DNA of 64,000 nt, taken from assembly GCF_006345805.1 (NCBI RefSeq), contig NC_043012.1, positions 47,492,001 to 47,556,000 of the forward strand, read 5' to 3'. Shown one piece after another: positions 1 through 64,000 of this stretch (position 1 is the first letter of the stretch; each line of letters opens with the position of its first letter). The notes below the pieces were generated by a model that searched no databases, was not told the DNA's origin, and saw nothing but the letters and a program-made list of their open reading frames with translations. The stretch comes from Octopus sinensis. Its lineage: Eukaryota. The position numbers and the translations under genes are program-made.

Positions 1-440
1 TCATGCTACTCTACATATGGCCTTCTAGCAGAGAACTCTCTCCAACCAAGATTTGACCACGGTCTCCAGCAGCTTCACAGTCATCCAAATTATGCCTAAG
101 GCCCTATTCAAATGTGCGAGAAATGCCCATCTGTCTGCTATGTTCACTCTTACTGGCTACGGCTTCCTAGTACCCTTCGCAAATGTCCATGTCACCTCTT
201 ACAGTGTTCACAGAACACTCAGTAGCAATCCTTATGTCGGCGTTCTGATACCCAGTGCAAAGCATCCTAACACAGGTAACGCTTCTCTAGTGTTTACATG
301 CATCCCACTCATCCATGTCAGCCAAGGTTTTCTCAATTACAACATTAATCTTTACACTTTCCAAAGCTGTTGACTCTTCACCAATACATCAAACTGATCG
401 TCAAATGTAGCCCGAAAACGCTGCAAATTGATATTTTCAC
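1..440 (-). mobile_element. Decayed Tc1/mariner (maT/DD37D-like) transposase remnant, running off the window start
   Basis: Minus-strand translation across frameshifts gives H-FE*GLRHNLDD-VKLLETVVKSWLERV--ARRPYVE*HD, resembling the 'Y..LL...VKPW..RV..GRPYVxQQD' segment before the second catalytic Asp. Multiple stops. Confidence 0.55.
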
Positions 441-825
441 AAGATCATGCTTTTTTAACTTAATCAACACTTATTTTTAACATATATAACTCACAATGAG
501 CCTAAAATAATGCTTTGCTGTGTTATTGTTTCTCTGGGTCTGCAGTCCCCTAAAAGAGGACTTGGGTGTGATATTAATCGTGTGATTTTTTATCATACCC
601 ATTCCCCATATCTCATATCGTTCCTTGTCCTCATACATTTCAGGATTGAAAACGCTACACCTCATCGTTGTGCTGAGAAAGGCAATTTCATGGACTTCGT
701 TGCCTATTGCTGTCGATCCTTTTATGCATTTAGAAAAAAGCCAAATCTGGGGAACTTTCACTGGGAGGATGGGTGGTTGCTTAAAAACAGTGATATTGGA
801 GTCCATGGCTTTGGCTTCCCAGTCA

Positions 826-838
826 TACACACACACAT

Positions 839-925
<87 letters not shown>
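826..925. repeat. Compound (CA)n-(TA)n microsatellite
   Basis: Directly visible dinucleotide runs. Confidence 0.95.
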
Positions 926-926
<1 letters not shown>

Positions 927-1065
927 TCAAAATAAGCAACAAGAATATCTTCAGTAAGTTGGTACGATCGTTTCACACTGCGTCAGTTTTAAAATGTTTA
1001 ATAAAATGAAGTAGCGTGAAACAATCGTACCAAATTACCGAAGATATTCTTATTGCTTATTTTGA
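927..1065. repeat. Fold-back inverted repeat (~65-bp arms, ~10-nt loop) abutting (TA)n
   Basis: tcaaaataagcaacaagaatatcttcagtaagttggtacgatcgtttcac is the near reverse complement of gtgaaacaatcgtaccaaattaccgaagatattcttattgcttattttga. Confidence 0.9.
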
Positions 1066-1167
1066 TGATAATCACCCATGGATTTATTTGGATAACACCG
1101 TACAACATTCTAGTGCATCTGACTTAAATACCATATTCATTTGAATCTAGATTTTGCTGAACGTATA

Positions 1168-1549
1168 TCTCTCTCTATATAAATGGCAGTTTGTCTGTCT
1201 GCGTGTCTGTGTGTCTGTTAGGTTGTACCCTCACCCTGACCACGGCTTTCAACCGATTCTGATGAAACTTGACACACACATAGCCCAATGTCATAATTCA
1301 AAACTAACGTAGCGAAAATTTTGAAAAGTTCCCCCAGTTCTGAAAAAAATCGATAAATTCGACATGGGGTCGACAATCAGAAACACAAACCACAGACTGT
1401 CTAGGGGACGCATCTCGACCTTTTTAACTCTCCAAAAAATTTACCATCATTTTTTTCCCCTTTTTTTGCTATTTTTTGGCTATAACTCTCTAAAAATGCT
1501 TTATAGTTATTTCCCTTACAAACCCGAGCAACGCCGGGCGATACTGCTA

Positions 1550-1550
<1 letters not shown>
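1168..1550 (+). mobile_element. Non-autonomous Helitron
   Basis: 5' a|TC start followed by (tgtc)n-rich head; 3' GC hairpin cccgagc-aac-gccggg (1523-1538) then CTAG|t at 1547-1551. These are canonical Helitron termini at an A|T target with no TSD. Confidence 0.85.
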
Positions 1551-1615
<65 letters not shown>

Positions 1616-1826
1616 GATTTCTAAATATAGCAGAGAGTTATATGCAGTAGTGGTACGGTAGAGTAGTTGTATACTGTCGACTTAATCTGACAGTCCCATG
1701 AAAAGAATAACACTACTACTATTTAGTCTTAGGAAGCAGCAACGCTTCCTGTCAGCCTTGACACATTTCCTGTGCCCTTATCTTTACAAGGGGGAGACAA
1801 GCACCTCCACCTAGCTAAGCCTGCAA

Positions 1827-1867
1827 CCAGAGACTAGTTTCTGCGTCTTTGCTCGTCATCAGTCTGG
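1827..1867 (-). ncRNA. Minimal type-I hammerhead ribozyme motif (inverted arm copy)
   Basis: Reverse complement reads ccaga-CTGATGA-cgagcaaagacgca-GAAAC-TA-GTC-tctgg. Stem II is weakened. Confidence 0.7.
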
Positions 1868-2127
1868 AGTAGCATGGCTGGAGATGCCTGTCTAGCCCTT
1901 GTAAACATATAAGAATTCTAGTGAAATAAATCCACTGATTACAAATATAGAAATAATAAATTTCCAAATATCTCAGAGAGATATATGCAGTAGTGGTACG
2001 ATAGAGTAATTGTATAGTGTCAACTTAATGTGACAGTCCCATGAAAGGAATATCACTACTAATATTTAGCCCTAAGATGTAGTTTACAAGGCTAGACAGG
2101 CATCTCCAGCTAGCAGGCCATGCTACT

Positions 2128-2168
2128 CCAGACTGACGACGAGCAAAAACTCAGAAACTAGTCTCTGG
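2128..2168 (+). ncRNA. Minimal type-I hammerhead ribozyme motif
   Basis: ccaga-CTGACGA-cgag caaaaa ctca-GAAAC-TA-GTC-tctgg: 5-bp stem I (ccaga/tctgg), intact CUGANGA and GAAA core, GUC triplet, palindromic stem III ACTAGT. Confidence 0.8.
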
Positions 2169-2344
2169 CTGCAGACTTAGCTGGGTGGAGGTGTGTGTCT
2201 CTCCCTTGTAAACATAAGGACACAGGAAATGTGTCAAGGCCGACAGGAAGCGTTGCTGCTTCCTAGGGCTAAATAGCAGTTGTGTTATTCCCTTCATGGG
2301 ACTGTCACATTAAGCTGACAGTATACAACTACTCTCTCTCTCTC

Positions 2345-2512
<168 letters not shown>

Positions 2513-2726
2513 ATAGATTTCTAAATATAGCAGAGAGTTATATGCAGTAGTGGTACGGTAGAGTAGTTGTATACTGTCGACTTAATCTGACAGTCCCATG
2601 AAAAGAATAACACTACTACTATTTAGTCTTAGGAAGCAGCAACGCTTCCTGTCAGCCTTGACACATTTCCTGTGCCCTTATCTTTACAAGGGGGAGACAA
2701 GCACCTCCACCTAGCTAAGCCTGCAA

Positions 2727-2767
2727 CCAGAGACTAGTTTCTGCGTCTTTGCTCGTCATCAGTCTGG
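2727..2767 (-). ncRNA. Minimal hammerhead motif (duplicate of 1827-1867)
   Basis: Same sequence in the second tandem unit. Confidence 0.7.
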
Positions 2768-3028
2768 AGTAGCATGGCTGGAGATGCCTGTCTAGCCCTT
2801 GTAAACATATAAGAATTCTAGTGAAATAAATCCACTGATTACAAATATAGAAATAATAAATTTCCAAATATCTCAGAGAGATATATGCAGTAGTGGTACG
2901 ATAGAGTAATTGTATAGTGTCAACTTAATGTGACAGTCCCATGAAAGGAATATCACTACTAATATTTAGCCCTAAGATGTAGTTTACAAGGGCTAGACAG
3001 GCATCTCCAGCTAGCAGGCCATGCTACT

Positions 3029-3069
3029 CCAGACTGACGACGAGCAAAAACTCAGAAACTAGTCTCTGG
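3029..3069 (+). ncRNA. Minimal hammerhead motif (duplicate of 2128-2168)
   Basis: Same sequence in the second tandem unit. Confidence 0.8.
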
Positions 3070-3245
3070 CTGCAGACTTAGCTGGGTGGAGGTGTGTGTC
3101 TCTCCCTTGTAAACATAAGGACACAGGAAATGTGTCAAGGCCGACAGGAAGCGTTGCTGCTTCCTAGGGCTAAATAGCAGTTGTGTTATTCCCTTCATGG
3201 GACTGTCACATTAAGCTGACAGTATACAACTACTCTCTCTCTCTC

Positions 3246-3291
<46 letters not shown>

Positions 3292-3302
3292 TATATATAT
3301 AT

Positions 3303-3336
<34 letters not shown>

Positions 3337-3343
3337 GATATAT

Positions 3344-3379
<36 letters not shown>

Positions 3380-4872
3380 AATACATATATGTATTTCTTT
3401 TACATAATCGCAATGTTCAATTCAATAAGATAATTCTTTTGTAATATATTTAGTACACAAATACTTGATTTAACACAAACAATGACATTTGAATTGCTAA
3501 CATATTTTCTTAATCTTTCTGTGGTATACGACATCGGCCGATGAAGTCAGGCACCGGAGATTTAAAAAAGACATGGGTTTAACATTGTTGTTGCAATTCT
3601 GTAAAGGAGGGGCGTAATGGAGGATTTATAATCGTTACGATAGGGATATGAATAACAGCAATGTTAAGGTTAGCGATTTGATAACATTGTATTAATATTA
3701 TGCAGGCAATTAATAGATAACTTCTTGATACCCATTGCATTCGTTTCTTCTGTTATCAGGACGTGTTCCGTTGTAGAGTGGCTGCACGGAAAACAGGCAC
3801 TATTAATTTACTGAACTGCCAAGTAGAGTGACAGTAACTGATATGACTGACAGGATGACTTTTACAAATCTCTTCTCTGCAAATCCAGAGTAGTTTGAGG
3901 GACTCTTTAAGAATGGTACAACGGAGGTAACAAATAAAAATGATTTTTAAAAATTTACTTATGTAACTGACGTGAGCTGTTCCCTGTAAGCTAGAATAGT
4001 CATCGAAACAGAATATGCAGTGGTTACAAATGATAGAATTTAAGAACATGAAATAGGTTGTCGGATATCTAAATGAAAATTGACAATATAGACGCACGGT
4101 AGTAACTGAAATAAAATAACTTGTGTCTAAATAACATTTTTGGAAACTCGTTAACGAGTAATGTAATAGCACTACTAACACAGAAGAACACAGTATTGAT
4201 TTGTGAAAGCGTTTAGTATAGTTTATTATGGTTGCATAACGAAATATGGTAATCCTACAGGTCATTAATACTTCTGGAAACGTCAGCAAAATACCTTCCA
4301 CGCGTTTATTAAATTTAGTATAATCAATGGTCAACACTGCAGGATACAGTTGAATGCTTTAAGTGAGGTCTTACATGAAAATAGATTTAAAATGTATGCT
4401 ATTAAAAAAGTCATCACCTTGAATACAATATCTAATTTTAAATAGGGAAATATGTGGTAGTAATATAGAAGATCAGAGACACGTAATAATGATTAGAAAA
4501 ATTTTGAAAGATACTTATATCAGAAGATTACATAAAATGTATGTTGCAATGATATAAATCGGAAAAAAACAGATCATCTTCCCAAAAGTAATTACAGTAA
4601 CCGACTTGCCTTAGAAAGTGTAAGGAAAAGGACAGTTGTAGGCATTCACAACATTTAAAATTGATGGTGGTGGTATTTTGAGATGTTGCGTTGACAGATT
4701 ACACCCAGCTACTTTCAACTTCTTGATCGATTCGGAGTACTTAGAGGCGAAATGTTCCGCAAGTGAACAGGAACAACTACTATGAACAGCGATCTAAACT
4801 GGGCTCTCCAAAATACACTCCAGCAACGTAATTAATCATTTCCAGACAAATATGTAATTTAGACGAGGTGTA

Positions 4873-4895
4873 TAGGGTTAGGGTTAGGGTTAGGG
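4873..4895 (+). repeat. Short interstitial telomere-type (TTAGGG)3-4 run
   Basis: tagggttagggttagggttaggg. Confidence 0.8.
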
Positions 4896-5309
4896 ATAAG
4901 CTGATGTTCTGAGGGGAAAACTGCAAGCTCCTTGTTAATATGACTGTTCTCGATGATACGAAAATACAAACTAACAATAACTTATGGAAATTATTGGGTC
5001 CCATCAGACTGGATTCTCTTAATCCTGGAGATACATCCATTTTAATATAACCATATTGAACTTTATCAAAACTACTATACAGAACTACCATAGAATTTAT
5101 GCTGACGTCTCGAACATATTTTCAGCTCCAATTTCACATAAATATCCAGAGATATTTCAATGGACTAATATTTACTATTTCATCGCACACTAACAATAAA
5201 AGAAAAGGGGAGAGAGAGGGCCGAATCGAGATATTACATTAGGAGGAGTACAACAATTGCTATCTAGAAGCTCATTTCATATATTATCTAGCATTGCATG
5301 TGGTGAATA

Positions 5310-5497
5310 CTTATATTTTTTATTTATGCGCCCTTTTCAACCCTAGCCAGGCTCATAAGCCCAGTTTCCCGGTTTCTGTGGCGTATGTGTTCCCCCCAGC
5401 TGGAAGGGACGCCAGTCCATCGCAGCGTTACTCAAGAAACAGGAAGAAAGGGTGAGAGAAAGTTGGGGCGAAAGACTAGAGAAATGCAAGATGAGTG
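5310..5497. mobile_element. Unclassified interspersed repeat fragment, related to 36360-36565
   Basis: Both loci share gtgagagaaagttg(g/t)ggcgaaaga and are GC-richer than their flanks. Confidence 0.45.
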
Positions 5498-6533
5498 ACA
5501 AGTAGACGAGTAGAAGTGGAAAGGGAATTCGAAACCCAATAGAGTTGTGATAATACACGGACAAAATAATACTGCCTTGTAAAACTACTTGAGCACAGAT
5601 AAAGTTAAAATCATATGAGGGTTTCCCTCCGAGAATAAACGATGCGTGGCTCTGTTATACTGTAATGCCATATGACAGAGCCTCATTCTACAGGCTCTAA
5701 TAGGAAAACATCTAAGAAAATCACCTAACACATGCTACAAAATAAATGTGACTCAAAGACAAGCGTATTTCTTAAGACTTCAAGGTTTATTTTTTCGCAT
5801 CGTCTCATAGTGCTGAGCCAGGAATCTATGTGCCATTGTTTCCAATTCTGCTTCTCTGCCAATGCATTAAATATTTTCAATGTTGTTCATCCATTATTAG
5901 GTTGCAAAAGTTTTCAAAGTATAACATCGTATATAGTTTGCTCTTTATCATGATAGAAAGTACCCTGCTTAGATCAATAGCAGTAGAAACTGCTGGAGTT
6001 TATTCATGTATCTCACATTTGTTCTTGTATTCATGTCAGCCCTCATGAGATGCTTCGTGCGTATGCATGCTATCAATGTCATTGGGAGCGAGGTGAATGT
6101 TTCCTACTCTTCCCATGTAGAAAGCAAACTTTTGTTGAATTCAAAATGTTACTTAATCAGAAGACCAGAGATTTTTGAGCTGGTTACAGCCTTTACAGCC
6201 TTGCATGTTGGCAACCCTATTTTGCTGTTAGCATCGCAGGAAAACAAGTTATTTGAAGTCACTCACTTATACTGCGTGCTTTCATTGGGCATATATCGGT
6301 AAGTGAGATCAATCTTCATTGATATTTAATCAGTTTTCATTGTTTTGAAAAATAATCAAACGTCAGCCGTTGAGGAAATGTAATTATAACGTCTGAGAGA
6401 TTGATTTCGTCTCCAAATGGAAATCTTTCTATGAAATGGGGGTCAAATGTTTGTCTATAATAATATAAGCCAATCATCATGAAGAGTAATAACAACATGA
6501 CATTAGTTCAAAATCCGCCTAGGTAGATCTTTT

Positions 6534-6742
6534 AAGGTGGCGAGCTGGTAGAATCGTTAGCATGCCAGGCAAAATACTTAGATAGATTTCGTCCAACCTA
6601 ATTTTCCGTGTTCAAATTCATCTGTGATCGACTTTGCTTTTCATCCTTTCGGGGTCGATAAAATAAGAACCAGAACTGGGGACGACGTAATCGGTTAATA
6701 CCCACACCCGAAATTACGTGCCAAAATTCGAAATCAATATTT
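6534..6742 (+). mobile_element. tRNA-derived SINE, family B (Nin/Deu-domain-like)
   Basis: A-box-like gctggtagaatcgttagc and B-box-like gttcaaattc, followed by ttttcatcctttcggggtcgataaaataag. The same motif recurs about 8 times in the window. Confidence 0.8.
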
Positions 6743-7740
6743 GATAGAATCTATAGGTTTTATGACTAATTCAAAACCATATATGACCTTAATGAATGAA
6801 TTGATGCCTATACCAATGCGTACATAAAAGCAATTGTCACATCCACAAAAGCGATGAAAAAGGTTGCCTGCGTTGAATACTTTCTGCTAACGTTCATTAC
6901 ATTTTATCAGGCCATTATACAACAGCTATTAGAAAATATATTTGGAGACACTTTAACGCAGCCAAATTACTCTGCATACGTTTAGGCACCTACTTGTAAA
7001 TGCTTCAGAAATAAAACACGCTTTTATACATGTAACATTGGATATATATTTCAACTTAGTACATAAGAAGTCTGACGTAGTTTTCCATTACATAAATGAG
7101 AATAGCATATTAATTATTGATAGAACAATAATTCTAAATGCCAATAAACTAATATGGAAATGAGCTAAAAGCATAGGTATGACACTAAAGTAGTTGTAGA
7201 ATAAATACATTATCATAGCTAAAGAATGTTTCAATCATCTGACTTGCAATTTACATAACAGGAGTGATACTCAGTCATTATTTCTGTAATTATAATGACA
7301 GGTCACCTATGATGATAGATATAGACACTTTCCAGAAAATAGAAATATAAGCATCTATAAATATGAGTTACCTTTCCTTAGAATATACATATTAACGGTA
7401 AAAGATTTAAGCTAGCTTTGAACGCTTTTCTTAACTTTGAACATGTTTCTGTGTCTTTTCCAGAATAGAGCTTATTCTTGGAGAAAAAAAAACAGTATAC
7501 CATTTCCTCAGTCTATTTGTAATTAAGATACATATTAATAAAGTGGTATCTACTAGAAGGCAATATCAAAATTTTAGACCTTATTTTTCTTCAGCCACTA
7601 ACTTTGCATTACTACTACTCCAACATGATTGCTTAGCATCACATCATTCATCAAAACCTAAATCACACACTTTCTCCTCTCTGAAGTTCAAAGACATGTC
7701 AAATTCGCTCTCACGTATTTTCTGTATCGCATTTTCATTT

Positions 7741-7837
<97 letters not shown>

Positions 7838-8125
7838 ATAATATAAGGTTAAATAACAATTAACTTTAAAAATTAATAATTATTACTAAGTAGTTGTGGT
7901 ATGGAAACATAACCATTATCATCGGTAGGAACTTTTACAAAAAGTTCTTTATATATATAAATGTAGGGTTAAGCAACGTGTTGCTTAGCCATATACCGAA
8001 AATTTAGAAATAGTCAAAAACCGCTTATTCCTATTTACTACAAATATAGCTCCACATATAACATTTACTTGTAACTCACATATGCAAAAAGAAGGAAAAA
8101 TAACGAAAACAAACAATCATCGGTC

Positions 8126-8189
8126 AGTTGTGGACGCGTTTCTGGGTTAGAATTATAAGTAACTCATTCGCGTCCTCAGTACGACAATT
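8126..8189 (-). ncRNA. Degenerate hammerhead motif
   Basis: Reverse complement: aattgtcgta-CTGAGGA-cgcgaatgagtta...taaccca-GAAAC-GC-GTC-cacaact, with palindromic stem III ACGCGT and imperfect stems I and II. Confidence 0.5.
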
Positions 8190-9040
8190 CTATAAATTAT
8201 AGATTTGCAAATGTTATTAACCTACCTCTTGTATCCCGATCCCGCGCCATCGGAGATAGCAGAAAATAGTCTGCGCAAATCAAATCCATATAGATGAATG
8301 AATTCGTATTTTCCCTCCAAGATTTATATATATAATATTTTTGATAAAGAATATACTTTATCAGAAATCAAATTCTCTCACAAAGTTAAGATTTGCACTT
8401 AGACATGCTCAAGAGGAACTTGAGACAAAAGAAAAAAAAAACATAAAATATGAAGAAACGTAAGACTAGGCAATTTAATCCAGAAACCCGACACCGATTG
8501 CAGATGAATTTAAAGAGTAAGTATTTACATGATACATTAAAAATATAGAAATACATAGACAATTTTCAAATATCTATAAATAAATAGATATATTAAAAAT
8601 ATATATGTAAGATATAAGATTTAAAAAATAATAGATGTAGACATAAATATATTAGCACATCCATGTATACGTAAATATATTGAAGAATGTCTGAAGTAGC
8701 GATGAACGCGAAATAAAAGATACAAGGCGGAAAGAAATTAAAAGTCAGAATAGTTTTAAAATAGTTAAAATAGGATAGCGCGGGTCGTTTCTAGAGGTCA
8801 ATAGCTGGTAAAAATAGGGGGATAAAGTACCCATTATTTAGTAATCCCTCTTTCTGCAGGGTAACAGATTTTACATTTGCAAGTTGACACTAATAAGTAC
8901 TAGAGCTTAGGTTTCTTTATAGATAAGAGGTATAGGTGGGGAAAGAATGAGAATTAAATATATTCCAATAAAATATTCATGACAAAGAATAGGAGTTTGT
9001 TTTAAAATGTAGCTGTGGTTATATTGAGCATATATACTTA

Positions 9041-9245
9041 TATGCTAAATATATCCACAAGCTGAACTCTGAAAACAGAAAGTACACACAAGAATGGCCC
9101 TTTGAATCTGAAACCCGCTCATATAACACTAAATTAGGCAAGGGTAAATTATATATAAGAGAAGCGCTCGTAATTATCCGAATGCAGTCTATCACTACTT
9201 AACAAATTATCGCACGTCGTTTTCCATTCAAACATAAAATTTACA
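9041..9245 (+). pseudogene. Penelope-type GIY-YIG endonuclease C-terminal fragment
   Basis: Translates YAKYIHKLNSENRKYTQEWPFESETRSYNTKLGKGKLYIREALVII...HK, resembling the PLE pattern 'LSKYIW.LK..N..Y.I.W.....YN.....C.LC..E...I'. Cysteines are lost and there is an internal stop. Confidence 0.6.
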
Positions 9246-9588
9246 CAAACTTTTAACACTTTAGTGACTCTGGTAAGAATTGAACTAACATACATTTTAA
9301 AACAAACTCTTACTCCTTGTCATAAATATTTTATTGAATATATTTATTTCTCCTTCTTCTCACACCCATACCTCCTATCTATAAAGAAGCCTAAACTCTA
9401 ATATTTGTCATTGTCAACATGCAAATGTAAAAACCTGTTACCGTGAAGAAGGAGGAATTGTTAGAGTAAATTCGTTCAGGTGGGTCACTGTCATTACCTC
9501 CCTTTCTTTCAGGTTTCTTCTGGCTATTTCAGCAATTTTTTTCTCTCGCCATTTTTATTCGTCCTCTTTCCTTTTTAACCTTTTAATA

Positions 9589-9624
9589 TTTTCTGTCGAG
9601 AAGCGTAGGTTCGAAACGTAAAAG
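9589..9624 (+). ncRNA. Variant minimal hammerhead-like motif
   Basis: tttt-CTGTCGA-gaagcgtaggttc-GAAACGTA-aaag. Homologous to 13316-13351 and 32683-32717. Confidence 0.45.
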
Positions 9625-9652
9625 TGGTTGTTTTCCTCCACCACTTTTCATC

Positions 9653-9719
<67 letters not shown>

Positions 9720-9760
9720 CATATATATATAACATATATATATATATATATATAATATAC

Positions 9761-9791
<31 letters not shown>

Positions 9792-12700
9792 CATATATAT
9801 ATATACATATACATATATATATATATGTATATATATATATAAATATATATACATATACATGTATATATATATATATATGTATATACATACAAACACACAA
9901 ATACATGCCACACATGCATTCATTCACATAAGCCCCCACCCATATATATATGTATATGAGGAGAGAGAGAGAGAGAGTGATAGAAAGAGAGAGAATTTTT
10001 CAGGAAGTAACTTTACAATAGTATGGGAAGGCTGTGAAAATGATTCGCCAAAGGATAACATTTTATGCACAAGATTCCTAATAGGATAAATTATATAGAA
10101 GAGTTCTGACTGACAAAAGAAATCGTCACGCAAAGCCGCTTCTGTAATAATTTATAGCAACTTTTTTGAATGTATTTAAAATCCTGTCATCAAATCTGAC
10201 GGCATTGATTTGTTTCTCTGTCCGTAAGAAGAAACTGGATTTTGGTTCGGATAGAAGTAGCATGCAACCTCATGATTTCTGAGTCTTATCAGTAACATAC
10301 AATTCTCATACAATAGGTTAAGAGAAATTACCCCATTCTATAGTGCAACTAAATCTTAAACTCGACACTGCCAAGCGAAAGAGAACAGGGTTTATTGAAA
10401 ATGAGAAAAAGACAAGGAGCTTGAGAGGTAAAAGTAACCATTTGTACCTGTATATTTTTAAACAATAGTATGCAATTCAGAAAGCAATTATCAGTTACTA
10501 CAACATACAATTCAAAATGAGATTAATTTTTGCAAATGGTAACATTATTCAGTAATAAAATAAGGTAAGATAGACTTGAAGCTACCTTTACATCAAAGAT
10601 TCATCCATTTATTTTATTTCTATCTCCTACGAGATTCTTACGCAGCCAATTTATTATGAACGTTCCGCAAACAAAATGTGTCTTAATGCGTTAGTTTTTT
10701 CTACACTATATACGTTTGCTCGCGTATTTGAAACAAGCTAATTCATTATCATGATTGACATAAAAATACAACAAATATCAGTGGATCAATAGCTTTATTT
10801 TTAACATTGACGAACATTTTAAAATTATGAAAATATTCAGGATTTTCACAATGGAATATTGATAACCAGTGTAAGAGGGACCACGTGACACAGCTATAAT
10901 ATGATGATAATGAAGATGGAAAGATGAATATTAGTGTTACCTTTTCAAAAATAAATAAATAGATAAAAAAATGAATAAATAAATAAAATAAAATAAAGAT
11001 AAAAAGCAGCAGCGAATGACAGAAGTGATAGATTTGCTGATAAAATACCTTAGGATATTCATTTTCGTTCGTTAATCTTCTGAGCAAAATCTCCATGGAG
11101 TCGATTTTACCTTTCAATCGAGCAAGGTTCATTAAAAAAATAAAGAGCCAGTAATGCACTGATATCAGTTCCCTTGACAGTTCTGTCGTATCAATGTGTG
11201 TCCTAGTGCCACTTTAAAGAATCGATAGTAAAAGGAATTAATATTCTACTGTTTAAAATAAGTGCATATGATTATGAGCAGTAAGTCATGGACAAACTAC
11301 TTCAATGATTCTCTGATGTTCAGTGCGATTTAGTTCTTGTTAAGGAAGATGATATATACAGAGCATTTCGTTAGAAATAGAAATCAAATCAAACTCCTTT
11401 ATCCTACAAATAGAAGGACACTTTCGTTAATGCAATTCTGGATACATTATTCATGAATGACGATAAAGAAAGAAAGCCTTTGATCGTAGGTCTGCTGGAC
11501 CAAGGCTGGCCTTGGGCAAAGTAACAGTGGCAGACATTAGATACATGGAATATCAAAGTAGACTATGACAAATAATGGATGGCCATAGCTTGGATACATT
11601 AGATCATGTATGTTTGTTGGATTAAGAATAATCTTAGGATAAATATCATCAATAGACTTATGAAATCCTGTTCTGATTTATTCTACACGATTGTGACACA
11701 TTACCTCCGATTTATTAGCAAAGTCATATGTGTATGTATGAATTTGCGCGATGAATAGATATGTCTGAAAGAATGGATATAGTCGTATGGATGTGTGCGT
11801 GTGTCGGTTGGTGTGTATCAATGCGTTAATTTCGTGGTGAAGGCTGTGTTGAATATAGAGAATCATTTTTTTTTTCCATTTCGATATCAAATATTTCCGT
11901 TATTTCTCAAATCAACCAAAGATCATGAGATTTAGGAATCGTGTGACACGGAAAATGATTTTTAATGATTGCAAATAACGTTAGCCTAGTTGGCAGAAAT
12001 GCTCTGGCCTGAAATGTAACGAGAATGATTGTATTGAAATTCATTGTCAAAGCATGGAGAAGCTCACGTGCCTGATTATGGAAAATCTGATGAGTATGAG
12101 GTTATTATTATGATAAACAGAATAGTGCCCAGTAAAGGATTGACTAAACAGCACTGTGATACAATTCAATGACACAAAGCCAGTATACATTCGGTAACAC
12201 AATAGATAAAAAGGAATAAACTACTGAAAGAATGTTATTCACTGCTGAAGGTATGTTTTAGTGTATGATATTTCTTCTCTTTATAACTAACTACTACATG
12301 AAGCAGCTTGTTATATTTAATTACATGATTACATCTAAAGCAGTTCAAAATGTAGTGTGACAGACAGAAGTGTAGTATAAAGACTAAATATTAATGCGGT
12401 GAATTAAATTATAGTGCACCGAGCATTGTTTTTATTCGTCTTTCAACGATCCGGATAGAACCAATGGAGTTTATCATTGCATTTCGTCCATGACATTGGT
12501 TTAAGAACGATAAATTGTAATATGAGTGTTCATGCATTTGATGACTACGTTTCCTTGTGGATTTGTATTTTTATGTCTGTTTTTGAAATCCTTATTAATT
12601 CACATCATTCCATCATCCAGATACACTTTAATAACCAGTGAAAATATCTGAATAGCTAGAAACCTCAGAGCAATTAATTCAGTTACATAAACTTGCCTTG

Positions 12701-12926
12701 AATAAAATCAGGAAATTTATTTATCCCTAATCGACTAAATGGTATCATTTTCCTGGAAAATGATCAGGTTTCTGAATTCATTTAATAGCGGCGAATTAGC
12801 TACGATAATTTATAATTACACTGACTGTCCAATTTGCTAAATATTTTATAATTTTAGTTCTTTTCAGAAACTTAGCAGTTTTGAAAATAATATGATATTC
12901 ACATACAAATAGATGCATATATATAT

Positions 12927-12996
<70 letters not shown>

Positions 12997-13015
12997 CACA
13001 TACATACATATATAG

Positions 13016-13432
13016 ACAACAGCTTCCCTCTCCACACACACACTTCTCAGCACTCCCACATCCCACCATCATCCACATACAAGTACAATCTTCAGTAGCG
13101 TCACCACACACCACTATACGAGCAACCACACACTCTGTTTAACTCAGTACACACACTGTTCTCACATACACACAACAGCTTGCGCACCGCCTCTTTTTGG
13201 GGATCACTCTGAATTAACTACTCTTCATTCAAACTCTCTCTATTATTATCTTCCTTTCATTGGACCACTGAACTCAACACATTTTTTTTCTCTCTCCATT
13301 TATTTCCTCTTATTCCTTTCTGTCAAAGAGCGTACACTCGAAACGTAAAAGACTTTTCTATTTTCCCCGCTTGTTATTCGCTTGTTCCTACAGCTGTCTG
13401 CGTCTTTCTTTTTCTATAAAGTGGAACTATAC
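13016..13432 (+). mobile_element. Non-autonomous PLE-like 3' fragment between (TA)n arrays, with HHR-like motif at 13316-13351
   Basis: cttt-CTGTCAA-a-gagcgtacactc-GAAACGTA-aaag. Flanks (ggatcac..gaatta, ttgttcctaca..cgtcttt..gaactata) are homologous to 20055-20303. Confidence 0.55.
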
Positions 13433-13470
13433 ACCGACACACACACAGACAGACATACACACACACACAT

Positions 13471-13514
<44 letters not shown>

Positions 13515-14170
13515 CTATGAAGCGTCGTCATATTTTTTACACATTCTGAACTGGAAATTCTTCCGTGATATAAGTGCTACTATTCTAACGTGCACAATTT
13601 TTCCTGAAATTTAACCCAGTTCGAATCGGCCTCATCTCTTTCACATCCATGCTTTCACTGTCCCTCTTTCTTTACCTTATAACTCATTTTCTCACTTCTT
13701 CTAGTCTATCAGCAACCCTGAATATTCTCTCGCTCATTCATTTTTCCTTCATCAAATCCGTTGATAATGATCGTATCCCCCTACCGTTGAGCTGCCATGT
13801 ACGAATATTCTATACATCAACCCACCCAATACATTATCGACATCATGATGATTATTTCATGTAAAGGGATGGCTTCCGTTACAAAATCATCGTTCATTTT
13901 CCAATAGATACTGAAATATATTGAAACATATACGTTCTCCATAACCGACTTATTAAACGAAATGACTATATATTTATAGTGAATATTTATCGATCGAATA
14001 TTTGTTTTATAAACTTCATATATAACACTTTATATAAAACAGACACAAATAAGCTCTTATAGATAAATATTAGATATATATATATTGCGTACAGGTGTGT
14101 TGATGCCAGGGTATTTCATGTATTCTCTTTGACGCAAGGATCCAAAAACTTATATAAGAGCATATGCATA

Positions 14171-14504
14171 TACTCTTTACTCCTTTTTCAGTCATGTGAC
14201 TGTGGCTAATCCACTCCAAGACTTATTTTTTGTAAGCCTAGTAATTATTCTATCGGTCTCTTTTGCCGAACCGCAATGTTACGGGGACGTAAACACACCA
14301 GCATCAGTTGTCAAGCGATGTTGGGGGGACAAACACAGACACACAAACATATACACGCACATAAATATATACATACATATATACGACGGGGTCGGCCCGA
14401 GGCTATAGAAGAAGACACTTGACCAAGATGACACGCAGTGGGACTGAACCCGGAACCATATGGTTCGTAAGTAAGCTACTTACCACACAGCAACTCCTAT
14501 GCCT
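14171..14504 (-). mobile_element. tRNA-derived SINE, family A (CORE-like, internal microsatellite)
   Basis: Reverse complement has head gctgtgtggtaagtagctt..ggttccgggttcagtcccactgcgtg and tail cggttcggcaaaagagaccgatagaataa. About 7 homologous copies in the window. Confidence 0.85.
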
Positions 14505-15483
14505 ATACATATATATATATATATGCTCTTATATAATAAGCTATATCTATATATGAAAGAGAGTGAGATAGAGAGAGAGGTAGAGAGATGGAAAAATAGA
14601 TAGATAAAGAAACGCATATACACACATATACAAATACACACATGTACATATATGTTATATCATTCAATTCAGGGTTTTGTGTACTGACATTTTCTGGCAC
14701 ACTTTTGGAATATAGTTGAAAGAAATAGTCTTCGGTAGAAATCGAAATACGTAAGCATTTTGCTTTAGCCAGTATCATATCAATACATTTTGTGCAATCG
14801 CCCAAAATCCAATTTTTATATATTCGTAGTCTGTCGCTATCGATATGATCAGTATTGTACATGAACCATTTACTCAAAGACGAACGATATGTGTGAGTGT
14901 GTGCGAGCGTATGTGTTTATATATATATATAGAAATATATGTACATGTGTGTGTGTGTGCATATGTGTCTATTATGTAGTGATACAGATTTTATATATGC
15001 ATATATACTTTCATGTGTGTGTAATCATATATATATATACATTATATATATATGTATATATATGTACACACGCACACACATTAGCATTAATATGCCATGC
15101 AGATAAGAGCAACGCTACAAGAATTATAATAGCTTCTAAGATATTTATGCATAGATTACTGCAAGGAAATTAGCTATAATCTGAATGATGTTAATCGCTG
15201 CAACTGGAGATAACGCACAAGAAGCCAACATCTTGCAGGCATCAAACAGCAGGATTAACAAAATGAAGCCTACTGCAAGTTTCAATAAAGCCATCAGTCA
15301 TACAGGTTTTTCTATATGCAGCTAGTTGATTATAGTGATTGGATTATACAGCACGCACACAGCTCTTTTTCTTGTCTGTCACTCTCTTTATGCTTACATT
15401 TATTTCTCTCTCTGGCCATCTTTCCTTTTAGCCGTCTATTCATTTATTTCTGTGGCGAGTATGTATGATTATATGGATGTTCA

Positions 15484-15533
<50 letters not shown>

Positions 15534-15565
15534 GTTGTGTATGTATTTATGTATGTGTATATATA

Positions 15566-15614
<49 letters not shown>

Positions 15615-15644
15615 ATATATATATGTGTGTGGGTATTATGTATT

Positions 15645-15702
<58 letters not shown>

Positions 15703-16754
15703 GTACACACACATATGTACACAAACTCACACTCATATACATCTATACGTACTTATATGTATAATATATTATTTTAATTGTGACAAGAGAGTATTCAATT
15801 CAAGTTAAGGTGTAGAGTGCAATTATATTTATTTGGTTAAGTTTCCTTATCCTTACTTCATATTTCTCCACTATTCGGCCACTCAATTAGACCTGTTTCC
15901 TTTTTCTTTTGTTGTAATGAAAAATGTGACTTCGTCCAAAATATCGCTGTGTCATTGAGTAACAGACTCAGTGAAGCACAATATCTCACAAGTGCAAATC
16001 AAAGCATTATGCGTTACCTGATAATATAGATGTCCATGTTCAGTTCTGTTTCCTCGCGTGTTACATTATATATGGAAGAACGTAAACTTCTGTATTTAAT
16101 TTCTTGGTAGGAAATATAATTTCTTACATTGCAACATGACTAAAATAAGTTGAAGTTCTTGCTGCCAACTAAGACATTATCTGTTAAGTGTGGGTTCATC
16201 TACTTTGAAATTGGAAATCCACTGGTACAGGAATATATTCAACGAATTAAGATATAATGTTTCTGTATTAGCTGCTTGTATGTTATGAGAATTTGTTCTA
16301 TTCTGCAAAATATGTAGGTCGATGGTATGGTCTTGACTAACTCGTAAATAACTGTAATAACTCTAATCGCTACAGACATTATATGCTGTTACGAATGCAA
16401 CAATGTGCACTTTTCTCAATGTTCCTTTTCCATTCTGTCATCTCAAAACTATATATATTTCGGAATGTAATATTGCATTTCTAGATTTAAAGAAGTAGGT
16501 ATGCAATGTGACCAAATCTTTAAATGCAAATTTGGCTGATCAAAAATTCATTTTTACTTTACATTCCACCGACTTTATTCTCCTTTATAGATGTGCTTCT
16601 AGTGATAGACATCATCCGTTCGAAAGAAACTTAATTAGGTTTTTGCAATAAATAGTAAACGAACTAAGTTGCTCGTCTAATGTTATATTCAGATTTTGGT
16701 TCGAATTTTTAAAAATCCGTGTTATTCAGTTTTCTGATAGTATTATGTTTTATG

Positions 16755-16920
16755 TTCGTCAGTCTTTACGTTCTGAGTTCAAATTCCACCGTGGTTGATT
16801 GTGCTCTTCATCATTTCGGGGTCGATAAATTAAGTACCAGTTGCATACTGGAGTCGGTCTAATCTACTAGCTCCCTCACCCGAAATTTTGTGCCTTGTGC
16901 CTAGAGTAGAACAGAATATT
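16755..16920 (+). mobile_element. SINE family B, 5'-truncated
   Basis: acgttctgagttcaaattcc...tttcggggtcgataaattaagtaccag. Confidence 0.8.
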
Positions 16921-17240
16921 ATGTTTTAGGTTTAGCATATTGTGTTTTTTGTGCGGAACACAGAAATAGGTACTGTTCAATTAAAATGATGTCCTAGTGC
17001 CTTAGCTACATTCGTCGACACCTTGAAAAGCACGCACCACAAACACTGTTCTTCGATATGAACACAGCGATGTTGACAATACACATGAATAAGAAATTTA
17101 CTCATGTGAAACGAAATTTCCACCTAGGGTTCTATGACACATAAAATACTTTATGAAACTCTTCTAAGAAAATGAGACGGAGGGAAAAATAAAAGAAAAA
17201 TAAAATAAAAATACCGTTGTAACATCGCCATTGTGCCTGT

Positions 17241-17467
17241 GTAGTAGTAGTAGTAGTAGTAGCAGTAGTAGTAGTATTAGTAGTAGTAATAGTAGTAGTA
17301 GTAGCAGCAGCAGTAGTAGAAGTAGTAGTGGTAGTAGTAGTAGTAGTAGTAGCAGTAGTAGAAGTAGAAAGGGAAGAAGAAGAAGAAGAAGAAGAAGAAG
17401 AAGAAGAAAAAGAGGAAGAAGAAGTATACCAAAAAGGATGACTATGATGACGATAATAATAATAATC
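17241..17467. repeat. Compound (AGT)n/(AGC)n/(AGA)n/(AAT)n trinucleotide array
   Basis: Directly visible. Confidence 0.95.
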
Positions 17468-17683
17468 ATCCTTTCTAGTACTGGTACAAGGCCTGAAATG
17501 TGTATAGAGGGGAATGATCGATCACATCGACCTCACTACTTGACTGGTACTTAATTTATTGACCCTGAAAGGATGAAAGGCAAACCTAATCTCGGTAGAA
17601 TTTGAACTCAGAACGGAAAGATGGACGAGATGCCTCTAAGCATTTTGTCCGGAGTCCTAACGATTCTGACAGCTCGCTGCCCT
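17468..17683 (-). mobile_element. SINE family B
   Basis: ctggtacttaatttattgaccctgaaaggatgaaaggc...aatttgaactcagaac...gctcgctgccct is the reverse complement of the family B consensus. Confidence 0.8.
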
Positions 17684-17734
17684 AATAATAATAATAATAA
17701 TAATTATTATTATTATTATTATTATTATTATAAT

Positions 17735-17800
<66 letters not shown>

Positions 17801-17803
17801 TAT

Positions 17804-17851
<48 letters not shown>
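17684..17851. repeat. (AAT)n/(ATT)n microsatellite
   Basis: Directly visible. Confidence 0.95.
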
Positions 17852-17855
<4 letters not shown>

Positions 17856-18409
17856 GCCCTGATGCAGTACCAGGCAGTGGCTCTCATGGCTTCTGATCTT
17901 AACTGATTGGAAGTGTTATCATGTACATTGTTTTGTCTTGGTATAAAAGATGGGCTACAGCAAATATTCTGCTCAATACCACAGATTTGCTTGTCAGTTG
18001 TTTGACCTTAACCAGTTGAGCATGTCCCTTAGTGGCTGACGATATGTGCATCTCTGATCACGAGCAGAAGTAGTGGGGGAGCATCATACCCATGTGTTGA
18101 GAAGGATTCTTTGGGGTTTGAATAATTCACCTCTGGAAACATGGGTGTTTCGTTCAACGTCCTTAAACAACCCTTATTCAGGGACCTTTTGAGCGGGATG
18201 GGTTACTCGATCAGAAGAAAATTCTAACTGGGCTCCACCTGCAAGGTCATGTGCTGTTTATCTTGATATGAGATCACCATGTCGCGCACATATGGTTGTG
18301 ATGCATGTGCCTGGTGTACCCTTATCAGACGGGTAGTCATGATGGGTATACTGGGCTTTGTATATTTTACCCCAGTGTCACTTTGATGGCATGCTCTGTT
18401 CGCTCACTC

Positions 18410-18410
<1 letters not shown>
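17852..18410. mobile_element. ~560-bp non-coding element inserted in (AAT)n; possible non-autonomous Dong/R4-type retroelement
   Basis: Sharp boundaries, markedly higher GC, and (AAT)n directly on both sides. Dong/R4 LINEs are known to target (TAA)n; the family assignment is inference. Confidence 0.55.
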
Positions 18411-18453
<43 letters not shown>

Positions 18454-18462
18454 ACATCAATT

Positions 18463-18975
18463 CTTTCTACTATAGGCACAAGGTCTGAATTTTAGTGGGG
18501 AGCGGGGAAAATCGATCTCATCGGCCCTAGTACTTGACTGGTATTTAAATAATAATGATTTCAAATATTTGCCACAAGGGCAGCCGAAAGAAGGAGATTA
18601 AGTCGAATACATCGACCCCGTGTTCACCTGGTACTTATTTTATCGATCTCGAATGGATGAAAGCAAAGACGACCTCGGTGGAATTTGACTCCAGACGTAG
18701 CGACGGGCGAAATACCGCTAAACATTTCGCCCAGTGTGCTAACGATACTGTCAGCTCAGCGCCCTATACAGTATTAATAAAATTCTTTCTGCTAGAGGCA
18801 GAAAATCTGAAATTTTGGGAAGGGGGCTATCGATTACATTGACACCAGTGTTTTACTGGTATTTATTTCATCGACTCCGAAACGATGAAAAGCAAAGTCG
18901 AGCTAAGCAGAATTTTAATTCAGAACGTAGCTAAGCATTTCGTCCAACATGCTGAAGATTCTGCAAGGTCGCTGC
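18463..18975 (-). mobile_element. Three consecutive SINE family B copies (partial 18463-18547; 18556-18765; 18783-18975)
   Basis: Each carries the reverse-complemented ctggta(c/t)tta motif; the two longer copies also show atcga....gaa.g.atgaaa.gcaaag and the tRNA-like head. Confidence 0.75.
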
Positions 18976-18999
18976 TATAATGATGATGATGATAATAGC

Positions 19000-19033
<34 letters not shown>

Positions 19034-19309
19034 TAATAATAATAATAATGATGATGATGATGATGATGATGATTATGGTGATGATAATAGAAAGAATAAG
19101 AAGTTTTGAAGAGAAAACGGTAGTAGTGCAAACTCGAAAGGTATAATAACATTTTGCAAAGTATTCATATGATTATACATTCATGGATTCACGCACAGCC
19201 ACTTACACATAGCTATGAATATAAACATATAAAGCAGAGTATATGTGCATTAGTGTACGTATATATGTCCATACCCACCAATATGTATACATGCATATTA
19301 GTATGTATA

Positions 19310-19717
19310 CACTCCTTTGCGCCACATCGGCTTAACTCACCTCTCTATATATGACACCGACCTCACCTTCAACCTTCATTTAGCACCAATCATTCACGGA
19401 TTTCCTCTCCTCTCCCAGACACTCAAAGTACACACCCGCAGTCTACCCGCTTCGGCACTCTCACCCATACGCAATTCTCTACACACACCCGTACGCAGTG
19501 TTCAAATCATCATTCCTTTCATGCATTATAACTCACACACCTGCAACACCATCCCACTCCGCACACTTCTCTGCTCCCACACACACGCAATCTTCATTAG
19601 CCTTATCACACATACCACTTTATGAGCAGTCACACACAATGTATAACTCAGTACACACTACACACATCATCATACACCCTCCCACATCCTCACAAGCACA
19701 TAGTACCTGAACAGAGA

Positions 19718-19762
<45 letters not shown>

Positions 19763-20303
19763 CACACACGCAACACGCATAAACACACGCAAGACACATA
19801 GACAAAGATAATTTTTGAATTTTTGTTCACACATAAACTCTATATACATGCACCCTATTTGACCACAGTGACACACACACACACATTCACGCATAAACAT
19901 GTACACACACCACATATAAAAGCACACATCAACTGCTGCAAACAACACACACACACATTATGCACGCACACACACGCACGTCATACACGCTTCTATTCAC
20001 ACATACACTCACTAAGCATTCTCACATAGACACACATGCTTGCTCACCTCATCTTGTTAGGATCACCATGAATTATCTCATCTTCCTTCAAGCTCGCTTT
20101 ATTATCTCCCCTTCATTGAACTTCTTTTTTCCAATCAATCGCAACACTCCTTTTCCCACTCTTTCTCTGTTTATTTACTTTTATTCCTTTCTGTTGAAGA
20201 GCGTAGTCTATAATTTATAAACTTATTTCCCGAGCGAGAAACTAATACAATTGTTGTTCCTACACCTATATTCGTCTTTGTTATTTCTAAAATTTGAACT
20301 ATA
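19310..20303 (+). mobile_element. PLE-like 3' fragment (same family as 13016-13432) with CA-rich low-complexity body
   Basis: ttattcctttctgttgaagagcgtag (5' half of the HHR-like motif, 3' half deleted), tttcccgagcg and ttgttcctaca..gaactata are shared with the other copies. Confidence 0.5.
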
Positions 20304-20409
20304 AACACACACACACACAAGCGACAGGATATCTGTTGCTCATTTTTATTGTATTCACCTTCGACCTGCACAGATAATACCGTACTGACGTGGTGCTTGA
20401 AACTTAATC

Positions 20410-20449
<40 letters not shown>

Positions 20450-20451
<2 letters not shown>

Positions 20452-20789
20452 CAATATAGGATAAAATTTTCGAAAAAAGTTTATCAATGGTCAGCGTATT
20501 AAGAAAATACCTTCAAAGGTTAAATTTATAAATAACTTATAAACAAGGTCAAAAGAAAAATATTTATTTCTTATCGTATTTATCGCTGATGACGAGAAAA
20601 TTCTAAATTAATTAACTCAGAAATAGGGAACGATCCGATAATAACGAATTTATTTAGAAATCTCTATCCGTTTGCTCTCGAGACGCGTGCTTATAGTGAT
20701 AAATTATATGGTTATTGACGATTAAGTCTATTTTTGGCATGTTTGGCATTGGATTTTTTTCTTTTGCCCTTGTTTATAAGTTGTTTATA
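20450..20789. mobile_element. PLE-like terminal fragment with inverted arms and degenerate HHR (20582-20634, +)
   Basis: Arms 20527-20560 and 20754-20789 are reverse complements. Motif atcg-CTGATGA-cgag...ctca-GAAA-tagggaa-cgat has a decayed stem III. Confidence 0.5.
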
Positions 20790-21207
20790 GGAGACTGGAT
20801 CTCCCCATTTTCTCGTTAGGCCTCTCCGAGTCTATAAAGGCTTTTCCTCCTCTGTTTAAAGGGAAATAACCGGTACTCATTAATATTTATTCGTATTCGT
20901 CGAGTTCTGAGCGTTTCCTCACGCCGACGACGTAGATATTTTGAATTTTGTTTTCATGTAGAGTCTATCGAGCTGTCCACAAGGATATGTGGGTACGAAA
21001 CCTTACGTACTTCTTAAAAAAAAATCTACTGTCTTGTTTATTAGGGTGTCTTTCTTTCTGATATATCTTTTGTTGTTATGTATGTATGTGTCTTTGTATG
21101 TATGTATGTATGCATGTATGTATGTATGATGCATGTATGTATATATATATGTATGAATGTATGTATGTATATGTATATATAGATACATATATATGTGTAT
21201 ATATACA

Positions 21208-21291
<84 letters not shown>

Positions 21292-21355
21292 TATATACAT
21301 ATATATACATATATATATATATATATAGATATATGTATACATATATATATATATA

Positions 21356-21403
<48 letters not shown>

Positions 21404-21699
21404 ATTTAGTTATATAGCTTGTACACTTATATTTATGCATATATACGCATGATATTTACTGTCCAATTTTACAAATGTATATGAATTTAAACATGCACAC
21501 GTATGTATAAATGCACGTATTTAGAATAATAATATATTAATGATTAAAATGTCAGATACTGGAAAACACACACATTCTTGCATTAATACACACATTTATT
21601 CACACACACATATACACACATAGGTGCTCGTGAGATATCAAGAAATAAACTAAAGGAAAATTAATTGGTGAAAAAACAGATTGGAAGTACACTTCGGAA

Positions 21700-22170
21700 A
21701 TGAAGGCATAATGATAAATTATCACTTTGTTAGACGTATAGATAACTGTTATCTGGCATAAGGGGTTGCAATGTAGATGTATGAAACCTAATATAAAAAC
21801 CAGTAGAAGGCTGTGTAAAGAAATATAATATACTGGTGTAACATTTAGAAAGGAACATCTAAATTGAAACGCAAAATCTCTAATGTAAAAGAAACTTGGG
21901 ATTACCATAAATAATCTCAAACGTGTAAACATCGGAGCCTTTCTAATTTGCTGTAGAGCATGAGGAGCATATAATAGGGTGTGGGTCAGCGTAATTAGAG
22001 GCTGCTTTATTCTAAAATATAGCTGCTCGTTCAAAAGTTTCCCTATCGGAGGCAATTTTAGATATATATTTATTGTTGGCAAGTTCTTGATAATGCTATG
22101 CGGGTGGTTCAAGTTTATTAATATAACGCTTAGACTAATTACGTTTTCTATTATGGCTGTAGTTTCCTAA
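21700..22170 (-). pseudogene. Penelope-like element RT thumb/linker remnant
   Basis: Translates GNYSHNRKRN*..YINK/LNHPHSIIKNLP/ISKIASDRETFERAA/EIIYGNP, matching the PLE motifs 'SNHPP.IIK.LP..I..R.S..SS....F..A' and 'IIWFNPP'. Frameshifted. Confidence 0.7.
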
Positions 22171-22943
22171 AGTTAGGTTGCTGAATGACTATAATTTCAG
22201 ATTAAATTGATTACCTCAGTAATTTTCTCGTCAGTTTTTATTATGCAGAGAACATTGTGTCTTCACGATTAACTTAATTTCTAATTATTTTTCAAGTGTG
22301 TAACTTATATGATGAAAAATTTACTTTTGAAAGGTAGATTTACAGTTCCACATATTAGATCTAGATTGCTCTGAAATTTGTCTCGTGAAAACCTTCGTTA
22401 AACCACTTGTAGTGGGGCAACGAATTGCTCATTTTAAGGTAATTTTAGAAGGCCCAGCGATACCGGAAATATTTCTTTGTTACATTGTGGTTTTGCTATT
22501 CGTATTAGCGCTAACAATTTGTGGAATGTAATAGGGATTAAATACAGGTAGTACTCGAACTCATTATACTCGCTTCGTGATTATCTAATAATTTAGTTCT
22601 TACCTAAGCTCTCAGTCAAAATTGAACAATCAATAATCTTTTCATCTTGAGAAGTACACATTGTAACTAAATCTGATGGAGGCTGGGATTATCTACTGAA
22701 CTATTTAGCTACTCTTTAATGAAAACAAACGCACTGTTTAATTAAAATACAGTATATCTGATGGAGTTGTATCACGACAACTTAAATAAAATAGCGGCGT
22801 TGCTTCAAAACAAAAAGATATTATTTTGGTAAACAGATAAATCGTCGTACTTTTAAAGTAATTACCTAAAACCTCATTAAACTTGTGATAAACACACTAA
22901 CAAATACACACGCACACACGCAAAGGCGCACGCATATAAGTAT

Positions 22944-23017
<74 letters not shown>

Positions 23018-23118
23018 ATAATAACAAAGAGTTAACATTAATTAATTAACAAGTAATCAATAATTTCACCAAGTAGAATTCGGCATGAAAAATGACCATT
23101 TCACGGTAAACTAAAGTA

Positions 23119-23166
23119 ATACTTTATAATAGGGTTTAGCAAATCCTTGCTGAACCCTATTATAAA

Positions 23167-23170
<4 letters not shown>
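23119..23170. repeat. Near-perfect 24-bp-arm hairpin ending in (TA)n
   Basis: atactttataatagggtttagcaa-atcc-ttgctgaaccctattataaagtat. The upstream 23015-23118 resembles 7836-7930. Confidence 0.85.
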
Positions 23171-23204
<34 letters not shown>

Positions 23205-24076
23205 GCATACATCCATAGAAACACACATAATTGGTTAAGAATATTCACAAGGAATAAGTAAAATATTAAGGACAAGATATAAATAAGATAGCAATAGGTT
23301 TCCATCAGAAGCAGTTGACTATATGTCAAGGCAGTATCCCTCGGGCAGTGCCTAAGGAGTAGCATTTAAGGCAAGCAATAAGAGGCATACAGAGATAAGG
23401 GAAAAATTGCTGCTATGCTTCTAGCAAACAGAACAGAGAACGAAATTACGGAGTATTTTCAGTAATGTAATATTTCGACAAGAAATAAAGAAATAAAACA
23501 AAGCGGGGATGATTGTGCAGGAGGTAACACTTTGAGAAAATCAGAGTTGAAAGTTAGATGTTAGTCCTTGAGCAAAGAAGGAGACTCGATGGAGAGCAAA
23601 ATAACCATTAAAAGATTTGCAATCGGACAGAAGCAAGCGGGACTGTAGTTAGAGTCATGGGAAGGTATAAAGGTAGATTTTGAAGTTTAATATTGAACTG
23701 AGAATAAGACAGAAATCAGAAGAGGCGTATAAAATGGTGAGAGAACGAGTGACGTAATATGAGGGAGACAGAGACAGTCAGATAAATAGACAGACAGGGA
23801 AGACGAAAGACTAGATAAGTTTGTAACTGGATGAAAGACCAAAATGTGAAAACAAATTTTGCATGGTGTTAACATCATATATAATTAAACAGGGAGCACA
23901 GGTAAAACACATAGACCTAGACACAAGTAACATAACGTTAGCCTTTCATCAGCAGTTAACTGAGGCTCAAATAATATTTTAATCAAATAATATCTTAATC
24001 ACGAAGATAAGCATTATGCAGAAATATGTGTTTACACGCACCTATATGTGTTTAGATATGCACACATATATATGTA

Positions 24077-24455
24077 TACTATTTACTCTTTTACTTGTTT
24101 CAGTCATTTGACTGCCGCCATGATGGAGCATTGCCTTTAGTCGAGCAAATCAACCCTAGGACTTATTCTTTGTCAACGTAGTACTTATTCTATCGGTCAC
24201 TTTTGCCGAACCGCTAAGTGACGGGGACGTAAACAGACCTGCATCGGTTGTCAAACGATGTTGGGGGGACACAAACACAAACACACACAGACATATATAT
24301 ACATATATAGGACAGGCTTCTTTCAGTATCCGTCTACCAAATCTGCTCACAAGGCTTTGGTCGGCCCGAGGCTATAGTAGAAGACACTTGCCGAATGTGC
24401 CACGCAGTGGGACTGAACCCGGCACCATGTGGCTGGTAAGCAAGTTACTCACCAT
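24077..24455 (-). mobile_element. SINE family A, near full length
   Basis: tttactcttttacttgtttcagtc...ttttgccgaaccgctaag...cgcagtgggactgaacccgg. Confidence 0.9.
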
Positions 24456-25294
24456 AAACATGTACACACGAGCATACAAAGCTATACACATACAGAGGCA
24501 CATTATATTTCTGTTTTATAATGTTAACTTAGATGTGTATTGAAAGAATTTCAAACAGAATTTTACTAATGAATATATGTTCTTATCATTTTATATGGAG
24601 AAAATGGCAGCACAATAATATGTATCGTATAAAGGTAGTGTGTATTGAGTCTTAAGACTATTCATAGATTCGTTTAGCCTTTGCAAAGAACCGCCGGAAA
24701 CGAATTTACGTTAATAACTGAATTATTTTTGTCATGCTACTCAAATATGCATCAACAAATTACATAATTTAAGAGCTAATTTAATGAAAGCTTAAATAAA
24801 TACATTGATTAAATTAAGAAGCTCTGTCATAATTCGGGACTCCAGGACAAACACTGATTTATAAATTGTTTGCATTTGGATATAATTTGCACGCATATTT
24901 CAACGTTGAATTTATGCAAATGTATAAGTTTACAGGCAAACAGAGAAAGAAAACATTTTATTTGAAATGAATTTAGGTTTAACCAATTCAATGCATGCTT
25001 CTTCATCATTTTCGACCTCCTTAAAGCAATATGTTTTTGACTAAAGGCATTGAAATGAGGCTTTCTATAATGTATTTCATTTAATAATTTTTTAGGAAGA
25101 TACTTGTATACAGTGTTGCTAAGAATCCAAGTGGCAAGGTGCGTTAATTTGTATTTAAAAGAAAATGCAGGCGCGAACGTCTTGATCGTATTCAAACCTT
25201 ATTTAACATACTACATGCAATCTTTTTTAATGGGATATTTCTAATTATCATAATTATAATATAGAATAAATAATTCACTGCCTAGAAAAATATT

Positions 25295-25405
25295 GACTTC
25301 AAATTTTTGCACAAGGCCAGCAAGAGCGGGAATTAGTCGATTACAGGCAAAGTCGACGTCAGCGGAATTCGAGCTCAGAGCATAAGAGGAAGGAATACCG
25401 ATAAG
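25295..25405 (-). mobile_element. SINE family B, internally deleted
   Basis: gcacaaggccagcaa...gtcgatta..ggcaaagtcgac..cggaattcgagctcaga. Confidence 0.6.
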
Positions 25406-28400
25406 AACTAAAGAAGAACCGGATATCTTAACTAAGCTTTTATTCGTAGGAGCATCTGAAATATCATTATAACTTCAAGAGAAACATCACCAGTCTTATT
25501 CCAGGATATTAGCTTTAATAATACTGAATTAATAGGTAGAAGTTATGCTAATCCAACTTCCGAAAGGACGAAAGTAATACAAATACTTTATTGAACCTTT
25601 AAAGGGAAAGCGCATGTGTAATTCAAAGCCTTGCGTACAAATTGTTTAACGTATTAGAAATTTAGTTTGTTGGTTGTCTGACATAATTTCTTACTCGTAT
25701 TAGACCGTGCGCGTACGAATATAGCGGGATGAATTTGAAGCAAATTACTTAAGGAAATAAAGATTTATTGTGCTATTCATTAGTTATCATGTTTCGATTT
25801 TGTATAATTATCTTTGAGGAGACATATAAAAGCGATTATTCCTGTTTACCATACCCGAGAATACGAACCGTATTGATTCGATATTATTTCACTTCAATGA
25901 AGGTTGGGCATTATAACAGTAGAACTGTTACAATACCCAACTAAATGTCTTCCCGGTAATTCGGTATGTTTCAGCATTGAAAGCCTAATAAAATACTTGG
26001 AATTATATAGATGATGCCCTACTTCTATACATTTATGGCCTCTCCCAAACGTTAGTGGTGACATTACTGAAATCCCCATAATATTTTAAATTCAGATCAT
26101 ATTCACCAATAATATACTATCTTATCTTGGCAAAACTATGTGAATGTATTGAATAAACTGCAATGGAATTTGTAACGAATATACCTTTATGAAAATAATT
26201 AACAGCATTGAGTCAGTGCATATGACAAGAGAAATCGATACTATATTACATACATCAGGTTAGTAAACTCAGAGTCGTTGTGCTTACAGACGGTAACGAA
26301 CACCTTTGTGTAGCCTCAAGAATAACGTGTTATCCTGAATCATGTTAATACGTCCATATATTTCTAACGACCTTGTCGCATTGGGCAAACGGAGTATTTT
26401 CAGAACTGCACTCAATGCACAAGAGCCTTAACTCTATGCAGTGTTAAGCCGACAAAAAAGAAAGAGATAACGAGTTAGGTATCGGCATTCACAAAGAGAT
26501 AGCGAATTAGTTATCAGCGTTAACAAAGACCCTAGATGTTGTCGAATGGAAACGACACGTGTTGGTGTTAAACATTTCCAGCAATCCCGACACCAGAAAA
26601 TCAAATCAACCTTTTATAGTGAATATTACAAACAGTTTGAATTATTGATTCTCAGAAAGGCATGTAAGCCTCAGCAATTTCAATATGATTAAAAGCGATA
26701 AGGTATTAAAAAAACTGAATCTTTGATTGGTACCAGTTAAATTTCCGAGCAGAATTTGAATTGCAAAGCAATAGCGGTATCACTACTATCAAATTTCTTC
26801 ACTCCTCAGCTAATGAATTTATTGGCAAATATACACAGCTCTGCAGCAACTGTTCACCGACATTTTTCTCTTCCATTTTATGATATCCAATTGCTTTAGG
26901 TTTGGTTAATGTTGTTACATAACCAGTCAATGTTCCCATGAAACTTGGCATAACTTCTAACTGTTTAGAATGTTACCGTACTTTCCTCATTTTTTTGGTC
27001 CTGTTGATATATTTTGACAACTTGGTGAACAAACGAGTCTCACTGATGCTTCACTAATTTAATGCACAAATATCAAGCAACACATGATGTGATTCAGTGG
27101 CACTGTTTCTGCAATTCACTTACCTTATTCAAAAATATATATATTAGTCTAAACACGTACACATTCACAAATTCACATATATGTGAAAACACACACACAA
27201 ATGCAAGCACACACACACAGACGCGCATACACACATACACACATACGTATGTGTGTACAAATACATGCGTGTGCATAAGTCTGTGTGGCAAGTGTATGTG
27301 TGTGCATAAGTCTGTGTGGCAAGTGTATGCGTGTATCGGTGGCTGTGTTTGTACATGTATGCGCATTTCTATACTTGTGTATGTTGTTGCAGTAAACACT
27401 ACTTTTATACAATAAACATAGTTTTGTTATGGAAGTTATCTCTAGTCGGCTAGTATAACAAAGCATATCCCTTAGTTTCATCTCAATTTAGTGAACCGGA
27501 ATGGACAAGAAAACGACAATAGCTTTTGGGACCGTCTAGCCAGCTAGTTGAATGTAATATCTGAGCCTGATGTATAATAATGTATTTATTATTGCCAAAA
27601 CAGAATTGATGGTAATACTCAAACGTGGCGGTTTAGTTTTGAATAGGTGGTAAGGAAAATGTTCACTCTGTAACAGCAAAAACAATGGAATTTCCCTGCA
27701 GTATTGTTGGTTCATATTCTATGGAGACATCTATAAATCATCAAATTTGCTCATTTACTTGTAAGACAATGTTTGATTATATATACACTTAGATAAAAGC
27801 GGATACATGCATACTCATAAATGTACATACATACACATAGAGCCACGCACATACATACACACACAACCATACAAACACACGCACACACACATATTCACAT
27901 ACATGTATATTCATTCATATAACATAAATATATATCTATGTGCATGTATACGTACATATAACTTCATCACATTATACATACTAAAAGGAAAAAATGCTAC
28001 AGTGTACACCAAAAGAATCTGTACATTTTCTGGTAGCATCAATAATTCACCTGACTTCTGAAAAGAATTATATTATCAAGTTAGAAGGTACCGAAATTCT
28101 TCTGATCTCCAAATGGACTTGATGAATGCAATGTCTCTTAATTCCAGCTTTATTTGCTATACGAATATATTACCATATGTATACATACATACACACACAT
28201 ATTTATATATATATATATATATGTGTGCGTATATGTGTGTAATGTGTATGTATGCGTGCATGTATCAAATATATACATAATTAACTAATATATACGAAAC
28301 TTTCCATGACATTTGAATAGTTCATTTTGGCTGTATATTTTTTTGCACGTAAAGAAATCAACATCAGATCATGCATCGCAAATATTTATGGAGTTGCAAG

Positions 28401-28773
28401 TTATTTAATATTTTAGAGAAGATTCAAAATAAGAATCACGGTTACTTATAGAGTTTTCATACAAATGAAACATTAGAGAACCAGAAGGAGCAACACACAG
28501 ACTAAGTTAATGATATGAACTGTATGAGAAAACGGTAACGATGGTTTCACATTTTAACTTTCCACACTCCACGTTTTTTTGCAACATAGATAAACATGTG
28601 TTGCTCTAAATGAACAATCATACTTATTGAATTTAATCCCAATTCTAATTGAATATAATTCTAAGGAAAACTGATGATACCTGAAAGGTTCAAGTAGACG
28701 CTAAAACTATTCCTAAAATAAGAACTGCAGCAGAATCATCTTCCTAAAACTTTGTACACAGGTTTGCTTTTGC

Positions 28774-28900
<127 letters not shown>

Positions 28901-29460
28901 CATACATATATATATAGTATCATGTAAAGGGAAGATTCAAGGATGAAAATATAGGAAGTTAGTAAGCTTCAAGAAAGAAAAAGTACAAGAATAGTAGTAA
29001 GATAGAATTTCTTAGGAGAATGGGGAAGGAAATTAATGTGGAAGATAATTATTTTCGTTAGTAGGGGAACATAGTATTCCTAAGTGATTTAGTAGTTCAT
29101 CACTTAACGTGAAAACTATACAGCTCCATATTAGCGCGCCCTAGCCTACACGATATTACAGGCGCACAGAAATACGCGTGTGCGAGCTAACATGTGCCTG
29201 TTTAGCTTTCCCATTAAACAATAAACTATGAAGTTCCCTTATTGACCAAAATCGTTATCTTCCGCTTCATCTCCCTCTCTACCGCCTCTCCTAACAAATT
29301 CCAGCTTGCTCTTCTGTATGTTCAGTTTCTCTCCTGCTCCTGACATTCCTCCTTGTTATTCTTTTTATTTTTACTGTTTAAATGTATTTACAGGGTGTCC
29401 CTATATGTATACTTCATTATTCTATAGTATACTCAGTAATGACCCCTGAATCAATTCACA

Positions 29461-29851
29461 ATGACTGTGGTAAGTAGCTTGCTTGCCAAACGCATGGTTC
29501 CGGGTTCAGTCCCACTGCATGGCACCTTCGGCAAGTGTATTCTACTATAGCCTTGCGCTGACCAAACCCTTGTGAGTGGATTACGTAGACGGAAACTGAA
29601 AGAAGCCCGTCGTATATATGCATATAGATATATATGTATGTGCATAGGTTTGTGTGATTGTGTTTGTACCCCCAACATAGTTTGACAACCGATTCTGTTG
29701 TGTTTACGTCCCCGTAATTTGGCGGTTCGGCAAAAGAGACCGATAGAATAAGTGCTAGGCTTACAAAGAATAACTCATGGGGGCGATTTGCTCCACTAAA
29801 AGCGGTGCTCCAGCATGGCCACAGCCAACTGATTGAAACAAGTAAAAGAGT
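29461..29851 (+). mobile_element. SINE family A
   Basis: gtggtaagtagcttgc..ggttccgggttcagtcccactgcatggcaccttcggcaagtg...gaaacaagtaaaagagt. Confidence 0.9.
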
Positions 29852-30054
29852 AATAGTGAACTTCAAGAATACCATTTTCCCCTTACTCTTCCCCCCTCTC
29901 ATTTTCCTCTATCGTATTCTTATTCTTTTCCTTCACAGATTTAGGCATTATGTTTTCTCTTTTTTTCTCTGCTTTTCACGCATTTCCATAAATTTTCCTG
30001 CAAGTTAACATGGGATCCCTTGCGACAATGCAACCTTCAGGTGACTAAGGTGTG

Positions 30055-30146
30055 TTTGACCTGATGAGCAGCTAGTAGTAACTATCCATCGTTTGAATAA
30101 TTACTACTTCTGAGGTACTGCTAGCTAGGAAACGTATGTAGCCTGG
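30055..30146 (+). ncRNA. Degenerate hammerhead motif with long stem II
   Basis: CTGATGA(30061)-gc-agctagtagta...tactgctagct-ag-GAAAC-gtat-GTA: 11-bp stem II including one G-U pair. Stem I is poor. Confidence 0.45.
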
Positions 30147-30890
30147 ATTTCATCTCCTTTATTCATAAATATCGAAGATATATATATATATATAGGATCT
30201 ATGCAGGTGGGCTGCAAATCGTCAAAAACTGAAAATACATTAATGTAGTTCTCCACACTGAATCTCTGGAGATATTTCACTTTTTCTTTTTTTTTTTATT
30301 TTTTAAGTTGTAGAGGGTTCGAATTTACTAACCTTCACCCAGTCAGAAATTAGAATTTGGGAGCTGTCGTTTTGGGCGTCGCAGAAAGTGTTGTCAACTG
30401 TAAGGAAACAAATTGCTGGCAGAATTCTTCTTAATGCACGCCATATAACCCCTCATAAATTTTTTACGTTTCGACATTTTCAGGAAATTTTTCTGAATTT
30501 GTTTTCTACACATAGGAATTCATAGGTTTATACAAAAATCAAAGCAAAATATTTGGGAGTGCATGATTTAAGGGGTCTTTATCTGTTATTTTTATCACGC
30601 CTCACCACCACTTCAGTGAATGGAATATATTTGTCAATATATGCTTTCTCGCTGACAAAAGAGTTCTCCTGTTTGGCATATTACTATGAAAACAGGCAAG
30701 AAGGCGTCTGTTGAAGACGATGGGTAAAAATTACACAAAATTTTCAAACTTTAAAAGCTATTAATTCTTTATTTATTGATTAATGGCAAAAATGAACTTC
30801 AAGGCATTGACAAGCATATAAACTATATCATTACACCAATCATGAAATCATTTCGAAAAGAAATTGCAGAGACTGAAAAAGCTACGCAAA

Positions 30891-31280
30891 AGAGTGGCTG
30901 TGGGGTGAGAAGGTCGGTTTCTCAACCGCATGGTTCTGGGTTCAGTCCCACTGCGTGGAACCTTAGACATGTGTCTCCTACTAAAGCCTCGGGCAGACCA
31001 AAGCCTTGTGAGTGGATTTGCTAGACAGAAACTGAAAGAAGCTCGTCGTATAAATATATATATATATATGCATGTATGTGTCAGTGTTTGTCCACCTACC
31101 ATCACTTGAAAACCGATGATAGTGTTTATATGCCCTGTAACTAAGCAGTTTGGAAAAAGGTACCGATAGTATAAGTACTAGGCTTACAAAGAATAAGTCC
31201 TGGGATTATTTGTTCGACTAGAGGCAATGTGCCATCTTTGCCGCAGTCGAATGACTGAAACAAGTAAAAGGAATAAAAGT
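30891..31280 (+). mobile_element. SINE family A
   Basis: gagtggctgtggggtgag..ggttctgggttcagtcccactgcgtgg...gactgaaacaagtaaaag. Confidence 0.85.
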
Positions 31281-31290
31281 TATATATATG

Positions 31291-31375
<85 letters not shown>

Positions 31376-31394
31376 TGTGTGTGCGTGCGTGTAG

Positions 31395-32476
31395 TAAGAA
31401 AAGGGAGGAGCAGATTTTCGATTATCCCAATATATTGTGGGTAATAAAAAATATATATAAAATGAAAGATTGAAAATGCACGCAGTTTACATAGTTTTAT
31501 TATATATTCTTTATATATTTTAAAAGTGAAAGACTATGGTGTTTGTCGACCGGTTTCGCTATCGCTAATCGTGACGTTAAAAGTATTGTAATTCCGTATT
31601 TTCCTAAGAAGATTTTAGTTCTTGTACTTGGAAAAAAATTTGGAAATGAATCAAGTAGAAAAATATAAGAGGAAGTAATAGATAATCGTTATTATTCGGG
31701 ACAGGGTAGGTAATTGTTCATTTTTGCACGGGGGCGGATAATTAAATATACAAAACTTCAAAAGCTAATGTTGTTAGAGGAAATATATACAGCGATGGGT
31801 ATATAATCAGGAATTAGAATATATAACCAATGTTGGTTCTGCGTCAGCTGTATATTTCGATAAATAAATTTTATTTTTTAAAATTCTCTTGTACAGAACT
31901 GGTTTCTTTGCGCTGGTAGATAGGGAGAACTATATTTCATTGTAAATTGAATGTTAGGGTTTATATCATTTAGTATTCATTAAAATTCCAAGAGTTTATG
32001 AATTGTCTCATTTTAAATGATAAAACAATCATCCAGGTATCTTTTCAAGTCCTATCTTATATAATGGAGATATGGATATCCATATTTTTTGCAGTGAGAT
32101 TTCGTATATGGTGAATTGAAAATATCCCATTATTAGGTTCGTAAAAACAAGGGCTGATTTCGTCCCCATCTCACTTACGCATTTTTGACGATAGTAGGTG
32201 TCATCAAATAGGAAATAGTTGATCCAGAAGTTCTTCAGATTACTTTTTCAAGCAGAATTTTATTGCATCTTATCCATTATGTGGGACATTGGTGTAAAGA
32301 CTAATAACGTCGAAGGAAACCAAGAATATCTCTTCATTAATTGTTTTGGTTGGTGGTCAGGCATATCTAGATCGTCCCTAATGAAACTTTTGGTATATTT
32401 CAGCATGGGTTTAGAGTATAATGTCTAGAATATTGCTTAGACGGTGGGATTCACAGGCTGGGCCAGCTATAATGGG
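31395..32476 (-). mobile_element. Truncated, internally deleted Penelope-like element (RT, endonuclease tail and HHR-bearing terminus)
   Basis: RT pseudogene at 31926-32476, then a short endonuclease-tail-like stretch, and a degenerate HHR at 31545-31577 (rc gtc-acgatta-gc gata gc-GAAAC-CG-GTC-gac). Bounded by microsatellites. Confidence 0.75.
31926..32476 (-). pseudogene. Penelope-type reverse transcriptase fragment
   Basis: Translates PIIAGPACESHRLSNILDIIL / TKSFIRDDLD / LVSFDVISLYTNVPH / NYFLFDDTYYRQKCVSEMGTKSALVFTNLIMGYF / KRYLDDCFII* / LNDINPNIQFTMKYS. These are PLE RT motifs including YLDD, with stops and frameshifts. Confidence 0.9.
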
Positions 32477-32526
32477 TGTTAGTTAATACACACACACACA
32501 AACACACACACACACACACTCGCACG

Positions 32527-32611
<85 letters not shown>

Positions 32612-32820
32612 GTGACCTCGAGTGTACCGTTGGCGATTTTTTTTCCTCTGTCTTCCCTTCTCTGGATCTTTCCTTCTCTTATGTTTCCGACGAAGAGCTC
32701 CGCTCGAAACGTTAAACCCTCCTTCTTTCCTTCTTTCCCGAGCGTCCAATAATACTATATTTGTTCCACGTCCTCAAGTTGTTGTGTTTTTTGTGTGCGT
32801 TCTTGTTTGGATTAACTTTA
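32612..32820 (+). mobile_element. Short PLE-like terminal fragment with minimal HHR motif at 32683-32717
   Basis: gttt-CCGACGA-a-gagc tcc gctc-GAAACGTT-aaac: stems I and II perfect, palindromic AACGTT. Flanked by (CA)n/(TA)n. Confidence 0.6.
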
Positions 32821-34266
32821 TATATATATATAATTCGTGTACTTGGACATTTGGTTAGTGGCCACCAGATAAATTTTTCGCCTGTCTTCAGTATTGATAT
32901 TTTTCGCCGCGATCTTATACTACAGTGACGCCATGTTTGCTAGCGTATTTAAAGATACGAGTAATTCCATACCCGATCCAAAACCCACCATGAGAAAATG
33001 ACAGCGAAAACAGCTGGGATTCATACCCCTCTAAATCTATACCTCAAAAATTTCTGAGTTTAGTGAATAAACACTTAAAGCTAGTTTTAGAAAATATATT
33101 CAGTAGACATACCTTAAGAGTTTCTTATTGCTGGGAACCTTGTGTAAAGGAAATCATAGTAGGTAGGTGAATATATAAGCTACTATCAGGATTTTCACAC
33201 AGGCAAAATCACATGTCTCCTTAATGGACAGTACAAGACAGTGATAGTGTTATATGAGTTGAAAGTGATGTCAAAGTGACCCCTGTTTTAGTAATTTAAC
33301 CTAAAATCAATTGACTAAAGTCTAAACTATGTTGCAGAGACCAAATTAAATAAAAACAAACTCACTAAATACTTTTCTTTCGGAGAAAAATGTATTGTGG
33401 GCCCATCTCTAGACAGAATATATACACACACACACACACATATGCTTACATGCATAGTATATAGAAATAGACAAACACATACACATACACTCATATACAC
33501 ACAGATATACATACATACATACATAATACTTATATAAAACATGATACCGGAGCTTTCTATGTTTCATTGATTGTTTAATACATACAAACTGCCTTACGGT
33601 GAGCAAGCCTGGCCGTGACCCACTCCATACGATCCGATATTATGTAATTGTTCAAACTGGTTTACAGCCAGCAGAAAACTAGCAATTCAAGTACATTACA
33701 TGGAAAGAGATATGTTACATGATATGAAATAATGTATTCTTTCTCCAGATTTTTTTTTATCATCATAATATTCAAAATTTGTAAATCCCTATATTTTGTA
33801 TATCTATTTTTACTTGCTTATCTGGTTCTCGATATATCAATGTTTTTCTTTCTCTTTTATTTCTCACCCTCACTCAGATTTTGTCATCTTTTTTCCCCCC
33901 ATTACCCGCAGATATAAAGATGTAAATGCACAATGGCTTCTGTGAATACACATTTATAAGCACAAACACACTCACACACACGTGCACACACACACGCACA
34001 CACACTCGCACACACATGTACGCGCACTTACACGCACATATTAATTTGCACACCCACTAACATATATCTCTATCTAAATAAATAAATATATATATATATA
34101 CATATACGATGCAGCATGTGCGCGCTCATGCATGTAAATGAATATGTGAGTGCGTTATGTATGTCTGTATATATATATATAATATATATATATGTGTGTG
34201 TGTATATGTATACCTATATATATGTGTGTGTCGTATTTTTATATATATATATAAATGTTATATATC

Positions 34267-34301
<35 letters not shown>

Positions 34302-35124
34302 TATATATAAATCTTGAATAGATACGTACCTACACAGAGATAAACAAATACAATTACCCATGTATATATAGATGTGCTTGTGGCTTGAGAGATATGGTTA
34401 ATGCAAATAGAGAGAGAGAGAGGATGTGTGCGTGTGTGTGTGCGTATGCGTGTGTGTGTATGTGTGTGTTCGATTGCCTATGCATCTGTGTGTAAGTATA
34501 TGTATGTTTCTACGCAGTAAGTGATAAATTTACTTATGCTGGGATTTAAAAGAATCTATTACATCAGATACATTTCGTTGTTGCTGTCTATAAACCTATA
34601 GAAGAATCAGAGTATGCTATCAGTAGAGTTCTTTAGATATTTTAGCGAGGAAAATCCATAAACCATGTTCGGAATCCTTACAGGCATAATCGACATTAGC
34701 CTGTCATCCTTTCAATATGCTATTGATATCAGCAATGCTTTGCTGTCTTCTCTTCTAGGAACATCAACTGGATGTATCCACTCCTCTCATTCATTCTATT
34801 CCTATATATCTTTCCACCTCTCTATCGCTAAACTATCGATCTATAGATTTCTCTATGCCAGCGAATGTATTGGTATGTATGAAAATATCCATGCATGTAC
34901 TCATCCACAGATGCTTCTTTGAATGCTCTCAAACAATTCCCTCTTTTCATGTAGACCTACCGATATCTCGCTTTTTCTATCTATCTATTCATCTATATCT
35001 CTGCCTCTCTGTCTATCTATTATCTATCTGTTTGTCTGTCCTTCTAAATATCTTCGTAGAAATATCTCTCCCATCTTCCCTCTCATTCTCTGTCTACCGT
35101 TATGTCTATATGTATTTGTGTCTG

Positions 35125-35171
<47 letters not shown>

Positions 35172-35292
35172 CATATATAAATATACAAATACATATGCAT
35201 ATTTATATGTGTATGAATGCATATAGTTGTGTATGTGTATATGTATGCACACACACCACATATATATATATACAATATATATATATCTATAG

Positions 35293-35358
<66 letters not shown>

Positions 35359-35940
35359 CTATATTACATATATATATATATGTATCTTTCATATTGAACG
35401 CAGGGATTGATTAAGCGAGTGATCGAACGACAGATAGAGGTGCAGACATACAGACATACAATATTTAACAATACATTCATTGTCCTTCTCTCTGCCTCTG
35501 TTTCTCACTTTCTCTCCCTCACTCTCTCTTATTTATCTCTCTCTGTCTCACATTCACTCCCACTCTCCCTCTCACTTACTCACTCACTCACTCTTTCACT
35601 CACTTTCTCTCTCTGTCTGTCTGTCTGCCTGTCTTTCCACTACAGAAACTCATACATACACACATACAGAAAATCACATATGAAGCGGTTGTAGAGAGAT
35701 GTATCCCGTGTAAAAAATCTGTTCCTATAATTCAGCACTTACTAATAGCAGTGGTTATTGTTGTTGTTGAGGCTATCGGAATTATTATTGTTGTCTACAT
35801 ATTTATCAAAACTTTATATTATGTTCTACGTTAAAGAATTGTCAGTATTACTATCATCATCATCATCATCATCATCATAGAAGTCTTTAACTTATCTGTT
35901 CATTGTCATCTCCATCCTCATCGTTGTCGTCGCCGTCACC

Positions 35941-36310
<370 letters not shown>

Positions 36311-36311
36311 G

Positions 36312-36359
<48 letters not shown>

Positions 36360-36364
<5 letters not shown>

Positions 36365-36565
36365 ACCGACCAGAACATCAGATGTTGTTAAACATCACTG
36401 GTCACAATGCGTTCGCATTGTTTTAGCCTTCAAATGATGCCACCCCGCTAGCTAAGCGGGCAGGCCAACAGTGGAGAGAGTGAGAGAAAGTTGTGGCGAA
36501 AGAGTACAGCAGGGATCACCCTCCTGCTGGAGACTCGTGGAGCTTTTAGGTGTTTTCGCTCAATA
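36360..36565. mobile_element. Unclassified interspersed repeat next to (TA)n, related to 5310-5497
   Basis: Shared gtgagagaaagttgtggcgaaaga block. Confidence 0.45.
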
Positions 36566-36867
36566 TACATAAATGCATTTTAGCATACATTTCCATGTTC
36601 ATTGTAAAATATTTCTTACTCAGAGTGTTATGTGCAAAAAGTACGTTGAATCTAATATCTTACATGAAATTAGACTCATTACGCGATAATTCTAAATGTT
36701 GGTAACTCCGAGTAACAGAGGGGAAAAATGATTATTTGTTTCTACCGTTTGTTTTGCGCTTTCTCCTTTGGATGCAAGCATAGACATATTACCTATACAA
36801 AAGGCTTGTAAATATATACCTCTTCATGAATGTGTATGTATATGTGTATACATGCATACGTACACAT

Positions 36868-36914
<47 letters not shown>

Positions 36915-37796
36915 TATATATAGTAATAGATCTATTATATATATATATATATTATTATATATATATATCTATATATATCTATATATATATGATATATATA
37001 TATATAGAATATATATATACACTTATATTTATAGAAGTACATACATTAATGATTTTCCATATAAACACAACCATATATATGTGTGTGTGTGAGTGTGTCT
37101 GTGTCTATGTGTATGAGTATACAGTTGTCTATACATGTGTGTTGTCGTTTATGGTATATATGTATACTCCTAAATGGCTTGAAGACATATTTCATTTCGC
37201 GCTTTCTTTTGCTTATTTCCCCTCTCTTTCTCATTCTCAATGTTTCCTCATTATTTTGTTTGTTTTTGTTCTTCTGTCCATTTAGATACGTATTTTCTTT
37301 TTGTAGTATTCTTATTTCCTTCTTATTCCCGAAATGTCGATTTAGATAATAGACTCCGACTACAAGCAACTTTTAGCGAAAGATACTGAGTTAGACTGTA
37401 ACATCGATTATCTGTAAAAGTGCCAAGTACAACAACTGAGCTTACCTTGTAATATTATAGCAAAATATTAGGGACATGGAGGATTATGTTCTCTATGGCT
37501 AGACAGAAAGTGTGTCGGTTTTGGAGAGAAATGAATATATATGGGAACTGTCGGTGAATGCATATTAAATCTGGCAGAGAGACAGAAGAAAGGAGAGAAT
37601 GAGAGACAGAGGTAGAGAGCAGGATGAAGAAAGGCAATGCGATGCATTGTGAGGCATATGATTTGATGGAGTCAGGGGGAGAAGTGAAAGAGAAGTGGTG
37701 CCGGTGCGTTTTTGTGGTAGTAGGTAACTGTAATTGAAAGAGTTATTGCATGAATTTATAGAGAGAAATCCTATAAATATCTATGAATACATGCAA

Positions 37797-37834
<38 letters not shown>

Positions 37835-37869
37835 CACGCACAAATACATACACACGTGCATTTTTGCAT

Positions 37870-37918
<49 letters not shown>

Positions 37919-37926
37919 ACAATAAC

Positions 37927-38128
37927 TAAGGGTTAAGCAACAAGTTGCTTCGCCACATACCGAAAATTTAGAAATAGCAGCCAAAAGACCGCTATTTCTT
38001 TTTCCTACAAAATATGCCTCCACAGATAACAATATTTGTAAGTCACATAGATAAAAAGAAAGAAAATAATGAAATCAAAGAGTCTTCCATTAATTATGGA
38101 CGCGTTTCTGGATTAGAATTATAAAATC
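37927..38128 (-). mobile_element. PLE-like terminal fragment homologous to 7964-8160, between (TA)n arrays
   Basis: agggttaagcaac..ttgctt.gcca.ataccgaaaatttagaaatag...tggacgcgtttctgg.ttagaattataa is shared. Retains only the GAAACGCGTC half of the HHR. Confidence 0.7.
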
Positions 38129-39126
38129 ATATATATATATATATATATTCAGATGTGTGTGAGTACGCCTAAATTTAAAAAGGTGTGTTATATTTATATT
38201 ATGCGTGATTCTCTGTCTTTTTGTGTATTTGCTGAGGCCATTCATACACTGTTATCATTCTGTTTTATTTCGTAACATGTCTGCAAATCCCTGCATCGAT
38301 TAAGTAACATTGTATTCAAATACAACGAAGTGTGACATCAAATATATACCTTAATATCAACGCTAAGTTACTGTGGCTATGTCGAAGCCTAGTTCCTGCA
38401 TATACACTCCATGGTATTTCTTTCACATAAATTATACAAATACAATTATGACACGAAACTGTATTTTTAAATTTCCCAAAAAATGCAGAATCGTTTCACC
38501 TTGAAAATAAGCAAACCCTTTCTCTTGATTTCACGAAACATTCCTATCACCAAGATCATGATGCATTCATTTACCTTGTGACACTTTCACTCAGATAAAA
38601 CGTTTATAAAACGTACAATTGATACCTGTGTTTCTGTGCATGAGTAAACGTGTTGTGTTTACACAATAGTTAAATTATGATGGCTTTTATTGTATTGTCG
38701 GGGATTTAGTTTTGTATTCTATGCCTCTAATTGCATATCATTATTGTAATTGCGTATTTAACTAATACAAAATAACGGCATTTTTCTTTTCTTTTCGTTT
38801 ACACACGTTGCGTTGTTCCTGAAGGGCAAACTACATTCTGATTTCGCTTGCATTTGTATACACAGATAATAGAGAGAATTGGACTGAAAATGAAGTGAAT
38901 TAAGAATGTGCGTGGAAGAAATAAAAGTATATTTAATGAATAATAGACACACAAGGCCGAACAGTTGACGTAATAAATGCCAATCAGATTTTGTTTGCGC
39001 TGTCATTCGAGAATTATTGTCTGAGTGTGTGTGTGTGTGTGTGTGCTTGTGTGTTGGTTGTATGTATAGATATATCTGTGTGCTTGTGTATATACACATA
39101 CAAACACACGAACACACACACATGGA

Positions 39127-39175
<49 letters not shown>

Positions 39176-39217
39176 ATATATATATGTATATATATAAATA
39201 TTTATATATATATATAT

Positions 39218-39277
<60 letters not shown>

Positions 39278-39280
39278 GAG

Positions 39281-40410
39281 AGGGATTAGACAAAATAATG
39301 GAATCACCTTAAAATTTCAAACAAATTTATTTTAATATGGGGAAGGTCTGCCTTTGGCAGTAATTACACCTTGAATTATACGGGGTACTGAACTATTTCC
39401 AAAGGAAACTTTATCCCTTCTGCAGCTAAAACAGTTTCCACTTTTTGTAATGATGATGGTGGAGAATATCGACTCCTTACTTGTTTTTCTAAAATAATAT
39501 TGAGATCTGGAGACTGTGATGGCCAGATAAGATGTTTAACTTTACAAGAATGTTATTCGTGCCATTCAGTAACAGATTCAGCAATGTGAATTGGTGCATT
39601 ATCATCCTAAAAGTTTGAGCTTCCCTCCGGAAACAGTTTTGCAAATATAGAATGAATTTGATCAGAGAAAATGCTTAAATCGTGTTCACCATTAATTCTG
39701 CCATAAAGGGAAACCATTGGGCCGGCGGATTTCCAAGATATAGCCCATCCCCAGATCAACACTGATCTTCCTCTATGTTTAACAGTTGGAAGGAGGCAGT
39801 CTGAGTCAAATGCTTCTTTTAGCTGTCTCTACACGAATACTCCGCCGGTGGTTGGGAATAAGGTAAAGGATGATTCGCCCGAGAAAATAACATTATTCCA
39901 CTGCTCTTAGGGAGTAATTCTGTAGGTTTTTACTCCACCTTAAACGCTCTGCAACGTTTGTTTTAGAAAGTAGTGGTTTTCTGATTGCAGCCCTCCCGTG
40001 GCATCTAGCTTTGTACAGCTCCCGGCGAACAGTTTTTTTTGTGGAAACTGGGTTCTTGAGGTGGTCATTAAACTTTATAGTAATTTTGGGAGCTGTATTT
40101 TTATGATCCTTACTAACAATTCGCGTAAGAGTTCCACGGTCCCTATCTGAAAGATTTGGTTTTCTTTCGCAGTTTTGTTTCAACGAGGAGCTTTGTCCTT
40201 CTTACTCAAAGGCTGTCATTACTTTCGAGACATTACTTCTTGATACACCAAATAATTTGCCTGTTTTCGTTACGCTAGCGCCTGCCATACGAGCATCAAC
40301 AATTTGACCGCTTCCAAAGTCCGATAGATATGTCGTTTTAATGAATTTTAATTACATTTTTCTGATGCTATCTAAAACGAAACTGCAATTTTAACAAAAC
40401 ATATTAAGCA
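39281..40410 (-). mobile_element. Decayed Tc1-family DNA transposon
   Basis: Contains the transposase pseudogene below. Terminal-like ttagacaaaataatggaatcacc at the left end; no matching right TIR found. Confidence 0.85.
39332..40336 (-). pseudogene. Tc1 transposase pseudogene
   Basis: LSDFGSGQIVDARMAGASVTKT..FGVSRS / RKPNLSDRDRGTLTRIV..RAAIRKPLLSK / VIFSGESSF / TVKHRG.SVLIWG / DDNAPIH / WPSQSPDLNII. First Asp is mutated, the catalytic Glu region is deleted, and there are stops. Confidence 0.9.
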
Positions 40411-40429
40411 ACAGTAATACTAAGTATTA

Positions 40430-41432
40430 GTCAGCTGACTGTACTCGAGATTGCTCCAATCTGGCCAACCCCAAGGAAAAACGAGGCTAAGATCATTAGA
40501 TTCTTTGGAAGAAAGCAGCGAATGTATGCGAAAACAAGGACGAAAAAATAAACGGAGAATGTTACACAAATACAATAAAAAAAATAATGACAGGACATAA
40601 CAACCAGTGTCTTTCGACTAAGGACGAATTAAATTAAGCTGCCGTGTGTGGAAATAAAGCCTTGCAGCAGGGATACAAGATTTCACAGGCACAGGGAGGA
40701 ATATCGATATTGCACGGACGACGGCCGGACTGAGAAAGAAAGATCAAGCTTAGCCGAACACCGGTCATGTGGGGAGAAAAGAGAGAGATGTAGAAGCAAA
40801 GGGACAGAAGAATTAAGGAGGGGTTAGAAAATGACATGGACACAGTGAAGTGAAAAGTAGAGGGAAAGTGAGCAAGAAGAGATGGCAAGGAAATGTGCGA
40901 GTGGGGAAACGAAAGAACGGAGAGTGGAATGAAGGAATAGGTGTGAAAGGGCTGATAGACAGAAATAAAATCGTACAAGATTTAGAAAGATGTATACTTA
41001 CATATAAGAGACCAAAGTGTACGTTATCCGCTATATATATATATAGATATATAGATATATAGATATATATACATATATATATATATCGATAGATAGATAT
41101 ATAGCTTGATTGATTGATGGATACAAAATGGGACAAGAACGCAAAACATCCAGACAGTTAGATGATACAAAAATGGGACAACAAAACATCCAGATAGACG
41201 ATACAAAGAAAACATGGACGGGTTATTTGGAGTTTTCTTTCCACTGTCGAGTACCAGATTATCTTCGCAATTTCGGCTGATTATCCTCGAGATTGCTCCA
41301 ATCTGGCCAGCCCCGAGGAAAAACTAAGATAAGTGCATTAGATTCCTTGGTAGAAAACAGCGATTATATACGAAAACAAGGACGGAATAAAAACGGAGAA
41401 TGTTACAAAAATACAAAAAAATAATTACAGGA
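40430..41432. mobile_element. Two related copies of an unclassified repeat (~150-bp direct repeat 40443-40595 / 41285-41432) separated by (TA)n
   Basis: ctcgagattgctccaatctggcca.cccc.aggaaaaac...cattagatt...gaaaacaaggacg...aacggagaatgttaca occurs in both. Confidence 0.7.
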
Positions 41433-41705
41433 TATATATAGAAACGTCACACTGTAAAAGATTATTTATTTCATACACGATATCCAGATTATTTCGATTT
41501 TATCACCGACCTACAATTCCCCTCTCTTTTGATATTACCAGGATTGCATGTAGGGTTCGAACTCGGTCACTTTTCGTGAACATGGTAATGCTCCTGAAAT
41601 CATCTTTACGAAAAGCATTGATGCAGAGTCAAAATGTTGACTCAATACATATAAAAATGCATCAAAATTTTCCAGCCTGTCATTCCTTTTTCGAACGCAG
41701 GAAGC

Positions 41706-42500
41706 ATGCTAAGACTGACACGAAATCAGAGAGAGAAGGCCATCAGTTGTCTCCCTTGCTGGTTAATATCCCTCGCTCATTGCTAATGACTTGAACTGCT
41801 GTATTCGGACAACTGAGCGGCAGAGGGAACGATACAATGCCACACACGGTTCGAGAGATCGTCCACACAGTGGCTGAGCGAGGGTTACAATGGCTTGTCA
41901 GGATCGCCACCTGCAGCGACAACACTTGCAGGAACGATTCCGGAGGCCAACGGAATCAGCTAGGCAGACCATAGGGAGTGGCCACAGAGAGTTCACCGCT
42001 AGTCGAGATTTTTCAACCTGTCTTGTCGACATCCGGCTTGGGGCCCCATCCTCACAGATCGCCATCGACGGGCATATCGGCAATAGGCTCAAAAACGTCA
42101 AAACTGGCGATATCAGCAGTGGAGGACGGCAGTCTTCTCTGACGAATGTCGATTTAGCATTTCTGTGGCAGGTGGCAGAGCTAGGCTTTGGAGAAAACGG
42201 GGTGAACGTCATCCCGATGGCTTTGTGGTGGAGAGAAACTCATGAAGAGGACAGAGCATCATGGTGCGGGATGGGATTGCACTCAACCAGAGACTTGGAT
42301 CGGTGGCGTTCCAAAACATTGAGGCCAAACATTATAAAATATTGGTGCATTCAATGTACATAAAATTCCTAGCGGTAATCAATGCTAACGGGGGTCACAT
42401 GATATATTGAATTCATCTCTTTCAATCCAAGACACTCCGTCACCACGTGACACACTGCGACTTCAAACATATTTCAGGAAATGACGTTTCATCATGGAAG
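41706..42500 (+). pseudogene. Tc1 transposase pseudogene (second Tc1 family)
   Basis: MLRLTRNQREKAI / RDRPHSG*ARVTMACQDRHLQRQHLQERF / GPILTDRHRRAYRQ*A...WRYQQWRTAVFSDECRF...RLWRKRGER...RGQSIMV: HTH region and first catalytic D (FSDE). Frameshifts and stops. Confidence 0.85.
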
Positions 42501-42660
42501 AACGGTTTCTTAGCACTCTTTGATGCTATGGTAGTCTGCTAATAAATCAGTTTGTGTTTAGTATTTGTGCGACGTTTTGATTTTTGTTGTTCAGTATGTG
42601 TATGTATGTAGGTATATATATATATATGCATGCATGTATGTGTATATATATATTCATGTA

Positions 42661-42741
<81 letters not shown>

Positions 42742-42994
42742 TAGATAGATAGATAGATAGATAGATCGATAGATAGATAAATACATACATATAGATATTA
42801 CATCGCATACACTATATATTAAATATATTGCATATGTATATATAGGTATGTATGCGTATAGAGGCAATGGTAAGAAAGAGTGTGGGCGCGTAGGAGAAGT
42901 AGAGGGAGATTGCAGATGAAGAGATAGAGAGCGATCGAGAAAGACAAAGCAACAACGGTGATTAACTATTATCTTGATCAGAAATAATATATAC

Positions 42995-43041
<47 letters not shown>

Positions 43042-44004
43042 GATATATATATATATATATAACTTCCAGAAAATGTGACTTAATTGATTACACCGATAGA
43101 TTTCATCTGAATGTGCAGAAGATCAGATATTACATTTGCTAGCAGGCAAGTAACATTGCATTACCCTTGTCACTGAAAGCTATCTCACTCTCTAATTCAA
43201 AACTCTAATGCGTCTTATTCTGATATTAAGACTAAATGTTTGAAGTATGCCGTATTTTATAAAAAGACCAACGTACTGAAATATTTCTGTATACATTAAA
43301 AGAGTAGCATCTGATAAACATGTAACAGTCTGTGTTGGTAAAAAGTAATGTAAAACAATATACAATGAAATATATTCTTCCTCGTAGCATACATTTAATT
43401 CAATTGTTTGATGTTTTTGAATTTTCTGTTTTGTTTACCCAATGCAAGTCAGTGAATCTGTTAAAAGTAAAGCTTAAATGTGTTCGAATATTTCTCAGGC
43501 TCTCAAACTTGAAACCTTATACCGTCTCTACTCCTATATCAATTTCCATCAGATAACTTCCAAAAGGAAAGTTTCTATACAATACATGTATATTATATAC
43601 TGAATAACATTTAAAATTATATGTTAATCAGATTCTATATTACTTTTGTTTACCACTTAGCTACAGTTCGATATTAAAAAATTGGTCGAATAGATAAGGT
43701 TTCATAGACATTATCGTAAGTGGTAAGACGTCATTACCTGTTAGAGTGTCTTGATGAATCTCACATAATGGCCCTAAACATACATACATACATACATACA
43801 TATATACATACATAGATGCATGCATACATGCATACACACATACATACAAACATACATACACGTACATACATACATAAACCCATCTATGTACGTATGTGCA
43901 TATATATATATGTATGCATATATATGTATGTATATATGCATCTCTCTCTCTCTCTATATATATATATTATATATATACATACAAATATACATATATACAT
44001 ATAT

Positions 44005-44089
<85 letters not shown>

Positions 44090-47000
44090 ATAGATATAGA
44101 TACATACATAGATACATACATAAATACATAGACAGAGGCAGATGAATAAGAACATTCATAAATACATACAGACACCTAAGATAATTTTTGGTGCGTTTAT
44201 ATTATTGTTTCAATACGACAAAGTAGCAGAGAATATTCTTATGGATGTTTGTCACTATTGAATACGGCAGCTTATAAAAAGTGTCTTTCTATAACTAATA
44301 ACTTTCTAGGAACGGAAATGACTCGTCAGCTAGAATACTTTCAATGTTGTGTGCCTATTTCATCAGCAAACTCTTACCATATTTAACTGCTCAGGGAATA
44401 TTTGTACTTGTTTATTCAGAACCAAAAGTTTAAATCGCTTATACCGATTATACATATCACGAACTCATTTCTATAGTACAGTAATCTACTGTCAAGTACA
44501 TACTGTACTATATGTATATGTGTGTGTGTGTGTGTAGATAAATATGCATATCCTGAGTATAAATTTAAATTGCATGGGGTTAGTTGGGCTCTGGTTTGGG
44601 ACTTTCAGGGTGGTGAGGAGTGTGGAACCACTTCTTATTATAGTTCACAGATCTACTCTTCACAAGTCGTTAGCGTCCCAGCTATGGGTTAACTAGAATA
44701 TGAACCGATGGGAGTGAATGTCTTCTACTTCTCGTTAGGCTTCCTTCTAAATGAAGATAAACTCGTAAGCAAAAGCCCCAAATGTGCAGATGGTTTCTGG
44801 TTGTCTCAACCACTGTTTTGCAACTCATTGTATAATTGATTGCGCTGGAATGTAGGTTTCGTGCTGTATAACACTTTATCCACTGAAGGTGAATTCATAT
44901 ACAGAAACATCTTGGACTCCGGAACGTTTGCACAGACTTACTGGGTCCCGGAAATTTTAGGTCTCAGATGTGATTTCACTACCACCATACCTGTGTGTGT
45001 CAATAAAACGAGTTAAGAACATTAACTCAGTTTGGCTGATGGCATGTCTTTGAAACTAAAAACGGTTTAGGATGTGTTATGTACTATGTAAAGTAAATTA
45101 TTGGTCTGAAGTAATTATTTACGTTCCCACAGAAGTAACACGAATTGCATGTTTGTAACTGCGATTAATTCCATATTGAAGACAACGATAATTTCAAGGG
45201 TCAAGAATTTTCCAAAACTGATATGTCACCGCAGATGTTGCATGTCACTGAAATGGCATTGAAATATTAAGGAAATGTCACCAGCAGAACCAAAGATGCC
45301 ACCGCGGAAAATTCTTGTTTTCTTAATTTTCACCAATCGAAGATATCCAAGTCAGATGATGTGTCATTTTTTTTCTTATTCTAAATCTCTTTATGCTGTT
45401 AGCCATAAATATTATCCTAAATACTAAACTGTTCTTCTTCTATGGATTCCCATTTCTTCCTAAAATGCTGAGATGTTATCATATTCGAATCATTCTTTAG
45501 CGTTGAAACTCAACCTCATGCTTAAACAGGGCATAAATCAAGTTTTCGTTCTGCATTATTCCAGAGGGAACAAGTATTGTCATAAGCATTCAAGATTCAT
45601 TTCGATTAAACCGGTACTTGTGTGCAATTCTTACACCGTAACCGAGGAGTAGCAACAATCCCGTAAATGCATCTCTTTAACTGCTCCACCCGTGAGGTTG
45701 AACACTCATCAGAAAATATCTTAAACGATTCCTCATTCTTCTGTATGTCGTCTTACAAAAGTGATGACATGAAAATAGTGTCTTCACTTCATATTTCTAG
45801 CTTCATTGATTCACATTTGTACATTGAAGCATTTATCCTCTTTTTAATTTTGTGTTCTTCATTAGTCACACAGAAGTTTTGGATTGATTATCAGTCTTCA
45901 TCGTTTATGTTTCTTCATGTTAAACATCAGTTACTTTTATTTAAGATAGTTCAGCTCAGTTGTTTGTAAATTACATCTCCTTCCTAAGCTTCTTCAACAA
46001 ATATTTGAGTCAAATCTCTCCGCTGAAGACAATGATTACTGTTTTCATAGATATGATGAGCGTGCTCCCCTCTGTTATCATATCCACGAAATAAGTAATT
46101 TACCCTTGAGTTTACCTAAGTGGACATTTTTCATGTACTATACATCCCTTGTTATTTTGCTAACAGAAACCACCAATGTCAGCATTAATTGCTTCTTCGT
46201 ACATTCTATTTCCTCCAACATCTTTCCAATTTAGGACTGGATTTTTCGTATTAGTTAGCTATTCACACATTTCATTGAAAACAATTGTGTCCGCATATTT
46301 CTTAAAGTTATGCAATACTGACCAGCAGATAGAGCTCTCAGATTTACAAATCTAGAAAAGACAAACACGACCAATTTTAAAGTTCAGAACAATAAATCGG
46401 TTTCGTTAAGTCTGGGTCTTGAAGCAGAAGCATGAGAATGTATGCTTAAATATAGAGTCAATCACCTTTAGCAACTCGTATTTTAAGAGGTGACTTTAGT
46501 ACATTTCATGACTTTACTGCTGCATAAATATCTGAGTAGAAACACTTAATAGATTTAACACTATTGACCAAAGCGTTAACAGTATCACTCAGTGCTCGTA
46601 GAAACTTTCGTAACCAGATCTTAGACGAATACACGCAGAGTTTAACATTGCTATTTGAGCTGTGTTCGGTTTAAGATTGAATTAAATAAAACAGTTCAAT
46701 GTTGACGAATGATTTGTATATGATCAAATTCTGCGACGAAATTACTATTAATGAAGTCTCTGGTAAAGTATCTACAGGACTTGCAGGCAAATCAGGCAAA
46801 TTGCCTTAGGTACTTTGATGATCAACATAGTTTTACTCATCTCATCGATACGATTGTTAGTTGATCCTTTTTATTGTTTTTAGAAATTTAGATAATATTT
46901 AAAAGATAATAGGTGTGGACACACATATATAAATTACTATCGGAGGTTACTCTACTAAATTCGCCCTCGAATACAAATTGTACCACCGAAAGCTGTTCAT

Positions 47001-47623
47001 AGAAAAGTTTTTCTCGTTTTCTCTTTTACTATAACTTTACAATAATAAATCACCACGTTTTAGTCGATACCTTAAATTCTTATTGTGTGTAAAAAAGAGA
47101 TATAAATCACACATCCGCAATTTATTTCAGAATTCTTCAACGTGTTATTAATTACGAACGCTTTATTTCAAGTAAACAAAACGTGCATGTGTTCTGTTAT
47201 GTAATTACACATAGATTATATTTGGAGAAAGATGAAATTGCTACAGCTCAACCACCTTTGAATATTGACTACGTCTTTCACAGTTAACCTTGTTGTGCTC
47301 CTTAATAACAGCAACGGAGAGAGGTGGAATATTTAATAACAGGCCTGAATGGATATTAACGGATCTAGAGATATTTTTCCTTAATAACAAACATGACAGA
47401 ATAATAACAGAGTACAGAGATTTTGGTCAGATTCATAGATGAGTGCTCAACCTGAACCTTAATATGAAAACAGCTGAGTATTCCACACTTATGAATATTC
47501 TAAAAGCTTTTCTCCAGTAAAGTCAGCTTGACACGGCGTAACTACGATGGATCTTTCAATTACAGATACCCTCTATTTGTTCGTTTTCTGCATAGTTAGT
47601 ATGTGCAGAGTTTCACTCAAATA

Positions 47624-48530
47624 CGAAACGGTATCAGATCGTTCCCGGACAAGTTCTGCTGTGCGCGGTTGCATGAGCAGTGATGGCTGGCAGTGAGATT
47701 CATGAGAAGGTGTAACGACTGACATTGCTGTCTTTACTTCGCATGTAGTGAAATTTGTGTTTTTGTAAAGTCTGCATTACTCTTGAAAAGCCTGCTACAG
47801 AGACATTGAAGGTGCTTCGTTAAGCTTACGGCGACGAGGCAATGGGTCGTACGCAAGGTTTCGAGTGGCTAGGCACTTCAAAAGCGGAAGAACGTCCCTG
47901 GAAGACGATGAGCGGTCTGAATGACCAGCTACGAGTGTTGACCTCAGAAATATAGAAAAAATTCATCAGATTGTGCATAAGAATTGCCTGAGGACAATCA
48001 AAAACGATCGCCACCTGCGGAGATTTGGCATTATGCATCGGTAATTCGTCCCCGAGGGCCAGACCGTCAAATGAGAGTTATTCTGCGTCGTTTTGAAGCA
48101 TGTGATGGAGGATATTCGGAGAAAGTGATAGGAGTGCAAATCAGTGGATTGTACATAACGACAATGCAACCTGTCACTCACCTATCCTCACTTGTGATTT
48201 TCTCTCCAATAACAACGAGCTATCCCTTTTGAACGCGTCCTATTTGCCAGATTTATCACTAGCAGGCTGCTGTCACTTCTCCCAAGATGAAAAGGCAGCT
48301 CAAAGGTCACTGTTTTAACATGGTTTTGTCATGATCCAGAGTGAATCGCAGAAGGTGTTCCATTTATGGAAAACGATTTCCAAGCCGGATTCCAAAAGTG
48401 GCAGGAACGCTGGAACCGGTGTATTGCTGGGCAATGTGTCTATTTCGAATGAAATGATATTAAAACTTAGGTAATTAAGGATTTTCGTTTTGAAACATAA
48501 TTAGTCCTTGAAAATTTTGATAACACCTCG
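47624..48530 (+). mobile_element. Internally deleted mariner element with degenerate TIRs and TA TSDs
   Basis: ta|cgaaacggtatcagatcgttcccggac ... gtccttgaaaattttgataacacctcg|ta. Translation LEKPATETLKVLR*AYGDEAMGRTQGFEW/HFKSGRTSLEDDERS, LYITTMQP (HxDNAP relic), YLPDLSLAG (YSPDLAP relic), FQKWQERWNRCI. Confidence 0.85.
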
Positions 48531-49831
48531 TAGCTTCGGTGGACTGAATTACTTTTATTTTTGTCTTAGAAAGTCCTAAACAAAACGGTATGCCGCTTGG
48601 TGAAAGGCGATATGAAGAAAGAAAAATTAAGGCGAAAGGACTAAATTTAATTTAGCTTCAAAGAGTACGTGTCACAAGAGTGAGGAAAACAATGATTTGG
48701 AAGAAAAGTTTCAAAGTCTGACAACTACGACTGTAGAAAGATTTCTTTACTTGTGGAAGCACAACAGCATTTTGATGCATACACTGTGAGTTTTGAGTTA
48801 GGTGAGATTGCACAAATTGTTCCGGGACAAGTGAGAGAAAGAGCACTATTAAACAATAGATAAAACTAAGACTGGCGACAGAATTGCCAAGCAAAACATT
48901 TTGACATTTGACCTCATAACTGCAAAGCAAATTTCTTAACATTCTTGAAACGCTATTTTAAATTATCTATCAGATTTAAACAAGTAAAGTACAATTAATT
49001 GGAGGTAACATTGGGATTAATGTGCTGCTGAGCTGCAAAATATCAATTACATGTGATAGGAGACTATAATCATAGAAGGATAAATTTGGGGAACCACAAA
49101 ATAACATGAAAACCTTGGTGTTTATTTCTAAAAGCGCAGCTGAATATGCAGTCGTAGTCAAAACATTTCAAGTCATGACTATCACATCATATTCATTCAG
49201 ACGAAGGGGATTGCAAGTCAAAAAAGGAATTTTGTCTGGTCAATCGACCTGGTTGAAATAGTAGTCAGAAACTTAGGAACACAGAAATGTGTTTTCGTTT
49301 TCTTTTTTTAATTAGGAAGCATCTGATGGCAAGGAAAACACGTAGGACATCTATCATTTCAAATACCTCATGTCCACAATGAAAGCTTCTGTGTTCAACT
49401 CAATGGGCAGGCCGTAAAATTAATTAAAGTGATATAAATACATTTAAAAAATATCATTTCATTACTAAGATGTTTAGAAATTTAAATTATAAAAAAATTC
49501 ATAAATAAGTATACATAAAAATAAATCAGTAAATACATAATTAAATAAAATAGGAAATCTTTAATAGCTTTAAGTAATTAAAGAAGTAATTCAGTTCAAG
49601 AAATTAATTGCATTTGCAGCAGTCTTTTCACAATACTACACATAACATTTAATTAATACGTTTGATCTGTTACAGTAAATATAATAGTCATTAATATGAT
49701 AGATATAGCATCCACACACACACCCAAACACTCGCATATGATATATAAGTACACACACGCTTATACATACAAACACAAATATACATATGTATGTCTGTGT
49801 ATATATATATATATGTATATATATATGTATA

Positions 49832-49874
<43 letters not shown>

Positions 49875-49968
49875 ATATATATGTATATATATGTATATAT
49901 ATATCTGTATATATGTATATATGTATATACATGTATATATATATATATATATATTAATGATGGTTTGC

Positions 49969-50007
<39 letters not shown>

Positions 50008-50760
50008 TGATGGTTTGCATATACATATATATGTATATAAATGTTTGTATACATGATACGTATATATCTATATTTGTATATATGATACATATGTGTATGT
50101 GTATGTGTGTGTGTGTTTATGTATATGAGGAGAGAGAGAGAGAAAGAGAAGTACGTAAGTGTAAGTATATATGGTATATCCGTATCAGCCACCGTGTGTG
50201 TAATTCTATATTACATTTTATGTACTTTTCAATAATGTTATTGCTTCTTTGATCTATATAGTTTATGATTGTTATAGATGTATCATATTTCATCGTAAGA
50301 TCCACGACACATCGTTTCATTGCAGACGTTATTATATATATATATATATTTCAACTTCATCTACACTCATACACATACGTACACACACATGAACACACAC
50401 AGACACACACATGCACACACACACAATCACACAAGCACGCACGAATTATGTAGACAGGAATCATCTTGTGTATGTATGTGTATGTAAAAAAAGGTGTATG
50501 TATATATGTATGTTTGTAGCTATATATTTAAGTATGTATATAATGATAGGAGGCAGTAATCTTCGATATCGCAACCAAAATTAAGAATCAGGACTGGATT
50601 CCATAATCCTGCCCACAGTCCTGTAGAATTCCACTCAGGGCACCAGCCTCGAAATAGCCTAAAGTGCGGAATACAAACGGAATAATGATGAGATAAATGC
50701 TTGACTGCATAAAGTTTCTAATGCTGTTATGTAATGTTTCCAGCATTTTGATGGGTAGAG

Positions 50761-51033
50761 AACCCTTTCGGTCACGAATGACCATGGGATTGCACCTACA
50801 AAGTTTCCCTCCGAGCTACAAGTCTGGCCAAGATTGCATTTCGTAGAAGACCAATAGTCGCCCATCCACACCGCCGATGTTATACAAGAGAAAGACAAAG
50901 GACAATACATTTCTACAGCTGAGTTAACTGAAGTGTTTTACTGAATAACACAAAACAGCCCGTTCCAGGAACCGAACTTATTACCTCATGATTGCGAGCC
51001 CATCGCTCGAACCAATGAGCCATGGGCCTTCAC
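50761..51033 (-). mobile_element. tRNA-derived SINE, family C
   Basis: Reverse-complement head gtgaaggcccatggctcattggttcgagcg..aagttcggttcctgg (A/B boxes), body actcagctgtagaaatg, tail ggtgcaatcccatggtcattcgtgaccgaaagggtt. Confidence 0.65.
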
Positions 51034-51173
51034 ATGAATTTACTATAAAGCTTTGAAAATCACACTTGTTTTCTACTTATTCGCTTAATATAAGTTTATG
51101 CACATTTATATAAGTATGTAAGAAAGTATATATGAATGTATATGTATTATATATTTTATAATACATATATATA

Positions 51174-51560
51174 GGCGCAGGAGTGTCTCCCTGGTAAGAA
51201 ACTGTCTTCCAAATCACATGGTTCCGGGTTCAATCCCACTGCGTGGCACCTTGGGCAAGTGTCTTCTGCTATAACCTTGTGCGACCAAAGCCTTGTAAGT
51301 CGATTTGGTAGACGGAAAAGGAAAGAAGCTCGTCGTATCTATACCTATATATTTATATATACATGTATGTATATATTTTTGTGTCTCTGTTTGTCACCCA
51401 CCATCGTTTGAGAACCGATTTTGGTGTGTTCATGTCCCCGTAACTTAGCGGTTCGTCAAAAGATTCGATAGAATAAGTACTAGGCTTACAAAAATATGTC
51501 CTGGGATCGATTTGTTCGACTAAAGGCGGTACTTCAGCATGGCCACACTCAAATTTCTAA
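51174..51560 (+). mobile_element. SINE family A, near full length
   Basis: ggcgcaggagtg..ggttccgggttcaatcccactgcgtggcaccttgggcaagtgtcttc...gatagaataagtactaggcttaca. Confidence 0.9.
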
Positions 51561-52007
51561 AACTGAACGCAGGTATTTTGGAACGATATTTTCGCATTGT
51601 GTCAGCACTTTTGTTTTTTTGTTTGCAACTTTTCAGTTACACTTTTCATGAGGAAATATGTATAGAGGATGTTGTTTTAATAGCATTATAGACTATTCTC
51701 AATTTAGGCTCAGAATTAGAATGCTTTTAAAGTATTCGTGTTTTGTTTTTCTGAGACGTTGATTTTCTACCTGTTTTTTAACAAAAGAAAAAAGATGTTT
51801 TGAAGTGTCTGTTTGCAGAACCGACTTGCTGTTGACAAGTTTGAACATTAAGTGATAAAAACATATAATTCATACTTATGTACCCATACTAATTTTGTAC
51901 AGATTTTCTAACCTTTTCACCGAAAGAATTTTCAATGCACTGTCACAGAATGAGGTGAAATAAAATGAGACTTTTGTTTAGAACATTTGCATTATTTATG
52001 GTGAGAT

Positions 52008-52205
52008 AAGGTGGCAATGTGGCAGAATTGTTAGCACGCCGAGCGATATGCTTACGTTCTGAGTTCAAATTCCGCCGAGGTCGAATTTGCCTTTCATCTT
52101 TTCGCGGTTTGTAAATTAAGTACCAGTTGCGCACTGGTGTCGATGTAATTGATTTATCTCCTTTCCTAAATTTCAGGTCTTGTGCCTATAGTAGACAGGA
52201 TTATT
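52008..52205 (+). mobile_element. SINE family B
   Basis: tggcagaattgttagcacgccg..acgttctgagttcaaattccgccgaggtcgaatttgcctttcatc..aattaagtaccag. Confidence 0.85.
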
Positions 52206-52410
52206 GACTGAGTTCTTCCCATTCTTTAATGTTTAGGTTTTCCCCTGTTTTGTTGTATTGCATGTTCCACTAGAAACGTCTTCCCTTTCTCTTAGCGGCA
52301 TCACTTCTGATTCTGGTGTGAATTTCGCCTTCGATAGAATTCTTTAAGTTTTGAGGGTTGGCTTCGGTTCTTTCATTAGATTTGTTTCAAGACATCACAC
52401 TTGCAGAAAT

Positions 52411-52780
52411 TTTAATCGAACGAATCAACCTCGGTACTTAGATTTTAAACTTGGTATCTAGTCGATCGGTCTCTTTGCCAAACCTCTACCTTATTTGAAC
52501 GTAAACACACCAACACCGGTTTTCAAGCGGTAGTGGGGACAAACGCAGACACAAGACACACACGTATAAATGAATGAATAAATAAATATATATGTGTGTG
52601 TGCGTGTGTGTGTGTGTGTGCGTGTGTGTGCGTGTGTGTGTGTCTGTGTGTGTGTGTACGAGGGACTTCTTTCAGTTCACGTTTGCCAAATTCACTGAGA
52701 AAGCTATGGGTGTCCAGAGGCTATAGCAGAAAACACTCATCCAAAGGTTCAACGTAGAGGGAAGGAACCCGGAACAACCT
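52411..52780 (-). mobile_element. SINE family A, diverged
   Basis: tcggtctctttgcc..acgtaaacacacc..ggggacaaac..cttctttcagtt..gaggctatagcagaa..gaacccggaac. Confidence 0.7.
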
Positions 52781-53287
52781 AAGACTACGCCTTGTTTATA
52801 ATTTGTGATTTATAGTTAGTTTTGAATATAGGTGTGGAATTAGAAGTTATCGTTTGGGCGAATGCACCATATTGTGCTTCTCAGATTAGGAGCGATGTCA
52901 AATAGAACATTTGTTAGTACCTTGTATTCGCCGTAATAGTTGACGTTTGTCTGTAAGAGAGATGCAGTTATCTGTTCTGCATTGGCTATGGTATGATTTA
53001 CTTATATTTTTAAAAATATGTTTGTATAAGAATGAATATTTTTAGTTCCACCGATCATCGCTCTCGACCATTTTAACCCACGACACGAATTAATGAGCAT
53101 GTACGGAAAGCCATATCAAATAGTACCTTTCTTTTAATACTGCATGCTTGCAAAGATCTAAAATGTAAGTACAGGGGAGAGTCCTCCTTGCAATAAATAT
53201 TGGTTGTAGCAGTCCCATTTTCCTGAAAATATACACATACGCACACTTACGAATATAAATGTGTGTGTATACCTATGTGCCTGCATG

Positions 53288-53288
<1 letters not shown>

Positions 53289-53322
<34 letters not shown>

Positions 53323-53331
53323 TGATGATAA

Positions 53332-53362
<31 letters not shown>

Positions 53363-53469
53363 AATAATGATAATAATAATGATAATAATAATGATAATAA
53401 TAATAATGGTAATAAAAATAATAATAATAATGATAATAATAATAATAATAATAATGATGATGATGATGC

Positions 53470-53521
<52 letters not shown>
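53289..53521. repeat. (AAT)n/(GAT)n microsatellite
   Basis: Directly visible. A second array lies at 53981-54078. Confidence 0.95.
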
Positions 53522-53523
<2 letters not shown>

Positions 53524-53980
53524 ATGTATATATGCATATATGTGTATCTTTCTTGCCATGCACGGACGTTTAAACCGGCGGACGGGTTTTTCTTTCTCTC
53601 TTCTATCCTTTCTCTTTCGAAAAAATGTTTCTCCCAGTGTTCATTATTTCCCACTCGTTCTGGACTAACGACCATCCATATTTGTTTTTTTTCTTTTCTT
53701 TTGCTTTCCTTGTATGAGTCCATTGCCATTTTTGTTCCCGAATTTGACCCCTCATAGATCCTAAGTTTTATTTTAGAATTTATGGGAACAAATGTCTTAG
53801 AAGACTTATATTGTCGTCGAATACTCGAAATGAGGAGTAGATAGACAACCGACAACTGATGAAGGGTCCTTTCTCTGCGTTAGCTTGTCCTGCTTTCCCT
53901 CTTTTTCTCGTTGTTAAAATATTTCATGTTATTTGCTTATTTAACCGTTGATGACGTATGTATATACATACACACACACC

Positions 53981-54015
<35 letters not shown>

Positions 54016-54029
54016 TAATAATAATAATA

Positions 54030-54079
<50 letters not shown>

Positions 54080-54230
54080 TCAACAAAAGAATGAAACCTA
54101 GATATTAGACAAATGGACGATTATTTGTGTATGTTATAGTTTAGAACAAACAGTAAAAGATTGTCGTTATAGTACTCGGATTTTCGATTATCGGAGCGAA
54201 GAGCTACGATGCCTTCTCGTTTTAATGGCC

Positions 54231-54273
<43 letters not shown>

Positions 54274-54306
54274 GTGTGTGTGTGTGCATGTGTGTGTGTA
54301 TATATG

Positions 54307-54346
<40 letters not shown>

Positions 54347-56022
54347 GGAATAACATATATATACGTATATATATATATATATATAATATATATATATATA
54401 TATTATATATATATATATATAGCGTGAGAGGAGGAGAAAGAGAGTGAGGGAGAGAGGGCGAGAAAAGCAGGGAGATCTTTGACGGAAACAGGGTTAGAGC
54501 ACCAAACAGAAAGACTCTGCTCATTCCATGGATTCGCTATTTCCATTCCTAGTTTACGTAACATTTTATGCCCAAGGTTCTCTTTTGTGTAACTTAATGT
54601 CAAACATTAACATTCGCCAAATAATCAGCGTAATTTGACACTAATATATGTATACTGCCATCTACTTTATATCATACTATATGGCGGAACGATTTAGAAT
54701 CAACCCCTACAATATTTATCTCAAAAATTCCACTGTGTGTATAGGTATTTAACTGAATTATTTTTCATATGCTAATGACTGCATAGGTTTTTAATGAATG
54801 TACATACAACAACAAGGTACATGTTCGTTTTCCTTTTCATAACAGTAATTGCATAACCGAAGACAAATTCACACATTGAATGGATACGAATAATGAGCTG
54901 AGCGAAACTGAAACAAAGAGATGTATTAAATTATACTGCGTTGCTAAAGGGGCTTTAAACTACAGCATGGATGTTTTACGCTCTTCATTGCCAAGGAGAA
55001 ATATTAATTACATGTTCATGACTAACTCTAAAATCCTCTATAGAATTCACGTTTGCAAACAGATGTGAAATCGGAATAAAGCTCATATGTGCTGTGGAGT
55101 TGTAAGATAAGAGTATAATATTTTCATCCATATGTTCAATGGAATATACAAGCTACAAGCTCCATTGTGTTTTGATGTTTCTAAAAGCCATCGTTGCAAT
55201 CCCTTGATGTATATTAGTTATTTGTTGTTTGCGATAAAAACGTAATTAGTAATACTATCTACTCCGTCCTTCCGATAATGAAGAGAGCAATTGTGAAAGG
55301 TCGAAGTTGTTAAACAGATTAAGTCATTGGAATCCTTGTCGGCTATCTAATAGGATCGACATAATTCTATCATAGCTTGATTAATAGAATTAGACACTGT
55401 GCTTTGATATAGTCACTATGGCCGCTTTCCACGTTAGATTGATAGCGCTTTGATCTTGAGGAAATGTGTCAGAAGAGAACAAAATCTGTAAAACAGCTAT
55501 CATCAAGACACACAGATTTAACGGTAATCGACTACGAGAGTAGAAAAAATACATTAAGTAATTGCATAATTAAATAAATATTTTTCTCGGTATCATATAC
55601 ATATAAACATACACACACAAATCACAAACACACATGTGCAAAGAGAGTGAGGAAGACAGAGAGAGACAGACAGACAGGGACAGAGAAAGAGAAAAAGAGA
55701 GAGAAAGAGAGAGACAAGAGTGAACTAGAGAGAGAATAGTGCACATACGTATATACGCATAAATGTATATATACATATATCGATGTACGTATTTTACTGA
55801 TGTATATTTGGGATTATAGGTGTAAAACATCAAATACATCAATAAATCCAATAAAACCCCCAAGGAAGAGGTATGCAGCATCTATTATACACTATAGATT
55901 ACCAATAGGAATATAGCGTATACGTATAGCAATACTAGTATACACATAAGTTACAATGTATACTTGCCAATGTAGACAGACGGATAGACACACAGACACA
56001 CATACACACACAACCACATGTA

Positions 56023-56118
<96 letters not shown>

Positions 56119-56182
56119 CACATAAATAAATATATATATAATATATATATATATATACATATATATATAATATCGATGTATG

Positions 56183-56216
<34 letters not shown>

Positions 56217-56430
56217 ATGTATATATATACACATAAATAAATATATATATATATTATATATATATATATATTATATATATATATATATATATAATATTAT
56301 ATATATATATATGCATATATATAAGGTAGACAATGGAAACAGATATAATAATCATTTATTTATTTATCAGAATCAAATTTGAGACTGGATTGATATCTAC
56401 CCGGATTTTTCTCCTACTTGCTTATATATA

Positions 56431-56470
<40 letters not shown>

Positions 56471-56533
56471 GAAATATTAAAATTACTAAGTCTCTCTAAA
56501 GGAGATTACGGCAGCGTTACTGGATATTAATAT

Positions 56534-56874
56534 TTATCGCCATACTAATATGGCAGTCTAAATATAAGACTAAAGCTGTCGCTGATTAGCTCCAAGAGGC
56601 CATCGCTTCTAGCTAGCTATATGACACACGAACCTGCGTCCATTACAACCTTCGAACAGGGGAGGTCAGCCGCTTCACCTTGCTAGTCAGACATCCCTGA
56701 AACATGTCTGCAGATGTCTGACTAGCAAGATAAAGCAGCTGACCTCCCCTGTTCGAAGGTTGTAATGGACGCAGGTTCGTGTGTCATAGAGGTAGCTAGA
56801 GGCGATGGCCTCTTGGAGCTAATCAGCGACAGCTTTAGTCTTATATTTAGACTGCCATATTAGTATGGCGATAA
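56534..56874. repeat. Long near-perfect palindrome (~162-bp arms, 17-nt spacer) near (TA)n arrays
   Basis: 56534-56695 is the reverse complement of 56713-56874 with about 6 mismatches counted by eye. The spacer contains GAAACATGTC. Confidence 0.95.
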
Positions 56875-57700
56875 CTATTAATATATATATATATATAACT
56901 GAGGAAACTTAGATTACATGGACTCAAAGAATTAGAGGGGTGTAATCTGAGAAATTTGTATAATTGTTTCCAATTCTCTTCACTAGGATTCCCGTTATAG
57001 CCACTCTTTGCCTTGCTGACTTGTTTGTCGTTAAAGATATCGTAGTGTAAGTTCAAATCATTTGGGCGCTATTGAGAGTTTTCTATACTGAGATTCTCTC
57101 GATATCATCTGTTGATTCTATATATATATATATATATATATAGATAACTGGATGTATGTAATACTGAGAAACTTTAAAGTAGTACATCCGCAGACCTAAG
57201 TTTTATTCATTCTCTTAACAAGGAATTAAATTCATTAAGCTTGCTTTACTTTGAATTTTAGCATGAAACCTTACACTTCGTAATTCCTTTTGATAAGAGA
57301 AAATTGAAGTGATTGACTCTTGTGATAATATTCGTGCCCGAAATACAAACATATCTCAGTATAATCTGATTTCAGCTACTTTGGTATAGAGTATTTCTGC
57401 TTAAGTATTACCAGTACGACTTTTGTGAGTTATTCCATTCCATATATGGAAACGATTGTTCATTCAGTTGAATGAAGCAGCCGTTATGCTGTCTATCTAC
57501 CTACTAGAAATTGCAATCAAATCCTTCTGAAAGAAAATTATGAAATTTGTAGAACCCATAACTGAACATAATCCAGAATACACTCTGCTAAAGAAAATAT
57601 TAGATAGAGATACTTAGATTACTTTTAATCATGCATGATTAGAAAACTGAGCTCCCTCTTCATGTATTGAAATTTTATATAACAGTACAACATAATACTC

Positions 57701-57914
57701 GTTTCAAATTTTTGCTGAAGGCCAGCAAGTTTGGAGGAAACGCTTAAGTGGATCTCATCGACCACAGGGTTGACATGATACTTATCTTATCGTTCATGAA
57801 AGGGTGAACGGCAAAGTTGAAACCGGCGTCATATGAAATCAGAACGTAAAGTCGGAAAAAAATGCTGCTAAGTATTTTCCCCGCACGTTAACGACTCTGC
57901 CAGTTCGCTGCCCT
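57701..57914 (-). mobile_element. SINE family B, diverged
   Basis: gaaagggtgaacggcaaagt..tcagaacgtaaag..gctaagtatttt..taacgactctgccagttcgctgccct. Confidence 0.7.
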
Positions 57915-59457
57915 AGTATAACTTAATATTTAATACAATTAATATTGTGAAATCATTATCACTTGAGCACCATCACAAATTTTCTCCTGCTAAATGTTTT
58001 GACCAAAAACCATTCAGTTATATAACGTTGCTTTATGAATTTGTTTATTATATGCTGAATAGACCTTCGTCCACAATTCTGTTATGGGTTAGTACATAAA
58101 TCTGTGTGGTTTAAATTAATGGAAGCCACTAAGGTTAACTTGCACTCTGACCATTTGACACTAACGAATGATAATCTGTGGGTTCAAGTATATAAATGAT
58201 TTCGCGACATCATTTAAATCGCTTTTTTCGAAATGAGTGTAACCTTCACTATTGGTTCCTTTCTAAGCAGTGCTATATTATTTTACTCATATTAATCAAA
58301 ATTGTAGTTTTCAGTTTATATTTTTCTTTATTTTGCGTTATTGATAATTTTTCCAGGTACCTAATAAAGTGAAGAACGACAGCCTAGTAATCAGCAAATT
58401 CTGAAGTCACAACGCATCGCTAATATTCCATCGATTTTATCACATAGCTTATTAATGAATAAAAACATCATGATTATAAGTTGGAAGTAGTATGTTTTAA
58501 TAAGTGTATGTTGTAGCATCCATGTTTCTCCTACACATTTTAATTGCCTAAGTTAAATAAATTTGGAATGTAATTATTAAAACGTCTTCGAAAATAATTT
58601 CATTATTTAAATTATATCAAGTTTGAAGATAGTATTGGAACTTGCCAACAAATAACACAGCACATGTGCATCATTTTTGGATTGAATGAACGGCACTTAG
58701 AAAATAAAATGGTTGTGTATCAAAACTGAGGCACGGTTTCGATTCAACTGTGAAGAAAAGCACTTCAAATACATCCCAACTAAGTGGAATCGCAGCTATT
58801 AGAATTTCCTAAATGTCACCTATAAATTTACTCTTTGTACCTCAGACAGAAATCAATACTTGACAAAACGAATATTGTACTATTTTCATTAAGTCTTTAA
58901 TTAATCTTGAAGAGTCTCCGGTTTCAATTTTAATTCTTGCAGATTTATGGTTTATATCAAAGTAGAAAAAAACGTTACAGACAAAGAAGAAAATAAATAT
59001 AATTATTGTAACATTACAGTAGAGAGAACGATTAACGCTAAATAATAATTATTATTTTCAAGGATATTGTTTTCCTCTGAGCAAACAATGAATCTATAAA
59101 TTTTATGAGAGAGAGATGAGGAAATAGAAGTGTGATACCCAAACATTCCCCATGAATATTAAATGTATACTTGAAGTGCATGTATTTCAGATGGGAATTA
59201 AGAGAGCATTTCTGCTCTGCACGGAGATTAACTCTTGCATTATGAGTATTTTCACGTGAATATTGTATTATATTCCTGTAAATTCTGTATTTCTGTATAT
59301 TACACTACACTTCCCAAAGGTTTGCGCTTTACAGAAAATAATGTTGTACAAAATTGTGAAGGTTTTCTTTGTAGGATTCTTCATTTAAAATGAGGAATTA
59401 TAGTATAGAAACCATGAAAAATTTTAAGCTAATGCTCTAATATACGTGAATGTATTA

Positions 59458-60740
59458 CGAGGGGCGTTCAATAAGTAATGCCCCTGATCCACTTCCCATA
59501 GCAGTAGAGCAACGAAACTTATTAGTCTTTTCCTACATAGGAACCACCCAGAGGTACGCATTTCTCCCATCGTTTGATGCGGCTCTGGAGACCGTTTTTG
59601 TAGAAGAACCCAGCTTGGTCCTCCAACCTCAACGTGACTTCAGAAATCAAGGCTGCATCATCTGGGAAACGCTTTCCTTTCAAAAACAACTTCATGATTG
59701 GGAAGAGGTGAAAATCAGAGGGTGCAAGGTCAGGAAAGTAGGGGGGATGGGGAAGAGTTCATAGCCATACACCTGTGCTTCTGATCTGGCGACAAGCGAG
59801 TTGTGGACCGGAGCGTTGTCCTGCAGGAGGAAGATGCCTTTGCTGATCTTGCCCCGCCTCTTGATTTTGATAACTTCTCTTAATTTCCTCAAGAGTGAAG
59901 CATAATAGGCTCCTGCAATTGTGGTACCCTTTGCCAGGAAATCTGTCATCACTACTCCGTCCTGGTCCCAGAAGACTGTGAGCATGACCTTGCCAGCGGA
60001 GGGCTGCACCCTTGCCTTCTTTGGAGGGGGTGAGTCACGGTGCTTCCACTACATTGACTGGGCTTTGGTCTCCGGATCATCGTGATGGACCCAGGTTTCA
60101 TCTTGTGTAATCAGTCTTTTGAAAAATTTTGACTCATCTTCTTGGCACATCTCCAAATTCACCCTCGAGCACTCGACGCGTTCTTGCTTTTGGAAAGGCG
60201 TGAGCAACCTGGGAATCCATCTGGCAGACACCTTTTGCATATGCAAATGGTCATGAATGATAGTTTCCACAGACCCGGTACTAATCTTGACCTCATGGGC
60301 TATTTGGCGAATAATTATGCGTCGATCTTCCAAAATGGCAGCCTCAACTTGACGGACAGATGCCACATCAATGACAGAAGGGGGCGACCAGATCTGGGAG
60401 CTGTTTCCACAGAGTTCCTACCATGTTTGAATTCACGATGCCAACGTTTTACAAAGTCATATGATGGGGCATCATCACCATAAGTTACTTTCATTTCATC
60501 AAAAGTCTCCCGTGGTGTGCGTCCTTTCAAATACAAAAACCGGATCACTGCTCGACACTCAACAGGCTCCATTTCACACTTGACTCGGTTCAAACACCTG
60601 TAAATCAGAAACCACAATTAATTCAGAGCTGTAATTTTCCACTTACTCTATAGAGATATAAATGATTGCACATGAAAAATTTCAGCTGGATCAAACAACT
60701 GCAAGTGGGTCAGAGGCATTACTTATTGTGACGTCCCTCG
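59458..60740 (-). mobile_element. Near full-length mariner (DD34D) transposon with ~37-bp TIRs and TA TSDs
   Basis: Left ta|cgaggggcgttcaataagtaatgcccctgatccactt; right aagtgggtcagaggcattacttattgtgacgtccctcg|ta. Length ~1.28 kb. Confidence 0.95.
59522..60572 (-). pseudogene. Mariner transposase pseudogene (frameshifts and an in-frame stop)
   Basis: MEPVECRAVIRFLYLKG..PRSGRP / VSARWIPRLLT..ITQDETWVHH / SAGKVMLTVFWD..LLQDNAPVH / PDLAPSDF / RWEKCV...GSYV, split across several supplied ORFs. Confidence 0.93.
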
Positions 60741-61286
60741 TAAAATGCTAATGAAGCGTCAAATGTGTAACACGAACGATAACTCAAAATCTATTAATGC
60801 TGACATTTTCCATCCTGTTTTGGAATGTTTGTAAAGAATACGCTGAGTTCTTATTTTAAGATGAAATAGGGAGCTAAGAAACTTAATATAATATATCGAG
60901 GTTGAATTCACCACTTTTACTGCATTTATTAGTCCTTTACAAATGAGATAGATGTCGCAAATTTCTTACATATACTTTACTGTACGTGCTTTAAGTGAAA
61001 CATCGGTAGAATTTTATTTATCATGACGATGAGCATAGCATATATAATTGGTAGGCTGGTAAAAAGTTATATGTCAAAAAGACATGCACAACATGGAACG
61101 AATGGTCAGCACTTACATATTATCACATCAACGTACTTCATTTTCGCTGCCTAATGTTTTTAATGCCATGTGATCTTACTCCACTATCAATCAGAGTGCA
61201 AAAACAATTATTTTACTAGGTACACATTAGTTGATACCTATATATTTTATTAGAAATTATTTAAATTATGTGTGTGTGTGCGTGTG

Positions 61287-61317
<31 letters not shown>

Positions 61318-63327
61318 ATATATATATATATATACATTCTTGTATATATTTTGGTATATCCGTTTTAAAGCGAAATCCTTCATTCATCACTTTATTTTAA
61401 TCCCTTCAACGCGGAGATGAGGAATTAACTCGCTTCTGTTATATCAATAAGCTAATTTTAAAACAGTGAGTACCGTGAACAGACAGGAGGCGTACTCGTA
61501 ATGAATTGAAATCACCATTCTACATGTGCTAAGCTTTAAAGAACAAAACTGCCACTATCACCTCATCCCCACACACAATCAAATGATTTCGCTTATATCT
61601 ACAGCACATTACAAGAGTTACACTATCCTTCACTATTCATTTTAACATATTCGAGCCTGTGGAACTTGAGGCTTCCGCCCCGGACCCTATCCCTACTCAC
61701 CACTATCGGCGCCGAGGTTGCTGTGTCCGCAAGTGTGAGCCCCGTGAGTCAGGTATTGAATCTACGCCGCCATCCTCTGGGGCAACGCCGCTTCCATTTT
61801 GTCTGCTGGTGCCATGAAAAATATCCTTATATTGTGAGAGGCAAGATTCTCCGTTAATCCGTCTCATTTTACTTAAATCACGTCTCTGGGGACGTGAGGG
61901 CTTGCTATCATAATTTGTAGTCATTTTTCATGCTAAAATATGTAACTTAAACTTTTCCTACTCATTCCTACCCATCCATCACATCTCTTTTCTTCCTAAT
62001 GACTTTCTCTACACATTAAAATGCTAAATCATATTTAACCTTCCTTTTATCAGTATCTGTATACTTGTATATGTCCTTTTGTAAAATATATCTTTAACTT
62101 GATGCATACTTCCGTTTTCTGCAATAGTCTCGTCTCATTATTGCATTATTATTGTTTGTTCCAGAAGAGGAATAAGTAAATTGGATATAGATGAAATCGC
62201 GAAATGTGTTGAGTAATATAACACGCATGTTGTCCATATATGCGAATCTTCAAAATTGTATTGTCCATTTATATCTTCTCATTCCTGACTAAACACTTTG
62301 TATTACCTATATAAGTTCTAAACAGGTAACACTTACCTGTGTTGGTGACGAACTTTCTTCTCTATGATGGAATGTTTTCTCATGCACTATATTCGAGATG
62401 AAAAACTATGCAGAGAAGGGGAAGGAGAAGAAGTAAAATGAGAGGAAGAGGCGAAGGAGGGGAGGAAGCAAATGAGTAGACGCAGAAGAACAGTCCTAAC
62501 AACTACAACAACAGCCACAGTAACTACGATGACGACGGAAAGTAAAGAAGCGGAATTCGTACGAGCCGAAAAAGTAAACGGCAGACACAGCGGTGCAGTA
62601 TTCGGGTTTCAGAGAGTGGGATCGATAACCTGATTTCGATTCATAGAAATGTTTTTCACTTCGAAAATAAATGATTTTGAGAAAGGAATGTTTTGTAAAA
62701 CATAATAGGCCACCTACTCTATATATCTGCGTCGTTATTTGTTGTGTAAAACTCACCAATAATGAAATGGCGTCAAACGGAGAGACAAATCAGGAAGCCA
62801 CTTTCCTTGCTGGGGGTGTATATTCTTGCTTTAAGCAATATGATATCGATTTACTTAGTTTCAAGCAAAGAACAAAAAACAGCAACAAAAGAAAGCAAGT
62901 AAAAGGAAAATGAAAGGTTTCTGCGACATTCATACGATTCCAAATGTATCACTGCTGCGCGACATGGAAATTTATACATAGAATCGAACCCAAGGAATTA
63001 GTTAACTAACAGTGTTTGGCAGCAACGGAAAAATTGAGCGAAAATGAGCGAAGTTGAATAAGATATATATTATGCACATGTCTGAATGTGTTAAATTCTT
63101 TCTATGCAAGCACGTGATTTTGAGCCATTTGCATGGCGTTTTCGTGAAAGTGTTTTATAGAATAGCTGCGCGTTCAACAATTTCTTAGAGAGAAACTCTG
63201 ACGAAAGCCTTTGAATATATATCTGAGTGTGTGTGTGTATAACTGTCTCCCTCTTTGTCTCTCTCTCCCTCTCAATTTCTCCCCCTCCTCTCTCTTTCTA
63301 TATATATATATATATATAGATAGATAT

Positions 63328-63358
<31 letters not shown>

Positions 63359-63745
63359 TATGTATATATATTGTTCTAACCCATTTGAGGTAAGACATTA
63401 TTATTGTTCACTGGTATTTTATCCTATCTTGTCTGTAAAAGATTTGCAACTATTCGGTGGTACAGAAGTATTTTTTTACTTCTATCATTAGCGATATAGA
63501 CACTCATGTAGTACCCTTGTGTATATATGTACATATTTAATATTGTATGTATATATTTTATTAATTTACCTGTACGGCTGATATTTCGCTTACCACTTGT
63601 GATGGTATTTTAATAATACCATCCCTATATTTTTATATATATATGTATTGTATAAAGGATCGTGGGAAGGCCAAAACAATGCGACGTAAATGCAAAGAAA
63701 ATCACAAGAAACCAAATATATGAATTAATGTTGACTTCCCTTGCA

Positions 63746-63779
63746 TTCAATATTTCGGGTATATGACCCTCGTCCTGAA
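63746..63779 (-). ncRNA. Degenerate minimal hammerhead-like motif
   Basis: Reverse complement: ttc-AGGACGA-gggt catat accc-GAAATATT-gaa, with perfect stem II, palindromic AATATT and two core mismatches. Confidence 0.3.
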
Positions 63780-64000
63780 GAAATTAACGAATGTTGCAGA
63801 TGTGCGTATGTGTGAGTGTGTGTATAGACATGCGGGGAAAGTTTTTGCTGCAGCATCCAGCTAGCTTCCTGTAACTCTCTTCTGTTGCTGACAGTTGGTT
63901 TCCTTTGGTGTATAAGGATGGCCTAGGAGATTCTACGATTGCCCCTGTTGCGATCTGTTTCCCTGATGTGTATTGTGAATTCCCGGTTGCATCTTGGAAC

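Follow-up and report, generated by a model that had tools for sequence, protein, structure and literature searches.

A Non-Coding Hammerhead Repeat Family of Octopus sinensis Forms Head-to-Head Insertions whose Junctions Do Not Track the Predicted Ribozyme Cut

Introduction

The described systems that are closest to the sequences considered here are the non-LTR retrozymes of animals, whose mobilization by Penelope-like elements (PLEs) was proposed (PMC7229834; bioRxiv 10.64898/2026.07.22.740005), and the PLEs themselves, which form inverted and truncated copies that carry a tail at one end, are joined through microhomology and are found at microsatellite targets (PMC3846280; PMC8557442). The in vitro work cited here reports that two internal start sites of reverse transcription bound this tail, that the start site is alike on both strands of the target, that hammerhead mutants leave insertion unaffected and that no RNA-seq reads end at the ribozyme cut (PMC11167929). 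Additionally, a hammerhead variant with a U3:A8 core has been published as a natural form from the Cercyon PLEs of Schistosoma (PMC4209133) and is described as active in vitro (PMC3088659).

The octopus family reported in this work shares with the metazoan non-LTR retrozymes, as these are described in PMC7229834 and bioRxiv 10.64898/2026.07.22.740005, a protein-free tandem unit within the 170–400 nt range (350–390 nt in mussel), one type I hammerhead per unit, a GC content below 50%, a strongly self-paired circular fold (known here as the predicted fold of the DNA unit) and co-existence with PLEs. However, its core is U3:A8 where theirs is C3:G8, and it occurs mostly as truncated head-to-head pairs in (TA)n, an arrangement that the available text of these two sources does not describe for metazoan retrozymes, the word 'inverted' being absent from PMC7229834. 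In the latter respect it resembles the pseudo-LTRs of endonuclease-positive PLEs (PMC3846280; PMC8557442; PMC11167929), which likewise consist of head-to-head, 5'-truncated copies with outward 3' ends, a one-sided tail, microhomology at the 5' junction, AT-rich or (TA)n targets and two start sites that bound the tail. Unlike those insertions, the octopus unit contains no ORF and its tail is 59 nt long, in comparison to the 30–40 nt quoted for PLEs; nevertheless, the two start sites of reverse transcription reported in PMC11167929 match the bounds of the octopus tail. With the published U3:A8 variants (PMC4209133; PMC3088659) the octopus motif has in common the covariation within the core and a palindromic helix III suited to cleavage as a dimer. 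It differs from the minimal motif of the PLEs by its location in a non-coding tandem unit and by its 6-bp stem I, distal stem and 4-bp stem II, and its layout is nearer to the canonical animal type I hammerhead.

A first-pass annotation of the DNA studied here had proposed that hammerhead self-cleavage determines where these elements fold back, thereby linking ribozyme activity to the inverted pseudo-LTRs of PLEs. Such a link would have answered an open question; the answer provided by the octopus family is negative, as its junctions ignore the cut, and this agrees with the in vitro finding that the ribozyme is dispensable for insertion (PMC11167929). In a search of the literature by title and abstract, we found no report that relates the inversion junctions of PLEs to the hammerhead cut or describes head-to-head retrozymes, though supplements may hold this family. 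We conclude that the family is a member of the animal non-LTR retrozymes that bears a Penelope footprint, and that the family itself is new.

Materials and Methods

Positions in the family are numbered from +1, the first base after the GTC cut. Copies were sampled by exact matches to short anchors, taken in genome order and blind to their junctions, which provided 295 loci; these contain 160 distinct junctions of the head-to-head type, and the 5' ends of 109 solo arms. Fifteen loci, including that of the window, were excluded from all counts because they had been chosen by their score to a query that spans the region near the cut; the other 15 of the 30 best-match loci entered solely by way of the unbiased anchor lists. 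Expected numbers of arm starts were derived from a length-dependent stopping hazard combined with truncation at the anchor, a model that superseded a constant-hazard model applied to 127 junctions. The loci used for a second test, anchored at +17, overlap those of the larger junction set. Covariation was examined in an alignment of 80 rows from 135 motif references.

Results and Discussion

The Insertion in the Window

The DNA analyzed (referred to as the window) is a stretch of 64,000 nucleotides from the genome of O. sinensis. A palindrome with arms of 162 nt (56534–56695 / 56713–56874) had been reported from it, and this palindrome is real, with six mismatches. Its arms extend for a further 10 nt, which adds one mismatch, and the complete inverted repeat (56524–56695 / 56713–56884) has arms of 172 nt that are complementary at 165 positions (96%; seven differences) with 17 nt between them. 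Belonging to a family with hundreds of copies, it is far beyond chance. The 17-nt sequence, with its ACATGT palindrome and the GTC at 56706–56708, and the mirrored right part from 56713 onward all read as the annotation had stated. However, the 17 nt do not form the loop of a fold-back but are the first part of the right arm, which has no mirror image in the left, and the junction proper is at 56695/56696. Similarly, the placing of the fold-back point 4 nt from the cut is correct for the start of the left arm (+5) but not for the junction, which lies 13–14 nt upstream of the GTC cut. The features of this copy are summarized in Table 1.

Table 1. Features of the head-to-head insertion and its flanks (positions in the window)
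Feature	Positions	Strand	Description
(TA)n target, left flank	56423..56464	.	
Left arm	56465..56695	-	Family +5 to +237; sense on minus strand, 3' end outward; L001 1276-1506; 98-99% to family units
One-sided 59-nt tail	56465..56523	-	Family +179 to +237; left arm only
Head-to-head junction	56691..56696	.	1 nt exact overlap (56695); 4/5 nt with one mismatch
Right arm	56695..56884	+	Family +349 (14 nt upstream of cut), through cut, to +178; L001 1506-1695
Hammerhead 3' half	56695..56713	+	Stem II 3' strand, GAAA, palindromic stem III, GUC 56706-56708, start of stem I 3' strand
(TA)n target, right flank	56885..56897	.	

The insertion occupies 420 bp between the TA repeats. No ORF of at least 120 aa overlaps it, and it carries no RT-GIY-YIG ORF of the kind that marks an autonomous PLE. 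In comparison to the majority sequence of its subfamily, the left arm shows two differences and the right arm five. The copy had been regarded as either fairly young or homogenized; the first part of this stands, whereas homogenization is not needed, because the seven differences between the arms are private or rare variants. These observations fit a young insertion that was mutated afterwards.

The Repeat Family and Its Predicted Hammerhead

The stretch in question is one insertion of a family with a 362-nt tandem unit that is present in hundreds of copies in the source genome (G000). A search of this genome with the right arm produced 1822 candidates, 40 of which were scored, at 95–97% identity, and exact matches to the four short anchors numbered 513, 126, 804, and 212. 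The 71 full units obtained from the first 240 loci have periods of 345–373 nt (mostly 360–365 nt) and fall into three main subfamilies. The longest arm is 1216 nt, and 72 of the 320 paired arms are longer than one unit. The real unit is predicted to fold as a circle with an energy of -122.5 kcal/mol (z = -6.1, 60 shuffles). No coding region was found attached to the unit, the arms being bounded by TA repeats or unrelated flanks, and the first 60 loci share no extension other than a LINE-like ORF in three neighbors (L052, L059, and L060). This ORF, which we take by eye to be a LINE ORF1 with a zinc knuckle, was rejected as a partner. As a separate observation, in L052 and L060 a retrozyme arm is broken at +202 and fused, from about position 1606, to what is presumably a LINE-like element at its 5' end (its zinc-knuckle frame having been labelled by eye), and the two loci, which are far apart, have an identical junction of this kind.

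Copies of the family contain, in order, stem I, UUGANAA, a 4-bp stem II, GAAA, the palindromic stem III, UC and the other strand of stem I, i.e., a complete predicted type I hammerhead. The core pair is U3:A8 in 192 of 194 motifs and UC occupies positions 16.1/17 in 188; position 7 is free, with all four bases occurring (N7), and the stem III palindrome is ACATGT in 129 cases and ACGCGT in 48. The annotation had recognized the motif in the window as the 3' half of a hammerhead, and this is borne out by the family copies, in which the 5' half lies directly upstream of it together with stems I and II. The further suggestion that CUGANGA and stem II should precede it was right with regard to the 5' half and stem II, but the core reads UUGANAA (U3:A8) and not CUGANGA. 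The window copy itself has the 3' half only, which folds as a plain hairpin, and a search for CUGANGA near its palindrome detected no 5' half.

The proposed pairing was evaluated by means of the 80-row alignment, in which 88% of the cells are paired, as against 30–45% in slid controls, and 100 both-side changes are seen, a result reached by none of 500 shuffles; these figures are lowered by three rows that were wrongly picked from elsewhere in the unit and were kept. The both-side changes are distributed over stem I (20), stem II (22), the stem III palindrome (34) and the distal part of stem I (15 rows), but as the rows are related they amount to about four inherited changes and not to independent events. 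No match to an Rfam hammerhead was obtained from 50–64 kb of the window at E values up to 5, or from three loci with complete motifs (L005, L007, and L019) at E values up to 10, and the variant core is the likely reason for this. Sub-threshold matches of miRNA type in Rfam were rejected, as they fall on hairpins and simple repeats. The U3:A8 core would escape descriptors based upon CUGANGA, and it did escape Rfam. The identification of the family ribozyme holds, and from its sequence the motif is predicted to be active in self-cleavage.

Arm Starts and Junctions Relative to the Predicted Cut

If ribozyme cleavage made the 5' end of the RNA and reverse transcription ran off this end, then the cut would define the fold-back point, as had been suggested. 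The start of the left arm in the window at +5, the complete hammerhead motif in the family and two arms that begin exactly at +1 (L118 and the excluded L024) are all in accordance with such a process. However, the arm starts of the family are spread round the whole unit regardless of the GUC, with no excess at the cut, an outcome that the annotation had itself named as speaking against its proposal. Only 1 of 317 paired-arm starts is at +1, where 0.9 is expected; at the 160 junctions, the arm starts no more than 5 nt away from the cut number 10 (9.8 expected), and for solo arms the corresponding number is 5 (3.4 expected). In 117 of the 160 insertions an arm reads through the cut, and the window copy, though not counted, is of the same kind, since its right arm begins upstream of it. 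In the test anchored at +17, 10 of 111 passes (9.0%) terminate in the block that reaches as far as the cut, in comparison to 9.2% per block upstream (p = 0.59), and the other 101 go past it. Lastly, the arms of a second hammerhead family in the window (see below) are joined far from the cut, about 80 nt upstream of it in one arm and about 245 nt in the other. A fold-back defined by the cut is therefore highly improbable, and the proposed connection between hammerhead cleavage and inverted Penelope pseudo-LTRs fails on the statistics of the junctions. As 10 of the 160 junctions have an arm start within 5 nt of the cut where 9.8 such ends are expected, the 4-nt distance seen in the window is a coincidence that occurs at the expected rate. 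An early hint of clustering (5 of 14 second arms at +1 to +18, the window's aside) was discarded because it came from 30 score-picked loci and was biased.

A weaker form of this proposal would be that a few per cent of the arms derive from cut, linear RNA and lost 3–12 nt in joining, which would give rise to a bump at +4 to +13. In this interval 19 paired arms start where 9.5 are expected (nominal p = 0.004), and for all arms the numbers are 24 and 12.8; an excess here was also present in the smaller first set of 127 junctions. For the interval +1 to +15, which was chosen after looking, 25 starts compare with 14.2 expected (nominal p = 0.006). However, the family-wise p values for the +4 to +13 excess are 0.34 for paired arms and 0.27 for all arms, the starts at +1 to +3 are flat (3 vs. 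2.7), no bump is seen in the anchored test, and at most about 10 of the 317 ends are at issue. Further, a bump of equal size is observed on the other strand of stem I at +326 to +335 (17 vs. 8.3), and therefore structure or a short palindrome accounts for the +4 to +13 excess as well as cleavage does. We consider a minor class of this kind unlikely. In L024, a single score-picked case, the arm that starts at +1 is joined to its partner through a short palindrome common to both strands of stem I.

The strongest hot spot for junctions is at +39 to +48 (26 vs. 10.1; family-wise p = 0.005), which is the sole one to survive correction and is located at a long predicted stem. Several junctions (L143, L177, L190, L286, and L305) join the complementary strands of this stem, +39 to +48 with +281 to +291, with overlaps of 9–12 nt. 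Another locus (L256) has four arms in two head-to-head pairs, all of which begin from +44 at a 6-nt palindrome.

Outer Ends, Their Pairing and the Insertion Targets

The outer ends of the arms are found at two sites 59 nt apart, +178 and +237. Where both ends of a pair fall on these sites (124 pairs), one end of each kind, and with it a tail on one arm only, is present in 119; in a further 36 pairs one end or both lie elsewhere, being broken, rearranged, or truncated by the edge of the locus. The same pairing is observed in 31 of 34 pairs from sets that were not anchored on an end (p = 4e-7). At the two sites, 239 of 280 outer ends adjoin (TA)n and 5 adjoin (TAA)n, two of the four anchor sets having required TA. 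Within such (TA)n flanks a target site duplication would not be legible as such. At the junctions, BLAST-called overlaps of at least 2 nt are seen in 113 of 160 cases, in comparison to 16% for random joins, and a microhomology of 2–4 nt is typical. The layout of inverted Penelope pseudo-LTRs, which the annotation had invoked, is thus upheld, and the presence of a full Penelope footprint on a non-coding hammerhead unit supports the mobilization of animal retrozymes by PLEs.

Long palindromes can arise as artefacts from chimeric reads, and an inverted repeat of this kind could also be a miniature inverted-repeat DNA transposon (MITE). Both of these explanations are extremely unlikely for the present insertion, as its arms show seven differences and lack symmetry at either end, the same end rule is obeyed at 160 other junctions, which are themselves joined differently, and the family has tandem units but no fixed termini or internal region as in a MITE.

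For the palindromes of Penelope elements, self-priming has been proposed (PMC3846280), in which the cDNA of a single priming folds and is copied back, so that the first arm serves as the template for the second. The close relatedness of the two arms is in keeping with this: 117 of 118 pairs have both arms from one subfamily, and a rare variant is common to both in 7 of 109 pairs, in comparison to about 1% in controls. However, a self-primed second arm should lie within the first, and the arms are not nested in 72 of 119 pairs, the 47 nested pairs being fewer than the 59.5 expected from permutation; symmetric junctions show no enrichment (9 vs. 10.5), and the right arm in the window holds 18 nt that are missing from the left. 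The lack of nesting and of any enrichment of symmetric junctions argues against simple self-priming, and although it could partly be saved if the first arm were trimmed once copied, we regard this explanation as improbable.

A different question is whether +178 is a priming site at all, or whether it marks an AT-rich place where an endonuclease cuts to resolve the intermediate, an explanation that has been suggested for the tail (PMC8557442). The ends at +178 are more scattered (170–182) than those at +237 (112 of 140 at 237) and their site is TA-like, and with a resolving cut one end of each kind would arise by itself. On the other hand, both boundaries of the tail were mapped as start sites of reverse transcription in vitro, according to PMC11167929, and among 42 solo arms of the octopus family, 14 end at one of the sites and 19 at the other. 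A resolving cut at +178 is hence rather doubtful, though less so than self-priming.

The counted rule of one end of each kind constrains how inverted pseudo-LTRs can form. It is not explained by the assay of PMC11167929, because the start site there is the same on both strands of the target. One possibility, to which we assign somewhat less than an even chance, is that two coordinated primings take place, one at either side of the break and obligately one at each of the two start sites, which lie 59 nt apart; that their template is a retrozyme RNA in circular or multimeric form that is read through the ribozyme; and that the pairing in 119 of 124 cases is the trace of an asymmetric dimeric Penelope enzyme. 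If this is true, it would point to an asymmetric dimer that the in vitro study, in the text cited, did not resolve, and the abundant family would offer a ready substrate for testing it.

Candidate Penelope-Like Partners and the Proposed Mechanism

The source genome contains elements with a reverse transcriptase together with a GIY-YIG endonuclease at the C-terminus, in frames of 780–781 aa with RVT_1 and GIY-YIG matches. At least three families of them (L331, L336, L345, and relatives) end in minimal hammerheads with the U3:A8 core, their 3' ends join (TA)n, and two of the families also have the ACATGT palindrome. A CxxC-type motif before the endonuclease suggests that they belong to the Neptune or Nematis clade, as these are described in PMC8557442. 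Among 40 GIY-YIG loci, BLAST identified no partner PLE that clearly resembles the unit in sequence, and the sole strong match to the unit proved to be a separate insertion beside a PLE. Of three PLE ends, two bear a weak antisense likeness to the 59-nt tail (13 and 18 of 500 shuffles), which was noticed by eye first. Fragments of PLE ends near three retrozyme arms were considered as chimeras but rejected, since TA or other simple repeats lie in between, which points to co-targeting.

Based upon these results, the insertions very probably represent two truncated copies, placed head-to-head in a TA repeat by the reverse transcriptase-endonuclease of a PLE that used an RNA in circular or uncut multimeric form as its template on two occasions, with the copies joined by chance microhomology and not at the cut; the read-through of the cut supports a template of this form. 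The unit would be transcribed, and its RNA would be cut to monomers by the ribozyme and circularized, or else left multimeric. The endonuclease of the partner PLE would probably nick (TA)n, after which one cDNA would be primed from +237 at one side of the break and one from +178 at the other. Synthesis of both cDNAs would continue past the ribozyme site and end early, for the most part close to stable stems, and the 3' ends of the two would then anneal over 2–4 nt. The role of the ribozyme would in this scheme lie upstream of insertion, where it likely serves in making RNA of unit length.

Other Features of the Window

A second hammerhead family, unrelated to the first, is present at 1612–2345 and 2512–3245 of the window. 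It has a canonical C3:G8 core and a period of about 343 nt, and it also forms a head-to-head pair in (TA)n, which occurs twice in tandem about 900 bp apart, with motifs at 1862(-), 2133(+), 2762(-), and 3034(+). In addition, a frame of 122 aa at 60049–60417 (+) resembles what we take to be a piece of a mariner-type transposase, and a short run of TTAGGG repeats, presumably telomere-like, is found at 4873–4897.
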